A DNA stretch of 62,914 bases, the filler included, from Licmophora abbreviata (Eukaryota), in assembly GCA_900291995.1 (NCBI GenBank). It is 16 parts of 16 records of this genome, joined end to end, with 100 filler letters (N's around TTAATTAATTAA, not from the genome) between each part and the next. Parts side by side here need not be neighbours in the genome. Positions count along the whole stretch, not along the records: positions 11,296 to 16,575 come from OLMU01005074.1; 15 more parts are not named here. The stretch is one strand, 5' to 3'. A model generated the notes under the pieces. That model saw nothing but the letters and a program-made list of their open reading frames with translations, ran no database searches and was not told the DNA's origin. The translations under genes and the position numbers were made by a program. This document shows positions 1 through 62,914 of the stretch, piece after piece (position 1 is the first letter of the stretch; each line of letters starts with the position of its first letter).

Positions 1-621
<621 letters not shown>

Positions 622-685
622 TTATTTTTCGAGCGCGGACATGATTGGCAAACCAGGCCCGTGCTGGGGAAATCCTAGGCATCGT

Positions 686-717
686 TTGTGAACAGGTAAG
701 GCGCATGGGGTGAACAG
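686..717 (-). promoter_or_regulatory. Two tor-box-like direct repeats (CTGTTCAC) between tmoX and torR
   Basis: GTGAACAG occurs at 688-695 and 710-717, 22 bp apart. The minus strand reads CTGTTCACAA and CTGTTCACCC, resembling the enterobacterial TorR box CTGTTCATAT. Confidence 0.55.
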
Positions 718-775
718 CCTATACTAAGATGTAAAAATTTGTTAATGGAACGGTTGTCCAATACCTCCGAGGAAG

Positions 776-1468
776 ATGTCACATATCCTCATCATAGAAG
801 ACGAGCCTGTCACGCGCGCCACCCTGACAAGTTATCTTGAAGCACAGGGATATGACGTGTCCGAGGCGGCAAGCGCCGACATGGCCGAGCGGATCCTTCG
901 GGATCAGCCCGTCGATCTCCTTCTTGTGGACATCAATCTGCCGGGCAAGGACGGCTTGAAGATTACGCGCGAACAAAGGGCGAAATCCGATATCGGCATC
1001 ATTCTGGTCACCGGGCGCGATGATGACGTCGATCGCATCGTCGGGCTGGAGATGGGTGCGGACGACTACGTTTGCAAACCCTTCAACCGGCGCGAGCTTC
1101 TGGCGCGGATCAAGAACCTGCTATACCGCACCAGCCGGTCGGCGCACGGATCGCGGCAGGTCTATCGGTTTTCCGGCTATGTCTTCGATCTGCGCGCCCG
1201 GCGACTGGAAAACGAAGACGGGGCGGCGGTGACCCTGACGCGGGCGGAATTCGAGGTTCTTCAGCATTTCGTGACACGCCCCGGCGAGGTGGCAAGCCGT
1301 GATGCTCTCATGGCGCGGGTCACGCATCGCCAATATGGCACCAATCCCCGCACCGTCGATGTGCTGATCCGCCGCCTGCGCACCAAACTGGAGCAGGATC
1401 CTGCAAGCCCCGCTATCATAACTACCGTGCATGGCGAGGGATATGCTTTCACATCGCACGTGACCTGA
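776..1468 (+). CDS. torR: OmpR-family response regulator TorR
   Basis: REC domain (IIEDE, LLVDINLPG, GADDYVCKPF) plus winged helix (RTVDVLIRRLRTKLE, TVHGEGY). Adjacent to TorS- and TorT-like genes. Confidence 0.88.
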   Translation: MSHILIIEDEPVTRATLTSYLEAQGYDVSEAASADMAERILRDQPVDLLLVDINLPGKDGLKITREQRAKSDIGIILVTGRDDDVDRIVGLEMGADDYVCKPFNRRELLARIKNLLYRTSRSAHGSRQVYRFSGYVFDLRARRLENEDGAAVTLTRAEFEVLQHFVTRPGEVASRDALMARVTHRQYGTNPRTVDVLIRRLRTKLEQDPASPAIITTVHGEGYAFTSHVT

Positions 1469-4449
1469 CGGCTTCGCTCTGCCTCAAGGCGGCGGCCATG
1501 GCGTCGCCCAGTTGCGGCATCAATGCCGACAGGCGCTTAACGAGGATGCGCGCGCGGTCAATTTGTGCGGCACTGGCATTGGTCTCGAGCTGGGCCAGAA
1601 CCTGAACCACGTCATGCTGATCGTAATTGCCTACCGCACCTTTCAAACGGTGCGCAATCTTTGTCAATTCGCCCCAGTCTTCGGCCTCGAGCGTGGCTTC
1701 CAGCGCCGCCTGCTCGATCGCGATCTGCTCGATGAAAAGCCCGGCGATCCGACGCGCGGCGTCGGCGCCTAAATCCTCGATATTGCGCCGCAGCACCGTC
1801 TCGAGCGAGACCATGCGCGACATCGCCTTGGAGACTGGCATGCGCGACGACAGGAAAACCGCGCCCTGCTGGCCCTGCCTGACACTGTCCAAGGCGCGAG
1901 CCAGCCGCTCGGGCGCCACGGGTTTGGCCACAAAGCCATTCATGCCCACCTGCAAATGGCTTTCGATCTGCTCCTCCTGCACATGCGCCGAAATGCCGAT
2001 GATCGGCGTTGCCGAAACAGCCGCATTCGCATGGGCGCGGATCTGGCGAGTCGCCTCGACCCCGTTCACTCCAGGCAGGTTCACATCCATCAGGATCACA
2101 TCGAAGCGGCGATGCTGCAAAAGTTCGAGCGCCGCCTCGGCATCGGACAGGCAATGGCATGTATGCCCCATCCGCTCCAGATAGCCGCGAGCCACCATCT
2201 GNNNNNNNNNNNNNNNNNNNNNNNNNNNNNNNNNNNNNNNNNNNNTTAATTAATTAANNNNNNNNNNNNNNNNNNNNNNNNNNNNNNNNNNNNNNNNNNN
2301 NAATATCCAGAGCGACCTCGGCGCGGTCGATTGTTTCGGGGCGGGCCATATCCTCAAGATCCGATATGTTGCCGGATTTCAGATCAACCGCCAGCGTAAA
2401 GACCGACCCCACCCCCTTGGTGCTTTCAAGGGTCAGGGTCGCACCGATGGCATCGGCAAACCGCTTGCTGATGGCAAGGCCAAGCCCCGTGCCGCCGAAC
2501 TTGCCGCTGGTGGCGCCATCCTCCTGTTCAAAGGCCTCGAATATGCGGGTCTTGGCCGCCTGTGCGACACCGCGCCCCGTATCACTGATCTCGAAGATGA
2601 CCCGGTGCGCATCGCCTTGCGTCCAGCCGGCACGCAGTCGCAGGATCACCTCTCCTTCCTCGGTGAATTTGAGCGCGTTAGACAATAGGTTGAACAGGAT
2701 CTGGCGAAGCTTGGCGACATCGCCCCAAACGACATCCACAAGCGTATCCGGCATATCCAGAAGCAAGTGCAGGCCCTTTGAATCGGCACTGGGACGGATA
2801 AGCGCCATTACGTCGGTGACCAAATCATGCAATGAAAAAGTGGCGTTCACCGGCTGTATGCCGCCATGCTCGATCTTGGAATAATCGAGGATGTCATTCA
2901 GGATCTGCAACAGGTTTTGCCCCGAGGCATAGGCCGCGCCCAGTCTGTGGCGCTGTTCGGGATCCAACCGATCCTCGGACAGGCTATGCAGCAAGCCCAA
3001 CATGCCGTTCATCGGCGTGCGGATTTCATGGCTCATCATCGCGAGGAATTCCGACTTGGCCCTGTCGGCGGCCTCGGCCTCGCGGCGGGCTTCGTCATGG
3101 GCGGCCACTTCAAGACGCAAACGCTCGGTCTGCTCGGACACCATTTTCTGCAGATTGTTGCGATGCTCCAGCAATTCGCGTTCGTTGCGGTCGCGCTGCC
3201 TTTCAAGATCGCGTTTGGCGATGGCTTGCTGGCGGAACACCTCGGTGGCTTCTTCCATTCGGGCGATCTCGTCATTGCCGCGCGGACGGATCTGGCGGTC
3301 GAGTTTGCCCCTTGCAAGCGCCGTCATTTCCCCATGCAGACGGTCAAGCCGACGGGTGATGTGGCCGCGCACGAAAAACCACAGAACGGCCATTGCAAGA
3401 ACAAGCCCCACAATGGCGGCGGCGCTGTTGCGGATCTGCGCCTGCCGCATGTCCTGTGCAACGATCTCACCAGAGGTGACGGCGACCTGCTGCAACTGGT
3501 CAGCCACCGCCGAGGCCTCTTCGCCAAGCCGAATGGCGGCATCCTGAAGCTCTTTTTTCAGGGCGTCGATCCCAAGTCCACTCAACAGGATGCTGCGCTG
3601 CAGATCGAATAGGGTTACGTCATCCTCGGTGACCGACTGCAATTCCGCCAGAAGGCGCTCCGCCTGCTGCAGACGCCCCGGATCGCGGATGGCGGCGATC
3701 CGGCGCGACACCACGGCAAGTTCGGGCAAGAAGGCCACTTCCACCGCATCCAACTCCTCGACGGTGGCGGTCTCTTCGATGCGGTTGATCAACAACCCCA
3801 CCTCGGCCGCCCTCGAGCGCAATTCGAACATCAGGCCAAGCTGGAACAGATCGACTTCCAAGAGCTTGTCCAGCGCCGCGACCGTCCCCGCGCCTTCCAG
3901 CCCGGCATTGGTCTCGCCATAGAGACTGGAGATGACAGCCGTTGTCGCCATTTCGGCATTGGCGACAAGCGTATCGGCCATATCGAGAAGCATGTTGGCC
4001 GCGTCCAGATTCAGCGCAACGCGGCCATGAAACACGTCGCGTTCCGCAATCCGCTGCTCGACCATATCATCCAGCATCGCAAGGGCGGTTTCCACCTGGG
4101 CAATGGTTTCGCGCAAGGTGACGATACGAGCACCACTGTTGCCCTCAAGCCGTTCAAGACGTGTGGCAAGGGCTTCGACCTGCTTGCGAAGATCACCCGA
4201 CAGCGCCTCGCGATCAGGTTGGTTGTCCACATCGGCCAGTCGTGGAACAAGCGCCACGATACTCGTGCTTTCCTCGGCAATGCCACGGACATCGGTGATC
4301 GCCGGGATCGTCTGGCGGATCACGTCGGACTGCTTTCTGACAAGGTCGCGCAGCTCGATCAGCCCAAGAAAGCCCGCCACGGTCGGAAGCCCCGCGATCA
4401 ACACGAAGGCGAACAGCAGCTTTCCCCGCAATCCCGCTTGTCTCAACAC
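1449..4449 (-). CDS. torS: Hybrid sensor histidine kinase TorS (periplasmic sensor-HAMP-HisKA-HATPase-REC-HPt), split by an assembly gap
   Basis: Probable GTG start at 4449 ([17 protein letters not shown]1). Contains the H-box [11 protein letters not shown]-box NLLSNALKF and G-box GTGLGL. After the gap come REC ([12 protein letters not shown]) and HPt (AHRLKGA) in ORF 1449-2198. Confidence 0.88.
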
Positions 4450-4542
4450 GTCTTCGCCCCGAGTGCCGTCCCATCCGCAAAAGTGCAGGCTTGCCGCTTG
4501 AAACAGTTGATGCAGACCCACATTACTGCAACCATACCACCC

Positions 4543-5589
4543 ATGCGCTGGTTCTGCGTTCTTTTTCTCGTCGCGGCCCCGTTGGCGGCTGCATCCTCTC
4601 CTTGGCAGTTGCAGGTTCCTCAGGCGCCTTTCGACTACGAGGGGCCAAGCGATATTGTGACCTACACGCCACTCGAAACCGCGCAGCAGGACTGGTCGCT
4701 TTGTGTCGCCTACCCGCATCTCAAGGATGCCTATTGGCTCAGCGTCAATCACGGGATGGTCGAAGAGGCGCGCAGGCTGGGTGTGTCCTTCAAGCTGGTC
4801 GAGGCGGGTGGTTATCCCAATCTTGACCGCCAGCGACAGCAGATCATCGACTGCGTGGCCGAAGGGGTCGATGCGCTCATCCTCGGAACCGTGGCCTATG
4901 ACGCGTTGACCGATACGATCCTCCAGATCGCCCAGGATATCCCCGTGATCGCAGCGGTCAATGATATCGCCGATCCCGGCATCACTGCCAAGGTGGGCGT
5001 ATCCTGGGTGGAAATGGGCGCCGCCGCTGGCCGTGTCATTGCGCAACGGCACCCCAAGGGAAGCCCGGCGGTGAAAGTGGCATGGTTTCCCGGTCCGAAA
5101 GGGGCGGGCTGGGTGCAATTCGTCGAACGCGGCTTTCACGCAGCGATCGCCGCGAGTTCAGCCGAGATCGCGGTGACCAAATACGGAGATACAGGCCGCA
5201 AGGATCAGGTTTTGCTGGTCGAGCAGGCCCTAGAGGAAGTTCCCGATCTCGACTATGTCGTCGGGTCCGCTCCCACTGCCGAAGCGGCGGTATCTTTGCT
5301 GCGCACGCGTGGCCTTGAAGGGCGGGTGCAGATCGTCTCGGATTACATGACCCATGCGGTCTATCGCGGAATATACCGCCATAAGATCCTTGCCGCGCCA
5401 ACGGATTTCCCAGTTCTGCAAGGCAGGCTCGCCGTGGAATTCGCCGTGCGCGCCATTGAAGGCAGCCTTGTACACCGTCAGGCCGGGCCGGTCATCTTCC
5501 CTGTCGTGGAAGGCCAGATCACCGAGGCGCAGTTATCCGAAACCCTTGCGCCAGCCAGTTTCATCCCGGTTTTTGAATTCTCACCCTGA
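4543..5589 (+). CDS. torT: Periplasmic TMAO-binding protein TorT
   Basis: Signal peptide [17 protein letters not shown], then the TorT-typical motifs [37 protein letters not shown] and [10 protein letters not shown]. Divergent from torS. Confidence 0.9.
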
Positions 5590-6585
5590 ACCGGGCGAGG
5601 ATGTCGACGCACCTGCCTGCTCTCGGCCATGCGTAGCGGCGTAGAGACACAGCATGTCATTGACGATCGTCGCGGCCGCCAATGCCGTGATCTCGGCCAC
5701 ATCATAAGCCGGAGCGACTTCGACGATGTCCATGCCTACAAGGTTCACGCCAACCATACCCCTCAGCGTTTCCTGCGCCTGATAGGGACTTAGCCCGCCG
5801 ATCACCGGCGTGCCAGTACCTGGGGCCGAGGCGGGTTCCAGCGCGTCGATATCAAAGGTCAGATAGGTCTTCTGGTCCCCGACGATGCGCTTGATCTTTT
5901 CGGCAACCGCCTGCGGCCCGGTCCGGTGCATTTCGATCGCGTCTATGATGTTAAAGCCAAGTGGCTCGGGATTGTGCGTCCGGATGCCGACCTGAACCGA
6001 GCGAGATGGATCGACCAGCCCGTCGCGGACAGCGTGCCACAGCATCGTGCCATGGTCGATCCGCCCTGCCTCATCGGCCCATGTGTCGGTATGCGCATCG
6101 AATTGAACAAGGCTCAGAGGCCCGTGTTTCTCGGCATGGGCTTTCAGCAGCGGGTAGGTGACGAAATGATCGCCGCCGATCGACAGAAGCGCCGTATCCG
6201 TTGCCAGAACCGCGCGCGCCTGATCGGCGATCTCATTGGGGATATTCGCCGGATTTCCGTAATCGAACTGGCAATCCCCGTAATCCACCACGGCAAGTTG
6301 CTCGAACGGGTCCTGCTCCCAAGGCCATGGGGCAGACCAGGCGATATGGCTCGAGGCCGCCCTGACAGCCCGTGGCCCAAGGCGCGCGCCCGAACGGCTG
6401 GACACCGCCAGATCGAAGGGCACCCCCATGATGGCGACATCGGCACCGCTCAGATCGCGAGTGTAGCGCCGCCGCATGAAGCTAAGAGCGCCAGCATAGC
6501 TCGCTTCAGCCACGGTCCCGAAATCCGACGTTCGGGTAAAGGCCTGATCGCCCGTTCTGGGGGTGACGTTGAACTCCTTTGCCAT
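5581..6585 (-). CDS. speB: Agmatinase (ureohydrolase family)
   Basis: Metal-binding motifs GGDH, DAHTD, TFDIDALEP, APGTGTP and VEVAPAYD. Confidence 0.9.
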   Translation of the reverse strand: MAKEFNVTPRTGDQAFTRTSDFGTVAEASYAGALSFMRRRYTRDLSGADVAIMGVPFDLAVSSRSGARLGPRAVRAASSHIAWSAPWPWEQDPFEQLAVVDYGDCQFDYGNPANIPNEIADQARAVLATDTALLSIGGDHFVTYPLLKAHAEKHGPLSLVQFDAHTDTWADEAGRIDHGTMLWHAVRDGLVDPSRSVQVGIRTHNPEPLGFNIIDAIEMHRTGPQAVAEKIKRIVGDQKTYLTFDIDALEPASAPGTGTPVIGGLSPYQAQETLRGMVGVNLVGMDIVEVAPAYDVAEITALAAATIVNDMLCLYAATHGREQAGASTSSPGSG

Positions 6586-6688
6586 AAGTGCTTTTCTCTT
6601 CTTCAAATCCGCTTGGGCCCAGATTGCATGAGATGGCGTATATATGTAAATCGCGTCACAGATATATAAATTTACCCATTTGGAAGCC

Positions 6689-6887
6689 TGTCACGTCCGA
6701 CACGAGGAACAATGCGCGGCCTGCTGTTTGGTCCTTCACGCGGGACGATACTCTGGATTTGGCGCGTCTGTTCCGAACCGTCGGCACGGTGGGTTTTCCC
6801 GTGACACTCAGTCCGCTTCTGCGCCGGATCTTTGACGTCGAGTCTATCGTCGCGACCAAACATCCAGCACCGCATCCGCCAGCATAG
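6689..6887 (+). pseudogene. Possible truncated N-terminus of a regulator divergent from speB
   Basis: Short ORF (..LARLFRTVGTVGFPVTLSPLLRRIFDVESIV..) that ends immediately before an IS remnant. It resembles the N-terminus of LuxR-type regulators, but this is weak. Confidence 0.3.
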
Positions 6888-6914
6888 CCTTTAGCTAATT
6901 GCTCGCATATTCCA

Positions 6915-6997
6915 GCCCCGCAGCGTCTCGGCATCCAACATGGTCATGCCGCCAAACTGAGCTTTGCATGTGTAGAAGGTCGCGTCGCTGATGCCGC
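6915..6997 (-). mobile_element. IS3-family orfA remnant
   Basis: The minus strand encodes GISDATFYTCKAQFGGM, which parallels GISQATYFNWKKKYAG in the IS3 orfA at 11926. Confidence 0.6.
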
Positions 6998-7223
6998 AGC
7001 ACGGTTTTGTGTTGGGTGGTCAGCCGGGAAAGTGCGGACTGCAAAAGCCTCACACAAACCCGATGATCCAAAAGCTGTGCTCGACACCTCGCCCTTCATA
7101 GGCCCTTCATAGGCGTAAATTTAGTTCTATTTTTTAGAACGCAAGAGGCAGAAAGATGTATTTTTATTCACGCTCGCTTTGCGCCAAATGAGGGCCAACG
7201 CAATCAGAAATGGCTCAGCCTTC

Positions 7224-8279
7224 ATGGAAATCATCGTCGAAATCTTGACCACCATCCTGTCTCAGTTTCAGAAGCCAACACTGGCCTTTCTGATCGGCGG
7301 TATGCTTTTGGCAGCCCTTGGCAGCCGCCTTGAGGTTCCCGAACCCGTTTACAAACTGGTCGTTCTCCTTTTGTTGATGAAGGTCGGCTTGGGTGCAGGC
7401 ATCGCAGTGCGCGGCGCAAATTTAATGGAACTGGCGGTTCCGGCACTGGGGGCGACCATTGCCGGGATCGTCATCGTCTTGATCGGACGAGCAATTCTTT
7501 TGCGGCAGCAAGGTGTGTCTCCAATGGACGGCATGGCTACAGCCGGTCTCTTCGGAGCCGTGTCTGCCTCCACTCTTGCAGCGGCAATGGGCATGTTGGA
7601 CGCCGAAGGCATGGCCTATGAAGGCTTTATCGGTGCCTTGTATCCCTTCATGGACGTCGCCGCTCTTTTAACTGCCATAACTCTGGCAAGAATGAGTGCA
7701 GCGCGTAGCATTGTGTCCGCTCCGGAGGAGGCCGGTACGGCCACCATGACCATGGGCGGCAATGGAAGTGGCTTCAACGGAACGCTTGTTAAGGACATCC
7801 TGGTTGATACGCTCAAGAGTCCCGCAATATCGGCACTTTTGCTTGGCTTGGCGCTTGGTCTGTTCGCAAGGCCGGAAACGGTATATGCCAGCTTCTATGA
7901 GCCATTGTTTCACGGCCTTCTGTCACTGCTGATGCTCGTGATGGGGATGGAAGCTTGGGCGCGGCTGGCGGATCTTCGCAAAGTCGCCCATGTATATATT
8001 CTTTACGGCATTCTTGCACCATTCGTCCACGGCGCGATCGGGTTCGCGATCGGTATGGCCGCCAATCACTTCACAGGATTTTCAGCAGGTGGCGTTGTGC
8101 TTCTCGCCGTGATGGCATCTTCAAGCTCGGATGTTTCCGGACCACCCACGCTCAGAGCAGCATTGCCCGAGGCAAATTCCTCTTCCTATATTGGCACTTC
8201 GACAGCACTCGGAACTCCCATCGCAATCCTGTCAATTCCGCTTTGGATGGCCCTTGCCGAAGCATTGATCGCCGGATGA
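7224..8279 (+). CDS. sbtA: Sodium-dependent bicarbonate transport family permease (SbtA-like)
   Basis: Multi-TM protein with PTLAFLIGGM, LLMKVGLGAG, GAVSASTL, YPFMD, MLVMGMEA and SSSDVSGPPTLRA motifs typical of the Sbt family. Confidence 0.85.
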   Translation: MEIIVEILTTILSQFQKPTLAFLIGGMLLAALGSRLEVPEPVYKLVVLLLLMKVGLGAGIAVRGANLMELAVPALGATIAGIVIVLIGRAILLRQQGVSPMDGMATAGLFGAVSASTLAAAMGMLDAEGMAYEGFIGALYPFMDVAALLTAITLARMSAARSIVSAPEEAGTATMTMGGNGSGFNGTLVKDILVDTLKSPAISALLLGLALGLFARPETVYASFYEPLFHGLLSLLMLVMGMEAWARLADLRKVAHVYILYGILAPFVHGAIGFAIGMAANHFTGFSAGGVVLLAVMASSSSDVSGPPTLRAALPEANSSSYIGTSTALGTPIAILSIPLWMALAEALIAG

Positions 8280-8637
8280 GGTCCATGGATAACACAGCAT
8301 ACCGTTTTCTCCCCAAAGTGACGGTAATGGCGACGATGCGTGGAAAAGAGCAAGCGTTTGTCCACTCTAATTTGAGACGTCCCAGGTATCCGAGACCATA
8401 GTCTGTCGTCATGGTGGATTCTTGCCCTTATGCGATCCCTTTTTTGGGTCGATAATAATGCTCTGGCATGTTCTTTGACGTCGTTGAAGACAATAAACGG
8501 GGAACACGCCCCCTCAACAGACCATATCTTCACCTACTTTTCCGTAATCTTCGAGCAGGTGAAAGGCCAGTCGTGCTTAGTGACAAATTTGAAGACCAGA
8601 AAAAGCAACCGAAGCCTTCAGAATTGTAAGAACCGAT

Positions 8638-8688
8638 AGAAACCGGATGAAGCTGTAGCTGAGCTCCAGATCCGCATTCTCAACCAAT
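8638..8688 (+). mobile_element. Degenerate IS5/IS903-like transposase C-terminal remnant
   Basis: Encodes VAELQIRILN, similar to the C-terminal motif of IS903-type transposases. Very short match. Confidence 0.3.
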
Positions 8689-9389
8689 TGTGGACATCCG
8701 TTATCGCCCTTGGTCCCCGCCACGTCCAAGAGGTACCAATGGCCCTTCCGGACGTTGGTCACACACTCTCTCGCCAAAGCGCGACTTCACCAGATCGGCC
8801 ATTCACCGTGGGTACAAAAAATTGAGGCCTGCGCCCCCACGCTGTGGGAGTATCACCAACGGTCAAGAGAGGACCAAACCCGGAACAGAGCTAACCAATA
8901 AACGCGGACTCTAAGGGGAGCAGGTCAAGTGCATTATAAAGCAGCCTGCGTGCATTAGTTGTATTTCCGCCACAATTCCGCCACAATCACGGCCGCTGCG
9001 CATGGGGGTCACCGGTTTACCTTTAGTAAGGCAAGCCTGCTTCGCTACACGAGAAAAGGTTGGGTGACGGACGGTTCCACTGTTCCCTCCAACGCCTTTT
9101 CATCTGCGCGACCCCGCGCCACACCGGAGATCGCGACATGACTGGCTACACGGACCTACACCTTGCGAAATGCTTGTCTGAGGATGCGCAGTCGCGCCGC
9201 CCCTCGGCACCTGCGTCGAACAACGCGACGCTGAGCAGAGCGAGCCAGCCGCAGACGGGTCTCCGCCAACGCACCCATCGGGCGCCCCGNNNNNNNNNNN
9301 NNNNNNNNNNNNNNNNNNNNNNNNNNNNNNNNNTTAATTAATTAANNNNNNNNNNNNNNNNNNNNNNNNNNNNNNNNNNNNNNNNNNNN

Positions 9390-11817
9390 GGCACGCTGAC
9401 CCTGTCGGGCACCAACAGCTTCAGCGGCGGGCTGGCCATCAACGCGGGTGTCGTCAGTGTGGCCAACATCCAAGGCGTGAACACTGCACTGGGGGCCAAT
9501 ACGGGGCGGGTGACCGTGGCGTCGGGCGCGGCGCTGGAACTGACCGGAAGTGGCACCAACGACAATCCGTTCACGATCTCGGGGACCGGCACCGGATCTG
9601 GCGCCATTGTCATGTCGGGGGGCAACAGCAGCCTGAACGGGGCGATCACCCTGGCGGACGATGCGATGATCGGCGTCTAAACCAGCCTCCTGAACATCGG
9701 CGGAACGATCACGCTTTCGGGCCATGACCTGACCTTTGCCGGAGGACAGACGAAGTTCGTGTCGGCGGCCATCGGGGGCGACACGGGCAGCGTCATTAAC
9801 ACGGCGGGCGATCTCCTCCTTGACGGGATCAACACCTACACCGGCAAGACCGTCGTCAATGGAGGGCGTATCATTCTGCGCAACGGCAGCGCGATCCACA
9901 AAGATGGCGTGGTCGAGGTCAACATGGGCACTTTGATCATCGACACCTCGGAGACGATAGGCTCGCTGTCGGGCGCGGGAAATCTGGCCTTCAGTCCCTC
10001 GCGCACCCTGACCACGGGGGGCAACAACGCCTCGACCACATTCTCCGGCAATGCCAGCGGTCCTGACGGTGCGTTGATCAAGCAGGGCACCGGCACCTTC
10101 ACCATGACCGGGACCAACACCTATACCGGCACGACCACGATCAGCGCGGGGACGCTGCAGATCGGCAATGGCGGGACAACCGGCACGCTTGGGACCGGCA
10201 GCGTGGTCAACAATGGCACCCTTACGTTCAATCGCTCCGACTCCGTCATCGTGGGGCAAGTGATTTCGGGCAGCGGCGGCGTGGTCAAGCAGGGCACCGG
10301 CACGCTGACCCTGACCGGGACCAACACCTATTCCGGCACGACCACGATCAGCGCAGGAACGCTGAGGATCGGTAATGGCGGGACAACCAGCACGCTTGGG
10401 CGCGGCAACGTGGTCAACAATGGCACCCTCAGGCTCAGCCGCTCGGACCCGTTCACAGTAACCAACTCAATCTCGGGGAGTGGCGGTATTATTGTTGGGA
10501 CGAGTCGCGCTGATCTCAGCGGCACCAACACCTACGAAGGTGATACCGTCATCAATGGATGGCTCATTGTGTCCGGGGGCAGCGCGATCGGAGACCAGAG
10601 TACTGTCCGGCTGAGCGGTAACGCACGTATGACTGTGCGTGACAGTGAGACGATTGGGGCCCTTGCCGGAAGTGGCGGATCTGTGTCCGTGCTAAACACG
10701 AAAACCCTGACGGTTGGTGCGAACAATACGTCGACCACCTATTCTGGAAGAATCTCAGGCGGTGGTGGGGCATTGACGAAGATCGGCACCGGCACGCTGA
10801 CGCTGACCGGAGAGTACGAGCACACAGGCACGACCACAATCAGCGCGGGCACTCTGGAGATTGGCAATGGCGGGACAACCGGCACGTTCCGGGACAGCAA
10901 CTTTGTCAACAATGCCACCCTTACGTTCAATCGCTCCGACTCTGTCACCGTAGGGCAAGTGATTTCGGGCAGCGGCAGCGTGGTCAAGCAAGGCACCGGC
11001 ACGCTGACCCTGACCGGGACCAACACCTATTCCGGCACGACCACGATCAGCGCAGGAACGCTGAGGATCGGTAATGGCGGCACGCTCGGGACCGGCAACG
11101 TGATCAACAATGGCACCCTTACGGTCAGTCGCTCCGGCTCCGTCACCTTGGCGCAAGTGATTTCGGGCAGCGGCAGCGTGGTCAAGCAGGGCACCNNNNN
11201 NNNNNNNNNNNNNNNNNNNNNNNNNNNNNNNNNNNNNNNTTAATTAATTAANNNNNNNNNNNNNNNNNNNNNNNNNNNNNNNNNNNNNNNNNNNNGTCGG
11301 GCGGGGCGATGACGCCTGACACCGTGGTGACCGTGTTGGGCGACTACACCGCCGCCTCGGACCTGATGCTCGACGTCATACTGGGGGGTGACACCTCGGC
11401 CAGCGACCGGTTGGTGATCACCGGCGCCACCAGCGGCGTGACCAATGTGTATGTGATGAACCGCGGCGGCACCGGCGCGCAGACCACCAACGGCATCCTC
11501 GTGGTGGACGTCGAAGGCGCCTCGGGCTGGGCGCGGAGCGCAGCTGGGCGAACGACAGATCCGGCACCGTCCGCCTTTATGGCATCGCCAACCTGATCTG
11601 GGATGTCAGCGGCGACACCCGGCTGCAGATCGGCCGCACGACGCTAATCGTGACCACGCCCGATCTTCTAACCGAAATCGGGCTTGGCGGGTCTTATGAC
11701 TGGCAGGTCAACGGGTGGCAGAACTCGATCTACGGCGAGGTGAACGCGTCCCGCGCCCTGTCGGGCGGCGACCTGAGCGCGCTGACAGGCACCGTCGGGC
11801 TGCGGGTGCAATGGTGA
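9390..11817 (+). pseudogene. Autotransporter adhesin with autotransporter-associated beta-strand repeats, disrupted
   Basis: Repeated LxKxGTGTLTLTGTNTYSGTTTISAGTLxIG units and an in-frame TAA at 9678-9680. After the gap there is an autochaperone-like segment (LGGDTSASDRLVITG). The frame then changes near 11520 directly into the last barrel strands, ending GTVGLRVQW*. Confidence 0.85.
10078..11195 (+). repeat. Near-identical intragenic repeat modules (about 200 bp) in the passenger domain
   Basis: For example, gtcaagca(g/a)ggcaccggcacgctgaccctgaccgggaccaacacctattccggcacg...ggtaatggcgg recurs at about 10284-10381 and 10983-11080. Confidence 0.85.
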
Positions 11818-11925
11818 TCCTGACCTACCACTGAACTTTCATCCTGATCTGATCCCCGCAAATTGGACCGTTTAACGCTGGAGTTTTCCGCTACGATTTT
11901 CCGTCTGGGAGAGGAGCGGAATCAC

Positions 11926-12192
11926 ATGAAGGCATCGAAGTTTTCGGACGCGCAGAAGGCGTTCGTCATCAAGCAGGGCGAAGAAGGCACACCGGTTGCC
12001 GAGATCTGCCGGAAGGCTGGGATCAGCCAGGCCACCTACTTCAACTGGAAGAAGAAATATGCGGGCCTGTTGCCAACGGAGATGAAGCGGCTGAAGCAGC
12101 TCGAGGACGAGAACGGCCGACTGAAGAAGATCGTAGCCGACCTTACCTTGGACCGCGAGATGTTGCAGGACGTCATCCGGCGAAAGTTCTGA
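11926..12192 (+). CDS. IS3 transposase OrfA
   Basis: MKASKFSDAQKAF...EICRKAGISQATYFNWKKKY...LKQLEDENGRLKKIVADL (HTH plus leucine zipper). Confidence 0.92.
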   Translation: MKASKFSDAQKAFVIKQGEEGTPVAEICRKAGISQATYFNWKKKYAGLLPTEMKRLKQLEDENGRLKKIVADLTLDREMLQDVIRRKF

Positions 12193-13105
12193 GGCCCCAC
12201 TCTCGCGCATGCAAGCATGCGCTGCCGTGCCGTGGGATCGGATGCGCGAACTGGTTCGCGGGATGTGCAGCGATTGGGCGGTCTCGATCCGAGCGGCGTG
12301 TGGGGCCATCGGATTTGATCGTTCGACGTTTCACTACAAATCCCGCCGCGTCGATCAGGCTGCCGTGGAAAGGCGGATCAAGGAGATCTGCGAGACACGT
12401 GTGCGCTACGGCTATCGCCGTGTTCATGTGCTCCTGGACCGCGAGGGCTGGGGCATCAACATCAAGAAAGTCTATCGTATTTACAGGGAGTTGGGCATGC
12501 AGCTGAGGAACAAGACGCCGAAACGGCGGGTGAAGGCCAAGCTGCGCGATGACCGTGCCGAAGCCGTCGGCCCCAACGATGTCTGGGCGATGCGTTGCCG
12601 ATAGGCGATTGCAAAGCAATCTGCCGGAAGGGATTTTGTCCATGACCAGATGGCGACGGGCAAGAAGCTTCGGGTTCTGACCGTCGTGGACACGTTCTCA
12701 CGATACGTGCCTGTGCTCGACGCGCGGTTCAGCTATCGGGGCGAAGATGTGGTCACGACGCTGGATCGAACCTGCCGAATGATCGGCCATCCCAAGACCA
12801 TCCGTGTCGATCAGGGCAGCGAGTTCATCTCCCGGGATATGGACCTCTGGGCCTATCAGCGCGGCGTCACACTCGACTTCTCGCGTCCTGGCAAACCGAC
12901 GGACAACGCCTTCATCGAGGCGTTCAATGGCCGCTTCCGTGCCGAGTGCTTGAACGCCCATTGGTTCCTGACGCTTGCAGATGCGGCAGAAAAGTTGGAG
13001 ACTTGGCGTAGATACTACAACGAGGAACGGCCACACAGCGCGATCGGCAACAAGGCCCCGATCACGCTGACAAAATCGGGGGGCATCACCAGCCTGTCAC
13101 CCTGA
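12183..13105 (+). pseudogene. IS3 transposase OrfB (DDE), interrupted by two palindromic insertions
   Basis: [45 protein letters not shown] and YNEERPHS motifs. In-frame TAG at 12602-12604 inside an insertion. Confidence 0.88.
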
Positions 13106-13158
13106 TCGAAGCAGGAAAACTCTCGCCAACGGCGGTAGAAGGTTCGGGGATCAGATCA

Positions 13159-13307
13159 AGACTGTTTAGATTCGCACGGAACGCGGCAGATAACTTAGGA
13201 TCCCCTGTCAAAAGTTCCTTTAATGCCTCGGGATCATAGGAATCAGTGGCAAGATAGCAGAGAAGAAAATCGAGAAATTCGGCATCCGTGAGGTAAACGC
13301 TATTCAT
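13159..13307 (-). pseudogene. Third immunity-like paralog, truncated by the IS3 element
   Basis: FLDFLLCYLATDSYDPEALKELLTGDPKLSAAFRANLNSL aligns with the N-terminal half of the 13662-13940 protein and runs into the IS right end at 13158. Confidence 0.6.
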
Positions 13308-13331
13308 CGGGAAATCCGCCGACGCAGCGTC

Positions 13332-13610
13332 TTAGTTCCATTCCCGATAAGCGCCGTTTGTGAATAGAAATTGATATAGCGCATCCAGGAACTCATACAA
13401 ATCATCATCATTCTCATGGGAAAAGTTCATTTCGTTCTCCTAATCTTCAGCCGAGAACGGCCGTTCATCCAAAATCTGCTGAAACTTCTCCTGTATGAAT
13501 TCTCGCTGGCTTGGATTTCCGACGAGATACGAGTTCAATCGGTCCAAGTCATAAAGCGCGGAGGAACAGTAGAAGTACATCGTCTCCAACCAAGGCTTAA
13601 ATCTGTCCAT
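13332..13610 (-). pseudogene. Second immunity-like paralog (92 codons) with an internal TAG
   Basis: Manual translation: MDRFKPWLETMYFYCSSALYDLDRL...QEKFQQILDERPFSAED*ENEMNFSHENDDDLYEFLDALYQFLFTNGAYREWN. The TAG at 13440-13442 aligns with Trp of the upstream paralog. Confidence 0.75.
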
Positions 13611-13661
13611 TTTCAGCTTCCCTCGGGAACAAGTGATATCAAATCAGGCTTTCCGCCTGAG

Positions 13662-13940
13662 TTATTCAAATGTCGGATATGGCCCTTCATTAAAAAGATA
13701 GCGGTACACGCGCCGAAGATGGTCATAAAGCTCTTCGTCAGTGTCCAAGCTTACGGTCGTCAAGTCTTCCCAAGTTTCAAACGTATATGGCCGTTTATCC
13801 AAAACTTGTTTGAACTGCTCTCTCAAGCGTCTGTCGGGCTCAGGCTTACGCCCCAGGCTCTGTTTCCGTCTTTCAGGGTCAAAATGGTTGGCGTTCAAGT
13901 ACCAATATGCAAATCCCTCGAACTCTTCAAAACCTCTCAT
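13662..13940 (-). CDS. Putative cognate immunity protein of the MuF toxin
   Basis: 92 aa, lower GC than flanks, start overlaps the toxin stop (ATGA). Size and position are typical of polymorphic-toxin immunity genes. Confidence 0.75.
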   Translation of the reverse strand: MRGFEEFEGFAYWYLNANHFDPERRKQSLGRKPEPDRRLREQFKQVLDKRPYTFETWEDLTTVSLDTDEELYDHLRRVYRYLFNEGPYPTFE

Positions 13941-15634
13941 CTCAGCGCCTCCGGAAATAGCGTAACCAACGCAGGTTCAGTTGCCAGAAGTTCACCGTGT
14001 AAACCGCGCGGAAATTCATAAACAGCCACGATAGAGCCATTCTCAAAATCAAGATCCACATAGTCTTGCGGGTTTTTCGCGGACCCAACGCGGGCCACGC
14101 CTTCAACACGCTGCACAGAGTTCGATCCAAGAACATCATCAAGGGGCAGCCTCACAGAAAACCTGCCTTCCCCGTTTATCTCGATATTCCCAACCTGCTG
14201 CATTCGGTCGTCTCGTGACGGATCAGTCAACCATTCCAGGGCCAGATCACGTGCCTGATCATAGTCAGGGCTACGCCGCACGAAAGCTTCCGCTGCCACG
14301 TAGTCCTCCCGGTCAATGGTCCTCGATGCGTATCGAGTCGGTGTATGAACAACCTGGGATGCCTGAACAGGATCAGTGTGGATCAAAGGGTCTTCGTTCC
14401 GCATCACCCGGTCGATCAACATCTGACGGGTTACATCTCCATCATGTCGTTGAGGTCCGTGCCCTTGGTCAAAAAGGTCTGCGTACCGCTGATTAACAAT
14501 CTGCATGACCTCTCGGCGACGTTTGTCGATCATATCATCCAACCGACTGCGACCAGCACGCAGGGCGTTCAGGGCCGATGTCGGCCGCAGACGGGTCAGA
14601 TTGATCCCGAGCTTCGCCGCACCCGCCGTGAAGGCCGTCCCGCCAAGAAGTACCGACGCATCAAGGTAGGCCACGTCTTCGTAGGCGCGCAGCAAGGCTT
14701 CTTCACTGGTCAGGCCCAGGCGGTATTCCAAGTCAAGCAAGCGAAGTTCTGCGTGTTGCGCCTCGAAAAAGGCAACCGCTTCCTGAGCGATCTGCTCGGC
14801 CGTTTCACGATCCAGCTCTGCCAATCGCTCCAGCGCATCAAGAATATTCTGCCGCGCGGTCAGCCGTTCCTGTTCTTCTTCATCCGTGATGGCACCAAAC
14901 AGAAGCCGGTAACCGAGATAGGAAAAACGGAGCACATCGTAGATACTAGTGACCGTGCCGACCAATGCGTCCTCACCGGCGCGCGCGAGGCCTCTGCCTT
15001 GTGCATCCAATATTCGATCCGCAAGGTCCGGCGACACCGGACGGCCTGTCAGAATGATCTGGCCGTTGACGATGGCCGGTTCTGCGAAGCACCGGCAATT
15101 ATGCGCTTCACCCGGCAATCCATCCGGAAAGCTGTGACTCCACGGAAATACGCGATCATCCCGCTCGGCATGGCTTGACCTGACCTTAGAGTCGTCTGCC
15201 GACCGCCAGATGTAATGTGTGACGCCTGCTGCCCGTTGCCGCGTCTCATTCAATTCGTTCTCAAACCGACGCAACAGCCAGGCTTCAGTCGCGGCGATGT
15301 CCACTTCGATCAGATTTGCCATCTCGGCTATGTTACGGCCATCGCGATCATAGACGGCAATCGTCGCGATAAGACGGGCCTCAAATTCGTCATAGGAACG
15401 CTGCTTCAGAGGCCCGGAGTTGTAACCGTCAGTGTCGCCAAGACGTTCAGCCAGAAACGCAGAATTGTCCGCTTCGACTTCTTCCAGCAGCACCAGAAAT
15501 CTCTGGAAATGCGGTTCCAGATCGAAAGATACATCCTTCTGCTCAGGCGCACGGTTCAGCCGATGCAGACTGACCGTAAATTCTGATTTGCCGCCTGACC
15601 GAAGGAAGCGGACAAAAGGTGTATCGAACGCCAT
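13937..15634 (-). CDS. MuF (phage Mu gpF/SPP1 gp7 head morphogenesis) domain protein with a C-terminal putative nuclease toxin
   Basis: MuF signature YIWRSADDSKVRSSH...DRVFPW...PGEAHNCRC, hydrophobic central segments, and a C-terminal domain from GHGPQRHDG to LVTLFP reminiscent of RNase-type polymorphic toxin tips. Confidence 0.8.
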   Translation of the reverse strand: MAFDTPFVRFLRSGGKSEFTVSLHRLNRAPEQKDVSFDLEPHFQRFLVLLEEVEADNSAFLAERLGDTDGYNSGPLKQRSYDEFEARLIATIAVYDRDGRNIAEMANLIEVDIAATEAWLLRRFENELNETRQRAAGVTHYIWRSADDSKVRSSHAERDDRVFPWSHSFPDGLPGEAHNCRCFAEPAIVNGQIILTGRPVSPDLADRILDAQGRGLARAGEDALVGTVTSIYDVLRFSYLGYRLLFGAITDEEEQERLTARQNILDALERLAELDRETAEQIAQEAVAFFEAQHAELRLLDLEYRLGLTSEEALLRAYEDVAYLDASVLLGGTAFTAGAAKLGINLTRLRPTSALNALRAGRSRLDDMIDKRRREVMQIVNQRYADLFDQGHGPQRHDGDVTRQMLIDRVMRNEDPLIHTDPVQASQVVHTPTRYASRTIDREDYVAAEAFVRRSPDYDQARDLALEWLTDPSRDDRMQQVGNIEINGEGRFSVRLPLDDVLGSNSVQRVEGVARVGSAKNPQDYVDLDFENGSIVAVYEFPRGLHGELLATEPALVTLFPEALR

Positions 15635-15676
15635 GACAAGTCTTTGAATGTGATTTGCCGATTTTGCTCGTTATTG

Positions 15677-15692
15677 GTTAACCATTTGTGAA
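15677..15692 (-). promoter_or_regulatory. CtrA-like binding site upstream of the MuF-toxin gene
   Basis: The minus strand reads TTCA-CAAATGG-TTAAC, one mismatch from TTAA-N7-TTAAC. The plus strand contains the TTAACCAT half-site. It lies about 45 bp upstream of the ATG. Confidence 0.45.
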
Positions 15693-15732
15693 TTCTGCGA
15701 ACGGTCCCCCGGATCCACTTGGCATTGATCCT

Positions 15733-16389
15733 CTAAGGTTTCTGCCCCGCCAGAAACTCCGCCAGCACCGGGCTGGCAGCACCTTTCGCGGAGCTGAGCA
15801 GCTCCGAGCCTGCAAGCGAGGCCTTCGACAGGCGCACGAGGCCGCCGGTTTCCTCGATGCGGTAGCAGCGGCGTTTTTGCCGCCCCCGCCTGTAGTGGGT
15901 CGCGGTGACAATCTGGCAGGTGCTTCCATCGGTGAGCGTCACCGGTTTTGCGAGCCTGATCTTGTCGCCTTCGTCGTAATCCGGGATCGACGCCCAGTCC
16001 CGGCAGCGCTGGCGCCAGTCCTGGGCGTAGCTGTCCGGGTCTTTCAGGTCGGAGAGAAGCGCGATCAGCCCAAGGGGAGCGCAAGACTCGTTCGGGCCAG
16101 TGCTTTCCTCCATGTCCTTGTAGCCCCAGCACCCATCATCGTAGCGGGTGAGGAAGACGGCACCGAAGGTGATCGAGCCGTCCGCGTCCGTGACATAGGT
16201 CGCATCCTCGACAGGGGTGCCGTCGCAGTTGGTGACCCTTGCCGCCGCATACCAGGTGGAGCCGAGCTTGCAGGCCTTGACCAGCTCGGTTTTGCGCGTG
16301 TCGCCATGAGAGGTGCACAGCCGGGTGATTTCCGCTTTCTCATCCGCGTAGGTCTGGACGCGGCCGTCGGTGTAGAAGAGCCATCCCAT
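15733..16389 (-). CDS. Plasmid/ICE-associated conserved protein (DUF6927-like)
   Basis: MGWLF start with WYAA and WGYKDMEESTGP...AQDWRQRC motifs, typical of alphaproteobacterial plasmid accessory regions. Confidence 0.6.
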   Translation of the reverse strand: MGWLFYTDGRVQTYADEKAEITRLCTSHGDTRKTELVKACKLGSTWYAAARVTNCDGTPVEDATYVTDADGSITFGAVFLTRYDDGCWGYKDMEESTGPNESCAPLGLIALLSDLKDPDSYAQDWRQRCRDWASIPDYDEGDKIRLAKPVTLTDGSTCQIVTATHYRRGRQKRRCYRIEETGGLVRLSKASLAGSELLSSAKGAASPVLAEFLAGQKP

Positions 16390-17128
16390 CAAGCCGCCCT
16401 CCGGTCATCGAGCTCCATGAGCGCATCGAGCGGTACGCGATAGGGCTGCATGGCGTCGAAATCCTCGCAATTGCCACAGTTCTGAACGATCGCGAAGGTA
16501 TCGCAGGCATCCTTGAGAATGACCCGGAAGGTGCCGCCGAGGCCCGAGGGCACCCCATAGGTCCCGCCAATGAGANNNNNNNNNNNNNNNNNNNNNNNNN
16601 NNNNNNNNNNNNNNNNNNNTTAATTAATTAANNNNNNNNNNNNNNNNNNNNNNNNNNNNNNNNNNNNNNNNNNNNGTGCCGCCGAGGCCCCGAGGGGCAC
16701 CCCATAGGTCCCGCCAATGAGATAGTCCGAGGCCCGGCGCACGAAGACGTGGATGCTGTGGCCATCGGTGGCGAGCCGGATGGCCCCCGCCCCCGGTCGA
16801 TGAGCACCTGCACGTCATCCAGGATGTCGGTGTAGAACTGGCCGGTCAGATCGCGAAACGCCATGCGGCGCTGCGCCATCCAGTCGGTGTCCCGAAACGG
16901 GTTCATGCCATCGGCGAAGGCGAAGGAGGGATCGGCCTGTTCGGTGGTGACAATGCGGGTGGTCGTGCCATCGATGCCGTTGGAGCGCAGATGCACGCCA
17001 TTGCCGACGATGAGGATCAGGGCGGGCCTGTCCACCGGGCCGTTCCAGTTGGGCAGGAAGGTTTTGCAGGCGCGCGCATGGGCGATCTGCGCCGCGACGG
17101 CGGACGCAGAGAACTTGAGAATAGCCAT
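16389..17128 (-). CDS. Plasmid-associated hypothetical protein (DUF3085-like), spanning an artificial gap
   Basis: MAILKFSA...PALILIVGNGVHLRSNG...FAFADGMNP. The contig ends overlap (16531-16575 vs 16676-16722). The ORF finishes ...MELDDRRAA* overlapping the next ATG. Confidence 0.6.
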
Positions 17129-17160
17129 GGGGATGTCTTTCGGTTGAGTGTGGGAGGGTC

Positions 17161-17190
17161 GACCCGCGTGGGGAATACCTCGCGCGGGTC
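17161..17190. terminator. Intergenic GC-rich hairpin
   Basis: GACCCGCG-N14-CGCGGGTC between the ParB-like gene and the next gene. No clear U-tract. Confidence 0.45.
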
Positions 17191-17200
17191 GCGTGAGGGC

Positions 17201-19181
17201 TCAGGCCGCTTGCGCGACCGTGCTGTCAGGCTCGGGGGTTTCGGCGGTGGGCGCCGTCTCATCACAGGCGAGACCGGCGGTCTGCATCATCGGCGGGCAC
17301 CAGGCGGCCACGGCAGCGCGCTGCGCATCCGTCAGCGTCGCGAAAGGCTCGGCGAAGAGTTTGTCGCAGAAGGCGACGATCTCCTTCTTGCTTGACGAGG
17401 CCAACGTTACCGCCTCCTGAGCGAGGCCCAGATCCTCGCCAAGGACCTTCAGGAGCCAGGCCTTTTTAAAGCGGTTGAAGAGCGCCGCGTTCGGCGTCCA
17501 GTGGGCGCGGATGTCGGGCATGATCTCGATCTCGAACTCATGCATCAGGCTGTCCCGCTGTCGGTCCCACGCGAAGCAGGACTGCGTGGTGCTGGCGGTT
17601 GCAAAGGCGACGAGCTTGGCCTTTTCCCCTGCCTCCAGCGCGCGAAACGCCGCGAACTGATCGGCGGGCGCGCGGGTGCCGTCGATCCACGAGAGGTCGA
17701 GCGCATCATGCGCCGCCGCCACCTGCTCGAGCGAGGTCCCGTCGATCTCGTCCATCTTGGCGTGGGCGCGGTGCTCCTTCCGGGCCTCGACCTTGATCGC
17801 CTGCGTGACACTCATGCCGCTGACCAGAACGTCGCTCACCAGCTTGAAGAGCGTCAGATCAAGCGTGGCTTCCGGATGCAGCGCCATTGCGGCGCCAAGG
17901 GCCATGGCCCGCTCGGTCTTGAGGTCCTCAGCCAGCGAGGCCGGAGGTGCTTTTGCCGGCGTCCGGGGCCTCCTCCCCCGTTGGGTTGCTTGAAGAGCCA
18001 CGCGCGCCCTCCTCTTTCACAACGTCCTCCGGGCGCACGAGGCCCACATGGAGCGTCACCTGCCCGCCCTGCCACGACGCGATGACACCCTCGCGGGCGA
18101 GATCCTCGGCGCTGTAGGTCTCCTGCAGATCGCGCGCTTCCTCTTCCAAGGCGTCCACGCGGTCGTAGAGAGCGTTGTAGGCGTCGTCTTCGAGCCCCTC
18201 ATCCTTCATTTCGAGCTGCAGTTGCTCGAGCTCGGCGGTGATCTCATCCACGCGCTTCTGAGCAGCTTCATCAGGTTCGATCGGGCCGGGATAGACACGG
18301 CCGTAGTCAGCCATGGTCGCGTAATCATAGCGGACCATCGCATCGGCCCAGGCAAAGCCCAACCTCACTCGGGCCTCCTCGGCGGCGGCCATGAGTTTCT
18401 CGAGCAGGATGGTCTCGACCAGCGCCGCATCCTCCAGCACGGAATGCTCTTCCAGAAGATCAGCCGCGACAGCGCCGCCGCGGGCCTCGTAGTCTTCACG
18501 CACGAATGCCCCGATATCGTCGCTGACCTGCACGCCGCGGGATTTGAGAGACTGACGGACGGTGTAGGCCTGCAGATATCCGCCATCTTGCGTGAGCGCC
18601 TCGAAGACCTCGCGTTGCGCCTCCTGACTCGGGTGCTCGGCAAAGGCCTTCATCGTGTCGAGCGTGATCGTCTTGGCCCGGGCCGCGGCGCGGATGTCGG
18701 GGTGGATCAGGCCGTAGCGCAACCGGCCTTTGACGGCGGCAACGGTCGTGCCGAAGGTCTTGGCGATCGTCTCGGGCGTCTGTCCGTCGATCTCCATCAT
18801 TCGGGCGAAGGCCTCGAACTCATCGATCGCGTTCATCGGCGCCTGGGTGATGTTCTCGGCGAGCGACAGCGCCGTCGTCACATCGCAGTCTTCCGGAACG
18901 AGGCGGCAGTCGATCTTGGTCTTCGCGGTGAAGCCCTTCGCCGCCTTGTCAGCGACCAGCTCCTTGAGCGCGGCATGGCGACGGCCACCGGCGAGCACGG
19001 CGTATTTGCCGTCGATCTGTTGGACCAGGAGCGGCTGCAGGAGACCCAGCACAGCGATGCTGGCTTTCAGATGAGCGATGTTCTCGGGGTCATAAGTTTC
19101 CGGCGAGTTGCTGCGCACATTGGCGGGATGCGGGACCAGATCGCCGATCGCGACGGTAAGGGGAGCAAAGCTTGTTGTCAT
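17201..19181 (-). CDS. Long ParB/RepB/Spo0J-family protein of plasmids/ICEs, frameshifted near 17955
   Basis: ParB motifs HPANVR, GLLQPL, AGGRRH, SLAEN and an HTH. The C-terminal part (ASLAEDLKTER...RAHWTPNAALFNRFKK) is in another frame. Confidence 0.85.
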
Positions 19182-19255
19182 GGGATGTCCTTCTCCGTGG
19201 GTAAGGTGTGGCCCGCGCGCTCGCGCGTGACCAATCCCCGGCTTCGGGGATCACA

Positions 19256-19303
19256 ACGACAGAAGGCCCGCTTTGCCTTTGAAGGGCAGCGGGCCTTCGT
19301 CGT
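19256..19303. terminator. Intergenic hairpin between the DUF3768 and ParB-like genes
   Basis: ACGACAGAAGGCCCGCT...AGCGGGCCTTCGTCGT imperfect inverted repeat. Confidence 0.55.
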
Positions 19304-19333
19304 CTCAGATGTCAGCGAAAGGAGTCCCCTGCC

Positions 19334-19723
19334 CTACCAGTCACGCGCAAGCATGATGGTCAGCACACGCATGGTGGTGGCGGGATTGTCCGGGGTCTCC
19401 GCCCCGTAGCGGAAATCCGAGTCCGCCTCATAGAGGTCGATCTTCCAGAACACGGTCTCGCCCCGGATCTCGACCGCCCCGAAATCGTGCCATCCTTCGG
19501 GATCATTCTTAGGCTCGAATGTATCGAACGCACCGGTGGCCTTCACCGCCTCGGCCATAAAGCCGTCACCGGCCTCCATGAGCGAGCGGGTGACATGCAT
19601 CCGGCCCGGAATGGGCTGCGTGGGCGGCACCCCGAGGCAGGCGAGCTTGCGGAAGGCATCGTTCTCCGCCGCGATCACACTCGGATCTGGGCAGTCTGTC
19701 TGGGATTGAGCGGTGCTGGTCAT
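19334..19723 (-). CDS. DUF3768 domain protein
   Basis: IAAENDAFR...NDPEGWHDFG...VFWKIDLY...TMRVLTIMLARDW. Confidence 0.85.
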   Translation of the reverse strand: MTSTAQSQTDCPDPSVIAAENDAFRKLACLGVPPTQPIPGRMHVTRSLMEAGDGFMAEAVKATGAFDTFEPKNDPEGWHDFGAVEIRGETVFWKIDLYEADSDFRYGAETPDNPATTMRVLTIMLARDW

Positions 19724-19956
19724 CGGGCTCTCCTTTGAAAAGTTGAAACACCCTTCCCAAAGCCCGCTTTTTCTTTTCCATCAAACGGATGGAGCCAGAC
19801 AGAGCCAACACGTCCCGCACTATTTCAGAAGTCCGCTGTGCGGACTTTGCTGTGGTTCGCGGCACGGGCTTTGATGGCCGCATACAGCCCGAAGCATACA
19901 TACGGTCTGCACCTGCATCCGATGGCGTCACCTGCAGACCCGGTGGGAAGCTGTCG

Positions 19957-20056
19957 NNNNNNNNNNNNNNNNNNNNNNNNNNNNNNNNNNNNNNNNNNNN
20001 TTAATTAATTAANNNNNNNNNNNNNNNNNNNNNNNNNNNNNNNNNNNNNNNNNNNN
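19957..20056. other. Artificial contig spacer at the bacterial/eukaryotic boundary
   Basis: N-run, TTAATTAATTAA, N-run. The same spacer occurs near 2202, 9290, 11196, 16576, 22323, 27252, 29820, 31992, 34062, 45753, 51280, 54106, 55500 and 58902. Confidence 0.97.
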
Positions 20057-20968
20057 TCTCGAATCGCAGTTAGAGTCATTCCGGCACGTGGATGCGGAAG
20101 AACACCGCCGACATGCGGACACGTCCAAGTCGAGGTAGCAACATCCAAGATGTAAATGTCATTGAGTCGTCGTACCCCATTCCTGCACAAGGTGAAAGAG
20201 GCATTGTCGAGTGAGATGAAGTAATCAAGCGATGAGACCTAGAATGATCGATACTCACCATCCGCCAAAGATGAAGAGTTCTCCCGTCTCCTCGAGGAAA
20301 GTACTTGAGTGGTTGGCACGCTGCTGCGGCGTGGGGCCTGTCGTCTCGACTCGCCGCCATTCGAACGTGTCAACGTTGAGCGCGTGTAAGTCATTGAGAT
20401 ACTCTCGTCCATTCCCACCACGAAATACGTATATTTCCCTTCGTTTGGGAATGAAATCGGCGCTATGCATGTTGCAGGGTCCTGGTCCAGGAGAATCCCC
20501 GCGCAAGGCTGGCTGATACCATCGAAGGTGACTTCCTCCTCCCGTAACGTCGAGCACGTGCATATCTGACGCAGCCAGGGGCCCTGTTCCAAGCCAGCCC
20601 CCAATAATGATGATCCTTCCTGTCTCTTCGTCTTCTGGATCCATCGCTAACGTCGCCGTGTGGCCATTTCGTCCCGAAGGAGGGGAGCCTGTATACGTCA
20701 CCGTTTCAATATTCGAAATAGGCGGACCAGGCCAGTCTCCGCCAATGTCCATTGCCGGCTGCGGTCGAATCCACGTCTGATGATTGATTGAATACAAAAT
20801 CAGGGCCATGTGATTCCGTCTTCCATCGTACCCACCGAAACAGTAAAGGCGGCCATTGAAATGGGTGACTGAGTGGTTCTTGATCGTCGGTGGGCCTTCC
20901 TGGCCGTCTTTTGGAGGATCTGGCTCCGACCAGCGCATTGCATCCATCATGGGGGCCTGCCAACTCAT
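20057..20968 (-). CDS. Kelch-repeat protein (eukaryotic), 3'-partial
   Basis: Repeated H-S/T...FGG/IGG kelch blades. A GT-AG intron at 20183-20258 restores FGGWNG. Confidence 0.85.
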
Positions 20969-21675
20969 GTCTGAGGCTTTAGCAGCGTGAAAAATAAGAA
21001 ACAAGCGCCGGGAAAGAACTTGAACGGGGCAACGAATGAGAACATTTCACATTTCAACATTTCATCCCGTCGCTCGTCGCATCGCAGTGTGACGCTATGA
21101 TAGTGCGAAAGTCTTACTCGTAGCCGCGAGAACTAAATACGAACTCGAATCATCAGAGCTCGAGTTGCTAACACATCGAAAAAGCCCCCCTCCTCAATAC
21201 ATACGAGTACCATGGTTAATCTTGCTCTTCTTTCTATAGAGCGCCGTTTGTCTCTACCAAGTAACGACTCCGTATAGGTTCCGGTACCTGGTACTCCATG
21301 TCCTTTCTGAGCCAATGCTCCAGTCAATCCATGAACGGAACTCGAAAGCTGCCTTACTGATGGTAAAAAGGGGGGTTCAAGAAGGCAATGAGAAAAGCCA
21401 GCAAAACTTCCAAATGGAAAGTCTCCGGGATGACGAGAAACCAGGGAACAAGAAAATATCTTCGAAGCAGGAGGTCCAGTCGACTAGCATACAACTCTGG
21501 CTATGCACTAAGAGGGAAGGGAACGATGATGGTCGAGACAAAATCTGAACGGATTCGGGACGACAAAGCATCACGTGCCAAATATCCAAGAGGGCTAGTC
21601 TAATGCAGTTGTAGTTCAGCCGTTTTCTCGTTCATTCGGTGCCACTACTAAAAATTCTATGTTGTTGTAGCACTA

Positions 21676-24600
21676 CTACACCTTGAAAGAGACTGGAAGC
21701 GGGATGAAGATTCTTCCGTTCGGATGCTTCTCAAAGCACTCTGTGCACAGTTCTTCGCGCTCGGGTGCCACCGCCCCGCGACCTGTCGTTGGCTTGACAA
21801 TCTTGTGCCATCGCACGTCTTGCACATGTTCCCCACAGGATGTACACAGAGGCACCATGCCCGGAGCATTATCGTTGTGCAAATGATACAACAGCATGGC
21901 TGTGCTGTGCTTGGCGCGACGAAGCGTGTCAAACTCCAAATTGCGGAACTGGGAAAACTCCAACAGAGCATGTCGGGCATCTGCGATACGGGACGTGACA
22001 ATAGGAGCATCGGAAGCTTGTCCCTTCCCTTGCATCTTCTCGAAAGAGGCAATGTATGACTCGTAGTTATCCAACTTGGACTGTGCTTCGTGCGACGGAT
22101 TCGGGCTCGGCTGTAGCGAGCACGAAAAGAACGACGTCCGGTATCGTCGCATCGAGCGTCCGACTTGCTCACCCAACCATGACTGACGGCGTCGCCTATT
22201 GGACGGAGGCTCGTCCGGAAACTGTGGCAGGTCCTCGACAACTTCCATTCGAGGCCTTCCCGGTTTCTTGCGGCTACTGCTCGCTTTCTTGATGTACCCC
22301 AGCTTCTTTGGAGGGATCGGGTNNNNNNNNNNNNNNNNNNNNNNNNNNNNNNNNNNNNNNNNNNNNTTAATTAATTAANNNNNNNNNNNNNNNNNNNNNN
22401 NNNNNNNNNNNNNNNNNNNNNNAGGCCTTCCCGGCTTCTTGCGGCTACTGCTCGCTTTCTTAATGTACCCCGGCTTCTTGGGAGGGATCGGGTTGCGCTT
22501 GTCTAGAAGCCACACGTCGTCCCCAACCATGCTCTGAAACACTGCTTCTGCTCCTCCTGTCAGTAGGTCGAGCTTCTTCACGGTGAGGGATCGTCGCACG
22601 CGAATCGTGTCACTAACTGTAGGCGACGAATGCGCGGCCGCTGGCTGATGCGGGGGCGTCGCAGGGGAAATTGCAGCGGGAGTTTCCTTTGGCTTTGCCG
22701 ACAGTTCGTCGTCGCAAGCTTCCGCGACCTGTTCGAGGCGAACGTCAAGACTCATACTCATGTCGGCAAACCGTTCTTGACACGGCAGCCCTTCCTGGGG
22801 GAACTGATCCTGGCAGTTCCATGAGGCAGTCAGCATCCTGAGTTCTTCGAAGAACCTATTTTGCATTTCAGTGGCCATCTTGTGGACGGAGTGGAATTGG
22901 GGATTGTAGCGTTTGGCGTTCTCGAACACAAGCTGAACGTCAGCTACAAAATCGCGTAGACTCTCAAACTCCCCAAGAATGCATCGAGAGTAGATTGTGC
23001 CAAGGTCCATTGGTTTCGATATGACGCGATGGTAGTCCTTCAGGTTCAACTCTGAAGCGTTCACTGGACGGCGGAAAGGCTCGGACGATGGATGAGCCAT
23101 GATGCGATTGCGAAGAATCGAAGCAACCTGCACAGCTGGGCATCTCTCAGATTCAATGTGTTCGACAAACTCAGCGTCTCCGCCGGAGCAAGCCGTCTCC
23201 TTAGCACCAGCCTTACTCTTCAAGTATCGGGAGAGAGTTGCATTGTGAAGACGTACCGACTCTTCAATCCAAAAGTCACCGTCAAGCAAAGGAGGACAAA
23301 GCATTCTTCCCGGACGAGCTTTGTCGAACGCAAACGACTCCGCTGTCACGCCCTCGGGGTCTTCTTCCTTTACTTGCGCCAGAAAGTCATGAAAGGCATT
23401 CTCGTAGAGACTCTTCACGTCAGTAACTACTCCACATTCAATCGCCTTGCTCAATGCCCCATGATACCAAGCGACGAGCCGATCTTTGGTCGGCGTGCGC
23501 TGCGAGTTCGGGTGATTCCAAAAGACGAACGAGTTGCCACGTGCAGGAGGACATGCCCAAATATGAGCAGTCTCGTAGCCACGCGCACGCGCCGTCGCAA
23601 GGTACGAAACCATCATTTCATGATAGACCTCAGTACGGCAGGGCCGTGGTCGAAAGTACTCGACCGAATCCAGGTAGGCAATGTATACACGCTTCTTCTG
23701 ACCGACGACAGCCGTGTTGACGCCTTCATCGTAGACATCGTTGCCGTCATACTCTTGCACATACATCGAGAAGATGCACACATCCAAGCCGTCAATCTTT
23801 TGGAAAAGGGCAATGGCTTTGGACGTGTAGCGTACAAGCGATGGGGGGACCGCCGTTGCATTGAGATGAGACTCTGACGAAGAAGCCTCCATTCGAAAGT
23901 GCTTCCTGACAACGTCAGGTACATGAAAGTGCTTGTCGCATTCGGAAATCATACGGACAGACACAGTCCGATCAACATTCTGAAGACCCGAACTAGCCAT
24001 ACGCAAACGGACCTTCTCTTGAATGAAGGAAGAAACAGGACATTCAGCAAGCGAGTCGGCGCTCAAGGCGACAGATCCAGAAACGCAATTTGTCAAATGA
24101 AACTCTGACATAGAAACAGGCGAGCTTCCACCGCTCACAAATGTAAACATCTCGTCGTCAGACTGCGACGACGCACTGATGGGGACCTGACTCTCGGCTG
24201 GCGACACGACACACGAAGGGCAGCGATAGTCTTCGTCCTTGTGAACAAACTCGTTGTGCATGGCACAAATGCGGTGAACAGAAGTATCACAGTCGCTGCA
24301 CGACAGCCATTGCTCCACGATATCCTCGTCGTTCTTGCGCTTCAGAAGATCACGTTTGTACCGGACAAGCGACGACCGAACGGGGTCCCCATGATCTCTT
24401 TCGTGAGGCAACACAGGCTGTAGCCCTGCATAACACCGCTGGCAGTACTGTCGCGCTCCATCTGGCGTGATGTAATACACGGCGCCCTTTCGAATCTTGG
24501 CGCTGCCGCAGCTTGCCCCCGTGCAAATCAGCAGCGCGGGCTCATGAGATAGACAGCCGTCTTTGCACATAGCACATGTCCGTCCACGACACGTGCCACA

Positions 24601-25791
24601 GCTGTGAACCGGGCGACGCTTTGGAAATTTGTGAAAGTGATGCTGCACTGGTTCCACGGGCATTGATTGAGGCACAGTGGCGGATTGCATCTGCTGAACC
24701 GAAATGATACTGGCGACTGCTCTCTTGCTGGCGGGGTGGTCCTGGATTATTGCTTCCGTCGTTGTGTGCACGCGAGATCGCTTTCGAGGAACCTGCTTGA
24801 CGGAGATGATGCTCGACACAATTTTTCTAGCTGCAGGGTCCTTGAGTGGGGGTGCTTCCGTGCCATCCGATTGCTTACGCTTGCGTGAAGCGGTAGAGTG
24901 TGGCGCCGGTCCTTCGGAACGCAGCAGCACATGAGCTCTTCCAACAGCAGCAGCAGAAGTAGCCTTGATAGGGGCGGCCTCGACGATGGGCACGACCACT
25001 TCACCGGATCGAATCAGTATATCCAAGTACTGCTCCTCGAACGAAGCAAGAAGTTCCCGCGCGGAAATATGTACAAGATTGTCGTGCGGGTTATATGTCA
25101 TTGCGTTGCGGAAGACCAGACGAATGTCCTCTGCCACATCGTCACGCCGCGTGTACGCAACGGCATGCAAGCGAGCCTTGATCGAGCCCAAGTCCATCGC
25201 TTTCGTCACAATTCGATCGTAGTCTGGCAATCCGAGGGCTACGGCATCGACTGGTACATTGAAGATTCCACGTCGATTGTGAACGGGATGCGACATGAGC
25301 CGGGAGACAATCTGGCGCATCGGGAAGAGTTCGGATTCAAGGCGAAGAGCATGCTCGTGGGCAGCTAAGAGTGACGCATTGTGAAGTGGATTCGGTAGGG
25401 GAGGGACGCCTGGCTTGCAGCAAGATTCCATCTTGTCAAGCTCACTCTTGGCTTCCTCCATCGACTCATCGCAGTCTCCATCATCGCACATTGCAGATTC
25501 ATCATCCTCTCCTTCTTCCTCTTCCCCACCACTGCTGATACAAGGAGTCTTGCAGCCACTGCTGTTCAATTCAGACTCGCGTGACACGAGTCGTGTCAAT
25601 GGACGAGCGGAGCTGCGAAGTCGCCGGCGGGGATGGTCGGACTCTTCGCTTTCGACGATTTTGCGACTCTCCAAGGCAGCAGCACCGACACAGGTCGGGG
25701 ACGAAGGCGTCGTAGGAGAAGAATCAGCCGCAATGGCGTCGTCCGTAGGCGTTGCCACCCGTGTTGGTCGTGCAGGCTCGTCCAGTTTCAT
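21676..25791 (-). CDS. p300/CBP-like (KAT11) histone acetyltransferase with two bromodomains
   Basis: Bromodomain 1 (FNVPVD...MDLGSI...NAMTYN), RING/PHD Cys clusters, KAT11 core (MYVQEY, VYIAYLDSV, HIWACPP, GDFW), bromodomain 2 (FRRPV...PMDLGTI...NAKRYN) and the C-terminal EFDTLRRAKHST. Contig ends overlap across the gap. Confidence 0.9.
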
Positions 25792-27351
25792 TTTATACTT
25801 CTCGTGTTCAAGAGCACTCCTTGTTTCGAGAGTCTGATCTCACACTCCACTCCGCAGAATCTGTTTCGAGTACGGAAAATAGAAGAGTCGACAGAGGTGA
25901 GAACGCTGCCCTTTCAACGAGTAGGACGAGGAAACTCTGTTCGAACTCCATCCTGGAGGAGCTAGTTCGTGGTTTTGTGACTTGGGACTCGACACATCGT
26001 GTCAACGATACGTAGAACCCAGTACAAGATCTACTGAGGTACCGAATTCGGCATCCACCACGAATTCGATGAGACTCGACTGACTCCATGACTCTTTGGA
26101 GAGAGCCGTCGTGCCGACGATCCAGGCTGAAACTGGCCGAAATGGTCACTTCATTCCGTCACCCCGTGTCAAGGACGTTACAGCGAGCATATGAAACACC
26201 CCATTGAAAGCCCAGAGCCGTCGTAGATGCCTGAAAACTGACAGTGTCGCTCCATGACCAAGCCCGGTATCAATCTACGTAGATTTGACGTGGAAAACAT
26301 CTGTCCGAGTTTCGAACGCGATCCATGGAGCTGCCGACAATCCATCGGTCGTATCTTGATGACCAAAGCTCGCCCTGACACGAAAATAGGATTGTCGTAT
26401 CCCTCATACTCATGAGAATAGTTGACGAAGCGGTTGGGAAGATTCAAGACTACTGGAACGAAATATCGCATTTTTCCGTCTCCTCCCGACCATGGTGAAA
26501 AGCTCTCAAACGCGACGGAGTTCATGATTTCCGTTGCGAGGGTTCGGAATGGGCTGCAGTACGAGTTGTACTCACATTTCTACGTGTCTATATTTTAGAC
26601 ACAAACGAAGTCAAAATGAATTCCTAATGCCATCGGAGGGGCTGTTTCGAAAGATATGCCGTAGAAACAATACGAGCCGTGTCGTAGACCCAACGATTCC
26701 AAAGTTGGTGGGTCACCTTTCGTGGGTGCGTTGAAAATTTTTGAGAAAATTTGTGGCAGTCTTTCACAAGACTGGCGATTGGCCTACGACAGCCACGTAG
26801 AAGTATACGGATTCCTACGTAAAATAGCAACGTACAGAGTCTTTGTACTATCGTTGAAGCTACGTGTCCGTGGTACCTCTGTGTCATTGCTGCAACTTGG
26901 GACGTCACTCGTGCGTCAGTCAGCCGAAATCCGACGAAAAGCTCTGTCCGTCAGCCGAAAGACAGATTTGGCGCGCCAAGAAATAGTGCATGCTGGCGCG
27001 CAGAACAAGCGTGTGTCAAAAATCAGGACCTACGACACGACACGATTATTGAGTGTTGTGGTTCGGTTCTCATCGGTAGGAGGATCTTTGAGAAATCTTC
27101 TGTTGTTCTGAACTTCAAACTCCTAGAACAAAAGATCGTCTCGATCCCAAGCCGAGTCCCAAGCGAAGACGGTGTCTATTTCATATCACTCGACTTTGCT
27201 CGCATATCTGAGGCACGCGAAAACATGAAGTATCGAAGGTGGAACAGCGAANNNNNNNNNNNNNNNNNNNNNNNNNNNNNNNNNNNNNNNNNNNNTTAAT
27301 TAATTAANNNNNNNNNNNNNNNNNNNNNNNNNNNNNNNNNNNNNNNNNNNN

Positions 27352-29819
27352 CAGCCGTAGACAAGACGGGTGAAGATGGGACCCCTCGTGCATCCATCTT
27401 TCTACAGGAGAAGGAAACTAGTGGCAGTGACGCCTCTGTCCCTTCGTCTGTAGCAGGTATCGGGTGGGACGAGGCATCGCCAGTGATGCGAAGCGCACAG
27501 TGGGTACTCACTGGAAGAAAGAAATTACCAATGTCAGTCAAAAGACGATTGCAGTGTCCTTCTTTCTCTATTTTGCTTGCATTTCCCCTGCCATCACGTT
27601 TGGTGCGATCTACGCCAAGGCAACTCATGATTGGATTGGAGGTGAGCTAGCTAACTAACTGGACACGCCATGTGAGTCTCGAGCACGTCGCTGACCAACT
27701 CGGTTCGTCGCGTGATCATGTAGCTGTCGAGATGCTTCTTGCTACTGCATGGTGCGGGATTGTGTATGCCTTCGTTGGAGGGCAACCCATGGTACGTGCT
27801 CGTTGTAGTGTCATGGTTGCGCAGTGTCGTCTTGCTTGTCTCGGCTAAGAAACGATGCCGTCACTTTCCAAAGATGATCAACGGAGGTACAGGACCGGTG
27901 CTGGCTTTTGCGGAGATTCTTTTCAAAATGTCGGAAAGTTTAGACGTCCCGTTTCTCACTTTCAACGCGTGGGTTGGCATTTGGGTGTGCATCTACATGC
28001 TCATTGCCGCCTTTACGGGCCTCAACCGAGTCATTGTCTACGCGACGCGCTTCACCGATGAGATCTTTGCTCTTCTGATTGCAACCATATTTATTCTAAA
28101 CGCACTCGGAAATCCTTTTGCCCCCGTGGGAGTCTACTACTACTTTGAAGAAGACCACAAGTCCCACGACGAATATCGCGATGACCCAGATTACTCCTAT
28201 ATGGCATCCGCCCTCTTGTCGCTCCTCGTTGCCATTGGAACCGGAACCGTATGGCTTGCCTTTACGCTTCGCAAAGTCAAGTTTTCGCCATTTTTGCCCA
28301 GTCAGGCAGCGCGCAACTTTGTGACAGACTTTGCCGTTGTAACTTCCATTGTCACTATGACTGTGATTGCCAATGTATTGTTTGATGACGTGCAGTTAGA
28401 GACACTCAATGTCCCCGAGATGTTTGCTCCCACCTTCTCGTGCTGTACGGACGCTTGTGACGAGAGTTGACCGACGGACTGTCCCGAGCTAGAGGCTCCG
28501 TTTCGTCAGAGGCCGTGGCTTGTCGACTTGGGCGATTTGAATGGCAACGAGTGGGTGCCATTCATGGCGGCGGGTCCAGCCTTGCTCGCCTTCATCTTGG
28601 TATTTCTGGACGACGGCATCACGTGGCATCTCGTGAACGGCGATACGTACAAGCTGAAGCATGGAACTGCCTTTCATTACGATACTGTGATTATTGGTCT
28701 CATGATTGCCATCAATTCACTCTTGGGTCTGCCATGGCTCGTGGCGGCAACGGTGCGATCATTGAATCACGTGCATGCCATGGCAGAGAAAACGTCGGAT
28801 GGAAAGATCGTGTCTGTTCAAGAGACGCGAGTGACCAATCTAGTTATTCACATGTTGTGCCTGGCTTCTATTTTTGCATTGAATGTGCTCAAGCTGATCC
28901 CCATGCCGGTCCTTTACGTGAGTACGCGATACAGTCCAAGGGGGCGAGTTGCCTCGTTATGTTACACATTGTCTACATTCGCTGACGACGTTGCTCTACT
29001 TTGAACTACGCACAGGGCGTGTTTTTGTTCATGGGGTTGGTCTCACTCGGCACCAACCAGTTTTGGGGCCGCATTCTCATGTTCTTTATGCAACCCGCCA
29101 AGTACCCACTGGAACCGTACACATTGCACATGGTACCACGACGTATGCACTTATTCACCGGCATTCAATTGTTGCTCTTCCTCTTGCTGTATACCGTCAA
29201 GGCCATCAAGACGATTGCGATTGCCTTTCCCCTCATTATTGCATGTTGCATTCCCACGAGACTCTACCTACTTGTGAAGATCTTTTCAGAGGAAGAGTTG
29301 GTGATGATTGACAGCGACGACGAGACGGTAGCGAAATGGCTGGCGACGCATCGCAACACAATGAACGAGGAGAGTTGCAATACGAAAACGAAGGAAACCG
29401 ACGTATTGGATGGATCGTACAAGCGTCAGGACGACGACGAACATCCGGAGGAGGCGTTGGACCTGGCGACGCCACTTCCGGCCGTTGATGATATGCGACA
29501 AACACCAGTCTACATTCGCAAGAAGCGCCGCAAGTCCATATCGGCTCCCTCCCACATATTCCTTCGTCCCGAAATGAGAGTGTCGCTTCCGGACACTACG
29601 ACTTCGACACCGCCTGACATTGGTCTCGCGATTGTGAACCTCGATGCTACTACTAGTAGTAGTAGTAGTAGTATGACAGTGGAGGACATTCCGCCCCTTA
29701 TTCAGGATGACACTATACAGCCCCGTCGACGACGTAGGAGCAAGAGCGTGTCTTGTCCACCGCACATGCTCTTTGCCGAAGCAGAACGTCATGTGGCGTC
29801 CAACTACTTTTTTGGATAA
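27352..29819 (+). CDS. SLC4/band-3-family bicarbonate (anion) transporter, multi-exon, 5'-partial
   Basis: FLYFACISPAITFG, GGQPM/GGTGP, TRFTDEIF, GLPWLVAATVRSLNH, ETRVT and PVLYGVFLFMG motifs. GT-AG introns near 27643, 27792 and 28918. Confidence 0.9.
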
Positions 29820-30290
29820 NNNNNNNNNNNNNNNNNNNNNNNNNNNNNNNNNNNNNNNNNNNNTTAATTAATTAANNNNNNNNNNNNNNNNNNNNNNNNN
29901 NNNNNNNNNNNNNNNNNNNGTATGGTGGGTGGGATGAGTGCGTGATGATGATGATGATGAAGCGGGCAGGTACTGTTGTATGGATTGTTGTTGTAATGTT
30001 TAGTGTAGCAAGAATGATAGTAGTCTTTGTTGTTTGTCAACTGAATTTGTAGCTATCATACTACATCTAGCTTACTCGTATAACGCTTTCGTAGCTGACT
30101 TGGTGTCTGGCCGGCGTACCGCTGAGACGGGATCTGATTGCATGACGCGATGAAAAAAAGATCGCGACAACGACGCGACGATGGACTTTGAACTTGACTC
30201 TGTGTTAGTGAGGCCATCCATTGTTACACTTCCTCTTGGTGTCCTATACTACTACTAGTCGTACCAGTACACGATCACCACTTCAGTCTC

Positions 30291-31169
30291 ATGAGAATGC
30301 TGCGACAAAGGATGAAAAGGACGGTCTTCTACTGCGGGATTCTTTGGGGACCTGCTACTACTAGTAGAAGTGCCGTGACAGCCTGGAGCAATGCCGCCGT
30401 CGGTCCGTATCGCCCGTCCTCCTCCATGACGAGTCGGCAATTTCTCCAGCAGCGCCACACGCCTGTCACGTTTCTTCGTCCGACGACTCCTCGACTTCTC
30501 TCCGTATCTTCGGATGCCAGTCTTCCTTCTGACGCGCAGCTCCTGGACGGGCAACGACAACTTCAACAAGTCATGAGACTCCGAGGCAAGGTGGATGCTG
30601 GCTACGGTCGAGGGGGGAAGAAACTCGGCTTTCCGACTGCAAATCTGCCATCCTCCTTGTTTCAGAATGCTCTTGAAGACGTCTCGACGGGAGTGTACTT
30701 TGGATGGGCCGTTATTGAACGACATCAGGCTACTAGCAGTAGTGATACTGGAGATAGTGTCGTACTGATGCACAAGGCTGCAGTCAATGTTGGGTACTCG
30801 CCGACCTTTGAGGGACAAGAAAACAAGGAGAAGATCATTGAAGCGCATTTGATTGTAGACAACAATGAAGAGGATCCTCTTTTACCAGACTTTTACAATC
30901 AAACCATGCGATTGGCGCTCTTGGGGTCCCTCCGACCCGAACGAAAGTTTGAGTCCTTTCCGGAACTTGTGACGGCCATTACGAAGGATGTCAAGAATGC
31001 CAAGGTTGCGCTTGATCTAGAACCCTTCTCGTTGTTTCGATCGGATCCGTTCCTTGTGAGGAAAGACGATATGTGGGTCGGAAGGAGTGGCGGTGACGCA
31101 GAAGCCAGTTGGGAGTTTCAAGATGCCCAGGAGGCAACGAAACAAGTCACATTGCAGACAAGGCCATAG
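30291..31169 (+). CDS. Riboflavin kinase with an organellar presequence
   Basis: GYGRGGKKLGFPTAN, GVYFGWA, NVGYSPTF, IEAH and LRPERKF motifs. Confidence 0.92.
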   Translation: MRMLRQRMKRTVFYCGILWGPATTSRSAVTAWSNAAVGPYRPSSSMTSRQFLQQRHTPVTFLRPTTPRLLSVSSDASLPSDAQLLDGQRQLQQVMRLRGKVDAGYGRGGKKLGFPTANLPSSLFQNALEDVSTGVYFGWAVIERHQATSSSDTGDSVVLMHKAAVNVGYSPTFEGQENKEKIIEAHLIVDNNEEDPLLPDFYNQTMRLALLGSLRPERKFESFPELVTAITKDVKNAKVALDLEPFSLFRSDPFLVRKDDMWVGRSGGDAEASWEFQDAQEATKQVTLQTRP

Positions 31170-31319
31170 TACTACTAGTAGGGTGCTCGTCGTAGTACAT
31201 GATGTACGGCTTATTTGTCGCGCATTGTCTCTTTGTAGTCACATCAGTAGTTACCTCCTGTTTAGTGCTCTCACCTCGCGTTAGCATATATATTATGTGT
31301 CACACATGTCTCGCCCAGT

Positions 31320-33210
31320 CTACTCATTGCTGACTTCCCGCTTCCGCCGGAGTCGGGCTGCCACGGCAGCTCCTGCCGCTGCTCGCCGCTTCCGAGCCCC
31401 CGCTTCGTCCAGCGCAGCCTTTGCAGCAATGAGGTACATCTCATGAAAGGTAACTGCACTGTACAATGTCGTGGAGAGGTCTATAATAGTTCGCTTCCCC
31501 TTGACCAGCTCCATGCCGTAGTGAATCAGTTCACACGCATCCTCTCCACAAATGTGGACTCCCAGAATGCGGCCAGCGGGCTTCTCAAAGACAAGTTTCA
31601 ACAAGCCATTCGGAGAAAAGACGCGACCGCGAAGGCACTCGGCGTAGAGAGCGATTCCTTCTCCTGCATCAATACCTGCATCCTGCGCCTGCTGAGCTGA
31701 TAGACCGTAGTAGGCTGCTTCGGGTGACGACCATACACCGGTCGGAAAGGCAAACGGGTTGGCCGCGAGTGATGTCGGATCGAAGCCTTCCCCGGCGCGA
31801 CCAAGGTCACTTTCAATGCACAGTTTGTCCTCTGGATCGCACATGGAGGAACCAGGATCTTCATGGGCCGGTCCGAACATGGACGCCACCGAGGCGATGC
31901 CCTGCGCCACACCGGTGGAGGCTAGGAAGGGTCGTCCTAACACGTCTCCGGCGGCAAATACGTTTCCAGACTTGGCCGTGGTGACAAGTCTNNNNNNNNN
32001 NNNNNNNNNNNNNNNNNNNNNNNNNNNNNNNNNNNTTAATTAATTAANNNNNNNNNNNNNNNNNNNNNNNNNNNNNNNNNNNNNNNNNNNNAATTCCTCC
32101 GTAATCATCCACGTCAATGCCCGCACCCTGTAAATTCAGATTGCCAGTATTCGGTTTGCGCCCCACAGCGGCCAGGTAGGCATCGCACTTGATTTCCGCG
32201 TCGCGCCCATGCGGGAGCGCCCCGCCGCCCTTGGCCTCCAACGTGATGCGGATCGGCGCCCGCGCATTGTCCTTGGGGACGAAAAATTCCTTGGCCTGTG
32301 CGCCTCGCTCAATTTTGATACCGCTCCGGACCAAGTCGGCAACGAGCGTTGCCGCCACGTCCTTGTCGAGTCCGATCTTCATCAAGGCATTGCGAGGAAT
32401 TTGATCGCGAATAATGAGCGTCACGTCGGCTCCCAAATTTCGAAAGATCTTGGCAAATTCGATTGCGATAATACCACTGCCCGTAATGGCAATCGACTTG
32501 GGCAAGTAGCTCATCTGATTGATGCTGTCCGAATCGAAAACGCGGGATCCGTCAAACGGAATGCCTCCAGGCCGGAACGGCTTGGAGCCTGTGGAGACCA
32601 GTATGTTTTTGGCCTTGACTGTCTCCAGGGAGTGATCTGGCAACGTGACGAGGAGCGAATCTGTATCACCCGAATCTGGAAAGGACGCAAAGCCGTTCAG
32701 ATAATCGACTCCAGCGAATTCCATCTGCCGAAAGACATCTTGCGCGTTGCTCGACGCCAGATCGACACAGTTGCTAATTATCTCATTCCACACACTGTCT
32801 TCCCGCAGTCCCATCCCACGCAGCGTCGAGACACTGATGCGCTTGCTGGTATCGCGAAGAGCCTTGCTAAAGAGTCCCGTGGGACCTCCGATGCTCAAGT
32901 CTTCGTTGGTGGCTTCGTTCATGAGCATGCCACTGGCGCGGGGCGCGTCAATAAGAATTACCTTTTTGTTGTAAGGTGACGATGCGGCCACCATGGCGGC
33001 TTGTGCGCCGACAGGACCTGCCCCGATGACTGCCAGATCGTACGTGCTGGTGGACATGGATAGATTGGGTGAGGCGGTGGATCTTGTTGCTGTCCGCAGT
33101 GAAGATAGTGAGTGACACTGCGTCGAAAACGACTCTATCCTGGGCATTAAATTCAGAAAAAGTATCGAGCAGAGCATCACTCGAGCAGTTCGCGTCTGGA
33201 CAGACATCAT
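31320..33210 (-). CDS. Soluble pyridine nucleotide transhydrogenase-like flavoprotein, probably plastid-targeted, split by a gap
   Basis: GAGPVG, SKALR, STGSKPFRP, FDSDSI, GSGIIAIEFA, GRKPN, LKLVF and GVHICGEDACELIH motifs. N-terminal signal ending IES-F followed by an S/T-rich transit peptide. Confidence 0.8.
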
Positions 33211-33740
33211 GGTACAAACTAAATTCAAAAACTGGGGCTGCAGCAGACGTCAATGTTGACAATGAATCAATAAGATCGATGTAGACTATGCGTTCACAGT
33301 CCGAGACAAACTGTTCAGTGTACGTCTAGTCGTTGTTGTATGAATCAAATTTAATCTTCGTATCGGTCCGCTGTTTCGGCATTCGATTCATTCTTGACAT
33401 CTCGTATCTTTTCTCATGGCAACAAACGTCACTCTTTTTCAGCGCAAGTCAATGGATACCGTGCGTATCAGAGTTTCGTATTTTGCTCTCAAAAGCAACA
33501 ATAGAACGCTTGAAAGTGTAAGTTGTGTCTGTCCGCCAGCACGGATTGCGAGCCAACCGATTTTGAACGACACTTCGCATTCTCAAACTCAATCACTCCG
33601 GCGTGGTTTGCTAACTCGTTTAATGACACGTTCCTGGTACCATAACTACTTTCTAACACACACTCTTTCTTAAAAGCCACACCTTGCACATTCACAACAC
33701 TAAATGCCGCACCAAGATTTGTCCTGTAACCATTCTTAGT

Positions 33741-36700
33741 CTACAGCGATGTCGAGAATCGCTGTTCGGCGTCGTACGGATCAATCATGGCGTGCAGGTG
33801 TCGAATGGCCGATTCGGCAAACAGCGTTCTGTCCAGACGAAGGTCCCCTTCGGCAGTCGGCGACAGTGGGCTGCGTCCATATCCACCTTCCAGCACGGAT
33901 ACGACGCGTCCCTGACAACAAATGTCTGCAATTTCCAAAATTTTGCGAGTCGTCCAAGCGTAGTCTTCCGGTTCAAGATCCAGTCCCATCCTTTCGGGAG
34001 CTCCAATCATGTGCTTGGCATTGCCCACATCGCCCTTGGTGGCATCGAAACCGGCGCTGATNNNNNNNNNNNNNNNNNNNNNNNNNNNNNNNNNNNNNNN
34101 NNNNNTTAATTAATTAANNNNNNNNNNNNNNNNNNNNNNNNNNNNNNNNNNNNNNNNNNNNAGCCGAGAATGTCGGAGGAGGAGTCGTCGCCGCCCACCA
34201 CTGATGCACGGGAAGGGGAACTGGTGGAACTGGCCGAAGCGACGCGCTGTTTCGTCTTTTGGCGAGTGTTGTGTCGGATTGGAGCTGTGAGCGGAGCGAC
34301 GCCAGGATCTTGTTCCTGCCACAGAGGTGTGATCGGGACATTGATAATATTGTGTGTAAGATCATCGTCTTCCCCAGTTCCTGGATAGAACTTGTAGGAA
34401 GGTACGTTGCTTCTGGACCGACGCTTTTCATTGTCAAAAAGATGGATGGAGAAGAAAAGAAGCTTTCCTGGATCATCACACTTTCGGACAATTTCTTCCG
34501 TTCCGTTACCATGATGAACGTCGATGTCGACAATGGCACATCGTTTACATAGCTCTCGCTCGTCAGAAATGGCGTGAAGCGCACCAGAGGCCACATTGTT
34601 GAAAATGCAAAAGCCACACGACTCTCCCCCCGCGAGCAACCCTTTGATTCCTGCGTGATGACCGGGTGGACGAACGACACAAAAAGCATTGCGATGTCTT
34701 CCCACGAGAACACAGTCGACGGCGTGCTGCACAGCTCCGGCGGCGCGTCGGGCAGCACGAAGAGAACCAGCGCTGAACGATGTGTCGGAGTGGGCGCTCT
34801 GCTTGACATCCGCCTCGCTGTCAAGTTTCAATACCGATTTCTGGATCTACAGGATGGAGGCGGAACAAATGAGTGAGTTAGGTCAGATTGGTTGTTGTAC
34901 ACCGAGTCAATAATGAGCTTGAAGTTGCCGTACCATCGGAGTAAAGGGGACTGTGTGAGGGGCCCCTTCACTTTCCACGTCATCGTCGCCCATTTCTTGC
35001 CGCTTCCTTTCAAGGTCTTTGCTCAGATCGTTGACAAATGCAAGATAGTCGTGGCTGTGGATCCTACTCAGCATATCTAGGCTCGCTTTCTCGAAATCAG
35101 AAGATACCATCACCTCATGAGGAAAGACACCAGTTGTCTCTCCGGATTCAGGATTGGGAAGAACTCTTCTCATGATGGTCTTCACACGATCTGGTGCCTC
35201 CCAGTCGCTTTCAGATTTGGGCATATGCTCGAGACATTCCGGATGGTGCAGGACAAGCGTTCTGCATTGGTTGGAGAGTGCAATGAGGTTAGCACGAACC
35301 TCGCAAACCTCTCGAATAATTTCCTTTCGTTTCCTCTTTCCGCTTCGTCTCGTTCTCTCACCCGGCTTCTTCGCTTCCATGTCAGTGTTGTCCTCGCTGA
35401 AGCCAGCCAAGGCAACGTCCAGTGGTCGTTTGAACTCTTTGTTCAGAATCGAAGCATGCGCACCATTTTCGACTAGCGTCCGAACCACACTCATGCTCCG
35501 CCGCCCTACTCGCATCGCCCAATGTAGTGCCGTCTCTCCCACATCGTTTTGATTGTCTGTGCGACGAAGGAAATCAATGGGTGAGTCTGGAGCATACCGA
35601 GGGGCAGGACATGCCGTCACGAAAAGGCCCACCTGGAGGACAGTTCTTCAGCAGAAGCATCTGTTCAGTCCTGTCATCCCCAGCTCGGGCCGCCCAGTGA
35701 AGAGGTGAGTTGCCGTTCGAGTCTGTGGCAGTTACATCAGCTCCTGCGGCCAGTAAAAGTCTTACGATCTCGCATGCAGTAGTCGTGTACTCCGGATCTA
35801 ACATGCCGAGGGCGCACGCCGAGTGGATCGGACAAAATCCAGCATCATCTCTTCTCTGCAAAATTTCCACGCCAACCTTATCATTGATAGTCAGTTCGGC
35901 CTCCAACGTCGCCATGTCCATGCTGCAAATAAGCTCGTGGAGGGAAGATCTACCATACTTGGATCCTGGTTCACACACAGGGTGAGGGTGAGGACTCTGA
36001 GGCTTCCCTTCTTCAATCGGTATCATAAATTCATCATTAGTATCTGCCGTTTCCTGAGTAAGCGCCTCTTCCCCCTTTTGTTTTGCGTCACTGCACGATA
36101 GGAGGGCAGCACGTCAGACAGACCATCAGCGCGACGGACGAGCGTTTCCGAAGACAATTTTCTCTAACAATCTCCACGTACCTGATAAGTGCCTCCAACT
36201 GGCCGTCCCATGGAGTGGTGGGAGACGCCTCTCCCCCTCGAGCAGTTTTAGTTTCGGACGAAATGCCGAGAGATTCCGGATTAACAATCTGAAGCGTCAT
36301 GGATGCATGGACGGCGGGTTCTTGCGATCCAAACAACGGAGGAAGGGAGGGTAATCGGGCTACGCCACCAGTTCCTTCCTCGGGAGGAGTTACGTCGCCG
36401 TCCTCGGCTCCTGAAGACTTTGCAGGGTTCTTCTTCGCGCTACTGGCCACTCCGGCAAGCATCTGTGCAGCGGCAATCTCTGCCAACTTTCGTTTTCCCG
36501 TGGCCGCCGGTGAAGGTTCAGGGAACTTGCCTTGTCGAGATGCCGAATCGTGTCCAGGAGCAGTGATCTTCATTCCCGCAGCGGAACCAAACATCGACAA
36601 GCTAGATGAGGCGAACCCCGAAATGGAGGGAGTCGACCCATCCTGCGGCGTCGAGAATCCGTGTGTTGGGAGGATCCTGGGCGCAGGCATCCCGAACGAC

Positions 36701-37401
36701 GCATTCGGCGCAGAGGAAGACGAACCCATAACCTTGTTAGTGCTCAGTCCCATGAGATGCGCTGCCGCATGAGTGGACGAAGTTGATTGTTCTCTCTTTA
36801 GTTTTGTCGCCGCTTGTTTCTTTTTCCTCTTCTCCGTGGATTTTTTGACTTCCGCCACAACTCCCATGTCCACTGACGTAATTTCACTTCGATGATCGCC
36901 CGTCGCCGACGACGACGACGACATGACCTTTTGCAATTTCTGAAAGTACTTTTGCGCGTGAGTTCTCGTCTGAACGACCGTGCGAGTTTTGACCTTGGCC
37001 GCCACCTTCTTCCATTCCTTCCCGTACATGCGAAGCGCACTCAAGAACGCATCGTGCTCCTCACGCGTCCAACGACCCGTGGCTTCCTGTCCCGCGTCCA
37101 CGACCCTACCAGGAGTACTCGGATCAATACGTACAGGTTTTGCACTGCCGGAGCCTGATAGGGGAGAGCCTCCGCCGCCATCGTCGTCCTCCTCCTCTGT
37201 ATCCGAGTCCGACTCGAACGCATTAGAGGTAGCGTAGGGCCGACCGCGAGAAGATGTCTTTCGCTTTTTCGACCCACCCTCGCCGTTCGTCAAGTCGAGA
37301 AAGGATGTATGTTGCTGCTGCTGCTCTCGAGAGGATCCATCTCCAAACATGTCGTCCTGTCCCACATCATCAAAGCTCCCATTATTCTTCGACGACGGCA
37401 T
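33741..37401 (-). CDS. Myb(SHAQKYF)-ankyrin-class II histone deacetylase fusion, spliced
   Basis: Myb GRWTREEH...RTHAQKYF, ankyrins (NSPLHWAA, ETALHWA) and HDAC motifs (RPPGHHA, GFCIFNN, DIDVHHGNGT, SAGFD, LEGGYG). In-frame GT-AG introns at 36091-36181, 35557-35632 and 34847-34933. Confidence 0.8.
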
Positions 37402-38440
37402 GCTTGAGTTTAAAAAAAAATAGATTGAGCTTTACAAACACAAAGGACGTCGATAGAGGAAGAGTACTTTGCGACGCTACAATCGCATGCACCCGCAGTC
37501 ACTGCCTGATCCACGGGTAGTGGTGCAGAAGTGAAACTCCCTGTGAATGGACGAGGACAGAACAAACGAAGCCTGTGAGTTCATGCTTCATCATTGACAT
37601 AGAAATCCGAACTGGTCTAGTCACCAAAAGTCGCTGCGAACGAGATATGAAAGCGAAGTACGACTGCCAGGCAAGCAGGGATGGTCTCTGAAGAGAAAGT
37701 CAAAGTGCGCAGCAGGTCAACGCTGACTCCTTCTAAGAAATTGACCATCATGAGGAAACCAAGATCCGTAAGTTTTTCGGCATCGTGACACCCCCGAGAC
37801 AAAGATACTACTGGTTCCTACGTAAACTCTACAGACACATCATCGGAGACACGTTTTGTTCGGAAGAGAAAAAAAGATCTTGGCGAGAATAACAGAACCA
37901 TGACTGCCAACTTGTCCATTTCTGAAGCGAATCTCCTTCTTAAAACACTCAAAACGAAATCTGAGACACCTGAAAGACTCTGACTTCCATTCCTGTCATC
38001 CAAGAAGACACAGAAGGCTCCAAAATGAATTGAGAAAACGACCATGGTCATACGTACCCGGCGTGCAATCAATTTGGGAACTCGCAAAGATTCTGTCCGC
38101 GTAGAATTTCTACTCTGTCTACGTGTGGACCAATCAGAAAATGCCAATGATGGTGCCGCGGAGGTTCAGCTTCCGGGTTTCCAGATGAGTCGATCGAACG
38201 AGTCGATTCGGATCGAATTGTTGAGCTCCTCGAGTGATGATACCTGGTAACGGTACCGTGATGGAGATGTCTAGAGGACCCTGAAGACTAATGAAGTGGA
38301 GATACTGTAGTTTGGAAAGGAAGGTACTCGCATCAGCTAAGTAGACCAATAGTACGAAGATGCAACGAAAACCTCAAGGAAGAGAGCATTCCATTACTCC
38401 ATAGCGACGACTCTTACACCCGGTTTCGTCTATCTCACAG

Positions 38441-39834
38441 CTACGCACCACTCTTGCTTTCCTTCCTCTTTCCCTCAACAGAGACGTACGCATTCGCCTG
38501 CACTTCTGCCGCTGCCTCTTCTAGAATGTCTCGTCTTTCCTGATAGTACTTGTCTTCCAAATTGGCTCGTAGACGGAATTCTTCTTCCAGACGCTTGTCA
38601 GCGGCGTTCTTCTCCTCCTCCAAAAGCGCTAGCCTTTCCATCACACTGGCGAGTGGTGACAACTTATCCTCATTGGCTAGAATCTGATCATTCCAGTCAT
38701 CGCTCAACTGGTTTGCAAAACGGCTCTGTTCCTCCGCGGTTGGCTCCTGGACTGTCTGAGACTTGACTTTGTCGTCCTTCATCCAGTCTGGAGTTTCCAC
38801 CCAGTCGGCACCTTCCAAGTCCTCTGACGATGATGATAATTCTGTATTATCCAATGTAAGTTTCTCCAATCGCTCTTGACGCTGCTTGGCAGCCTTTTCT
38901 TCCTCCATAGTCACTCCTGATTCTTCCAAGTCTGCAACGCTATCCAAGTCAGGAATGTTGTTGCGGATGGAAGCTGGAGGTGCGTCTGCGGTCGTGGGCA
39001 TTTCTTCCGTCTTTTGCACCTTTCGTCGACGAATCCGTTTTTTCTTCTTCTTCTTTTGTTTCGGAGCATCACTCTCTGCAACAGAAGAAGAAGAAGCCTC
39101 ACTCTCGTCATTGCTTGTTGCTGTTGACTGCGTAGAGAATGGATCACTTTCCGAGTCCACATTGATGCTGCGTCGAAAGGAAAAGGCATCGTTGAGTTCC
39201 CGCTGTGCCTTGCGCAGTTCTTCCAATTCGAGCTGACTTTCCAGATTCGTCTCGAAGGTTTTGGTCACGTCGGTTCCCAACGAACGGACATTCTGAATGA
39301 ACTTTCCAATTTCCTTGGTGAGTTTGTACAAGTCCGATGGGCCCAATACAAAGTAACCCACGAGCAAGACTGTAGCCTTTAATGTGGTGGATGAGCGTAT
39401 TGGCAGTTTGTGCGTGCGTGTGTGTGTGTGTGTTAGATGACTTGCAGTATTCAGTTTACAACAATAAAAATCAACAAAAAGGCTACACCGGCAAGACACA
39501 AACATACCATTTCAGGAGCTCCTACTCCAAAGAGTCCACCGTCACTTCCCATGAACATGTTCAAGGACGTGTTGATGTCTCTCCTGGGAGATCGATTCGA
39601 CGTCTGTCGTCGCTCCAAAGGACTAGAAGTAGTAGTAGTTGTTGTTGTTGTTGTTTGGCGGGAAAAGAAGGAAGGGGACAAGAAAGGCGCATGATTCCCA
39701 GATGGCTGTAGAACAAAGGCCGTAGCGGCTGGTTGACTTGCCAGTAGAACCAGAAGCACTGCCAGCATCGTATTTAGAAGGACTCTTTTGGACGCTATTC
39801 TGGAGCCTCCGAAACGAGATGGATGCTGCGGCAT
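38441..39834 (-). CDS. tatB: Plastid Tat translocase subunit TatB/Hcf106-like
   Basis: Bipartite presequence (ATA-FV), FGVGAPE, intron 39377-39507, then VLLVGYFVLGPSDLYKLTKEIGK and an acidic tail. Confidence 0.8.
39410..39432. repeat. (GT)n microsatellite in the tatB intron
   Basis: gtgcgtgcgtgtgtgtgtgtgtg. Confidence 0.8.
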
Positions 39835-40280
39835 GGGGGACCGTGTGTCGTATATGGATGTATAGTCAGTCAGTCAGTCAGTCAGTTTCTTTGGACGCCA
39901 CACGCCGGTTTCGATTTCAAAATTCGAGTACTTGCTGTTCCACACACACTCTCTCTCTCTCAGCGATCGATTGAATCCCAAACGATTCCACACAAAATTA
40001 AAAAATATCGTAATACGAGAAAGGGCAACAAGAAGAGGATCCTCCGAGAGATGAGAGAGTGCCTTCACCTCGATTTACTATTTCGGCTGACATGCGTACT
40101 CGTATGATAGCAAAAGCCCACACGCAAACATCACACAACAACCTTTTCGGACGGATGTCTGTCCTCGTACGCTCCACGTGGATGTGGATGACATGGCGTC
40201 CGTCCGGCGTTCAAAGTCAGCACCGCCGGCCACAGAACAAAAACTAAAAAAACTACCAACAAAAATCAAACATCACCATC

Positions 40281-42836
40281 ATGGCGCCGTCAGAGCCATT
40301 ATCCTGCAACTTCCAAGACGATAAAATAGAGCGCTCCACTGATGATTCAGTAATACTACCACAAACGAATCGAATAAAGTGCCGTAGGAGAGATTGGTCG
40401 AAACGACGACGGTCCAAAAGGAAGAACCATCCCTGGCCTGCCATGATGTTGCTGCTGCTGCTGCTAGTGCCACTGTTGCAATCATCACACCGATCTGCGC
40501 ATGCCTTTGTGCCTTATACAACAAGAATAGCAACACGACGACGGCGGTGGTTCTTTGGTAGCATAGACGGTCCGATTCCTCAACCTTCTCACACGGCTAG
40601 TACAACAACACCTACTCCTCTTGCTTCCTCCGCTGTCGATCCAACGGCACGCTTTCACTCGGATCTAGTCCGAGTCCTGGAGTCTCGTCGTCGACATGCC
40701 AATACTACGATGCAGAATACTTTTCTACGTGTATGGAACGACGCAAGAGACCAGACATCCTGGACAATGATATCGACGGAGCGGAACGTGCTTACAAAAT
40801 GCTACAGCACATGATTGAACTCGGTGTCGCCACCGAAGACAGCTTTCAGCTCGTCATGAGAGCTTTTGTCAAACGAGGTCGACTGCGATGGAGTGTGGAG
40901 AATACTGGTGTTGTCTGCGCAGCCGATCAGGTGGAGCAGCTCTTGCAGCAGTTGGAATGTCAGGATGCGTCCACAATTCGTACGGAAACCTACAATCTCG
41001 TCTTGGAGGCCTTTGCCAACTGTGCGACGCCGCGGGGGGAACGAAATTATGCCAAACGTGCTGACACTCTGTTAGATCGAATGGAAGAACAGAATGATGT
41101 ACAGTCCGTAGTACATGTGCTGCATGCGTGGTCGTGGCAGCAGGCGAATATGAATGCGGGTGACTGTGCCCAGCGTGCCAACGACCTCTTGGAGAATTTG
41201 GAGGATATGGTGAATGGGCATGACAATCGGGAGGAGGCACTGCAGCTCATGCAGTCTTATGACTGGATCTTGGAAGCTTGGTCCAAGAGCAACTCGGAGG
41301 GGTCCCCTCAAAAGGCCGATGTCATATTCCGGCGCATGAAAGAGCTCAAGGCGGACCTTGCAAGACCCTCATCCTCGTCAACCCAAGACAACGTTCCGAT
41401 GGAGTGCACGCTTCCGAATTCCGAATCCTACTCCAATTGTATCCTTGCGTGGTCTAAATGTCCAGGAGAAACTGCCGTTCGCCGAGCACATAAAGTGTTG
41501 TTGGAAATGGTGCACGAGTTCAGAGCTGGTGGCTTGTTCGACTCGGAACCGGAGCTGATTGCTTTCAATGCCGTCATCACCGCTTGGGCGCGATTGGGAC
41601 GTCCTGACAAGGCCGAGTCCATCTTGTGGCTCATGGACGAACTGCAACAGGAATGTCGAAATCTTGTTCCCGATGTCTTGACGTACAATGCCGTTCTTCA
41701 CGCCCATGTCAAGAGCAGTAACAAGGACAAGGCTCTGGACAGAATTATTGATATCGTTGGTCATATGGAGGAGAACTGGAAAGATCAACCAGCCATCCGC
41801 CCAGAGAGCTTCACGTACAACACTCTCATGAAGGTATGGCATGGACGACCCTGTAGAGTGGCCACGTCGTTACGTTTCTTATGTATTCTTACCTTGATTT
41901 TTCTCTTGTTGTGTCTCTGTTTCGCAATTCCAGGCTTGGGTGCAAAGTGGCTACGATGATGCGGCAGAGCAAGTTGAAGCTATTCTGACGAAAATGGAGC
42001 GTTTGGCAGAGCGAAGCAATGACCAGTTTGAGCTTTCGAATAGACACTTCAATATTCTGATCAATGCCTACGCCAAGAGCAACGATCGTTCCGGCACGCG
42101 CAAGGCACACGGCCTTTTAAAACGTATGCAGGGGTCGAATCATGTACAGCCGGATATTATTTCGTTCACATCTGTTATTGAGTGCTACTCGAAGAGCAAA
42201 GATCCAGAGGCTTCTGTTATTGCCGAACAGCTTTTGAAGGAGGCGTTCGATCACTACAATTCCAACGGCAGAGATCCTGCGCTCATGCCCAACCTGCGAA
42301 CTTTTACCATGGTCATCCTTTCGCTAGCTCGTAGTCCTCGACGGGGAAACACTGCAAAAGCTCGCGGTCTGCTGGATCAGTTGGTGAAACTGTACGAAGA
42401 AACAGAAGATGATCGGCTCAAACCGAATGAGTATCCTTACAACTACGTGCTGAATTGCGCCGCAAACACTCTTGGAAGTATGGAAGACAAGATTAAGGCT
42501 TTCCAGTTGGCGACGAAGACATATCAAGATATGCGCAAGTCGTCATTGGTCGCTCCAGATTCGTTCACATATGCATTTTGGATCAAGGCCTGCAACAACT
42601 TGCTGCCCAAGACCGAGCTTTATGGAAAATGCGTGTCGTTGGCTTTTGAGCAGTGCAAACAAGACGGATTGGTTTCTCCAGAGGTCTTGAGTCGCTTGCA
42701 ACAAGGTGTTTCCTTGGAATTGTGTCGGAAGCTCCTGGGCGGAGCTGCTTCGACCGAATATCGCACCTTGAAAGCGTACGACTTGCCTGCATCCTGGACT
42801 CGCAAGACCAAAATTCCAAGGCGGAGGCGCTTCTAG
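40281..42836 (+). CDS. Pentatricopeptide-repeat protein, probably plastid-targeted
   Basis: Signal plus AHA-FVP, and PPR motifs (TYNLVLEAFA, AFNAVITAWA, PDVLTYNAVLHAH, PDIISFTSVIECY). Intron near 41834-41933 and an apparent frameshift near 40700. Confidence 0.85.
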
Positions 42837-43000
42837 GCTATAAAGGACGTGTTGGGACTCACTATAGAACACCAATTATTGTCGCTATTTTTTTCTTATT
42901 CTCGATTCTGCTCTCAGTAATGGTGGCGTTCGCGGTCCTTCATTATTTGTGAGGATATTCTAGTTCCCATTCCCTCTGCAACTTCTGGCGTAGTTGTCGA

Positions 43001-43990
43001 CTACGCAGACTTGTCAGACATCTCGACGACGCCTTCTTCTTCGGCGCCCTCCTTCATTTCTCCTCCTCTGCACGTCTTCTTCATCCTCGCCGACATCCAT
43101 CTCGATCCACGTGGTGACTTCGGCCACGACGTAACTGGCAGCAAAGGGTCCAAGTATAGATCCAGTACCAAGAACCCATAACGTCGCTGCAGTCCGTTCC
43201 GGCACTGCTCATGCACACAACGACGGCCGGGCCAAAGGAACGGGCGGGGTTGACGCCGCATCCTGTAAAGGGAATCAAACAGATGTGGCTGCGAATGGAA
43301 CGCGATAACAGAACGTCAGTTGTATCGTCGGGGCGTCGTTGAATCACACAAGGTGTTGGTTACTTACACAACGACCAAGACCAGCCCAATGGGGATAGCC
43401 GGGAAAGGGGTGGTGGCAATACCGCGCTTGTCGAGAGCCGTCTGGGCAATGACAAAGTAGAAGAAGAAGGATCCCATGAACTCCAAAAGGAGTCCGTTTC
43501 CATCCGTGAGATCAGGGTCGAGCGTCGTCGATCCCAGCAAAAACGGAGGACTACCGATGACGGAATCTGCCCCGCTGGAAGCTCCTTCGATCCCGGTGGT
43601 GCATCCCCAGACGATGGAGGAAGCGATGATGGATCCGAGGAACTGGGCGAGCCAGTAGACAATCATCTTGGTGAGGGAGATCTGACGACGGAAGAACATG
43701 AGAAGCGTGACACCTGGGTTCATGTGACCGCCGGTCAGGTGTCCCATGGAGAAGGCCAAGGCCAGGATGGAGACTCCAAAGGAGACGGCAATAGGGAGGA
43801 TGCGGGCTACATCTTCCTCAGCGCCGTTGGCTGCGAGCTTGTCTCCCGTAGAAAGGGCTGACAAGGTACCGGCCCAGACGAAAACGGTGGTAGACAAGAG
43901 TTCGACGAGACCGTCGCGCATGAGGCGCTTCTTGTTGGACGTGTCATCCGGCGCAGGAGTGTTGAACAGGTTCAGCAAGGCAAGCGGCAT
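43001..43990 (-). CDS. Aquaporin (MIP family) with NPG/NPA motifs
   Basis: GGHMNPGVT and GCGVNPARSFGP. Intron 43289-43367 and an apparent indel near 43155. Confidence 0.92.
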
Positions 43991-44689
43991 GGTGGAGCTG
44001 TTGATGAATAGGGCAAAGCAAGTAGAGAAGATAGTAAAGAGTAGCTGTAAGTCTTAAGATCTGGAATCTCAAAGATACGGTACTGACATGTGGTTCGGGA
44101 GTACGAATACTCGTACCGGTACCAGGTATCATACCAGCCGCGGAACTTGTTCCGTTTATCATCTCTGCTGGCGTTCCGAACCCACTCTGCGTTTTTGGAT
44201 GGTCGTCGTCGTCCGTTTTGGGTGCCCTCGCGCGGAGAGGTGCGCGAAGCCATGTGCAATCAATTGGTTTGCCTCATTTCTGTATAAAGAGTAATGGAAG
44301 AGTCCCATTTCCTGTTGGTACTGCCGGTACCGGTACCGGTTCGGCAATTCGGTGAGCAGAGCGAAAGCTTTCTCGCCGTCAGACCCTTCTATGTTCTATC
44401 CTACCCAGGTACCGTGGCACTTTAGTTCTACCTGCTCTCAGTTATAGAGATACAGGTAGCGGTACGTGGCAGTTGAGTGCATACATCGGCACGATCGCTG
44501 GTACTTTTCAAAGCATGTTGCTAGTAGAAGGCATGTATCGACACAAAGCCTTTCGTTCTATACAGTTTTCGCTCATTTTTTCTCCTTGGCTTATCAAAAA
44601 AGTTACTATGCCATTTCAGGGCTCCTCCTGTCAAGGTGTTACACGAGGATCCGCCGTGGTACAACAGATTACACGTCTCAGTCAAATTC

Positions 44690-45667
44690 TTAAGAGATCA
44701 AGCCTTCATCACTGGGGCCAGTGGTTTCAAACTCGTGGTGTTTGCTGTGACGACGATAAGCCCAGAAACCACCCACACACCCAGCGATGCCCATGAGTGA
44801 CATGAAGAGAACAGTGGCCCATGGGCCCCATGTCAAACCTCCAGAGTTGGATTTGATTGCGTCTTCTTCTTTGTAGAGCTGATGAATATAGCTACACGCG
44901 CTGGTGTCGGGGTAACTCAGATCGAGGTCTTCTTCGCACTTGCTAGAGTCTCCGTAGAGTTCTTCGCACTGCTCGAGAACTTCGTCTTCGTCCGACTGAT
45001 CGCCATCGGCCTGGTCCTGTTCCCCGTCGTGTTCGCGGCAGCTGGCACATTCGTTCTGAATGATTGAATGCTTCGAGGTAGCGGAGTACGGTAAAACGTA
45101 TCCCTCAAGGTCATAGAAAGTGATGTCATCAGTCTGAACAGTGCAGTACTCATCCGTAAATATTCCAAGGTAGACACTGAAGGCATCGTCAGTGGAGCAG
45201 TAGGGTCCAATGTATAGGCCGTCTTCGTACTCTTGACATTCCAAGTACTCCTGGATGTCAAATTCGTCGTCATTGTCAATGCAGTATCTCATGCCCGCAT
45301 TTGCATAGCACGCGTCTTCACTACTGTCGTCCCCGCAGTTCTCTCGCACCATCTCGCATGCATACTCCCTCGCGCCCATTTGCGCTTCCGTAAAGGCGTC
45401 AATGAAGAGCCAAAAATCAACGAGGTACTGGCCTCCACCAGAGCACCCCGAAACGCAGCTGTCGCTTTCTGGGCAAAGACGGAAAGAGGCCATGCCTGCG
45501 CTAGCGAAGCAGTTCTCATACTTGAGGGTGTATCCTGTCATCCACGAGTAGGCAGCTTCCTCGAGGCGACGGGGCGTGGTCCCGGCGCTGCTTTTTGATT
45601 TGGCGACGTCAAGCGGGTTGCCGATGGTGCAGCTCAAGAGCGCAGATAGAAGAGCGAGGCGGAGCAT
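44690..45667 (-). CDS. Silicanin-like type I membrane protein (diatom family)
   Basis: Signal peptide, RRL pro-peptide motif, Cys-rich acidic ectodomain (YTLKYENC, FRLCP, IGPYC, FTDEYC, CEELY..S.KCE), a single C-terminal TM and a short tail. Confidence 0.72.
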   Translation of the reverse strand: MLRLALLSALLSCTIGNPLDVAKSKSSAGTTPRRLEEAAYSWMTGYTLKYENCFASAGMASFRLCPESDSCVSGCSGGGQYLVDFWLFIDAFTEAQMGAREYACEMVRENCGDDSSEDACYANAGMRYCIDNDDEFDIQEYLECQEYEDGLYIGPYCSTDDAFSVYLGIFTDEYCTVQTDDITFYDLEGYVLPYSATSKHSIIQNECASCREHDGEQDQADGDQSDEDEVLEQCEELYGDSSKCEEDLDLSYPDTSACSYIHQLYKEEDAIKSNSGGLTWGPWATVLFMSLMGIAGCVGGFWAYRRHSKHHEFETTGPSDEGLIS

Positions 45668-46250
45668 CCTTGTATTTTCGGGTGGGTTGTTTCCTTTGGG
45701 TGCACGGGTACAACACGAAAAAGTGAGCGATGGACACTTTGTTTCTTCTTTTNNNNNNNNNNNNNNNNNNNNNNNNNNNNNNNNNNNNNNNNNNNNTTAA
45801 TTAATTAANNNNNNNNNNNNNNNNNNNNNNNNNNNNNNNNNNNNNNNNNNNNGACAGAAGTTTGGGCGATGGTGGCTTTCGCCGATCAAGACGAAAGCGC
45901 GGCGGGCCGCGCTAGGCGATCTGTCGAAATGTCATTGTACAGTTCTTTGGTGACGTCTATTTCATATTTGGCCATATTACTTATTACACTTAGCTTTTGA
46001 CAGTGTACATATTCGTTTCTCTGATATCATAAAATCGGTATCATACGATAAGCTAACTTCGTCTGGCATCACGTGACGTGGCGTGCAGCGTGACCACGAC
46101 TGAAGTCGACTACAACTTCAACTTGCTCCCCCGGAACTTCAATGCGGTGGCGCACGAAACGCTCACAATTCCTTTCCGTTGACCTGTGTTGCACTTGAAC
46201 CAGGCTCTCGCCACGCCTCTGGCTCATAGATAGCCGTACTGTACTATACC

Positions 46251-49200
46251 ATGGCTTCGATTGTCCAGAGAGGCCTCGAGTCGATGTTCGAGGCGAAAGA
46301 GCAGACATTCGATCCGCTGCTGGACTCGTCTTTTGAGGCCTACTCGTACCAGAAAGATGCCGCGAAGGCAGACTACAAAACCATTGATTACACGATTCTG
46401 TCCGTCGTGGTGACTACGTTGGGGCTCATCATTATTGTAGAGCTTATCCAGCATAAACTCGACCACAAGGCGCATGGACGGCTCTTTTTCAAAACTGTTT
46501 TGGAGGCCGTCTATCGAGAATGTAAGAAGAAGACGCAGGAGATTCTTGCTCGAGTGCTCTTGTCTGAGACGAGTCGATCTGACCTTATTGCTCTACCTTG
46601 TCATTCTCTCGTTACCAGTGGCCACACTTGGCATTGTCGAATTCTTCATTTTCATCGTCAAAAAGTACTACAAAGACTTGAATCCAGGCGCCAAGGATGC
46701 CTTTGCCGATGTGCATTTCATGCTCTTTTACGCAGCTCTCTTCAACGCGTTTCAGAGTGTCATTACTGCCTTCTTTTCGACACGTGTCAGTCAAAAGATG
46801 TGGGTGCGAACAGAGCAGCTCGAACTTGATCATTACATTGAAATTCGAGAAGAGTACGAGCGCGTGGATGCCATTCTGTACGGACGAGACGACAATGGAG
46901 ACGCGTCGGAACGCGAGCGTCAAGATAGCGCCCTGTCGTGGAACACCGACGCCTCTGCCAACTTTGCTGGATATAGCTTACGAAAGTTCCGAAAGAGTCT
47001 CTTTCACTTTGGCAAGTTTGTACGATATCCTCATCTGTGCCGACAACATGCCGAACTGCTGGTACAGGTCAGATTCCACGAACTACGAGTCCATTTTCTC
47101 AAGGCCAACGATTTGCCGCTTCAGCTCAAAGTGTCCGAATACCTGGAACGATGTGAGCTGCAAGTGCTCTGCAGGCTTGTACACATTTCTCCGTTCGCTT
47201 GGCTATTGCTGACCTTCGTCATAAGCGTCATATACTTCCTCATGTCAATCGTGGTGGATGTGACTGGAGGCAACTTGAGTGCAACAGGAAATGCCTTGAC
47301 AGCAATCTTTCTGGGATCCATGGTCTTGTTTGTGCTCGTATCGATCGTAATTGTCTACAAAATGAAATGGATCTTTGGTCGCATCATGCGCATGAAGCTA
47401 TGGCACGGAGAAGACGGCGAGTTTCGGACCGGCAAGCAGAGTGTACGAGCTGAAAAGGAAATCTCCAGTCAGCGCGCTCTCTTTTGGGGCAACGACCCAA
47501 AGTACATTCAAGTCATGTTGCAGTTCATGCAGTTTGGCTTTGCCAATGCTCTAGCCGTTATTCTTGTCTTCTCGGACGACATTCATGTCGATGGTGCCCC
47601 GCTGCCCCTGTCGGCTTACATTTTGATTGTGCTTTCCTGCTACGCGGCATTTGTCTGGATGACAGGCCAGGTGATTCCCCGATACACTCTTTGTACAAGC
47701 CTAGGGCAAGTGGTGAATCAGAAGTGTCTGCAGGAAACAGTGGCAGAGTTCCATTTGGCAGAGTTGAATCGAAAACGACAGCTGAAATTCGAGGAGGAGG
47801 CCTTCGTCGGCACGACTGTTTCCTGGGACGGCGCGAATGATGAGTCTGCCGAGAATGCGATCAATGCTCCCCCTACACGTCCCACACTCGTTACATCTGC
47901 TTCGATCCTCGGGCATAGTAAGACATTTGAAGATCTTGATCTCGCTGAGATACAGACAGATGTCACATCGACGTCAACGCTTCTCGCTGAGCTTGTCGAG
48001 ACGGACACAAGCTCGCTCCGAAACAATCTCATACAGAGCGAACGACGGAGCCAGCGCATACTCCAAGACCGCATGAGTAGACGGAAGATTATGTCCGAGG
48101 GTGTGTCTTCTATGCGAAACATGAGCGATGAGACGGACGGTCTGACGACGTCTCGCAGCGATATTTCCATTCAGCCACTGCAAGCGGCTGACGTGCTCCC
48201 GCGCAAGCGCGCAGAACGCCGTAAGTCCTCTTCAGCTGATGCGAGAATGGAACAGATGCAGGGAGGTTTCTTCGGGCCGGAAAACCAAGAGGACTTGATC
48301 GGCATATCCGCAGACAGAAGCGCCGAGTTAGCAGAGATGGGCAAACTTCCACGCGCACCATCGCATGTCCATTTTGACGAGACGGACTCTGACGATCACA
48401 GCGATGTCGACGATATTCCCACCGTCGACGCGAAATTGAATCATCGCCAGTCGGATGAGCGAGAACCTTTCCCATCGATGGAGGACTTTGGACGACACTA
48501 CTTTGCAAGTCGAAGATATCACATAATCAGCGCGGTGTTCGGGACCATGTGCTGCTTCTTCATTGTTGGTCATCGCATGGAGGCCCTGCTGCTCGCTACC
48601 GGCGTCTTGGACGACCAGAAGAATACTTGGGGTTTCCCTCTGTATGCTAGCTTCTGGCTTGAGGTAGCGTATCTCGTGTGTTTTCACATCGGGTCACTGC
48701 TTGTCTTGAGTCTCTTCTGGGGTGGAAAGGCAACTACTCGAAGTCAGCGGGCATTGTTTGCCAGCGCTATTCTTGACATCTTCATCAGCTCGACTTGCCT
48801 GATCGTGCTTTTCCTGCCGAAGCCGAGAGATGCTGTGATGAAGATTTGCAGGAGATGGCGGGTGGCGACTGTTGCGATCACTTTGGTCGGCGATCGTACG
48901 GCGGAATCGGGAACATTGAACCGTTCACGGCACTCGTCGCCCTGCGAGCCCTTCGGTATCCTCTAGCAGAGAAGCTGCTCTCTGTTGTGGACGGTTGTCT
49001 GGGTTGGGATAAACACGACGTTTCCAGCCAACAGACGGCACCAGATGCAATGCACCCACTCGATCCATTGTACGACAAGAAGAACCATCGTGATACGCAT
49101 TTGAAGAATTCTCTGGATGCGAAAGGTACAATCGTTGAGTTGTGGAAGAAAGGAATCGGCAAATTTCCTCATGTCGTGGAGAGCTTTGGTGAGTTCAGCG

Positions 49201-50396
49201 GCGAACTGCTGCAGTCGATGCTTGGCGTCGACATCATCGCCGGCCAACCCGGTCGGCCAGATCGACCGGAGAAGTCGTTTGACGACGAGAGCGATCTGAC
49301 GTCGCCAACCACGGAAGTACAGCGTGAAGGCCGACGCCCATCCTCAATTCCTGAGAAGAATGAGCTTTCCCTCGCACATAGCAAGACAGGGCTTACTCCG
49401 ATTAAGGAAGCCGCTGAGGACAGTCCCCATGCTTCTCGCCGCCTCTCTATGCCAGCCAAGTCTCTCTCTATCCCTACCTCACCTCCATCTCGGAACGGAA
49501 GCACAAATTCATCCTTCATAGCTCCAAATGCGCGTCTCATACGTAGTATGCGGCGGTGTGATCGCAAGCTTCTGCCATTGCTCGATCAGTGGATGTCTGT
49601 CGACGTGGTCATGACAAAGTTTGAGATTGTATACTTCGATGCCAGTGATACCGACGGGTCTGTAGCAGCTAAAACTGCAGATGCCGAAGCAATTCGGCAG
49701 GCTATGGCCGCAACCCACGGTGGGAAGGGACTTCGCTTGCAGGACGTCGCTGTGGGACGAAAAGTAGTCGGCCATTTGGCAATATCCTCGATCGACGCCA
49801 TACACGTGGAAAGAGTATTGCCACACGACGACCGCCATGTAGATCGCAAGTTGGAAGAAGTCGATGGTCCTGGTGTGCCTGTCCAAGGGGAATATTGGAA
49901 GACAGGAGGTGTCAAGACAATGCGAGAAAGGGCTGGCTGCTGGCAGAGGCTGAAAGAGGACCGGCTCAAGATACATTCCAACCATGGAACACTTTATCTT
50001 CGCTTCTATAGTGATTTAGAAGAATTGGCTCAGCATGAAGAACGCTTGCAGAGCGAGAAAGAAGATCTCGGGTCTCTATTCAAGAACAATGCTTTGCAAT
50101 GGTGTCAGACACTTGTGAGGTTGTGCGGCAAAACTCAGCTGCACCAGAAGCTTCCTCACTATGGCCAGGGTGACTCGGACGAGCTACGTGACTTCATCGA
50201 GGTAGCAGATCCAAACGAAAGTCATGTCGGCCACTTCCAAGCACAACTCCGTATACTAAGGCATTCCGTTGCATCCGGGACTCTCGTTGAGAGATTTCCG
50301 ATTTACCGCCGGCGAAGCTCCTTGGAATTACGAGACGATCACTCTTTATCAGATGATGAAATGATTTGGGGACGCGATCCCGAAATGTGGGCTTGA
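46251..50396 (+). CDS. MLO-like multi-pass membrane protein with additional C-terminal TM bundle and PH-like region
   Basis: Intron 46522-46618 gives LEAVYRELATLGIVEF. Further MLO-like blocks are ELRVHFL, LVHISPFAW, LFWGNDP...FMQF and VIPRYTLCTSLG. A frameshift near 48812 joins ORF 48795-50396. Confidence 0.65.
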
Positions 50397-50501
50397 TTAG
50401 TATTAGAACTACTGTATTCTATACGTCAGATCATCCAGAGGGTGAGCGTAACGCATTTACAAACGTCTTATTCTCCAATATTCTCTTATAGGTTAGTTAG
50501 C

Positions 50502-51272
50502 TCATCCAGTTTTGCTTCTTCCTCGTCGAAGTCTTCCGAGAAAGGATCGCCCCTTCGTGAGTTCTACTGGAGCTCTCAAGCCTTCGTTGGCCTTCTTCAT
50601 CCTCCTTGGGGGTAGAAAACCGAAAGCTTCGCTGAGGGACACTGAGGAATTGACAGTCAGGGTGTCGTGTTCCAAGGGCTCAGCATGATATGAGATCGAT
50701 TTTATTGGCATCGTTGCCCATTTTCGCTTTCTTCTCTCCAACGCCGCTACCTTATCAATGTCCATGTCGCCATCCAGCTGGAATCCGTCTTTGACGACGA
50801 TGGAATTGCTCATAGCCTTGGCATCCTGGTTCATCTCGTTGGGTATTGGGAGACTGCAAGTGCCCAAACATTCTGTGATCATGGCACAAACATCATCGCC
50901 TACAAACCCCTGTTCTGTAGGGGTTGCCTCTATATCCTTTTTAGCCTCCACGGTCGCCGGCGCAGCCGCCACTGCTAAATTCTCGATGACTTCGACCGGC
51001 TCTGACTCGGTTTTTGTTATCCCTATTGCCGACTCATTTCGGAGGTCGTAAGATTCAGCCTGAATGCCTCGAACTGGCCTCTCTTCCACTAGAATCACAT
51101 TCGTTGTCGGTGGCTCCCTCTGTAAGACCTCCTCCGTGCTAGCCATTCCCACCTTGTTCCCTTTTGTTCTGCTTCGATTCCGCAGGAAGGCAAGCGGCCG
51201 AAAGCCACCATTTGACTTGTTCGCGGGATTGTGTTTCTTATTTTTGGCTGGATCCTTGTCGTTGCGTCCCAT
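50502..51272 (-). CDS. Hypothetical protein
   Basis: 256-aa ORF with no recognised motif. Confidence 0.5.
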   Translation of the reverse strand: MGRNDKDPAKNKKHNPANKSNGGFRPLAFLRNRSRTKGNKVGMASTEEVLQREPPTTNVILVEERPVRGIQAESYDLRNESAIGITKTESEPVEVIENLAVAAAPATVEAKKDIEATPTEQGFVGDDVCAMITECLGTCSLPIPNEMNQDAKAMSNSIVVKDGFQLDGDMDIDKVAALERRKRKWATMPIKSISYHAEPLEHDTLTVNSSVSLSEAFGFLPPRRMKKANEGLRAPVELTKGRSFLGRLRRGRSKTG

Positions 51273-51948
51273 TTTTCGANNNNNNNNNNNNNNNNNNNNN
51301 NNNNNNNNNNNNNNNNNNNNNNNTTAATTAATTAANNNNNNNNNNNNNNNNNNNNNNNNNNNNNNNNNNNNNNNNNNNNTACTACTACTACTACGACTAC
51401 TACTAGGAAGGATGATGGATGAAATAGATCTGTCGAGACGTGCCAGAGCTGGCAAAGGTCGACACGTGCGGTGGTACAAGCAAGGGTCTCGACTGCGACG
51501 TCGGATTGGCGTTTGAAACGCAGTGTGTGGCAGGACGGTATCGCTAGTTTCGAATACTGTCTTCATGGATTCTTACATTTCTATCGCTAATTCTAGGAAT
51601 GACAAATAATTCTTTATCTCTGCAGTTTTCACTAAGATGCCTATAAGTGTATTATGTACGAAGTACTTATAAATACTTCATATAAAACATTCATTGGTGC
51701 CCGTTCTGTCTGGCTCCCGTCGTCGACGCACGAGGACACACAAGAGAGAGGGCTCGAAGGCCGCAGCAGCAAGCACAACAACACAGCCTCCCCTTACTCT
51801 CTCGTCCGCCCCTTGGTTGTTGTATTCTGTCGTTTCTCACACAGTCTACACAATCAGAACTGGAGCCGTTCTACCTGGTGGAACGTGCGTGTTGCCCTCT
51901 TTTTGTTTCGTCAATCTGAGACTACTTTTGTAAACAAGGCAACAGATC

Positions 51949-52263
51949 ATGCTGTCTTCGGTATTTGCCTCACGAAGCAGCCGACTTGCCAGGATGATGC
52001 GCAGCCGACCACAGGGTACGTCGCGTTTGTTTCAGTCCCTGGTGGATACGAACGACATTCTCTCGAGTCCTTATGAGTCGTCGACTATGACGAATAGTAG
52101 AATTCATGTTGCCGGTCGGAGGATCATGTCGATGCTGTGGGAGCAAGTTACAGCGAGTGGTATCTGGAGCATGTCCAGTACGCTCAAGAAGCGAAGAGCG
52201 AAAATGAACAAACACAAGCTTCGGAAGCGCAGAAAGAAGGAGCGGCTCAAGTCCAAGAGATGA
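51949..52263 (+). CDS. Mitochondrial ribosomal protein mS38 (COX24/AURKAIP1-like)
   Basis: C-terminal MSSTLKKRRAKMNKHKLRKRRKK and an Arg/Ser-rich presequence. Confidence 0.85.
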   Translation: MLSSVFASRSSRLARMMRSRPQGTSRLFQSLVDTNDILSSPYESSTMTNSRIHVAGRRIMSMLWEQVTASGIWSMSSTLKKRRAKMNKHKLRKRRKKERLKSKR

Positions 52264-52393
52264 ATGATACACAACTAGTACTACGTATGAAATATATTCT
52301 CTAGCTAGGCTGCTATGCCACGACGGTAGTTCTAGAATTCCATTTACACTGATACTTAGTATTACTGTAAAACTGTTTATAAATACTAGATCG

Positions 52394-54025
52394 TCATTCC
52401 GCATGATACTTGATGTCCAATGTGGCACCGCCAAAGGGTCGTTTGTCCCTGCGTGTGACGTCGTACAGCTGTCCACTGTGTTGGAAGACCACGTACATAT
52501 GCATCTGATCCGGACTGAAACTGAGGCCAGAGGTCTCGTCCTTGTCAACTACTCCGGCTCTGATGTGTAGAATTGTAAAGTACTCTCCGGACGACGATAT
52601 CGAACGACCATGAACTCCCGGATCATCTCCCCCGTCTTCACAAAAGTACAGAACGCCTCGATCATCGTTCACCAGTCTGGCAACCTGGTCCGGCTGATGC
52701 TCAAAGGCACCGTTCTTTGTAGAACTCCACGTGTATGTTCTATCTTCCAAATTCAAAATAACGAGACGTTTCAACTTTTTCGAAACAAAGTACACCGTAC
52801 CATCGACACTATCAATGCCCTCACTGAATGGATAGTACCGTTCTGCACTCTGTTCGGCTGCCAACATGTTGGTGGTCCATTGGAAGCTGCCCGTCGCTGA
52901 ATCACCACCCAGCAGCTCCAAATAATCCAATGTCCCATGGTTCAAAGTACACCATCGATCGACATCTCGCACCTCACGAAAACACGTCATCCCTACGGCA
53001 TTCGGTGTGAATCGCGTCAAGACCCCATTGCTTCGATCGCGTGTCACATAAAACGTCGGTAGGTTTCCACTCGTAGTATCATAGGCAAAAGACTCGTACC
53101 ATCCCAGTTCCCCCAACGCCGTTTGCTGTGGTGCGACAGTGTCAAAGGGATCCACTTGATGGACTCGGCCGTTACTATACTCTTCACAGGATATCCAAGA
53201 GTTCCACGGCGTCTTGCCACCCCCACAGTTGCGTCGTGTACTATTCAAAAGTCGTCGATACTGAACAATAGCACCATCCGGGTTGAACTCCAAGACTCCC
53301 ACGCCCCCATGATTGTACTGATTGCCACTGACATCCACTTCGGCGTTGCTCACGTAATAGTAGTTGTCGTTGTTGTTGTTGTTGTTGTTGTTGGAAAAGA
53401 TGCCTGCCGCATCCGGAAGCAAGTGGAAACGTTCTTGGGACAAACTTCCATCGGCCAGGACCAGTCTCTGACCGCTGATGGCAATGCGTCGTGCCGAAAG
53501 GCCGTTCGACAGGCGTATAACAGAGCCGTCGCCGTCGGATGTATGACCGAGACTGAAATTTCCGGGTTGATATGAAATTGCTACTTCTTCTTCTTCTTCT
53601 TCTTCTTCTTGAATACGAGTAGAAGTAGGAGGAGGAGTGGGAGTTCCAGTAGGGGTGGGAGGAGAATTGGGAGTTTCGGTAGGGGTGGGGGTGGGAGGAA
53701 AATTGGGTGTAGTGGTGGGCGGACGAGTGGGCGACGGTGTAGTAACAGGGGGAGTACGGGTATTCGAAGGTGGAGAGGTGCTTCGATCGCGCGGATGGGC
53801 AAAGATATTGGCCAGCGTATCGAGCTGTGCTCTCGTGCCCGTGGTGTCAGGTGGTGCCCGTCTTCTCGGCCGAGAAGCAGATTGTTGGACTCGCCCTGTA
53901 CTGAAAAGCTGATCTACTTTGTCATCATCATTGGCCTGAATTCGACGACATGCCAATAGAAACGTCACAATCAGCGGAACCACCACAAATCCGGGACGAT
54001 GTGCTCTCGTTTTTCTTATCCTCAT
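52394..54025 (-). CDS. phoX: Secreted PhoX/DUF839-family alkaline phosphatase
   Basis: Signal anchor, P/T-rich linker, then PDAAG, YVSNAE, NCGGGKTPWNSWISCEE, EGID, PDQ, FCEDGG and ETSGLSFSPD motifs. Intronless. Confidence 0.85.
   Translation of the reverse strand: MRIRKTRAHRPGFVVVPLIVTFLLACRRIQANDDDKVDQLFSTGRVQQSASRPRRRAPPDTTGTRAQLDTLANIFAHPRDRSTSPPSNTRTPPVTTPSPTRPPTTTPNFPPTPTPTETPNSPPTPTGTPTPPPTSTRIQEEEEEEEEVAISYQPGNFSLGHTSDGDGSVIRLSNGLSARRIAISGQRLVLADGSLSQERFHLLPDAAGIFSNNNNNNNNDNYYYVSNAEVDVSGNQYNHGGVGVLEFNPDGAIVQYRRLLNSTRRNCGGGKTPWNSWISCEEYSNGRVHQVDPFDTVAPQQTALGELGWYESFAYDTTSGNLPTFYVTRDRSNGVLTRFTPNAVGMTCFREVRDVDRWCTLNHGTLDYLELLGGDSATGSFQWTTNMLAAEQSAERYYPFSEGIDSVDGTVYFVSKKLKRLVILNLEDRTYTWSSTKNGAFEHQPDQVARLVNDDRGVLYFCEDGGDDPGVHGRSISSSGEYFTILHIRAGVVDKDETSGLSFSPDQMHMYVVFQHSGQLYDVTRRDKRPFGGATLDIKYHAE
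53585..53610. repeat. (TTC)n coding microsatellite (poly-Glu in PhoX)
   Basis: ttcttcttc... run. A (GTT)n poly-Asn run also lies at about 53370-53393. Confidence 0.85.
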
Positions 54026-54505
54026 GATGGAACACCACAGCAGAGTATCTAAGATAAGGCGCCGTCGTGAGGATTATGATTGCGTATCATACCGGTATGA
54101 TATGANNNNNNNNNNNNNNNNNNNNNNNNNNNNNNNNNNNNNNNNNNNNTTAATTAATTAANNNNNNNNNNNNNNNNNNNNNNNNNNNNNNNNNNNNNNN
54201 NNNNNTTAGGATAGTCGTGCGAAACCCATTTCGTCTCCATCCGACCAAAAATCAAAAATCAAAAATGGACCCAAAAGCCTCGTGTGCACTCACCATTTTG
54301 GCGCGTATGGATTGGGCCTTTTGCGTACGCCGTACAGACACTCTGACGCACACTACACTCTCTGATACACTTCGCTGTGGAACAGAACTCGAACGACACA
54401 CAACACACACAAGCTCCGTTCTATCATAGTTCTCCTGCGGATGTGGATGGCCGTTGTGTATGACAGTCTCTTTATTGCATTCCTGTTTCGTGCATCATCC
54501 TCAGC

Positions 54506-55400
54506 ATGGCTGCTGCATCATCCGCGTCCGCTCTTTCCACTTCCGGCAAGGTCTTTTTCGGTTCTCTGTGTGCCGGTACCTTTGGTTTAGGATGTTGGCA
54601 GACACAACGGTACTTTGAAAAGATGGACTTGGTCGCACAGCGTCAACACGATTTGAGCTTGGATCCAACGACGGCTTTACAAGACACCCACAATCACTTT
54701 CAGAGACGACGAGTCCAAGGTACTTTCCGGCATGATCAAGAAGTACTGATTGGGCCTCGGGGTCCTCCGTTGGGAGCGCTGGAGCGCAGTGGTGGTGGGG
54801 GTATGGCGAGTGGGCCGCAAGGATACTTTATCGTTACACCCTTGGATTGTGCGGATGGGACTTCTCCAGTAGTATTTGTCAATCGAGGATGGGTTCCGCG
54901 TCATGTGGTGAAAGAGCAGTCGGGTGGAGGTTGGTTGCGACCAACAGGAAGAGTTCAAGTGGAAGGAGTCTTGGCGAAGCCTGAGAGTACGTAGATGGTA
55001 GTTGTCTGTGACTGACTTTTTGCTACAAGGATGCCCTCATTGGTTCTTGATTGCCTTCCTACTTTTCTCGTTCTCTGTATCTCATGCAGAACCCAGATTC
55101 ATTACCCCTCAGCATGACTTTTCAGTGAAACCCTTGCAGCTCTTTTGGATGGATGCGTCAGCCCTCGAACAAGTGGCCCATGTCCCCAAGGCCATCCTGT
55201 TGACCCAAATCCAGACTTTGAACACTACTTCTGATTCTTCTCACGGTTCTCAACAAGAACCAATCAAGCCTCCGCTAAAACATGTGGGGGACTTCAAGAC
55301 GACCCCATCGATTCATGCGGGTTATGCGGTCACTTGGTATGGCATGTCGGCGGCAGGATTGTACATGACGCGCAAACTCATTTCGAGGGGGAGAGCGTAA
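54506..55400 (+). CDS. SURF1/SHY1 cytochrome c oxidase assembly protein
   Basis: TFGLGCWQ, GYFIVTPL, VNRGWVP and HAGYAVTWY motifs. One intron near 54988-55090. Confidence 0.9.
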
Positions 55401-55893
55401 AAAAACTATAGAGTCAAGATGGAGTATCATACTTGTACTGCAGACTTGGAAAGAGCGCAAGTTCGGTTTAAACCTACTTCTTGTTGCTAGTAGTGGTCTN
55501 NNNNNNNNNNNNNNNNNNNNNNNNNNNNNNNNNNNNNNNNNNNTTAATTAATTAANNNNNNNNNNNNNNNNNNNNNNNNNNNNNNNNNNNNNNNNNNNNG
55601 TCGGATATCGGCTCGCATCTTCTGCCATACCATCATGTAGCATGCTAAGGTGTATATTCTATTGGAGCTCGTGCTCTGCAAGCAACTCAAAGCACAACGC
55701 GAGCTCTTCTTCTCTTTAAATCCCACAATAACACTTCAAGTGGGCCGCGCCTTGAAGTTCAACAGCAAACGTCATCTTTCTCATCACTTTTTTACTACAC
55801 GCTTTCGTTGTTTGCTTGCCTTGCTGACTATCATCGTTCCTAGCACACCTCCCCTTGCTGCTTCTCTGTATCAAGACGACACACACCTCTACG

Positions 55894-57351
55894 ATGATGA
55901 AGTGTACGACTGCAAGGATGCTTCGCCGCAGCATGGCTCCGCGCCGCGCGTTTGCAGCCGAGGCCACGACGGACGATTTGGTCAAAACGGCCTTGAACGA
56001 CTTGCACCGCGAACTCGGTGGCGAAATGGTCCCCTTTGCAGGGTACGAATTGCCTGTCCTGTACAAGGGGGAGAACGGTGGTGTCATGAAGGAGCACTTG
56101 TGGTGTCGATCCGAGGGCAAGGCGTCTCTCTTTGACGTTTCGCATATGGGACAGGTATGTCTGTGTGTTGAGGTCCGAGTGTTTTTCGGAATGAGAGTTC
56201 AACAAGATGGTCCGTGTAACTTACGCACCCAGGATCTCTCATTCTCTGCTTCTTGTTGTATCTCTTTATCATTCAGATTCAATGGCACGGGAAGGATCGC
56301 GTTGCCTTCTTGGAAAAGCTTGTCGTCGGTGACATTGCTGGCTTGAACGAGGGCCAGGCTTGTCTCAGTCTCGTCACGAACGAAAAGGGAGGCATTCTGG
56401 ATGATACTGTCATTACCAATGCCGGCGATCACATTTACATGGTCGTCAATGGTGCTACCAAGTTTGGAGATATGAAACATTTTCAAGAGCAAATGAACCA
56501 GTTTGACGGGGAGGTCTGTATGGACTACTTGGAGGATTCCAAGCAGCTATTGGCGCTGCAGGGTCCAGGTGCGGCTGAGGCGATTGCCAAGATTCTGCCA
56601 TCTGGTTTTGATCTAGTGAAGATGCCTTTTATGACGGGAATGAGTACCACTCTGGATGGAGTGGAAGGCTGCCGCATCACACGGTACGTATCATGCATGA
56701 TGCTGTGTGGTTTGTTGAGAGAACGTCGCGATCAGGACTATCAATATCTCACAGTCACCCTTTGTGTCGATCGATACACACAGATGCGGATATACCGGTG
56801 AAGACGGATTCGAGATTGCCATGCCAGCTGAGAGCGCTGTTTCGATTGCCTCCAAGCTCCTGGCGGACCCCAGCGTCTTGCCGACGGGTCTCGGTGCCCG
56901 CGACTCGCTCCGCCTCGAGGCAGGTCTGTGTCTGTACGGAAACGACTTGGACGAAAGTACCACTCCCATCGAAGGAGCACTCGGTTGGACCATGGGTGGG
57001 CCCGGAAGTCGTCGTCGGACAGAAGGCGGCTTTCTGGGAGCGGAACATATTCTCACGCCCGAGGGTAAGTTCCAAAAGGTGGCGAGGAAGCGTGTTGGTA
57101 TCAAGGGAATGAAGGCTCCTGCCAGAGACCACGCGGAGATTTACGATGCGACCGGTGAAACCAAGATTGGTGAAGTGACGAGCGGAACCTTTGGTCCGTC
57201 GCTCAAGGCACCGATCGCCATGGGATATGTGGAAACGAAGCTTGCCAAGGCTGGAACTGAAATTATGATCAAGATTCGTGACAAAATGCACAAGGCTGAA
57301 GTGACCAAGATGCCATTCGTTGAGTCTCGGTACTACCGCGTTCCCGAGTAA
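55894..57351 (+). CDS. gcvT: Glycine cleavage system T protein (aminomethyltransferase), mitochondrial
   Basis: KTAL, FAGYELPVLY, LFDVSHMGQ, GGILDD, TRCGYTGEDGFE and GLGARDSLRLEAGLCLYG. Introns 56155-56276 and 56684-56783. Confidence 0.95.
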
Positions 57352-57436
57352 GCACGAGAGTAGAGAACAGTAGGGTAGGGTAATCCTATGGGGCTACCAT
57401 AGACTAGACCTGCGTCATACAATCAACGGCGTACGA

Positions 57437-58511
57437 CTAGTTCTTCTTGTTGACTTCACCGCCGTGGATCGTATACGTCCCGTACTCCTTGGCCGGATCA
57501 AAGACTTCCCAACGACTGGCCGGAAAGATATGTTTGTTTCGGTCGTACCACTGTCGTGCGACGACCTTTCCAGGATGACTCTCGTCCTTTTCCACACGTC
57601 GATCAATCGCTCCCACCCGGACATCGTCGTGAACGTCGAAATGAAAGAGTGGTCCGCTCTTTCCGCGCGCCTTGGTGGCGATCAAATCGTAAAACGTCAA
57701 GTCTTGCGGCAAAATGAGATCTTCCTTGACATAGAGCAGCGCATCCGAAGAGACATTTTGCATCTCCCGGAACTCCCGTCGACAAGTCTTTTCGGACCAA
57801 TTCAAGAAAGTCGCCTATTGTATCACCCTTGACGCATGCGACGGATCGACGATGCCCCGAGCCGTCCCAGTAGCTGTAGGTGATCTCGAGAGATTCCTGC
57901 TTCATACCCTTTTGTTTCGTTTGCCACTCCTGTTCCAGGCGCCGTCTCTCCTGAACTTGACGTTCTTCCCTCTCCTTGTCAGGCAAGAAGGAGGTGTCGA
58001 CGGTAGGATCTTTCCAGCTCGCGGGAGCCGCAGGCTCATCATCATCAGGAACTGATTCTACTTCTTCGTCGCCTGCAAAACTCAAGGTCGACATTTGCTT
58101 TCGTTTCTCCTTGAGCCTACGCTTCTTTTCCTTCTTTCGAAGCTTCTCCTGTCTCGCGTGCTCTTCTTGCGTCAATTGCGGTTGCCTCTCTTGTTCACCC
58201 GATGGGTCCGGCCCACCCTGCTCTTGTTCCTCCGTCGCACGACGAAACTCCTCCGCCGTGACCAGTCCCACCGTCTTGCTGCGAAACGCCTCTTCCGCAG
58301 TGGAAGCCCTCGAATGCTCTTGAAACTTGACATCGTGATGCTGCAAGGCCTGCGCGCTCTTATCCCGAATCGCCCTTTCCTTTTCTGCAAACTCCTCTTG
58401 TTCGCGTTGGCGTTTCTTGGAGAGAGATGCGGCGCGGGCCCCGGCCACATTGCCCTCGACCGTATGAATGCCCGATTCGGGACGATGAAAGTGTGCGGAA
58501 AAGTCGCCCAT
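57437..58511 (-). CDS. XAP5/FAM50 family nuclear protein
   Basis: [41 protein letters not shown] and [11 protein letters not shown]. Apparent single indel near 57785. Confidence 0.92.
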
Positions 58512-58876
58512 TTCTTGGAGTGTGTAGCAGTTTCTTTGTTCTGTTTCAATTTATTTCTCTTTCAGTTGATTATTCTATCGAGCTGGTTCTATTTTAATCC
58601 ACTACCTGGTACCGTTCTGGGAAGAAGAAGGTGGTGAGCAAAGCGGCAGCGAACTTCTACTTCCAAGTACAGTAAACAGTAAACACGCTGTTGACGGCAC
58701 AGGCAAGACCAATGAAATGAATGGCGGCGTCCAACACCGCGCGCTCGCGATAGCCCCGGCGCGTGAGACAGCGTCTGCGCCCGCTCGACATCGGCTCCTG
58801 TGGCACCGACTTGGTCAAAATCTCTCTTTGGAGAGTACTTGTTCCACTTCCAGAGGTCGATCTACCATGTTATCTA

Positions 58877-61159
58877 CTATGAGAACTCTCTCACAAACTT
58901 CNNNNNNNNNNNNNNNNNNNNNNNNNNNNNNNNNNNNNNNNNNNNTTAATTAATTAANNNNNNNNNNNNNNNNNNNNNNNNNNNNNNNNNNNNNNNNNNN
59001 NGAACTCTCTCACAAACTTCTCGTGGTGCTCTCGAAACAGATCAATAGCATTGACGGTATCGGGATGCAAAAATGTCGTTCGAAAGCCCACGCGTCCTTT
59101 GGCTTGTCCAAATCCACTGGCGGGCACGACACAGATACCCGTTTCCTCCAACAAACTAAGAGCGTAGAGGTTGTCCGGCGTCGTTCCGAGTTCTTTAGCC
59201 TTTTCAATCGCCTTGTCCGGGATCTCCACCCTGGGGAAAGCGTACATGGCGCCCTCTGCCGGAACACAAGAGATGCCTGGAATCTGATTGAGACCCTCCA
59301 CCAATTTTTGCGAACGCTCCTTCAGACCATTGTAGATACCGTTCACTTCCAGCTCGAAAAGCGGGTAAGATTCATCTCCCTCCTTTGGTGGTCTCACCAT
59401 GAGACTCGTCATTATCTGCCCAACGACACCCGAGCAGAGTTCGGAACTGGCAAGTTTGTATAGCTGTGACTGGACGTATGGATCAATGTGATGGAGTTCC
59501 ATGTACCCACCGCGTCTCCCGCATTCTCCAATCAACCCCTTGCTAGTAGAATGAAAACTCACCAGTTGGAGATTCTTCAACTGACAGTCCAAAGCTACCT
59601 TCTTGGCGCTGACAAACTCAGCGCTGTCTGCGTACACATTCGACTGGTACACTTCATCCGCTAGACACACAATACCATTGTCGGCGCAGAATTCAACAAC
59701 CACTTGAATATCACAATGCGTCATGACATTTCCGGAGGGATTTCCAGGATTGATAATGGCCATGGCCTTTACTTCCAAGCCTTCTTTTCTTGCTTTTTCG
59801 AGCTGCCTGTCGAGTTCCTCTCGGGACACGGCCCAGTTGAGCGACTCGTCCAATTCGTATCCGACCTGGCGCCCACCGAGTTTTGCAATCAAGGCCGAGT
59901 AAATGGGATACTGCGGAATGGGAATCATGACAGCGTCATTGTTGTTGGCCAACAGGCCCTGTAGCACCATGCCAATGCCCGCCGACGCTCCATTGGATAG
60001 AAAAATATTCCCCGGAAAAGCAGGGTATCCGTCTCTCTTTTCAATAAAGTCGGCCACGTGCTGTCGTAGGCCTAGTAATCCTTGCTGATGAATTGAGTAA
60101 GAAAAGTCAGAATCGTGACGCATAAATGTGTGAGGGATGGTCGCTTTCTCCTCGTGAACAACTCGCTCATAGCCGAACAGCACTCCCTATACACAAGACT
60201 TACACTGTGCGTGTACGCCCCGGTCCCAGCCGGTCCGATAATCTCCCGGTACTCCCGGGCTCGCTCGACGACATCCGCAGGAAAGAGTTGCTTGACGTCG
60301 GGATGATCGACTCCGCAATTCGCCGGCAAATCGCAGAGTGCAAGAACTTGACGAAAGTACGTAATGGGCTGCTGTCCGACCTGATGTGGATTACCTGAAA
60401 GAGAGCGCACACGCAACGTGTAAGCAACAGGCACGAACAAACAACCATACGAGACCCAGAGCACGTTGCAGGCTAAGATAGCATACCAATGTTGGTGTAC
60501 AAAATCTCCTTGCCCTGTGCCGCCAATTGATCCGCACGCATGACGACTTCTCCACGGACTGCATACTGCATTCTCCGCAAGGACTGACTCATGGTTTCTT
60601 CATTCCACGTAAAGAATGTCTCTTCCTCTGCATCACTGATTTCTCCTGTTGAGGGATGTTTTGCAAAGTATTCCAGCATGCGACTGTTCTTCATGTCGGC
60701 CGACATTTTCGTCGCAGCCACGAGCCACTTTTTAAACGCGCGCTGGTCGTACTGTTGACCTGCCGCAGTACGTTGTTCGAGTCTATTCCAAGCGTACGGC
60801 ATAACTTCCTTGGGATCGTCGGGTAGGACTTCCTGCATGAAGGTTTTAAGGTCGTTCGGGTCCACTGTCCCGTTTTCTTCCAGATCGATTGCTTCAAACA
60901 AGGCGTTCGCGCCGCGACCGGTCGACAAGTAGAACTCCCAGAGCTGCTTGCGGACATTGACAATGGGTTTGGGATTGGCAGTCTTCTGCACCTGTTCGGA
61001 TAAGCTCGCAAACGAGGCGCCTCGAAAATTTGGTGGCCATGCCGTGGGAACGTTGACGAGAGGTGAGCGTCGGGAGCCCGAGAGCGACACGGGAAAAATA
61101 CTCGACCGCTGCTGGATGCGGCGGTGGCTACTTAGCCTTCTACCGACACTTCGAATCAT
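58877..61159 (-). CDS. Alanine (glutamate:glyoxylate-type) aminotransferase with N-terminal EF-hand-like domain
   Basis: YAVRGE, NIGNP, PIPQYPIYSA, INPGNP, ADEVYQ, SFHSTSKG and GECGRRGGY. Two introns. The stop is recovered from the overlapping contig end (REFS*, 58877). Confidence 0.92.
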
Positions 61160-61906
61160 CGTGTGCGACGGCGGACGTAATGTGCGACCACGAGAGCACT
61201 GCAGCACTGCACAGGATATAGTTTAGATGCAGCAAAGACCGCACAGCGACCTGAACTGAACTGAACTGCAACATCGCATGTCGGCGTGTCGGTCGGGAAA
61301 GGTTCAATTCAAATTGAAAATTTCGGATGACGTGTGCCTGGAGACACTGCGCGCACGGCCGGCTGGATCGCGCGCGAGAAGAGGGTACTAGGGACAGATG
61401 GACAGACGGAAGCGGTAGTTGTTCTGCTTGCACCTTTTACGCCGACGGTCACCTAATACTATACGTCGTCGAACCTTACACTCATAACAGTGACGAACAC
61501 ATGGTTCACATCCTTCCATCTGTGTTTGAAACACTCCAGGTAAGTGTGTTTATGGCAGACTATCTCGAGAGGGTGAGAGTAGCGAGTGCATATCGCTGCC
61601 GTTGATTGACGAGAAGCGATGACACGGAATGGAGAGAGCTTTACTTCTCGTCGCTGTTTCTTCAACAGGTTCATATACACAGTATTGTAAGGGAACATTT
61701 CTCCTGTTTTCAGATAAACAAGTAGGTCGAATCTTATGCATACGGAAAACTTGATACAGTGGTCGTGATTACTAAGAGGTTTTTGGTGTTTAGAAGTAGT
61801 GTGCTGCGGCAATGATGTTGTTGTTGTTGATGATGGTGATGATGAGGGAGCGTGCATTTGTTTCTTCATATTCGTACAGAGTGCTATTCTTCCTTCCTAC
61901 CGCGCT

Positions 61907-62512
61907 TCACGGAGACGCACAGTATTCATCTTCGCTGCCATCGTCGCAATGCAGTAGCTTGCACGACACACGAGGACTGTAGTACCCGACCAACTCTTCG
62001 TTGGACGAGGGCAATCGACAGGTCGCACAGGTTCCTGCCGCATGCAAGGTCGGAATGGCACGGCATTGGTTCTTGTTGCAGTCTGCGGAAACTTTGATGT
62101 ACTGGAATCCAACAATCGGATAATAGACGACGTCGTGGGCCTCTTCCGCGTGACTCGGCCAGACAAAGATTTCTTCTTCCGATGGGATCTTTCTTCGGTT
62201 CGGTAGCGAAAATACGCGAGCGACGAATTCTCGAGCCGAGGTGAGTTTCTTCGATGCGTGCTCCTCTGATGTTCCGGGTACATCGTCCGCGTGTGCAGCT
62301 TCCCAGGCTGCCAACTGATTGCCTTGTTGGGGAAGCAAGTGCAGAGCTGATGACGAAAATGTGAGCGGGTGGTGACAGCCGCTCGTTTGATGAGGATGAG
62401 GAGAAACTCCGAAGGCTTCAGTACTGGTCGAGGCAACCAGAACGAGGCATAAAGCAGCGAACGAGGCGGAAAGGTGTCGAGACATGCTGTCGAGAGGGAG
62501 AATAAGTGACAC
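61907..62512 (-). CDS. Hypothetical protein with a plastid-type bipartite presequence
   Basis: Hydrophobic signal ending TEA-F, with a conserved-looking DVVYYPIVGF...EELVGYY core. Confidence 0.6.
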   Translation of the reverse strand: MSLILPLDSMSRHLSASFAALCLVLVASTSTEAFGVSPHPHQTSGCHHPLTFSSSALHLLPQQGNQLAAWEAAHADDVPGTSEEHASKKLTSAREFVARVFSLPNRRKIPSEEEIFVWPSHAEEAHDVVYYPIVGFQYIKVSADCNKNQCRAIPTLHAAGTCATCRLPSSNEELVGYYSPRVSCKLLHCDDGSEDEYCASP

Positions 62513-62914
62513 GCCAAAGAAAGACCGGCCACAACAATGGGCTAGACAAGAGATTGAACGAAGTGCGTGTTTTGGTGAAATTCTTCTGTCCGTGAGGCCT
62601 TCCTGTACAATTCAGTATAGTTTCTACGTGGATCGAATCATCATGGACGTGTCTGTCTGATTCAGAAATTCTGGCTTTCTTTTTCTGTGAAAAATGATTG
62701 GCCGAGAACGACGCGAGCTTCTTCGCCGTGACGTTGTATACACAATTACAGAGTCGAATACATTTATTGGCTGGCGTACTTGAATGCGAACCCTGAAAAA
62801 GATTCTTGAAAAGATACCCGGAGATGCATGAAATCTTGGCTTGGCGAAACTTCTTGGTAACATGCCGCTAGACAATTTCGACCTACCGTCGTCTACCTGG
62901 TACCCGGGCAAGCT

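Follow-up and report, generated by a model that had tools for sequence, protein, structure and literature searches.

In phages, the MuF module places the protein that carries it inside the capsid, at the portal. MuF polymorphic toxins of temperate phages were reportedly described by Zhang and co-workers in 2012. To our knowledge, every characterised example of a MuF toxin sits inside its own prophage, so that packaging and toxicity have been inseparable from the phage. Chromosomal muf genes lie near a portal or terminase gene in 87% of cases, and toxin-bearing MuF proteins occur mainly in Firmicutes (Jamet et al. 2017, cited sections of PMC5576092). [quoted passage not shown] The locus analyzed here shares this layout; in contrast to those toxins, which are located in the head-morphogenesis module of a prophage, it and nearly all of its relatives are devoid of accompanying head genes, and its family is alphaproteobacterial. 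Furthermore, no Pfam model covers either its toxin tip or its immunity protein.

The window, that is, the whole stretch of DNA analyzed (62,914 nucleotides), consists of 16 short contigs with spacers of the form N44-TTAATTAATTAA-N44 between them. Eukaryotic proteins are encoded by the contigs from position 20057 on, and the bacterial contigs are those of a co-assembled associate of a eukaryote. The contig of the cassette spans positions 11296-16575 only (5,280 bp), and the absence of a portal gene from this contig alone therefore carries little weight. The following features were recognized:

15733..16392, minus strand: DUF6927 gene of the conjugative-plasmid backbone, outside the cassette (Pfam PF21992, E=1.9e-30)
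15635..15741, minus strand: leader and junction with the plasmid backbone (limit of homology to the reference plasmid)
15065..15532, minus strand: MuF (phage minor head protein) module, residues ~35-190 of the toxin protein (Pfam, PHROG, structural model)
14480..15064, minus strand: helical linker, residues 191-385 (secondary structure of the model, hydropathy)
13940..14479, minus strand: C-terminal toxin domain, residues 386-565, with a predicted RNase A-like fold
13662..13940, minus strand: putative cognate immunity gene, 92 aa, its start overlapping the toxin stop by ATGA
13332..13610, minus strand: second immunity paralog, a pseudogene of 92 codons with an in-frame TAG (ORF 13440..13610)
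13162..13307, minus strand: third immunity paralog, cut by the IS (ORF 13086..13307; alignment, translation)
11842..13161, plus strand: IS3-family insertion sequence bounding the cassette (inverted repeats, Pfam)

The gene had been described as stand-alone, outside any prophage and with plasmid genes and an IS as neighbors, and this was confirmed: plasmid backbone flanks the cassette on one side and the IS on the other. DNA synteny to a Roseovarius pelagicus plasmid was found at positions 15742-16575 (91.2%) and, on the next contig, at 16676-19780 (89.5%). Since both matches overlap by 45 nt in the reference, the two contigs abut and the plasmid neighbors of the cassette are real, including the ParB and DUF3768 genes located beyond 16575. 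Next to the cassette is a block ordered DUF3768 - ParB - regulator - DUF6927; the reference plasmid has an ArdC-like gene in the vicinity of this block, and a RelBE module in the slot that the cassette occupies here. DUF6927 matched 294 plasmid records, 187 of them typed as conjugative, with up to 94.5% identity. A conjugative roseobacter plasmid thus carries the cassette as cargo in its backbone. Homology to the reference stops at 15742; the leader carries GGTTAACC ~50 nt before the ATG, and a TTAA(C/T) core recurs upstream of the gene in relatives, with a comparable spacing to the start codon. A sigma-70 promoter scan of positions 13000-16575 returned 0 sites, against 1.6 expected, and the locus was found in none of the RNA runs listed. 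At the other border, the IS3 element has 48-nt inverted repeats (71% complementary, right repeat at 13114-13161), an orfB split into two ORFs, and Pfam matches to HTH_Tnp_1, HTH_21, rve and rve_3. A 7.6-kb contig from a sequencing run that may be the source extends across this entire region. In two other runs, contigs matching the DUF6927 backbone turn unlike at 15733-15744, which weakly suggests backbone variants without the cassette, and in one run a joint of 13612 to 14508 (90% likeness) may represent a relative with another tip.

The intact ORF at 13937..15634 (minus strand) encodes a protein of 565 aa in which a MuF module at the N-terminus is joined through a helical linker to a C-terminal domain of ~175 aa. 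The MuF signature announced by the original prediction was recovered by Pfam (PF04233, E=4.3e-8, bit score 34.3 with the cut-off at 29.6, residues 130-183) and by PHROG 324 'head morphogenesis' (E=1.5e-21), while TIGR01641 matched with E=3.5e-8, below the cut-off of that model; PF04233 was also matched by 46 of the 56 aligned homologs. The module comprises three long helices and a conserved beta core with H155/C180-R-C182. In searches with the predicted model of residues 1-390 (pLDDT 75.5), BFVD yielded proteins annotated as 'minor capsid component' and 'head morphogenesis' (best E=2.6e-4), and the PDB generic helical bundles only (Z ≤9.0, under the level that the tool considers meaningful for helical proteins). 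The PDB sequence search with the 565-aa protein gave 0 matches, and a weak 44-residue profile match of the linker to YnzC (E=0.001) was treated as uninformative. The 'hydrophobic mid-segments' noted earlier were reduced to one mildly hydrophobic, Gly/Ala-rich helix in the linker (residues 326-344), and even this is weak, with the best 19-residue Kyte-Doolittle mean of the protein (1.27). A transmembrane anchor was considered for this segment and rejected on account of this low hydropathy. No secretion signal was seen in the toxin protein, and it has no virion of its own.

Regarding the C-terminal domain, the GHGPQRH and LVTLFP motifs, previously noticed as a GHxxxxH...LVTLFP nuclease-like tip, are present and conserved; the predicted fold is RNase A-like, not HNH-type, and an HNH/GHH-type (metal-dependent) DNase, a candidate for GHxxxxH, was rejected on this basis. 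The top VIA-align match of the tip model (pLDDT 86.3) was 5e3e_B, the CdiA-CT of Yersinia kristensenii, with 112 of 114 residues aligned at an rmsd of 2.6 (Z 10.0). The second-best match reached only Z 4.8, and 5e3e_B ranked first in Foldseek as well (E=0.012). The tip is accordingly modelled as a bacterial RNase A-like fold, with a probable RNase activity. In an alignment of 17 homologs, residues H392, R396, H397, R409 and P561 do not vary, and no less than 90% of the sequences keep T558. The conserved H397, R409, T558 and F560 are candidates for the active site: at the level of the aligned ranges (model 25..199 versus chain 168..281) they fall opposite His175, Arg186, Thr276 and Tyr278, and the strings RH-xG-xxT, L-x-x-R-V and T-x-[FY]-P resemble the surroundings of His175, Arg186 and Thr276/Tyr278 as published. 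The active-site residues of CdiA-CT(Ykris) were taken from the cited part of PMC5435912, according to which Tyr278 is often Phe in homologs. None of the 56 family members matched Pfam RNAse_A_bac (PF18431) at E up to 10, and a BLASTP comparison with one PF18431-positive phage MuF protein found nothing. A profile of the tip retrieved 369 representative proteins, in which the domain was always at the C-terminus. Among the 86 scanned matches of at least 300 aa, 18 had a recognized N-terminal domain: RHS in seven, PG_binding_1 in two, and single cases each of Hcp, PAAR, Tox-PAAR-like, DUF4123, eCIS core, PT-TG, PT-HINT, MuF and an Ntox46 N-terminal stretch. The toxin gene is mosaic: compared with the relative L001, identity is 84% for the N-terminal part and 49% for the tip.

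The claimed arrangement of the 92-aa gene was confirmed as an ATGA overlap with the toxin stop codon. In every one of the 26 relatives for which downstream DNA exists, an immunity homolog was located directly behind the toxin gene, by tblastn in 24 cases and by alignment in the other 2. The expectation of variable C-termini with matched immunity genes was likewise borne out: over 15 loci (105 pairs), immunity identity followed toxin-tip identity given the N-terminus (partial r=0.73, reached by 0 of 5000 permutations), and did not follow N-terminus identity (partial r=0.16). Moreover, hhalign recognized immunity homologs behind the same tip in two settings of type VI secretion (probabilities 97.3% and 96.6%). 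The assignment of a toxin and its immunity gene is strongly supported at the sequence level, because the tip is borne by Rhs, PAAR, Hcp and eCIS proteins, the small gene travels along with it, and the identities of the two covary. Complex prediction for the tip and the 92-aa protein scored 0.78, and the control with chain 1 replaced scored 0.77, so that the score has no bearing on binding in either direction.

The three-member immunity array that had been proposed proved correct in its paralogy, the two further small ORFs being 29% and 28% identical to the first; as to its state, it contains one live gene and two dead ones. The second paralog is interrupted by a single in-frame TAG at codon 57 (13440-13442), where the ortholog in locus L009 has W; its read-through translation goes on into the conserved C-terminal motifs of the family, and over its first 56 residues it shares 52.6% identity with the first of the L009 immunity genes. 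In the third, ~49 native codons are left before it runs into the right inverted repeat of the IS. Both dead paralogs are best explained as remnants of a spare immunity array against other toxin variants. Spare immunity genes, found here and in loci L006, L008, L009 and L013, make sense only if toxin variants come from other cells.

In order to survey the neighborhoods of relatives, genes were called as longest ORFs, as GC3-based calling missed the MuF genes themselves. Relatives sit beside tRNA genes, in mini-islands or among housekeeping genes, and almost never near head genes. No portal, terminase or capsid families were found among 79 ORFs around seven relatives. Phage structural genes were detected in just one of 30 family loci (L039; tblastn, all ORFs of at least 100 aa, nine phage loci); a few other matches were non-structural, and no lambda-type portal was found in the 30 loci at E up to 1. 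In five genomes the cassette gene was on another contig than, or at least 25 kb away from, every portal of four families. At least 80% of the protein was matched in 0 of 50,697 phage records and in 0 of 72,556 plasmid records (PLSDB). Elsewhere in the Rhodobacterales the cassette either stands next to tRNA-Ser as a ~2-kb module or is part of a small tRNA-linked island: in L019, a 2.3-kb unit without integrase lies between 142-nt direct repeats containing tRNA-Ser, and in Rhodobacter capsulatus SP18 repeats of 18 bp from a tRNA-Gln end delimit a 6.7-kb island that encodes its own integrase. The relatives are thus mostly orphans, in line with the original prediction. The orphan state is not absolute, given that the SP18 copy is just ~25 kb from a prophage portal and the L039 cassette comes right after prophage tail genes. 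L039 was considered as a phage-borne member and rejected, a tRNA-Ser 3' remnant parting the tail genes from the cassette. Some relatives (L003, L005) are near TIR, ABC-3C and integrase genes or fragments, and CcdAB-like and zeta-like ORFs were recognized near L119 by reading translations.

All 38 informative dN/dS estimates were between 0.06 and 0.39, in all three parts of the gene including the MuF module, the linker being the most constrained (0.07-0.18 where divergence permits an estimate), and 17 of the 21 examined copies were intact. As judged from these substitution patterns, the family is under purifying selection and is not a decaying relic; the earlier possibility that homologs always lie in intact prophage head operons, this copy being only a relic, does not agree with these values or with the rarity of head genes nearby. 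Damaged copies were found as well (L003, L004, L024, L028, L005, L007 and L119); their existence goes against the best explanation given below, and the RelBE slot would also fit a plain addiction role. Full-length members are infrequent, occurring in two of 151 evenly sampled Rhodobacteraceae genomes, with one further partial member.

The N-terminal 190 residues match MuF toxins of siphophage contigs in IMG/VR; ~45 of 78 IMG/VR loci matched residues 10-186 (some to 259) with 29-35% identity. Those siphophages carry a lambda-family portal (PF05136), an S49 protease, gpD, a tape measure and RcGTA-like tail-tip genes, and the C-termini of their MuF proteins vary (RNAse_A_bac, EndoU or unknown). 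The MuF gene of these phage relatives lies within the structural module, an observation that sits poorly with the best explanation, as does the fact that expression here would need timing to the late genes of a helper. Lambda- and Mu-type portals were absent from five of 13 carrier genomes, so a resident helper of those two types is not always present; the gene was intact in three of these five (G002, G162 and G163, the latter two being metagenome bins) and in all eight genomes with a lambda-type portal, numbers that are too small to use.

Our main reading, to which we assign a probability of roughly 45%, is that of a live MuF-family polymorphic-toxin cassette, independent of a phage of its own and loaded into tailed-phage heads by its MuF module. 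The domain identities, the pairing of toxin and immunity gene, the orphan contexts and the selection on the three parts are its established elements, and loading in trans into foreign capsids is a plausible one. The 92-aa protein encoded by the overlapping gene would protect the producer, presumably by binding and neutralizing the toxin. During head assembly by a tailed phage in the cell, the toxin would enter the heads by way of its MuF module; the likeliest helpers would be the lambda-portal siphophages of Rhodobacterales, which have MuF toxins of their own with the same N-terminal module. The particles would then inject the toxin into neighbor cells, and these would die unless they carry the matching immunity gene. 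Spelled out in full, as a capsid-hitchhiking toxin, a ~2-kb virion-less cassette, moving on plasmids and tRNA-linked mini-islands, in which MuF acts as a 'capsid address' and an RNase is loaded in trans into heads of a helper siphophage or, less likely, of a gene transfer agent (GTA), the proposal is tentative and on the doubtful side.

The same cassette could act inside the cell only, as an addiction or stabilization module whose MuF part was left from a phage ancestor. The RelBE slot it occupies, the toxin-antitoxin genes near L119 and the integrase fragments, TIR and ABC-3C genes near other relatives would agree with this, as would the lack of a secretion signal and of an own virion. However, the 385 N-terminal residues would then be dispensable, which is at odds with the dN/dS values and the 17 intact copies; while the toxic domain stands alone in type II toxin-antitoxin systems, here the 385-aa extension is under purifying selection. 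Additional immunity genes and the exchange of tip and immunity as a unit are, moreover, hallmarks of toxins exchanged between cells, and Rhs, PAAR and Hcp carriers bear this tip as well. We consider such a role unlikely. An anti-phage decoy, a role akin to the sabotage of phage progeny raised by the original prediction, in which MuF would bind the portal or prohead of an infecting phage and either free the RNase, aborting the infection, or poison the progeny, could account for selection on a MuF module without cognate virion and for the TIR, ABC-3C and integrase genes adjoining L003 and L005, yet no sign of a sensor-release mechanism was seen, and the spare immunity genes and the copies of the pair borne by type VI secretion systems (T6SS) point to bacterial competition. 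In addition, the toxin and three small ORFs had no match to 5027 PADLOC models; with five proteins and E up to 0.1, 0 matches were obtained, and a miss in this library leaves a new system possible. A decoy function is judged quite unlikely.

The specific link to GTAs made by the original prediction found no support. Loading into RcGTA-type heads and delivery to recipients would be consistent with the HK97-type (GTA-type) portal detected in the 13 carrier genomes checked; in all five tested, this portal and a GTA_TIM gene are ~9.3-9.6 kb apart, the arrangement of an RcGTA cluster. In Actibacterium lipolyticum (G002), furthermore, the orphan is the sole MuF gene and the GTA portal the sole portal among four families, and the ~2.2-kb cassette would fit the RcGTA head, which holds <4.5 kb according to the cited part of PMC7296036. 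Against this, full-length members in two of 151 genomes, plus the partial one, are not what a regular GTA accessory would show next to a GTA-type portal in 13 of 13 carriers, and the nearest phage MuF modules go with the PF05136 portal, not with the HK97-family PF04860 portal of RcGTA. Fourteen RcGTA structural proteins are listed (Bardy et al. 2020, PMC7296036, cited part), and the terms 'minor' and 'ejection protein' were not found in the searched portion of that text; among the few papers that a literature search on GTAs together with MuF retrieved, none dealt, by title and abstract, with GTA cargo or MuF toxins. Such cargo is very unlikely in our view. Finally, the protein might be a conjugation effector moved through the plasmid T4SS with neighboring leading-region genes, a thought favored by the abutting DUF3768 - ParB - regulator - DUF6927 block near an ArdC-like gene and by the naming of MuF as a hub domain in polyvalent proteins, which both phages and conjugative elements encode (Iyer et al. 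2017, cited part of PMC5512222). This backbone was nevertheless found for this copy only: no PLSDB plasmid holds a full-length member, the relatives are chromosomal with no T4SS genes nearby, and DUF6927 was syntenic in 0 of 38 loci, making this proposal extremely improbable.

Under the main reading, a phage-independent toxin cassette with a capsid-loading MuF module, a selected family without phage offers a clean test of whether the module alone loads foreign capsids. If it does, phage and GTA particles in marine roseobacter communities could be carrying toxins whose genes lie elsewhere, in this case on a conjugative plasmid, and if the hitchhiking is true, the particles of another element would become toxin-delivery devices that spare only cells with matching immunity. 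In addition, two protein families without Pfam model are defined, the RNase A-like tip and the small immunity protein, the former spanning Rhs, PAAR, Hcp, eCIS and MuF carriers in 369 representative clusters.

When compared with known systems, the cassette shows the PF04233 domain, the variable shared tip and the downstream immunity gene (by synteny and covariation) of the MuF-toxin family, and lies outside the head module of temperate phages, in which that family is located next to portal or terminase genes. It resembles the CdiA-CT of Y. kristensenii 33638 (PDB 5E3E; Batot et al. 2017, cited part of PMC5435912) in its predicted fold, with a conserved His close to where the domain starts, followed 12 residues later by an Arg, and with T-x-[FY]-P at the very end, but identity is 17%, PF18431 is matched by 0 of 56 members, and the tip has ~60 extra residues as insertions and a second invariant His (H392). 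T6SS effectors of Tritonibacter mobilis (L122, after a DUF4123 gene) and Pseudoalteromonas piscicida (L121, in an array that a VgrG-like gene precedes) bear a homologous tip (33% identity, E=1e-20 in Tritonibacter) followed by a 92-aa immunity homolog, and differ in having another carrier or trafficking part and no MuF domain. Cis-mobilizable elements and phage-dependent hitchhikers also offer a comparison: the repeat-bracketed, integrase-less unit of L019 and the tRNA-Gln-bounded island of SP18 are similar to them, whereas a packaging signal, a replication gene and a capsid-remodelling gene were not seen in the cassette, and here it would be a protein, rather than DNA, that hitchhikes.

The window consists of 16 contigs joined by N44-TTAATTAATTAA-N44 spacers and is not one molecule. 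Its first five contigs (to 19956) are bacterial, with a GC content of 0.57-0.64, and those from 20057 onward (GC approximately 0.50) encode Kelch, bromodomain/KAT11 acetyltransferase, SLC4 bicarbonate transporter, histone deacetylase, Myb, PPR and aquaporin proteins, so that the record represents a eukaryote assembly with a co-assembled roseobacter. The stretch 13086-15732 was found complete in five public runs with five organism labels and from five studies, all of them possible sources, as expected for a bacterium accompanying cultured eukaryotes. The toxin cassette, i.e. the toxin gene and its immunity genes, lies on a contig of 5,280 bp (11296-16575, GC 0.573), with the following main features:

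11842-13161: IS3-family element, whose right inverted repeat interrupts the third immunity paralog
13662..13940 (-): 92-aa immunity gene (imm92)
13937..15634 (-): MuF toxin gene, 565 aa
15733-16392: DUF6927 gene, upstream of the toxin gene, matching 294 plasmid records, 187 of them typed conjugative

The DUF6927 gene was up to 94.5% identical to genes of Sulfitobacter, Roseovarius and Phaeobacter plasmids. On a Roseovarius pelagicus plasmid the gene order is ArdC-like zincin, DUF3768, ParB, regulator, DUF6927, RelB/RelE and strawberry notch, and the DNA of this plasmid matched window positions 16676-19780 (89.5%) and 15742-16575 (91.2%). As the two matches overlap by 45 nt in the plasmid, the two window contigs are neighbours. 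Homology ends at 15742; beyond this point RelBE stands in the plasmid, and the MuF cassette with IS3 after it in the window. No match over at least 80% of the toxin protein was found among 72,556 PLSDB plasmids and 50,697 phage records. Directly left of IS3, autotransporter fragments (PATR repeats, AC_1 autochaperone and beta-barrel end; 9390-11195 and 11309-11817) are spread over two contigs and two frames.

The 565-aa ORF with a MuF signature was borne out by Pfam PF04233 (Phage_Mu_F; residues 130-183, E=4.3e-8, above the curated cut-off) and by PHROG 324 'head morphogenesis' (E=1.5e-21); the match to NCBIfam TIGR01641 (SPP1 gp7, E=3.5e-8) fell below cut-off. The hydrophobic mid-segments of the original prediction turned out to be mild only, with a maximum 19-residue hydropathy of 1.27 at residues 326-344. 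The predicted model of residues 1-390 (pLDDT 75.5) is disordered at the start and then has three long helices (40-135), followed by a small beta core (138-189) and, after it, further helices. Its best matches among predicted viral structures were a 'minor capsid component' and a 'phage head morphogenesis domain' (E from 2.6e-4), and solved structures returned generic helical bundles only. In IMG/VR, relatives were encoded in 277 stretches, from which 78 loci were kept. L039 was the only full-length match, and approximately 45 loci matched residues 10-186 (some to 259) at 29-35% identity. Six loci were annotated (L039, L040, L041, L052, L065 and L080), with no family matches in L040. In the last four the MuF gene lies among lambda-family portal (PF05136), S49 protease, gpD decoration and capsid genes, together with tail tube, long tape measure and RcGTA-like DUF2460 and BR0599 tail-tip genes, and the C-termini of these phage MuF proteins vary (RNAse_A_bac, PF18431, in L052; EndoU in L080; no assignment in L041 and L065). 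The IMG/VR matches therefore indicate that residues 1-190 of the toxin constitute a complete phage-type MuF module, whose closest relatives are genuine MuF toxins carried by phages.

The tip of the protein (residues 365-565) was modelled with a pLDDT of 86.3 and a pTM of 0.81. Among 48,161 solved chains the best match was 5e3e_B, the CdiA-CT of Yersinia kristensenii (Z 10.0, rmsd 2.6, 112 of 114 residues aligned; next-best chain Z 4.8), which also ranked first in Foldseek (E=0.012). The nuclease-like character proposed for the tip is thereby narrowed to a predicted RNase A-like fold. The Yersinia kristensenii toxin has an RNase A fold and is described as a potent RNase that needs His175, Arg186, Thr276 and Tyr278 for activity, His175 and Thr276 being invariant among its homologs and Tyr278 often replaced by Phe (Batot et al. 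2017, PMC5435912). Compared with the primer-derived contexts of that paper, QRH397-DGDVT of the window toxin resembles DRH175-VGKT, LID-R409-V resembles LLN-R186-V, and LV-T558-L-F560-P resembles II-T276-G-Y278-P. The strings around H397, R409 and T558/F560 sit where the ranges aligned between the model and 5e3e_B place them, and these four residues are candidate equivalents, in the order given, of the four required by CdiA-CT. H397 and R409 were invariant (17/17 aligned sequences), T558 was conserved in at least 90%, and position 560 was F or Y in 16 of the 17. None of 56 family members matched PF18431 at E up to 10, and by its sequence the tip domain is outside that Pfam family. The closest homolog (P0001, 99% identical, Roseovarius sp.) has K instead of the conserved T558 of the T-x-F-P motif, and its toxin may be inactive in that strain.

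When 1.84 billion representatives were searched with a profile of the tip alone (A6, built from 14 sequences), 369 proteins matched at E up to 0.001, with 263 of them at 1e-10 or below. Among the 150 matches listed (97 to 1175 aa), nearly all had the tip at the C-terminus or only a few residues away from it, P0192 being the exception. The listed matches of at least 300 aa, once the family's own members P0073, P0098 and P0101 had been dropped with the shorter ones, amounted to 86, and an N-terminal domain could be assigned in 18 of these: RHS repeats or core in seven, PG_binding_1 in two, and Hcp, PAAR with prePAAR, Tox-PAAR-like, DUF4123, eCIS core, PT-TG, PT-HINT, MuF and the Ntox46 N-terminal stretch in one each. 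Pfam gave no match to the tip region in any of the 86. The tip was also seen in two settings of type VI secretion: on a Tritonibacter mobilis chromid a 595-aa protein carrying the tip (33% identity, E=1e-20) follows a DUF4123 gene, and in Pseudoalteromonas piscicida a 259-aa tip protein lies in an array after a VgrG-like gene, alongside a WHH/colicin-DNase toxin, a SUKH immunity gene and Imm49. The occurrence of the tip on other toxin carriers lends independent support to its assignment as a toxin.

The toxin stop codon overlaps the start of the 92-aa ORF (ATGA), confirming the layout expected for translational coupling. Two further small ORFs are paralogs of this gene (29% and 28% identical). 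The second, of 92 codons, is interrupted once by an in-frame TAG, at codon 57, past which the frame still spells the conserved C-terminal motifs of the family, and the third keeps approximately 49 native codons before running into the inverted repeat of IS3. The three paralogs of the predicted immunity array are thus present, yet this stop and this truncation leave one live gene and two dead ones. An imm92 homolog was found directly downstream of the toxin gene in all 26 family loci with downstream DNA, out of 29 (24 by tblastn, and L011 and L017 by ORF inspection and alignment), in several of them as two or three tandem copies; the imm92 family comprises 32 clusters and is without a Pfam model. 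Covariation was evaluated over 15 loci (105 pairs), comparing the first downstream gene with the tip and with the N-terminal 385 residues. Immunity identity followed tip identity (r=0.89; partial r=0.73 given the N-terminal 385 residues, reached by 0 of 5000 label permutations) and hardly followed the N-terminus (partial r=0.16). For instance, the window and L001 share 84% identity in the N-terminal part, 49% in the tip and 33% in the immunity protein, and the corresponding values for L008 and L013 (the Rhodobacter capsulatus SP18 copy) are 62%, 82% and 81%. Moreover, the ORFs after the tip in the two type VI secretion contexts were imm92-family homologs by hhalign (probabilities of 97.3%, E=2.2e-11, and 96.6%, E=6e-10).

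The family is sporadic. A search of 5.8 billion proteins gave 110 matches, approximately 104 of them in the MuF-toxin family and nearly all, where an organism was named, from Rhodobacterales (Roseovarius at 99%, Actibacterium, Roseobacter, Tateyamaria, Rhodobacter and Paracoccus). Conservation extends along the entire alignment and covers the tip motif QGHGPQRHEG...VEGV...GEPxL[VI]T[LM][FY]P. Species-representative genomes contained 38 loci, 29 with a match beyond the MuF core. Among 151 evenly sampled Rhodobacteraceae genomes, a full-length toxin occurred in two, a partial one in one, and the N-terminal/MuF part only in 11 more; the toxin gene is accessory, its occurrence sporadic.

In the 10-kb flanks of seven loci, Pfam analysis of 79 ORFs identified housekeeping genes (UvrD, YchF, TrpA, dehydroquinase, radical SAM and aldehyde dehydrogenase), as well as small islands with integrase fragments, TIR, ABC-3C and IS110, and none of the ORFs belonged to portal, terminase or capsid families. 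When every ORF of at least 100 aa from nine phage loci was compared by tblastn with 30 family loci and their flanks, little matched besides the MuF gene. Other matches were confined to tail genes at L039's left end, a brief segment in L019, a single stretch of 43 residues in L015, the end of L013, which overlaps the query locus itself (L117, the SP18 prophage), and L008. Three lambda-type portals had no match in the 30 loci at E up to 1. The loci being mostly phage-free, the orphan state is thus the rule, in disagreement with a confinement of homologs to intact prophage head operons; two cases, L039 and SP18, adjoin prophages sharing their tRNA sites. Of 21 loci scanned, 8 had a tRNA-Ser gene approximately 95-105 nt upstream of the toxin start, with the anticodon tga, cga or gct depending on the genome. 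Repeats were found in three loci:

L019, 1-142 and 2279-2420: 142-nt direct repeats with tRNA-Ser, either side of a 2,278-bp unit
L039, 9854-10025 and 11893-12064: 172-nt repeat with tRNA remnant, leader and gene start, the second copy after the immunity gene, at the contig end
R. capsulatus SP18 (L013), 9370-9387 and 16067-16084: exact 18-bp tRNA-Gln-end repeats of a 6.7-kb island

The L039 repeat suggests tandem cassettes. This locus is a prophage end (820-aa tape measure, DUF2460, GTA_TIM-type tail protein, DUF2793 fibre and RTX/M23 protein), followed by a tRNA-Ser 3' remnant and then the cassette, all on one strand. The SP18 island carries an integrase besides the toxin and two immunity genes, and adjoins a prophage whose portal is approximately 25 kb away. 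That prophage (L117, G001:C1:3136000-3154000; L013:17320-20934) runs from terminase to endolysin and then to a 1204-aa protein with tail-like and Ig-like matches. In L008, a metagenome-assembled genome, a second MuF gene (12416-13690, 424 aa, PF04233 E=1.1e-9) comes after two immunity genes; its C-terminal part resembles an R. capsulatus prophage endolysin/chitinase-like protein (37.6% over 133 aa), and two ORFs of 176 and 112 aa follow. L008 is a tandem array of MuF cassettes. In L119 (491-1020 and 1836-3055), a metagenome relative with 80% identity, the toxin gene is broken into ORFs of 384 and 165 aa and is placed between CcdA/CcdB-like and zeta-toxin-like ORFs (translations read by eye) on one side and a transaldolase-like gene on the other. 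A TTAA(C/T) core, often GTTAAC, was seen approximately 45-60 nt before the toxin start in the window leader (15635-15741) and in those of L001, L002, L004, L008-L010, L012, L013, L016, L021-L023, L039 and L119. By eye, it reads TTAA-N7-TTGA in L001, L004, L009 and L119, which resembles a CtrA-type box, and TTAA-N7-TTGT in L002.

dN/dS was estimated by the Nei-Gojobori method in three regions of 16 pairs. Of the 48 values, 7 were saturated and 3 came from a near-identical pair; the remaining 38 were 0.059-0.393 (0.06-0.39 in the N-terminal MuF region, 0.07-0.18 in the linker). Seventeen of 21 examined copies were intact (L003, L004, L024 and L028 broken), and other damaged copies were L005, with a TGA stop, the remnant L007 and the split L119. 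Low dN/dS and mostly intact copies imply that most copies are kept by selection, capsid-address module included, which disfavours the reading of the locus as only a relic.

Gene transfer agents had been put forward as one possible carrier, beside co-infecting phages. The HK97-type portal PF04860, as in RcGTA, was detected in 13/13 carrier genomes checked, the lambda-type PF05136 in 8/13 (one a fragment) and the Mu-type PF06074 above cut-off in 3/13, and the SPP1-type PF05133 in none of five carrier genomes tested. A GTA_TIM gene lay approximately 9.3-9.6 kb from the PF04860 portal in 5/5 genomes tested, as in RcGTA clusters. RcGTA is described as having fourteen structural proteins and a head that holds less than 4,500 bp (Bardy et al. 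2020, PMC7296036). Elsewhere in R. capsulatus SP18, two Mu-type portals each adjoin a MuF gene, which is the canonical arrangement; the genome has four further GTA_TIM genes besides the GTA-cluster one. Actibacterium lipolyticum has no MuF gene other than the orphan, and of the four portal families it has only the GTA portal. Nothing ties the cassette to gene transfer agents beyond co-residence. The family is rare (full-length toxin in 2/151 genomes), whereas gene transfer agents are in every carrier genome checked, and their portal belongs to another family. Their role as specific carrier was therefore not borne out.

The best-supported reading is that of a polymorphic toxin that would still depend on a capsid, borrowed from another element. 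The likeliest helpers would be lambda-portal siphophages of these bacteria, because their own MuF toxins share the N-terminal module. An addiction role, with toxin and immunity stabilising the carrier element, would agree with the cassette taking the place of RelBE on the plasmid backbone, but selection on the copies, with the capsid-address module among the regions kept, counts against a purely intracellular toxin-antitoxin function and makes this explanation unlikely, at roughly the level of an outside contender. Decoy-type phage defence is slightly less probable still, and conjugative transfer of the toxin is highly improbable.

As for a capsid-dependent toxin outside phage genomes, no description of such a cassette was found in the open-access literature on gene transfer agents and MuF, where no paper dealt, by title and abstract, with GTA cargo or MuF toxins, or on R. 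capsulatus gene transfer agents and head morphogenesis, and the words 'orphan', 'outside' and 'gene transfer agent' are absent from the main text of Jamet et al. 2017 (PMC5576092); on those searches only, a phage-free MuF toxin cassette is not described. Iyer et al. (2017, PMC5512222) regard MuF itself as a hub domain associated with virions, and according to the 2024 Bxa paper (PMC11699363) MuF toxins have no known biological role, those characterised being located in head-morphogenesis regions.
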